Source: Macrostomum lignano
Taxonomy: Eukaryota
DNA length: 64,000 nt
Direction: 5' to 3'
NCBI GenBank assembly: GCA_002269645.1
Contig: NIVC01003421.1
Span: 1 to 64,000 of the forward strand
The position numbers and the translations under genes are program-made. Position 1 is the stretch's first letter, and every line of letters begins with the position of its first letter. The notes under the pieces were generated by a model. The model did not search any database. It was not told the origin of the DNA and saw only the letters and a program-made list of their open reading frames with translations. This document shows, one piece after another, positions 1-64,000 of this stretch.

Positions 1-287
1 GCTGTGTGTGTGTGTGTGTGTGTGTGAATTGCAAGGCCTTCTCAAAGACGAAGCCCCTACAACTAAAAGAATCAGATTTTCGGTCAGGCTTAAAATTTTT
101 CTGAAAATATACATGAGAAGACAGAAGCTCCAAAAAATTGTGCACCCAAAATACAAAACGTTAATCTGCACAGACGTAATTTTGTTCTTAAGCTATCATG
201 GCTGATTTAGCTTTACGATTCTTGCCCGTAAACAACTGGCCCTCTAGTGAGTATGATTTCGCACTGAAATAGTGCTTTTACTGACGT

Positions 288-590
288 TAGTAATAATATT
301 AATAATAGTAATAATTAAGTACACCTGGACTAATGGGAAGATGGGCAACCGACAGCTCAGCCGCAGCTATTGCGCGGCGCATCTGAAGGCTGCGTACGGC
401 TCTTCAGTCCAAGGACTGGGAGGCCGCCACACACATCCTCAATTACCCCAGCTAATGCTGGCACCCATTTTACAGCTGGGTGAACTGAAGCAATCCAGAG
501 TCAAAGTGTCTTGCTTAAGGGCACAAATTGTTTCTTGTGGGTTCAGAATCGAACCCCCGACCTTTCAGTCGTGAGTCCGACGCTCCAAAC
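288..590 (-). mobile_element. tRNA-derived SINE, copy 1
   Basis: The reverse complement gives a tRNA-like head (GAGCGTCGGACTCACGACTGAAAGGTCGGGGGTTCGATTC, B-box like), a central CAGCTGTAAAATGGGTGCC, and a 3' end CCAGGTGTA plus a (TTA)-like tail. Clearly homologous to the copies at 25845 and 45083. Confidence 0.85.
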
Positions 591-676
591 TTGATGAATT
601 TTGGTAGAATTTCCAAGATGTCCTATTCCCGCGAGGAATCTTTGGTCTCGCAGTCCTCATTGTGTCGCCGGCCAGT

Positions 677-6618
<5,942 letters not shown>

Positions 6619-7479
6619 TCCAGTTGAATCAAAGCTAAGGTTAGGGTTAGGGTCAGAAACCAAAGTATCAAAACTCAGCCAGCGGCAACTCTGGCAGTGA
6701 CTCTTTCTTCCTCTTGCGCTACCGGCTGTCCGAGGTCCCTATTGATAAGATAGATCAATTAAGCAGAGCCTTATCTGGGGAGTTGGGAATTTAGTATACA
6801 CAGACCAATAAGCTGACGCCGATCCAGCAGCGCCTTTACTAATTCATGCGACAGACTAGAGTATAGATCGACAGCGCTGCTAGACTCGTCTATCCGACCC
6901 TTTCAACTGCCCAGAGCTCCCTTGTTCAAGTCAAATAGCTTTGCGTGGACAGAACTCACGGACGGGTCTTGGCTGACTGGCTGGCTGGGAAAACTCCGTT
7001 ATAACAAAGAGAGACCTCTGAGCCAATACGAAACTGGCAATCGCGTCTCCAGTTCATTCCCTCTGTAAAAGTCAGCTGTTCTCTCTCTGCTCCAGAAACA
7101 CTCCGTTATATGCCAAAATATCAAACCAACAGAGCTTAAGCCTGCATGGTTAAGCTCTCAGCACTCTAAATTTTGGCAATTTATCCCTCTCTCTCTCATC
7201 CTTTTCATCGCTACCCTCCTGTCCCTCGCACTCTATCAATATGGTTAATTCCAGTTAGGCCTTGGCAATCTTTTTACGCTTTCATATTGAACACAAACCA
7301 TCAAATTGTATGCTTGCATGTAGAGCTGAGGACTGACAATTAATCGTAATTAGGCGTGGTTTTATACTCGTATATTGCCACATTGGTTTTAGGTCACTAG
7401 GCGTATCAATATGAAGTTACCAGTTGTTAAATTTATGACAGCAATTAACTCATGTTATACAATGTCGTCTCGGTTCCGC

Positions 7480-8258
7480 GACGTTAAGTGAAGTGACGTT
7501 AAGTGAAGTGACGTTAAGTGAAGTGACGTTAAGTGAAGTGACGTTAAGTGAAGTGACGTTAAGTGAAGTGACGTTAAGTGAAGTGACGTTAAGTGAAGTG
7601 ACGTTAAGTGAAGTGACGTTAAGTGAAGTGACGTTAAGTGAAGTGACGTTAAGTGAAGTGACGTTAAGTGAAGTGACGTTAAGTGAAGTGACGTTAAGTG
7701 AAGTGACGTTAAGTGAAGTGACGTTAAGTGAAGTGACGTTAAGTGAAGTGACGTTAAGTGAAGTGACGTTAAGTGAAGTGACGTTAAGTGAAGTGACGTT
7801 AAGTGAAGTGACGTTAAGTGAAGTGACGTTAAGTGAAGTGACGTTAAGTGAAGTGACGTTAAGTGAAGTGACGTTAAGTGAAGTGACGTTAAGTGAAGTG
7901 ACGTTAAGTGAAGTGACGTTAAGTGAAGTGACGTTAAGTGAAGTGACGTTAAGTGAAGTGACGTTAAGTGAAGTGACGTTAAGTGAAGTGACGTTAAGTG
8001 AAGTGACGTTAAGTGAAGTGACGTTAAGTGAAGTGACGTTAAGTGAAGTGACGTTAAGTGAAGTGACGTTAAGTGAAGTGACGTTAAGTGAAGTGACGTT
8101 AAGTGAAGTGACGTTAAGTGAAGTGACGTTAAGTGAAGTGACGTTAAGTGAAGTGACGTTAAGTGAAGTGACGTTAAGTGAAGTGACGTTAAGTGAAGTG
8201 ACGTTAAGTGAAGTGACGTTAAGTGAAGTGACGTTAAGTGAAGTGACGTTAAGTGAAG
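7480..8258. repeat. 15-bp minisatellite (GACGTTAAGTGAAGT), about 52 identical copies
   Basis: Perfect periodicity with degenerate units on the right flank. Confidence 0.98.
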
Positions 8259-9041
8259 CGATGTTAAGAGAATTAACGTCAATAGAAACGATGTTAAAGT
8301 AAAGTGGCGTATTTTGTTAATTTTCAGTTGTTTGTGAATTCATTTATGAAATTTGCTATCAAGTGACAGTACGAGTATCTAAGCGCTAAGCGCCCTTTTT
8401 AAAAGACGTTCGACTCGTATGTGCCGCTGTCGAAACCTCTGAAGATGATGCAGTTTTCTAGCAAAATATTTCGTTCATCAAATCTTTCTATTAGAACACT
8501 TTCAAATTCAAGATTTAGTTCACTAACGACACAGAGAGTTTCACATACAGACTACAGAAAGCTAGTCGAAATAGAGGAGTCAAGAAAGAGCAGTTGCTGC
8601 AAGTACGTTTGGACAGTTAGGTAGATTTCAGCCAATAAACTGTTTAATATTTCATCAGCCCGATGCTCAAAGCCAGGACTCAGAACTGTGCATAGCAGAT
8701 AGGCCCGGAGATATTGTAATTTTCACTCTCGTATTCCCATCCCCTAGGCCCCTAGGGGGAAAACCCGAAATTCGCTGGGTTTAGCTTATTTTCATGCCTC
8801 CCATGTCTACTCTGCTTATACAGCACTAGCAGGCTTTCACTGAGATATGAAGAGTACGAGAGAGCAGGTTTAAGCCAGGCACGCAAAATACCCCATGGGG
8901 ATGGCATCGGTGTCGCCCTCTCACCTACATCTGCGACTCCCAGTCATCTTATTGGCATCCAGGAGGTAATCCAGCAAATTCTGAAATGCTCGCATGGAGA
9001 TTAGCTGCACTCGTCACTGCTATGTCACAGTTCCTAAATTG

Positions 9042-9043
<2 letters not shown>

Positions 9044-9133
<90 letters not shown>

Positions 9134-9144
9134 TTCTCTCTCTC

Positions 9145-9223
<79 letters not shown>

Positions 9224-9311
9224 CTCTCTCTCGCTCTCTCTCTCGCTCTCTCTCTCGCTCTCTCTCTCACTCTCTCTCTCTCACTCTCTCTCTCGCTCTC
9301 TCTCTCTCTCG

Positions 9312-9366
<55 letters not shown>

Positions 9367-9487
9367 TCTCTCGCTCTCTCTCTCTCGCTCTCTCTCTCGC
9401 TCTCTCTCTCGCTCTCTCTCTCGCTCTCTCTCTCACTCTCTCTCTCTCACTCTCTCTCTCGCTCTCTCTCTCTAGCTCTCTCTCTCG

Positions 9488-9556
<69 letters not shown>

Positions 9557-9570
9557 TCTCTTTCTCTCTC
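9044..9570. repeat. (CT)n / CTCG-interrupted microsatellite
   Basis: Direct inspection. Confidence 0.97.
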
Positions 9571-12284
9571 GCACTATTTCGTTTGCTTATCTTTAGATAT
9601 TTTCTTTAAAATGAAGCACTCGTGCCTGGATGAATAATTAATTCATGGTTTTATGGTCTAATTCTGGTCTGTAGAATCTAAACAGCCTCTGCAGGGCCCT
9701 AAGAAAGTGACTCAATTCTGCTTTAGCTGAGATCTGCTGAGAAGAGCGGGGAGCAGCTCAGCGGTGAACGCACCTGACTCTTGCGCCACAACCCCTGTTT
9801 AATTCTGAGCCCGATCACATTTATCGTTGTCGTTCAATATTCACACCTATGAAGGCCAAGCCCAACGCACAGAGTGTACACATTGCCTGACAATTAGAAA
9901 GTCAGGGCCACTGCAAACCTAGCTTGTGTGAATGAGTGCCTGTCTGCGTACAGTACAGTATTGGCGCGCTTGTACACGTTCTCAGGAGTCAGGAATGGGC
10001 AGAACTTCCTCAACGCTGCATGGTTGTCAGACGATGTCGCTGAAGACGTTGCACCAGGGTGCTCGTTATCCTCCTGTAGTTATTAATATATTATAATGTC
10101 TAGAGAGCTTTATTAAAGGTCTAATAAAATATTAGCCAAGTTCAACTAAACCTATTTCTATTGAGCTTTATCCGTAAATGGTCTAAGCTAGTCTTATTTC
10201 AGGTTTAATGAGGTGCGTCAGTGAAATTTTCGCATGTCTAGAAGCCAAATCTAATAGAACATTACTCGACCTTGATCAAAACGCGCTCCATGAGAGGCTC
10301 TATGAGTTCTCTAATGTCCCAATGTCCACCCTAATGCCCTCAACCCCCCGATCGCTTCAGGTTTCAATTCAACCGCAGACGCACATGCGCTGTGCACTTT
10401 AACGGAGAGAATGGGTTGCTAGCGAACATGAGAAATGGTCATGGTCATTAAAAGAGGCCATTCTATGCGGCTCATTCTTGCTTGGCTCTTTTAACATTGC
10501 CGTTAATGTCAACCTTGTCCCTCATCAACAGTTGCAACACGGGCACCGTTTCCTATCCCGGCGGCAAAAAGTGATGCATCGTGTGGAAGCAACGAAGCTA
10601 ATTCGGCTCTTGAGTCTTACAAGCTTGTCACTTCTATGCTCATGTTTCCTTTGTTGTTAATTAGTGAAAAGAGTGAAGATCTACATGTAGGCTGACCAGA
10701 CTACTTTAGACGGAAATGGATGCAGTGCACATGTTTTGGATAGCTATATGTAGTAACTTGCATTTAGTACATAACCATAATGAATCCGTCCCTATGCATC
10801 AAGACTTTCGCAGCATCAGCATGCCTCATCAGCTGTTTGCCACCGTATATTTCACGCATCTTTTTCTCTGTTTGAATACATTCTTTTATTTTCAATATAC
10901 GGAAAGCATAAAAGTATGCACCCTTTCATCATATATATTACTCATAGGAGTCTAATAGGCTGACGATTTTCCAAATCACAGCCAGACGAAATTTCCTGGG
11001 AAAATGGCGGTTCCAAATGTTTCACTATACCAGGGTGGCTACCAAATTACAGTAGGCTAAAATATCATATGGTCAGTATGTAGAACAGTCAGAACAGTCA
11101 GAATGTATCACTGGTGATATACATTTCATTCCCCGGACCTAAGAGCACGGCGTACAAAGATTGTATACATGTGCGACAATAATATTATGCCATAATTCAC
11201 ATAGTATTTAGTGAGGATGATTTTTTGTATTTTCCTTAAAACGAACTAGAATGCCTACTTTCATGAGAGATTCAATGGTCGGTTTTAAGGCATCCTTACA
11301 TGTACAGCATCATCAAAAAAGTTAAAGCATTCCCTTTTTATTGTCTCATGAACTTTTTGCCCTTCGGACATAGTGGCGCCCTTTACTTCCAAGTTCTCTT
11401 TGCGGGCAGATAATGAGGTTTCGGCCATAGACATGTCCTTTTCTATTTTTTTGCCTTACTCGTGCGAATTTTCACTTTAGACGGTATTTCTACAGTGTAT
11501 TGGGCTTCTCTCTCTCTGAGAGGAGAGACAGCTAATAGATAGAATAAAAGTCCACTGAGTGGTTGAAGGGAGAAAGAAAATGGTTTGTGAAAAACGTCTA
11601 TTGGTACAATAAAATTAATACACCATGCTTTGTGGGCGTTAATGGTATACTCAGCATTTCATCCAAAAAACCATTACGCTTTTCGTTTGAATCTCCAATG
11701 AGGGAACGGCGTTGAATGTAAAAAAAGACAGGAAGGAGCCGAAAGTTGCAAAGATGCATTGTAGTTAACTGGGCATTGTGTTTGCCAAAATGGGCTTTTA
11801 GCTAAGCCTCAACAAGTCTATGCATTTTTTATGGTAGTTTCCTTAATTGACATCCAGCAGACCTACATGCAGCTACTCACGGAATCTCCTAAGCAATTTT
11901 CAGCCTTTGAATTGAAGCCAACCTTGTTAGTTAATGCGGATGAGTTGGTGAGGCCCTAGAAACATTTAACAACACGTTCTAAACTAGTGAATGCATCGTC
12001 ACCTGTCATGCGGTCTAAATAGTCTGTCGTAGTTTGCTTAATTGGCATTTGCTTTCGGAATCCCTCAAGCAAGGGCTCGGACAAAAGGGAAGCGGAGCCG
12101 AGGGAGGGATGATGAGGATGTTTCTGAAATCCTTGCATAGCAACGCATCGACTCAAGCAGCATGCAGTTTTCAGCTAATTAGCGCCGCTGTAGCAGGCTT
12201 TCTGTTGCAAATAAGAAGGCCAACTTAAGTCAACCCAGAAACAGAGAGGCTTCTCGCTTGCTTTTGGTAGCTTTCTTCTGCAAC

Positions 12285-13745
12285 ATGTCTGCTTCTCTTA
12301 TTGCTGCTGCAGTTCTCTTGAACTGCGTGTCTCCGATTCTGACTGCCGCCAGCTCACAGTCGGGTAGGTCAATTGTAAAATTTTCTTGCTGAAAGCCTAC
12401 TTGATGAGTGAAAAATTGGAAGACAAATTGTTTTCATATTTCAGTGCTTTCGGCTGCCGAGGTTTCGCCAACCATAGCTGCTTCGATGACGCCAGAGCCT
12501 GGTCGAAGCGTTGTCGATTGCGCGATGAAATGCGAGCCTCCGTATATGCAATACTGCTCCGCTTTCGCCTTTGTCCCTGAGAGTAAGGTCTGCCTGCTCA
12601 CGGAGACGCAGAATGCCGACTTCTCATCCGTCGCTCCTAGCGGCTTGGTTTATCGAAAGAGCATCGACAGCGATAGTGAGTTGTGGGGAAATTAAATGGG
12701 ATTTAAACAAATACGCGAATAAACTGTAGCTTGTATTAATTAAAAGCCATAAAAATATTTACACTGATCATCTTTACATCGAACATCAAATTTTGCGTCT
12801 ATTTCAGAAAAGATAGTTGTGATTGACGGCAAGACATTCCAAGTGATCCAGCACAGATCGAAGGGCGAGCTCAGCTTTGCCAGGGGATGGACTCAGTATG
12901 AGGACGGATTTGGAGATGAGACAGACTTCTGGATCGGTAAGCAGAATTAATTGTTTTAATGAGATAAGGCCGGGGAATATAGGAATAAAACGCTATGTGT
13001 GGAAGAAGGGTCTGTGAAATTTGCTTGCAAGAAGTTTGCTTGCCGAAGTTTGCTTGCGGGACTTTTGCTTGCGGAAATTTGCTTGCCGAAGTCTGCTTGC
13101 CGAAATTTGCTTGCCCAATCTCGGCAAACTTCCGCAGATTGCCGAGTTGCCGAATTGCAAAATACCACAAGCAAAGCTCGGCAAGCAAAGCTCGGCAAGC
13201 AAAGCTCGGCAAGCAAAATTCCTGCAAGCAAAGTTCGGCAAGAAAACTTCCCGCAAGCAAACGTCGAACTCCCGTGGAGGAATGGTACGACGGTAACAAA
13301 AGCAACTGTAATTTTAGGTCTTCGCACAATCCACAAGCTAACTGGCAGCTCACCGAAGCTTCTACGAGTCGAGGCCGTCAACTGGTCGGATGAGCTGTAC
13401 GTCAGCGAGCACTCCGGCTTCTCTGTGGCCGATGCCAGCACCAACTACAGAATGACCTACACTTCGTACCTGAGCAATAGCTCCAACACGACTAGCAACC
13501 CACTTGTTAATCTGAATGGAATGCAGTTCTCTACCATGGACCGCGACAACGATGAGGGCCATAGCTTTTGTGCCACTCAGCGCGGAAACTCGGGCTGGTG
13601 GTACAATCACTGTAGCAGATCCGTTCCGAATGGGATCTATTTCAACTCTGCTGTGGTTCACCACGAAAGCATGCACTGGGGTGGCACCGCAGCCCAGGAT
13701 AAAACTGCGCTGAAGAGCATGCGAATGATGATCCAGCTGGCTTAA
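12285..13745 (+). CDS. Secreted PAN/apple-like + fibrinogen C-terminal (FReD) protein, 288 aa
   Basis: Exons 12285-12363 (signal peptide), 12445-12675 (C-x3-C...CSAFAF...C PAN-like), 12808-12936 (VIQHR...W.QYEDGFG...FWIG) and 13318-13745 (MQFSTMDRDND, GWWYNHC). All introns are phase 1 and GT-AG. Confidence 0.9.
13017..13262. repeat. Foldback element made of inverted 14-bp tandem arrays, in FReD intron 3
   Basis: About 7 copies of TTTGCTTGCCGAA, then a short spacer, then about 7 copies of the reverse complement TCGGCAAGCAAA. Confidence 0.85.
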
Positions 13746-15580
13746 TGTCGCGTAGCTGGAGACAATCGTTAACTAATAACAAGTGTACTTTCTGTGTTGT
13801 AGTTCATTTTCGCCTCTTCAGTGAACTACTCAATAGTAGGGACGGAAAATAAAAAAAATTAAGGCCGATCTATTAATTACTAAGTAATTAAAAACCTATC
13901 CAAGTCATGGCTTTGGATAACTAAGCATATTGAGTAGTTCCTGCGTCTCATATATGCTTAAAAATAAAGTTTTTCTTTCTAGGATATTTTATTATAGAAT
14001 CCCAGATTTAATGTACCAACTACTATTATATCCGATTCCTGAAAACGCATGTAAAACAGATCTCTTGATGATACTGAACCAATTCAAAACTTTAAACTAA
14101 AACATATTGATTTTCTGTTGTCGGTTTTTATTAGATCACGACGTAATATATAATATGTCTTACAGTTTGAAAGAAACAAAATAAATATATTTAACATCTA
14201 CTAAAGATCATAGTTCACTTTCCTATGACGGTCTATTATCACTGAGTCTGAGTCTTTTTCGCATCCAGAAATTGGACCAACTTTGATTTAAAATCCTTTA
14301 CCTATCGCTTTTGATGCCAAATAGTTAAAAGAATTAAGTGATCCTCAGTCAACTTTCCTATTTTAACCATTGGAACTTTTATGATTTATGACCATCGAAG
14401 CTGCGTTTTTGGCTCAAGATAGTTTAGCATTTTGACATTCCTAGTTTGCCCCTTACCATTTAACTCACTTTTCATTATGGTTTATAATGGGCGCCGAGCT
14501 GTTCTATGGACACCTGGACGTCACAGGGCGTCTGAAAGAGTCAATTTTGGCTTGTTTTCCAACAAAATTGATCTATCTGAAAGCTGTACAAGCCCCCATC
14601 ATCGGCGAGATAATCCAGCTGGGGCTATAGAAGAGCAACATCAGCCTGCTTCACTATAGCCGCAGCTTCATCCACGACGATCGTCTAGCTGCCTCCTTGC
14701 AATTCGCATTATTGCACCTGGTGCACATGTAGGACCCATACTGCTTTTTGAGTAATCCAAAATCATAGAGTATTGTGTTCCGTTGTATTACTCTTAGTAG
14801 CCTAGTAGACTGGTCCTTTGGAAATGCCGCAGAAATCATGCACCCTCGACGTACTCGACGTACTCATGTTGAAGGACGTCGCTATAACAACTATTACGCT
14901 GACGGATAAACAACGTTGTACCTAATATCAATCAAGTCAGTTTCTGAAAACATACAAACCCATTCAACAGGCATGCACTTTTAGTGCTGTCTAATTAAGG
15001 CGGCAAAGCGGCAGGAATAAGTGTCATTAAAGTTACTGTAGTCTAGGATCTCCTGAGAAGGCTCTCTGATAGTCCTGGATCAGCGCTACCTGCCCGACAC
15101 ATCTATTTGACACATTTTAGGCAAATTTAATGTTATAGCGAGCAAGTATAACTTGTAAATGAATTTTCTAGGTATTCGATTAATTATGTAACATGCATCA
15201 GTGCATTCTGTGGTGTAAAAGAGACTCGACAGCAGAAGCAGAAAACCCGCTGCAAGAAGTTCTCATGCAATTGTTAGGTGAGCCAGTTTGCAGGGTCGGT
15301 GGCAAGCGGATTAGCTCCAAAACGACTACACAAGAAACGTCAACTTCGTTAACATTCCTACAACGTTGCATGACGCAGTAGGTTAAACGACCAGCTTCTG
15401 CACTATGAGGCCCGAAAATCTCCCTGATCAAATGCTAAATATCCATAGTATAAATACATGTATATGTAATGCGCTGTTAAAAATCTAATTAATTCAAAAC
15501 GGTAATATATCTATATAGTTAGCCATATAATTCCTTAGCGTTCCCTAAGCAATTTACCGTTCGCAGTTACTGATTTGTTG

Positions 15581-15855
15581 ATTTGCCCAGCTAGGGAAGC
15601 TCACACTCTACGTGTGTGGCTATATGAATTTGAATAAATTCTGGCCGGAGTGCACGACGCGTGTATATACATACAAAGATCGATTCTCTCTCTGCGTGTG
15701 CATGTGCTACCACGTACATGTGCATGTGATTTGCCCAGCTAGGGAAGCCCACACTCTATGTGGCTATATGAATTTGAATAAATACTGGCCGGAGTGCACG
15801 ACGCGTGTATATACATACAAATATCGATTCTCTCTCTGCGTGTGCATGTGCTACC
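15581..15855. repeat. 148-bp-period tandem duplication upstream of PHIP
   Basis: ATTTGCCCAGCTAGGGAAGC...GCATGTGCTACC starts at 15581 and 15729, with few differences. Confidence 0.9.
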
Positions 15856-16523
15856 GCAAGATTTACATTAACTGCATAATACATCAATCTATCATTGCTA
15901 CATAGATCTTGTTTTGGCTTCTTGTCCTGGATCATTTAATCCATTTTTCAAAGCGTCGAACGCACGCAATATTTGGAATAAATAATTATCGCAACATCAA
16001 GGTATAAGCAAAAAACGTTATAGGTATCTATTTTAATATTTTAAAGCATCTTTTGCAGTTTAAAGCTATTAAAATAAAAATAAATAAAAAATAAACCCAA
16101 AGCAAGCAAAATTTGGTATACTGATTCTTTCTTGTCTTTTTCCTAGAAACGCGGTAATTTAAGTCGATGGGAGTGCGACCCTTAAAATTAAAAAATATCA
16201 GTCAGACAGACCAAACCTTCAAGCGTAAACAACGATACTGCTGAAGTTCTAACTAACAAGTTAACGTCTAAATCAATGCAAGCTCAAGTAACTTGCTTAG
16301 TTTTAACATAACTTACTAAAAAAATTAATGTTTGAATATTTTTCCGTATTTAATGCAAAGATAAAATTGCTGCTGAATAAATAATGCGGAGGTATTAGCA
16401 TTTGTGTGCTGAATTGGTAATTATATTTAAACTATTAAAACTCATCCACAAGTCGTTGTCGCTTTTTTAAGTATAGGAATATTTTTTGCTTAGGCTAACT
16501 TAGTGATTTATGTTTTGAGCTTA

Positions 16524-43140
<26,617 letters not shown>

Positions 43141-43295
43141 TGATTCTAAATCTGATTATATCTCAATCTCACTAGCGCTGTGTGAGTCGTAGATTATGAA
43201 GACAAAATCGATTTGGTTATTATTTGAATTAAACTAGTCACAGATTGGTGACTTTAGCTTAGAGACGATCGATTTAGTGTACGTCGCTTCTAGAG

Positions 43296-43850
43296 TGTAC
43301 ATTGCAATTGCGATGCCATTGGGAATGTACATTGCTGGCGTGAGAGGCAGTCGATAAGGAATGTACATTGGGAATGCACATTGCTGGCCTTAGAGGCGAT
43401 CGAAAAGCAATGTACAGTGGGGATGTACATTGCTGGCGAGAGAGGCAGTCGATCAGGAATGTACACTGGGAATGCACATTGCTGGCCTTAGAGGCGATCG
43501 ATACGCAATGTACAGTGGGGATGTACATTGCTGGCGTGAGAGGCAGTCGATAAGGAATGTACACTGGGAATGCACATTGCTGGCCTTAGAGGCGATCGAA
43601 AAGCAATGTACAGTGGGGATGTACATTGCTGGCGTGAGAGGCAGTCGATAAGGAATGTACATTGGGAATGCACATTGCTGGCCTTAGAGGCGATCGATAC
43701 GCAATGTACAGTGGGGATGTACATTGCTGGCGTGAGAGGCAGTCGATAAGGAATGTACATTGGGAATGCACATTGCTGGCCTTAGAGGCGATCGATACGC
43801 AATGTACAGTGGGGATGTACATTGCTGGCGTGAGAGGCAGTCGATAAGGA
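43296..43850. repeat. 98-bp tandem repeat (two related ~49-bp halves) just after the PHIP stop codon
   Basis: ATGTACAT anchors at 43423, 43521, 43619, 43717 and 43815. Confidence 0.93.
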
Positions 43851-45082
43851 ATAAGACACAATTTAGACTGTACCGTTAATATTATTTGCTAATACACGAA
43901 CTAAGATGTGCCTACAGTTGCTGCTGTGCTTATGTTTGCTGTGTGATCTATAAATTTGTTGCCGACAAAATGTGCACGGTTATTATTTGTATTGTTAATT
44001 ACAAGTGTAATGCAGTTATGAATACTAGCAGGAATTTGTAAAGAAACCAATAACTATTTTCATTAACTTGCAAGGTTTTATTTTCATAGCATATGTAATT
44101 TATGCTTTCTTGATAGTGTAAATGCTTTTCTTACTACTTATTAACAGTAGTATGCTGTGTCCGAATTCGGCTCTCTCTAGTATAAATAGTTGGCTTTTAT
44201 TTATTTCATTTTCCTATTGTTAGTGTAAGCGTTGGCAATTACCTTTTTTGTCTTTTCTGACTTTCCTTCTGTCATATTTGTACAGTGCCATATATTAACT
44301 AATTACGATTGTATGGCCATTGTTTCATCTTGTTTTAATCATTTTCTCTGTGCCAACTTGCTCTTTCCGGACTATGAATAATAACAATTAGCAATATTTT
44401 AGCATCCCCAAATCACCCGTCTTTGGGTGTTATTTTTGTTTTAATAGTTTGAAAATGTGAACTGAAAATTAAAATTATATTTATATTCTGTTGGACTTGT
44501 ATATACGTGTATTCTAATAAATTATCCTCAGTAATATTATTAATAATGCTTATCTGTCTCTGCAACGCCTTGATTTATTATCGATTTTATTGTAGTATAC
44601 AAGACTAGATTTTTGTAGACCATAGCTTCGTATGTGGTCTACACATACGAAGTTCAGTAGTAAGTTGAGCAGGAGCATTTTAATGTATTTTAAAGCCAAG
44701 GCTCATTTATTGGCTCTTACCCCTCCCCAGCTTAAACCATCCGACCACCTTTCCACACTACCCCCCGCCCCGCCCCAATTTTTATTGCCTTTCTCGGAAT
44801 TCCAGCCTAAAGCTGCCATGTACATTTCAGTGGACTGACTAATGTACATTATTGCTGAACCAATTAGCAAGTTGTTTACGCCTGCAAGCTTGGGCTTCTA
44901 GGCTTATCAAAGTCATTTCAGCTGCCTTGTTTTTATGAAATAGTTTATGTATTCTTCTTTGCTACTGAACTGAAAGTAGAAAGCTGTTTTACTAAGTATA
45001 TATGCCTGAGTGGCCCATCTAGGTATTTTAGTATGTGTGGTATGTACTAATGCTAATCAGTAGGGAGTAGGGGGCCCACTAG

Positions 45083-45350
45083 AGGGTTTTTAGCCTAGTG
45101 GTTAGAGCGTCGGACTTACGACTTGAAGGTCGGGAGTTCGATTCCTGATCCCACTGGAACAATTTGTGTCATTGAGCAAGACAAGAAGACACTTAACTCT
45201 GTATTGCTTCAGTGTTCGCCCAGCTGTAAAATGGGTGCCAGCATTAGCTGGGGTAATTGAGGCTGTGTGGCGACCCCCCAGTCCTTGGACTGAACAGCCG
45301 TGGCTGAGCTGTCGGTTGCACATCTGCTCATTAGCGCAGGTGTAATCAAT
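45083..45350 (+). mobile_element. tRNA-derived SINE, copy 3
   Basis: TAGCCTAGTGGTTAGAGCGTCGGACT...GTTCGATTCC head, CAGCTGTAAAATGGGTGCC core, AGGTGTA plus ATT-rich tail. Confidence 0.88.
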
Positions 45351-45555
45351 TATTATAACGATTCATTTTAGCTTTGTAGTTTGTATTTTCGCGTTCACTT
45401 TAGATTAACTCAAGCTTATCTCTAAAGAGTAATAATTATACTAATTGCTGTATTGGTATAATTAAAGTAATAAAAACAATTTATTTACAATAAATTACCT
45501 GTGATAAGAACACGCGCAATCTAATTATCTGTGCTTTTCTGTCAGCCGTCGTCTC

Positions 45556-47679
45556 ATGGCCGCTCTTCGTCTGGAATCGAACAAAACCGCGACACATTGC
45601 TCACCGTCTTCAGTACCTGCTGAGTCTGCTCTGTCCAGCTTTGTTAATCTTGAGCGCATTGTCCTGGATCTAGAGAGCCAATCCATATCCAGAATCGAAT
45701 TGCCAGCTAAATCAGACGGCATTGAAAAATGCAATCAGTCCGGCACTTTAACTAAACTCCTCCATTTAAAACCAGTTGTTAAATTGACTCGATTGAAAAT
45801 CTTACCTGCAGCCAATCGCTGTTCAAGCCAAATCGACCAGCCTAGGCAATGGATTATATCAGCCTCCATATTGCCTTACACGCCTCAGGTTGGCGATCTG
45901 GCTGTTTACTTAGCTGACGCCCACACCGGCTGGTTTAATAATTATCGACAGAAGCATAAACTCGTTGCTCCTACTTATAGTAGTAAACTTTTTGAAGAAA
46001 CACCCGACGCTGTTAGACCCGAGCGAGCTGTGGTCCGAGTGCGCGGCATTCGCTACGTCCAATGTCGGAAACCCGACCAGCCAGCCGACTGGTTGATGCG
46101 GCTGCGCCTGAGAATTATCGGTGAAAATTGTGCTCAATCTAAATCAACAGTGCCAGAATTTATTGATGTCACCTGGCCTTTGATTGGTAGTAATTCTACA
46201 GAGTCTAGCAGCCTTGCTACGCCACAGTTTCTTGTGCCTCATTCTGTCTATAATGCTGCTATGCAAATGCAGTGGCACGTTGGTGACAAGTGTCGTTACC
46301 GCTGTTGTCATGGCAACAATAGTAAAGCGGAGTCTGACCGACTTGGCACAGTGCTGGGGTTTGACAAACAAAATCTAGTCAGCGGCTGGCGTTGCGTCAG
46401 AGTTCAGTGGGATGATGAAGTCGGCGAGGATCGTGTCAGCCCGTGGGAGATGCTGCCGGTTAGTGAAATTTGTGTTTGAGTCTGTTTATCCGCGCTTGTA
46501 GTCTGTTTATCCACTCCTTGAGGCTTCGGTCTGTTTATCCGCTCCTTGAGGCTTGAGTCGGTTTATCCGCTCTCTAAGTCTGACTATCCACTCTTCGAGT
46601 CTGTTTATACGCTCTTTGAGTCTGTTTATCCTCTCTTCGAGTCTGTTTATCCGCTCTTTGAGTCTGTTTATCCTCTCTTTGAGTCTGTTTATCCGCTCTT
46701 TGAGTCTGTTTATCCGCTCTTTGAGTCTGTTTATCCTCTCTTTGAGTCTGTTTATCCTCTCTTTGAGTCTGTTTATTCTCTCTTTGAGTCTGTTTATCCG
46801 CTCTTTGAGTCTGTTTATCCTCTCTTTGAGTCTGTTTATCCGCTCTTTGAGTCTGTTTATCCGCTCTTTGAGTCTGTTTATCCGCTCTTTGAGTCTGTTT
46901 ATCCGCTCTTTGAGTCTGTTTTTCCTCTCTTTGAGTCTGTTTATCCGCTCTTTGAGTCTGTTTATCCGCTCTTTGAGTCTGTTTATCCTCTCTTTGAGTC
47001 TGTTTATCCGGTCTTTGAGTCTGTTTATCCCGTCTTTGAGTCTGTCTCTATTCCATAAATCTCTGAGAAGTTGCCTGTTTTAACTCTGAATACCATGACC
47101 TATATTTAAAGTTCAGTTGCCTTAATTATCTCGCATAAATTTCAACCAACCCCAAAACAGTTGGACCAAGACAACGCGACAAAGACTGCCGTTTTGTCGA
47201 CAACCGAATCTGCCTCATCTCGGCGCTCAGAGTCGCTACTGCTGGACCGCATGCTCTCCTGTCTTCAAGAATGTCGCCGACCCTGCTGGCGTCGCCTGTT
47301 CGGCCTCGCTTTCTTAGCCGATCGTCGACCTCGCCGTTGTCAGAAGAGTTGGAAATCGAATTTTCCACTAAGCGTTTCCATGGTGACGAAGCGGCTTCGA
47401 CTTGGACAGTATCGGCATTCGCTGGCCGTTTTGCACGACTTAGCCGCTCTGTGCACCAACTATCGGAAGCGTTGGAGACTCGCCTATCGTACTGGCAGCG
47501 TCCGGAACACGGCCGAGGCGGCGATCGACGTTAAACGAGCCAGTCTGCTCTGCGACTCTGTAGCCGTTTGTTGCAGCCGGCTGGGCCAAGGAATTCAGGA
47601 GGATGAGAATTTGCGACAGATGCTGCTTGTGCCTGGCAGGGAAGGCCTGCTGCCCTTAGTTACCGGCGTGTTCCGCTGA
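45556..47679 (+). CDS. Divergent partial PHIP paralog: Tudor-like module + degenerate bromodomain, about 473 aa
   Basis: Exons 45556-46458 and 47161-47679 (GT-AG, phase 0). Motifs PYTPQVGDLAVY, QWHVGD, RVQWDD...VSPWEM and FPLSVSMVTKRLRLGQYR...HDL...VKRASLLCD align by eye to PHIP exons 14-16. There may be an upstream exon (acceptor at 45545). Confidence 0.8.
46476..47047. repeat. 21-bp minisatellite (TTTGAGTCTGTTTATCCGCTC) filling the paralog's only intron
   Basis: About 27 copies. Confidence 0.96.
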
Positions 47680-47869
47680 AACTGATTAGTTAATGTTGTG
47701 CATGAACCTTCATCAAACCATATTTATTGATAAGATTCTTAATCTACCTCTTTAGCGAAGATTTTCTAACGGTTGAGTTTGGGGTGAAGGTGGCTGTCCT
47801 TGCCCCAATCAATAATATTGTTAAGGTCGGGTGTCTGGAATAAAATCAATATATTTTTATCAAAACCCA

Positions 47870-48285
47870 GTTGGGGTGGGTGTCTTGGCTAAATCGATCG
47901 ATATTGAAGTGGGATGGGTGTCTTGGCTAAATCGATCGATATTGAAGTGGGATGGGTGTCTTGGCTAAATCGATCGATATTGAAGTGGGATGGGTGTCTT
48001 GGCTAAATCGATCGATATTGAAGTGGGATGGGTGTCTTGGCTAAACCGATCGATATTGAAGTGGGATGGGTGTCTTGGCTAAACCGATCGATATTGAAGT
48101 GGGATGGGTGTCTTGGCTAAACCGATCGATATTGAAGTAGGATGGGTGTCTTGGCTAAACCGATCGATATTGAAGTGGGATGGGTGTCTTGGCTAAACCG
48201 ATCGATATTGAAGTGGGATGGGTGTCTTGGCTAAATCGATCGATATTGAAGTAGGGGTGGGTGTCTTGTTATAATCGACCGATAT
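47870..48285. repeat. 38-bp minisatellite (GGGTGTCTTGGCTAAATCGATCGATATTGAAGTGGGAT), intergenic copy
   Basis: About 11 homogeneous copies. Confidence 0.95.
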
Positions 48286-48889
48286 ATAGTTATATGTATT
48301 TATCTGCAAGTCATGTTTTGTATTTATAAATATAGGTGATCTGGGGTGTCTGTGTTTTAAATCGTGTTTTACACTTCTTTGTTGTGTTTTCTTTTTTACT
48401 CGTAAGCTAAGAATCTTACTCTCTTCTTTCACGTTTTAAAGGTAATCAGTTGGCTAATATAGAATAAAGCCTTCTTCTTTCATGACAATGCCACTGTGAA
48501 TGTCGATGTATTGAATATTTGTTCATCTATAGTTAATAATCACGTGCTTTACCAATCATAAAATTGCAATCTACTTCTGTGCAAATGCAAATTTAGCCAT
48601 TGGCTAAATCTACCCTGTAATTACATTTTATCTGTTATCTAGAGTTCCTTTGTTATCTACCGATGCTTTTATGCATTCCTTTTAAAATATTTCCACACTA
48701 ATATGCAGTATATCAAGTTAATAATTTCATACGTGTCTTATTGTCATATGCGCTTAAATTAAGCAGTAACCTATTTAAAAGCATAGTTAATTAAAATATA
48801 TGTTTGGAGCCATGTGCCATATTAATTATTGCAGTGAATGTTGATTTCATAAAAATATTCCTGTCCTTATTATTCACTTTATACCCATA

Positions 48890-49596
48890 GCGCACCCACC
48901 CCACTCCCCAGTTTGATCGACTGGCCACGCTTTGCAGTTCAGACCCATCGCGCGCACCCACCCCACTTCCCGCTGGGTTTGGCTGGCCACGCTTTGCAGT
49001 TCAGACCCATCGCGCACCCACCCCACTCCTCGCTGGGTTTGGCTGGCTACGCTTTGCAGTTCAGACCCATCGCGCGCACCCACCCCACTTCCCGCTGGGT
49101 TTGGCTGGCCACGCTTTGCAGTTCAGACCCATCGCGCACCCACCCCATTCCTCGCTGGGTTTGGCTGGCTACGCTTTGCAGTTCAGACCCATCGCGCGCA
49201 CCCACCCCACTTCCCGCTGGGTTTGGCTGGCTACGCTTTGCAGTTCAGACCCATCGCGCACCCACCCCACTCCCCGCTGGGTTTGGCTGGCTACGCTTTG
49301 CAGTTCAGACCCATCGCGCACCCACCCCACTTCCCGCTGGGTTTGGCTGGCTACGCTTTGCAGTTCAGACCCATCGCGCACCCACCCCACTCCTCGCTGG
49401 GTTTGGCTGGCTACGCTTTGCAGTTCAGACCCATCGCGCGCACCCACCCCACTCCTCGCTGGGTTTGGCTGGCTACGCTTTGCAGTTCAGACCCATCGCG
49501 CACCCACCCCACTCCTCGCTGGGTTTGGCTGGCTACGCTTTGCAGTTCAGACCCATCGCGCGCACCCACCCCACTCCCCGCTGGGTTTGGCTGGCA
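48890..49596. repeat. 61/63-bp minisatellite (CGCACCCACCCCACTCCTCGCTGGGTTTGGCTGGCTACGCTTTGCAGTTCAGACCCATCG...)
   Basis: About 11 copies between the convergent gene ends. Confidence 0.95.
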
Positions 49597-50318
49597 ACTG
49601 TGTATTTCGGACCCTTCAGATAGAGGAGTACTCGTACATGTAGAAGTAAAAAAGTTAGACAGCTAGCTCTTGAATGCAAGCAGTTTTGATACGCCAAATC
49701 AAGTACGTATAGACGTTCAAAGCGTTTTTATATTATATATTATTTAATCAAAATATGAAGCTTCTACAGATTCAAGGTCGGAAGTTGAGTCGCCTTGCGA
49801 AATATTATTTTTCTTTCGATGAGACAAATCAACTGCCTCAAATACCTATATTATAGTTTGTACGAGTGTGTACCAGATCTGGCATGCGTTGCAAATGAAA
49901 GTATCCATTGAATATTGGCACTGAATATACATGGGGAATAATTGATTGAAAAAATGACGAGATTACCTTACATCGATAGCTACAACACGCTGTACATGAA
50001 AGTGATTTTAGAAAGAGAAATTTAACACTAATTCCAATTACTTAATTTTCATTTCGTATAAACGAGTGGGCTTCTTATCACTATCAGGTACCGGTATAGG
50101 AAACAAATCACAAGCCATCGAAGGTTAACTAAAAAGTGTGAGCTTCAGTTAGGTGTACAAATAACAAAATCAAAGCGATTTACTAAGATAATAAATCAAT
50201 CAATCAATTTTTAACAATTATTCGATCGAAGCACTATTTCAGTGAGACCTTAGCCACTTGTTTTTTGTACTCAAACAGAAAAAGTCCTACGAACGCACTA
50301 CTAGCAGTAGCTTGCCGG

Positions 50319-53300
50319 CTAAACAGAGGGCTGACTGCGATCGTTAGTGACGGCCTTCTTTAAGCCGTCCTTGCGGAATCCGGCGATATCCGACAGCAGC
50401 GCGCCGCGGCCCTGGCCACCGCCAGCCGCTCCAGGGTCACCGCTGGGTGGCATCGGCGGTGGTGGCGGCGGTGGGACACCAGGAGGCGGAGGAGGAGGCG
50501 GCTGCTGTTGCTGCTGTTGCGCGCTCGCTGTGTTAATGAAATGTACGATTTGTCTTGGTCAAACCGATCGATATTGGAGTGGGATGGGTGTCTTGTCCAA
50601 TCGATTGATATTGGGGTGGAATGGGTGCCCTGGTCAAATCGATCGATTTTGGAGTGGGAGAGGGTGTCTTAGTTTAATCGATCGATATTGGAGTGGGGTG
50701 GGTGTCTTGGTCAAACCGATCGATATCGGAGTGGGAGTGGGTGTCTTAGTCTAATCGATCAATATTGGAGTGGGATGGGTGTCTTGGTCCAATCGACCGA
50801 TTCTTGAGTGGAATGGGTGCCCTGGTCAAATCGATCGATTTTGGAGTGGGAGAGGGTGTCTTAGTTTAATCGATCGATATTGGAGTGGGGTGGGTGTCTT
50901 GGTCAAACCGATCGATATTGGAGTGGGAGTGGGTGTCTTAGTCTAATCGATCAATATTGGAGTGGGATGGGTGTCTTGGTCCAATCGACCGATTTTTGAG
51001 TGGAATGGGTGCCCTGGTCAAATCGAGTTTAGTTTAATCGATCGATATTGGAGTGGGGTGAGTGTCTTGGTCAAATCGATCGATATTGGAGTTGGGATGG
51101 GTGTCTAGGTCAAACCGATCGATATTGAAGTACTCGGCTTTTCACTTACGGTTGACTTTAGTAGCATCACCGTCTGCGGACTGCAACAAGACGGAAGAAT
51201 AAAGAGAACCGTTTTAATTCATAGAAAGAAAACTTCTATTGGAAGCTGCAGGAGCTGGTCAAACCAAAGCTTTTAAAACAGAACTCACAGAAAATTTCGC
51301 TGTCCTTCTTGCCCGCCTTTCATCCTCAGTAAGGTTGGCCGCTCTCGAACGCCGTTTCACCAGGCTCACTTGGCGCTGGTCCTCTCGCAGTCGGAACTCT
51401 TGAGCAGCCTTATAGGCGGTGAGCACCTCTTTAGCTCTGCCAGCAATCTTCCACTGTGGCTTGGCCAGATAGTGAACCGGCGTGGATGCGAAGAAGCTTG
51501 AGTTGGGATTTGAGCACTTTATTTATGAGTCATTGCGTTCCGTATAAAAAAATAATCCCCAATTCCTCTTTGGTTAAAAGACCAAGTTTCCAACTAAGCA
51601 TTCTGGCCACAGAACTTCATTTCCTTACTCAAAGAAGCCTCTATGGTCGCTGCGCTCCCCAGGAAGGGACACTATAGTTTGGGTAGCATACAAGTTTAGG
51701 GGTAAAAACCCAATTGGAAAGCAGTAAATGAATAGGAAAATGCAACGTTTTTCATTTTTTGATTGATAACTTTTTAACTCAAAGTCATAGAAAGATGCAG
51801 CTTGCACTATTCAACGCAAAACATTCAGAACTTTAGGTCTCCAAGGTAAGGTTGTATTATTCAAAAAACTCCCGTTTTTAGTGCGAGAAAAAATACTTTA
51901 CGACCCATCAGGCCATGCAAACATATGAAATAAAAATTGAATTGGTTACCCTTAGGTGATAATCAAGCAAAAGAGAGTGAAATTAACTTACATACAGAGC
52001 AGACAATTGCTGGTGCAAGCTGTATAAAAATAGCACTTTGTATGACTCCATAAAACAAAAGCAAAATCTACTAAGAGTATACATCAGAGCTATAGCTCAT
52101 TTCTCAGATAGTTTTGACTATCTATCTGCCTCATCCTAGCATGGCACTCTCTCGCCGAGTCTGAGCAGATGTCATTGTGGTAGGTCGCTTCTCAGGAACA
52201 GTTTCGATGAAGTAGGATGGCGCGTTTGGAAAGATGCTGGGTACGGCATCAGAAGTGAACCAAGCGTCGATTTTTCAGCTTCTTTGCTTGTCCATCTGCA
52301 TATGCAAAAGCCGGAGCGCTTACGGCTGGAGTTGGAGTCCTAAGAGTTTGTTACAAAGAACATTTCCGAAAAATGCAGCGAGCAGATCCGGTAGTTGTGC
52401 TTTGGATCGCAGCGCAACTTCTCCCAACTCTGCTGCTGTCCACTTTCGGGGAATTGCAGAGATCCATTTTCCCAGAAGCTCCGGCTGTGTATATATTCTT
52501 TTTCCAGTTAGCAAGCTATGAAATACGAGAGGTGTTACAAAAGTTCGCGTACCAACTGCTCTAGCGAGAAATCGATAAGCAGCAGCATCATTTCATATTT
52601 TATGCCATTCCCCTAAACTTGTATAGCGGAGTGGCGTGGGGCGGATGAGTGTCATGGAGGAAAGAATAGAATGGAGTGCTAATCTGAGCCAGTTATTTTT
52701 ATCTCGCTCGATCTTCGCTTTTAACATCCCTTTCCCCCCGTTCTTTCCTATTGGCTCGTGACTACCATAGACAAAATCTTTTTCGTCTCGATTTCGTTTT
52801 CGCCCCCTCGGAAAGTAACACCATCTGAAAGTAGTATCGTGGACTATATGTGAATATAATGCCAGTGGATACAGCATGCGAAGCTTTGAGCAAAAATTCA
52901 ATCTGCTTGATTCTGAACATTCGGTCAATTCATTTTAAGATTCACTTGAATCTAAAAACGTTATATTACTAAAATACATGATGCGTTATATTTTGCAGTG
53001 TATATACAAGAGTCGTCGTGTGACCGTACTATGTTATGACCGTACATACATAGAAATTCAAAGGCAGCACTAAATTCTTTTGAAAAATAAACATTAAACT
53101 AATGGCTTTCAGTTTATGTAGTAACTACCAGAAATTTTTAACTTTAACTTAAAACTTAAACTTAAAGAAACTTAACGTACAATAAACTTTTATCAATTTT
53201 TGTGAAATTAAATGCCTGATGATTCTGGCAGCGAAGGGCATGTCATTTTAGTTAAGCTACACAAAAAACTAAAACTCTGAAAAAAACATATTTTGACGTG

Positions 53301-56300
53301 AGCTCGCACTTTGGTGTGACATATTTTTCAGAGGGGGCGAAAACGAAATCGAGACGGAAAAGACTTTGTCTATGGAAGTCACGAGCCAATAGGAAAGAAC
53401 GGGGGGGGAAAGGGATGTTAAAAGCGAAGATCAATCGAGATAAAAATAACTTGCTCAGATTAGCACTCCATTCTATTCTTTCCTCCATGGTGAGTGTCCC
53501 TTCCTGGGGAGCGCAGCGACCATAGAGGCTTCCCTGCCTTACTATTGCCTGCAAGGCAAGCAAGTTGATATTTTGGCCATAGACATCGGCACAATGAAGG
53601 ATGCCAGCAGCAACCACTGCCATAGACTCTCAATTTTCAAAACTATTGTTGAATTTTTGAGCTTATTGAAATAATGCCATAAAAATGGAGTTCCATTTTC
53701 CCTCGTTATGCGCCGGGCCAAATCGATTGCTTCTGAATCGGAATAATTTTATAAAAATACCCCACCCAGCCAAAGGATTAGGCCAGGATCGGCTAACTCC
53801 GGCCCGCGAAGCCTCTCTATCTGGCCTTCGGGTCTCAATGTTTGTGTCTCTTCTCCCCTCTCATCTCTCGACTCACCTCTCTCCCCTCTTCTCTCTCCAC
53901 TCTTCCCTCTCTCTTCTCTCTTCCCTCTCCCCTCTTCTACCCCCTTCCTCTCTCCCATCTCCTTTCTTCCCTTTCCCTCCTTTCTCTCATGTCTCTTCTC
54001 CCATTTCATCTCTCGCCTCTCCTCTCTTACTCTTTTCTCTCTTATCTTCTCTCATCTTTCCACTCTCGTGTGGCCCGCAGCCAAGAGCAGGATTCTTAAT
54101 CTGAGTCTTGAGGTAAAAAGTCTGCCAACCCCTGGATTAGGCAGTGACCTTCACTATCTTTAACTTACGGATTTTCCAACAGTTCTGGAACTGTAGGCAT
54201 CCCAGATCTAATGGCATCTTCGGTTAAAATCGATTGAATAATATTCTCTGGAATTGGATAAATAATTGAAAAGAAAACAAATTAAAATGATAAAAACAAC
54301 AACCTTAAAACTCAACAACTCACTCAGATCAGTGGAGCAGGTCAGCGAGTGCGTGTCCACATAGGACGAAGTTAACACCTGACCAGTGGCCATTTCGTAC
54401 AGGCAGTGGCCGAACGAATAAACGTCAATTTCTTCAAAAGATTTCAGACGTTTCAACGACAGAACTCGTTGACGAAGCGAGCAGCTCAGGCCTAGCAGAC
54501 CGTTCTCAAGGTCTGTCAGCTTGCAGCCGTTCTCAGATACAAGCACGTTTCCAAGGTGGAGATGTCCTGGGTAAAGCAGTTTGAGCATTGGATTTTACAT
54601 GACTTGTTTAAGCATTGGACACGTGACTCCCTACTGACCTTGAGGACACGTGAGGACTCTGAGGACAGGTGACCCCCTACTGACCCTAAGGACACGTGAC
54701 TCCTATTGACTCTGAGGAAACGTGACCCCCTAACTACTCAGAAGACACATGATTTTAAAAGTACACTAACAAAGGACACGTGACCCCCTACTGACCCTGA
54801 GGACTCGTGACTCCCTACTGACCCTGAAGACACGTGACTCCCTACTGACCCTGAAGACACGTGACTCCCTACTGACTCTGAAGACACGTGACTCTCTACT
54901 GACCCTGAGGACACGTGACTCCCTACTGACCCTGAGGACACGTGACTCCCTACTGACTCTGAGGACACGTGACTCCCTACTGACTCTGAGGACACGTGAC
55001 TCCCTGACTCTGAGGACACGTGACTCCCTAACTACTCAGAAGACACATGACCTTAAAAGTACACTACCTAAGAACACGTGACGTAGCCCATAATCGATAA
55101 CTCACCGTAGGCGAAGCCCTTTGAGTGCATAAACTTGAGTGCTTCAAGAATCTGCCGACCAAACGACTGGATCTGCGGCACACTGAGACCGCCGCTAGAA
55201 GACGAAGCTCCTTTTTGTCGGCCGTACTTCTTTAGACAGTCCAACTTTGGCTTTGCCTATAAAAATTAAACCAGTATGTACATTAGAACTTTAAAGTGTA
55301 AACGTGAAGTGTAACAGGTTAACAATCTTTTTAAGGCCCACCTTGTGCAGTAGGTCTCGAACTGAGCCGTGCCTTTCAAATTGTCTGACGCAATAAAATC
55401 CGTGCTTAACGGCTCCGCAAATGTTGGCATTGGCAATGAATGGGTGCTAGAATTTCAGCATTAGAACAAGAAACAATAATAATGAACAAACTACTTTACT
55501 GTAAGTAGAAAGTAAAGAAAAAATAGATAAAATTACGCTAATCGACGTTAGACAGGACACAACGGCAGCCGTGTCTTTCTGGTCCAAATTGCAAAACGGT
55601 CCGTAGCCAACCTATATAAAAACGAAAAAAAATCTTTAAATGAAATTCAACTACTAACAGTAGTTCTAAATAGAAAATATATTGAATAAACACTCACCCA
55701 AGTCATCAGGTACTCATTCCTGTCCGTGGGCAGAGCGCTCTCCGCAGTGAAATAAGTTTTACGAATTCTTGTTCCTGTAAATTGTAAATCATGACTCACT
55801 GAAATTCAATGCCACTTTATAAGCTTCAAGTTTTAATAACTTACCCATAAACGAACAGGGTTGCAACACCTGAAAAGTGCTTTCGGATCTGAGAACCATC
55901 GACACGTGTTGCAGTGACAGCTCTGTGAGGATGCAAGAGTGGAAAGAAATTATTGTTGATAAAGGAATAACAGCATGAGCATCTGAGAGGATGATGGTGA
56001 CCTAGCAACTAAAGATCTGGGAGGCTGGCCCTGCAACTGAGGATCTGGGAGGCTGGCCCAACAACTGAGGATCTGGGAGGCTGGCCCAGCAACTGAGGAT
56101 CTGGGAGGCTGGCCCAGCAACTGAGGATCTGGGAGGCTGGCCCAGCAACTGAGGATCTGGGAGGCTGGCCCAGCAACTGAGGATCTGGGAGGCTGGCCCA
56201 ACAACTGAGGATCTGGGAGGCTGGCCCAGCAACTGAGGATCTGGGAGGCTGGCCCAGCAAATGAGGATCTGGGAGGCTGGCCCAACAACTGAGGATCTGG

Positions 56301-64000: not shown

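What the first reader, a model, noticed from the sequence alone, without database searches (positions are those of the whole stretch)
45556..47679. Tandem PHIP offshoot: Tudor-like reader plus predicted acetyl-blind bromodomain, without the WD40 region
Seen: 2.4 kb after PHIP, on the same strand, an intact ~473-aa frame keeps only the PQ(V/I)GD-Tudor-BD1 block. BD1 NNAEYFN aligns with TNYRKRW, so the acetyl-lysine Asn becomes Trp. The Tudor WWSG aligns with DRLG, losing aromatics. I see no nucleotide similarity to PHIP, yet there are no stops or frameshifts, and the PHIP intron after YIDSVQ is absent. Established: PHIP/BRWD WD40s link to CUL4-DDB1, the cryptic Tudor reads H3K4 methylation, and bromodomains need the conserved Asn. 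Inference: an old, selected, neofunctionalised chromatin factor or antagonist of PHIP, possibly undescribed.
Basis: partly seen in the sequence, partly recalled or inferred. Interest (0 to 1): 0.8.

Follow-up and report, generated by a model that had tools for sequence, protein, structure and literature searches.

The report
Truncated, diverged PHIP paralogue in Macrostomum
Just downstream of the flatworm PHIP chromatin-reader gene lies a real two-exon gene, already annotated as hypothetical, that is an old and highly diverged copy of PHIP's double-Tudor plus first-bromodomain block and has apparently lost the histone-mark pockets, so it is a moderately interesting lineage-specific variant of unknown function.

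Summary
The window is Macrostomum lignano contig NIVC01003421.1. The feature is the annotated gene BOX15_Mlig025752g2 (hypothetical protein). It has two exons (45556-46458 and 47161-47679), split by a 702-nt intron that holds a minisatellite, and encodes 473 aa.

Homology to the neighbouring PHIP is real and colinear from the PQ(V/I)GD motif through the double Tudor into helix B of BD1 (BLASTP 1e-14; hhalign 97.6%, residues 91-404). There is no WD40 region and no BD2.

The Tudor-like domain passes Pfam ARF_AD. The PHIP "WW" tryptophan, probably the one needed for H3K4me binding, is gone.

The bromodomain claim is only half supported. Sequence similarity covers helix A and half of helix B only. 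Pfam Bromodomain is below threshold, and a single-sequence model does not retrieve bromodomains.

"Asn becomes Trp" is not established. The ungapped register gives W406, but BLASTP and MAFFT insert 11 residues and keep an Asn (N417). Neither register is significant.

The domain has turned strongly basic (pI 11 against 5).

The GenBank model comes from a transcript-based annotation. A second copy gives dN/dS 0.32 from only ten changes. No orthologues were found, but the databases appear to lack congeners.

Verdict: a real PHIP-derived gene, probably no longer a histone-mark reader. Function is untested.

The parts
45535..45545 (+). Pyrimidine-rich tract ending in CAG, next to the annotated 5' end. 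It could be a splice or SL trans-splice acceptor.
   Evidence: Sequence cttttctgtcag. The GenBank CDS is 5'-partial and starts at 45544 (SRRL before M1). In-frame stops lie at 45499-45504. The M. lignano trans-splice motif is [T/C]TNCAG (PMC8629364), and this site matches it only in part. Use of the site is not tested.
45556..46458 (+). Exon 1, codons 1-301. Residues 1-94 have no detectable relatives. Residues 95-301 are the double Tudor-like (cTudor, DD-like plus AD-like) module.
   Evidence: hhalign covers residues 91-404. The AF2 model built with a PHIP alignment gives beta strands over 115-302 at pLDDT 70-87.
45883..45897 (+). PQVGD motif (residues 110-114), counterpart of PHIP PQIGD at 36551-36565
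   Evidence: P, Q, G and D are nearly invariant in the family.
46222..46458 (+). Ancillary, Tudor-like domain (residues 223-301; it continues into the first codon of exon 2)
   Evidence: Pfam ARF_AD E 2.1e-9, 37.6 bits (cut-off 27). BRWD_AD 30.2 bits (cut-off 40). PDB ARF DNA-binding domains match at E 8.8e-5. Foldseek gives 8oj1_A at E 6.9e-5.
46336..46347 (+). DRLG (residues 261-264) in place of PHIP WWSG. The family-invariant Trp is lost.
   Evidence: The second W is invariant in 28 PHIP/BRWD sequences. In human PHIP, W1081A abolishes H3K4me binding (PMC5710144). That W1081 is this same position is inferred from spacing only.
46459..47160 (+). Only intron (phase 0, GTTAGT...AG). It holds a 21-bp minisatellite at 46553-47045.
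   Evidence: The intron is 765 nt in the second genomic copy, which is 63 nt or three repeat units longer. It lies 7 codons upstream of the PHIP intron after ...NVGEDG and in a different phase.
47161..47679 (+). Exon 2, codons 302-473 plus the stop codon. It encodes a basic helical domain derived from BD1.
   Evidence: Predicted helices are 319-339, 373-381, 388-412 and 416-443. The single-sequence model gives the same helix limits. The pI is 11.0 against 5.1 for PHIP BD1.
47359..47469 (+). The only stretch with detectable bromodomain sequence similarity (residues 368-404, helix A and the first half of helix B)
   Evidence: Pfam Bromodomain E 0.21, 12 bits, profile positions 34-69 of 84. A BD1-only HMM scores 6.6 bits, reached by 1 of 2000 shuffles.
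47473..47475 (+). W406, which falls at the acetyl-lysine Asn position in the ungapped register
   Evidence: Both AF2 runs place it inside helix B.
47506..47508 (+). N417, aligned with the invariant acetyl-lysine Asn by BLASTP and MAFFT after an 11-residue insertion
   Evidence: In both models it lies in the loop between helices B and C.
47839..47844 (+). AATAAA, the likely poly(A) signal, 160 nt after the stop codon
   Evidence: motif only.
36497..40070 (+). Reference paralogue: the PHIP exons encoding PQIGD, cTudor and BD1. Exon ends are at 36613 and 39033, and exon starts at 38594 and 39641.
   Evidence: This block matches 308 PDB sequences, nearly all bromodomains, at E<1e-3. The offshoot matches none.

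Best explanation
Shown:
- This is a real, spliced protein-coding gene of Macrostomum lignano (BOX15_Mlig025752g2).
- It arose as a partial copy of the adjacent PHIP/BRWD gene.
- It keeps only the double Tudor-like module and the helical domain that was BD1.
- It lacks the WD40 propellers, which in PHIP link to CRL4-DDB1, and it lacks BD2.
- It has diverged to about 22-25% identity, yet fold-core residues remain: P173, L180, F225, W240, G264, W285, S295, W297, P370, R379, Y385, R386, D394 and N401.

Inferred:
- The duplication is old.
- The protein keeps the scaffold but no longer reads H3K4 methylation or acetyl-lysine. The WW tryptophan is replaced by D/R behind a longer, ARF-like loop. The ZA-loop PVD and Tyr positions are replaced. 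Helix B carries either a Trp or an 11-residue insertion at the Asn position.
- Charge has flipped from acidic to strongly basic. The most likely mode of action is therefore binding of a new, probably acidic ligand (nucleic acid or an acidic protein surface), without ubiquitin-ligase recruitment.
- It is unlikely to compete with PHIP for histone marks.
For: Gene model and identity:
- The window equals NIVC01003421.1.
- The spliced 473-aa product equals PAA51489.1 apart from four extra N-terminal residues.
- The GenBank annotation of this assembly derives from RNA-seq and transcriptome data (PMC5730564).

Homology:
- BLASTP 1e-14 and hhalign 97.6%.
- Distant PHIP/BRWD fragments cover residues 108-401 and 223-403 in a full HMMER scan.
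- ARF_AD scores above its Pfam cut-off, and Foldseek's top hits are ARF DNA-binding domains.

Losses:
- No WD40 or BD2 sequence nearby.
- WW becomes DR.
- Bromodomain similarity is limited to residues 368-404.
- There are no PDB bromodomain hits, against 308 PDB matches, nearly all bromodomains, for PHIP BD1.

Constraint:
- The ORF is intact over 473 codons despite about 75% residue divergence.
- dN/dS is 0.32. Exon 2 shows 0 differences in 519 nt, against 1.1% in the intron and 3.1% downstream.

Age and charge:
- Age signal.
- Charge shift and 17 Cys.
Against: - No orthologue was found outside M. lignano, so long-term selection cannot be measured.
- The dN/dS estimate rests on 10 substitutions (P = 0.07). 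Identical exon 2 sequences could reflect gene conversion.
- AF2 confidence is modest (mean pLDDT 57 and 59). The model made with a PHIP alignment is biased towards the PHIP fold.
- The single-sequence model retrieves only generic helical bundles.
- N417 may be the retained acetyl-lysine Asn. W278, W285 and W297 remain in the Tudor-like barrel, so residual reader activity is not excluded.
- No binding data exist for any ligand.
- Expression level and cell type are unknown. The gene id was not found in the paper texts and held supplements that were searched.
Confidence: 0.55

Rival explanations
1. An expressed but functionless relic. On this view it is a partial PHIP duplicate drifting towards pseudogenisation, and its open frame and transcript persist by chance or through gene conversion between genomic copies.
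For: - Both ligand pockets look degraded.
- No orthologues were found.
- dN/dS is not significantly below 1 (P = 0.07).
- Structure confidence is low.
- The donor GTTAGT departs from the species consensus GT[G/A]AG.
Against: - A 473-codon frame with no stop after divergence to 22-25% identity is very unlikely under neutral drift. With random codons the chance is about (61/64)^473, or 1e-10.
- Family-invariant core residues are kept while the pocket residues changed.
- Coding sequence diverges three times more slowly than flanks and intron (P = 5e-4).
- At least four protein variants, from two separately produced annotations, are all intact.
Confidence: 0.15
2. A histone-mark reader that still works. 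On this view a WD40-less cTudor-bromodomain module binds H3K4me and/or acetyl-lysine with atypical pocket residues. It would then compete with PHIP on chromatin, which is the reader's 'antagonist' idea.
For: - Gapped alignments keep an Asn (N417), and its flanks (N-x-A-E-x-x-I-x-V-K/R-R-A-x-L-L) resemble the PHIP BC loop and helix C.
- Aromatic residues W278, W285 and W297 persist.
- Human PHIP BD2 binds H4K12ac with Thr in place of the Asn (PMC8653789), so atypical pockets can work.
Against: - The family-invariant Trp of WW is lost. In human PHIP, W1081A, probably the same position, abolishes binding.
- The ZA-loop PVD and Tyr positions are replaced and modelled at pLDDT below 50.
- No significant bromodomain similarity exists beyond residue 404.
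- A net charge near +18 on the helical domain would repel basic histone tails.
Confidence: 0.15
3. Not a separate gene. On this view these are alternative 3' exons or a downstream cistron of the PHIP transcription unit, and the 'offshoot' is produced only as part of PHIP pre-mRNA.
For: - It lies on the same strand, 2.4 kb downstream.
- A CAG acceptor-like site sits 10 nt before the ATG.
- M. lignano has many operons resolved by SL trans-splicing (PMC8629364).
Against: - The PHIP frame ends in a stop at 43140, followed by ATTAAA at 43228.
- The offshoot has its own ATG preceded by in-frame stops and is annotated as a separate gene in both genomic copies.
- It repeats domains already present in PHIP, so it cannot be an alternative tail.
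- The 2.4-kb spacer exceeds the 1-kb repeat-adjusted operon threshold of PMC8629364. About 0.8 kb of it is repeats, so co-transcription is not excluded.
- Co-transcription would not change what the protein is.
Confidence: 0.1

Closest known systems
PHIP/BRWD (DCAF14, BRWD1, BRWD3) chromatin-binding module: cryptic double Tudor plus BD1
   Same: Same order of elements (PQxGD motif, DD-like barrel, AD-like barrel, helical domain) and shared core residues. Homology is significant. It lies next to the PHIP gene.
   Different: - No WD40 propellers and no BD2.
- BRWD_AD scores below the Pfam cut-off, and Bromodomain scores far below.
- The WW tryptophan and the ZA-loop motifs are lost.
- It is basic rather than acidic and rich in Cys.
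- It has one intron, at a different position.
Plant ARF DNA-binding-domain scaffold (DD-AD), reported to derive from a partial PHIP cTudor (PMC11685440)
   Same: - Another case of a PHIP cTudor used without the WD40 region.
- The offshoot's best Pfam, PDB and Foldseek matches are ARF ancillary domains.
- Like ARFs, it has a loop 5 residues longer than in PHIP, with basic residues where PHIP has WW. The paper says such a basic loop blocks the ARF cage.
   Different: It has no B3 insertion and no PB1 domain, and it is an animal gene. The resemblance to the ARF loop is most likely convergent. Whether the cage is blocked here has not been examined.
Atypical or degenerate bromodomains, such as PHIP BD2 and TRIM28 with Thr at the Asn position (PMC8653789)
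   Same: It departs from the canonical acetyl-lysine Asn context.
   Different: Those domains are still recognised as bromodomains by sequence and structure. Here only helix A and half of helix B are recognisable, and the fold is unconfirmed.
Short WD40-less PHIP isoform of mammals (the originally cloned IRS-1 PH-domain-interacting protein). This is recalled from memory and was not checked here.
   Same: A PHIP product without the WD40 region.
   Different: That is an isoform of the same gene, identical in sequence to full-length PHIP, with both bromodomains. This is a separate, highly diverged gene.

Membership tests
PHIP/BRWD (DCAF) family | N-terminal WD40 propeller(s) that bind DDB1-CUL4 | tested here: not met
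   There is no WD40 hit in the 473-aa protein. No WD40-like coding sequence lies in 43141-50300 (best tblastn E 0.074).
PHIP/BRWD (DCAF) family | Cryptic double Tudor (Pfam BRWD_AD, PF25313) preceded by the PQxGD motif | tested here: inconclusive
   BRWD_AD scores 30.2 bits, below the cut-off of 40. However, hhalign to a PHIP/BRWD profile gives 97.6% over residues 91-404, and the collection's precomputed Pfam lists PF25313.
PHIP/BRWD (DCAF) family | Two bromodomains after the Tudor module | tested here: not met
   Only one helical domain follows, and it is only partly bromodomain-like. The protein ends at residue 473, and no BD2-like sequence lies downstream.
Bromodomain (PF00439) | Score at or above the Pfam gathering threshold | tested here: not met
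   It scores 12 bits against 21.7, at E 0.21, matching residues 368-403 only. No PDB bromodomain matches at E<=10.
Bromodomain (PF00439) | Left-handed four-helix bundle (Z, A, B, C) with a ZA loop | tested here: inconclusive
   Four helices are predicted in the right order. With the PHIP alignment, the first bromodomain hit is at rank 50 (6hax_E, TM 0.62). The single-sequence model finds no bromodomain.
Bromodomain (PF00439) | Acetyl-lysine pocket residues: Asn at the end of helix B and the ZA-loop Tyr | tested here: inconclusive
   The Asn position is W406 in the ungapped register, or N417 after an 11-residue insertion. The ZA-loop Tyr aligns with K363 and PVD with AFL, in a poorly aligned, low-confidence stretch.
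ARF ancillary / Tudor-like domain (PF06507) | Score at or above the Pfam gathering threshold, plus the fold | tested here: met
   It scores 37.6 bits against 27. PDB ARF chains match at E 8.8e-5. Foldseek gives ARF DNA-binding domains at E 6.9e-5.
Auxin response factor (plant transcription factor) | B3 DNA-binding domain inserted in the DD, plus a PB1 domain | tested here: not met
   There is no B3 or PB1 hit. The region equivalent to the B3 insertion is short, as in PHIP.
Royal-family methyl-lysine reader | Complete aromatic cage, including the Trp needed for H3K4me binding in PHIP | tested here: not met
   The invariant second Trp of WW is replaced (DRLG). The functional role of that Trp comes from PMC5710144. 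Binding itself cannot be tested here.

The most novel reading that the evidence does not exclude
An animal counterpart of the proposed origin of plant ARFs. A partial PHIP copy (cTudor plus an ex-bromodomain) was freed from CRL4 and from histone-mark reading. It was then rebuilt into a strongly basic module that binds nucleic acid or some other new ligand, with its own regulatory role, possibly modulating PHIP-dependent chromatin in Macrostomum.
Probability: 0.15. Interest if true: 0.6.

Novelty: new variant of a known kind. Interest (0 to 1): 0.35.

Why it matters
PHIP/BRWD proteins couple histone-mark reading to a CRL4 ubiquitin ligase, and are known as single large proteins. It would parallel the proposed co-option of the PHIP cTudor in plant ARFs.

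M. lignano has transgenesis and RNAi, so the function could be tested directly.

The practical importance is limited. The gene is so far seen in one species, it is already annotated as hypothetical, and nothing yet shows a phenotype or a ligand.

Tried and rejected
- **Orthologue search.** A word-indexed search of 5.8 billion proteins and a full HMMER scan of 1.84 billion representatives found only the M. lignano cluster. This says little about age. The neighbouring PHIP block itself finds nothing above 46% identity, so close relatives of M. lignano seem to be missing from the collections.
- **P0006.** This hit (E 2.5e-26, 16 stretches) is a protein with an artefactual 16-fold internal repeat. 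Its score is multiplied by repetition, so it is not a relative.
- **Independent fold test.** A single-sequence AF2 model of exon 2 had low confidence, and Foldseek found only generic helical bundles.
- **Settling the Asn register.** An HMM global alignment left everything after residue 404 unaligned. BLOSUM scoring showed that neither register is significant.
- **Shared intron.** The offshoot intron lies 7 codons upstream of the PHIP intron and in another phase. It gives no evidence for or against DNA-level duplication.
- **Expression data.** The id Mlig025752 was absent from the searchable full texts and from the held supplements of two M. lignano papers. A third paper had no supplements held.
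- **PHIP cTudor structure.** No solved structure was found by sequence in the PDB, so human residue numbers could not be mapped directly.
- **DUF1618.** The UniRef name 'DUF1618 domain-containing' was not reproduced by Pfam at E<=10.
Full report
**What the window is**

The window matches Macrostomum lignano contig NIVC01003421.1 (assembly GCA_002269645.1, Mlig_3_7). Locus L002 from that record is identical to window 35544-57679. The sequence is eukaryotic and full of minisatellites.

**The observation**

PHIP occupies the + strand.
- WD40-coding ORFs start around 26763.
- The PQIGD exon ends at 36613.
- The Tudor exon is 38594-39033.
- The BD1 exon starts at 39641.
- BD2 lies near 40900-41100.
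- The frame ends at 43140.

The offshoot ATG is at 45556, 2,416 nt further on. The region 45556-47679 is not one ORF. The frame stops at 46477 unless a 702-nt intron is removed (GTTAGT at 46459, AG at 47159-47160). That intron holds a 21-bp minisatellite.

The same junction (EMLP|LDQD) is present in GenBank proteins PAA51489.1 (this locus) and PAA53517.1 (a second locus). It is also present in three UniRef models from another annotation.

**Homology to PHIP**

- tblastn of the 473-aa product against the window finds three colinear PHIP matches. They are the PQIGD region, the Tudor region (E 4e-7) and BD1 (E 0.023).
- BLASTP against my hand-spliced PHIP block gives E 1e-14 at 22% identity, from residue 95 to 444.
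- hhalign against a 28-sequence PHIP/BRWD profile that excludes the offshoot gives 97.6% probability and E 4.6e-12, over residues 91-404 only.
- A full HMMER scan of 1.84 billion representatives returns 12 hits. Apart from the self hit, these are ARFs, PHIP/BRWD fragments covering 108-401 or 223-403, and one repeat artefact, P0006.
- There is no nucleotide similarity to PHIP.
- No WD40-like or BD2-like coding sequence lies between 43141 and 50300.

**The Tudor-like part**

- Pfam ARF_AD matches residues 225-302 at 37.6 bits (cut-off 27). BRWD_AD gives 30.2 bits (cut-off 40).
- PDB sequence hits are ARF DNA-binding domains.
- An AF2 model made with the PHIP alignment is moderately confident over residues 107-310 (pLDDT 70-87). 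Its best Foldseek hits are ARF DNA-binding domains (E 6.9e-5), followed by Tudor, KOW and SAWADEE folds.
- This fits the published finding that the ARF DD-AD and the PHIP cryptic Tudor are homologous double Tudor-like folds (PMC11685440).
- PHIP's WWSG is DRLG here, and MAFFT places five extra residues before it. The second Trp is invariant in the 28 PHIP/BRWD sequences.
- In human PHIP, W1081A abolishes H3K4me binding (PMC5710144). The spacing to the BD1 Asn suggests it is the same position: 158 residues in human (N1239) against 162 here. This mapping is an inference.
- The longer loop with basic residues resembles the ARF loop that is said to block the cage.

**The bromodomain part**

Exon 2 encodes exactly the domain that follows the Tudor module. 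Detectable bromodomain similarity is confined to residues 368-404, which cover helix A and the first half of helix B.
- Pfam gives 12 bits, E 0.21.
- A BD1-only HMM gives 6.6 bits, reached by 1 of 2000 shuffles.

As a control, the M. lignano PHIP block matches 308 PDB sequences, nearly all of them bromodomains, at E<1e-3. The offshoot matches none.

Both AF2 runs predict four helices in the expected order, with helix B running to residue 412 and helix C starting at 416-419. The model made with the PHIP alignment is biased, and its first bromodomain hit is only at rank 50 (TM 0.62). The unbiased single-sequence model has low confidence and retrieves only generic helical bundles. Descent from BD1 is therefore well supported by position and partial sequence, but retention of the bromodomain fold is not confirmed.

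**The Asn question**

BLASTP and MAFFT instead insert 11 residues and align N417, with matching flanks, to the invariant Asn. HMMER and hhalign end at residue 404. Neither register scores significantly.

In both models W406 lies inside helix B and N417 lies in the B-C loop, so either way the pocket geometry differs from a canonical bromodomain. The ZA-loop PVD and Tyr positions align with AFL and K363, in a low-confidence stretch. Human PHIP BD2 shows that a missing Asn alone is not decisive (PMC8653789).

**Other properties**

- The helical domain has pI 11.0 (26 K+R against 8 D+E). PHIP BD1 has pI 5.1.
- The Tudor module has pI 8.6, against 5.5 in PHIP.
- The offshoot has 17 Cys. The two PHIP blocks compared, cTudor and BD1, have 1 between them.
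- Residues 1-94 have no relatives and are predicted to be disordered.

**Is it a living gene?**

The GenBank annotation of Mlig_3_7 was built from RNA-seq and a de novo transcriptome (PMC5730564). This implies transcript support, although I could not inspect the reads.

A second genomic copy (L001, NIVC01003075.1) has the same arrangement: PHIP, then the offshoot, then a PX-kinase gene on the opposite strand. Comparing the two copies:
- Exon 1 has 10 differences, 5 synonymous and 5 not.
- Exon 2 has none in 519 nt.
- The intron differs by 1.1% and the flanks by 1.5% and 3.1%.
- dN/dS is 0.32 (P = 0.07).
- Coding sequence diverges less than non-coding sequence (P = 5e-4).

An intact 473-codon frame at about 22-25% identity to its parent is itself strong evidence against neutral decay.

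**Age**

At 106 alignment columns where M. lignano PHIP departs from a strong family consensus, the offshoot shares the PHIP-specific residue 12 times (5.9 expected, P = 0.012). It keeps the ancestral residue 19 times (5.7 expected, P < 1e-4). This suggests an origin on the M. lignano lineage, but long ago. No orthologue was found, but the collections also lack any close relative of the M. lignano PHIP block, so this absence is not informative.

**Boundaries**

- In-frame stops lie at 45499-45504.
- The annotated CDS starts at 45544, beside a pyrimidine-rich CAG.
- If the 35-nt spliced leader, which ends in ATG (PMC8629364), were joined there, its ATG would be out of frame with the main ORF (my reading).
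- PHIP has ATTAAA at 43228, and the offshoot has AATAAA at 47839.

**Conclusion**

This is a real, PHIP-derived, WD40-less gene with a conserved scaffold and remodelled pockets. It is most likely no longer a histone-mark reader and cannot recruit CRL4. Its new ligand is unknown, and its basic charge points to nucleic acid or an acidic partner. It is a new variant of a known family, annotated but uncharacterised, and of moderate interest.

Noticed in passing
window 45084-45355 (+), 25837-26102 (+), 309-588 (-): There are three copies of a SINE-like repeat of about 270 nt, at 69-75% identity. The copy at 25837-25906 scores as a tRNA in Rfam (37.4 bits), although ARAGORN calls no tRNA. One copy sits only about 200 nt upstream of the offshoot ATG.
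   Followed up: partly
window 32543-36058: A 3.5-kb (TTAG)n array of about 880 copies lies inside a PHIP intron. Every PHIP intron examined here, and the offshoot intron, carries a minisatellite. TRF reports 71 rows for the window.
   Followed up: no
window 46553-47045 versus L001 intron: The 21-bp intronic minisatellite differs by 63 nt, or three units, between the two genomic copies. Exon 2 next to it is identical in both.
   Followed up: partly
window 40335-40587, inside ORF 39828-41477: A (CTGT)n microsatellite is read through in frame as CLSVCLSV... between BD1 and BD2 of PHIP. It is presumably intronic, and the exon boundaries there were not worked out.
   Followed up: no
window about 40990-41010 (PHIP BD2...FSNSRAYNT...): M. 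lignano PHIP BD2 reads AYNT, and three other family members with a BD2 read YNT. They appear to carry an Asn where human PHIP BD2 is reported to have Thr1396. The alignment to the human sequence was not made.
   Followed up: no
P0003-P0005 (UniRef A0A1I8HT91, A0A1I8INX6, A0A1I8IT30): UniRef names the 389-aa models of this gene 'DUF1618 domain-containing protein'. Pfam gives no DUF1618 hit at E<=10. P0004 differs at about ten residues from the other two UniRef models, which suggests at least three or four genomic copies or alleles.
   Followed up: partly
P0006: This 1990-aa protein (SAP and SPRY-like, hnRNP-U-like) contains roughly 16-18 identical copies of a segment of about 68 residues. It looks like an assembly or gene-model artefact, and it produced a spurious E of 2.5e-26 against the offshoot C-terminus.
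   Followed up: partly
window about 50319-57679 (-): The downstream neighbour on the opposite strand is a gene with PX, protein-kinase and WH2 domains. It is present in the same position in the second genomic copy.
   Followed up: no
A search with the M. lignano PHIP central block did not return the M. lignano PHIP protein itself, and returned nothing above 46% identity. The offshoot search, by contrast, did return its own cluster. The reason is not known.
   Followed up: no
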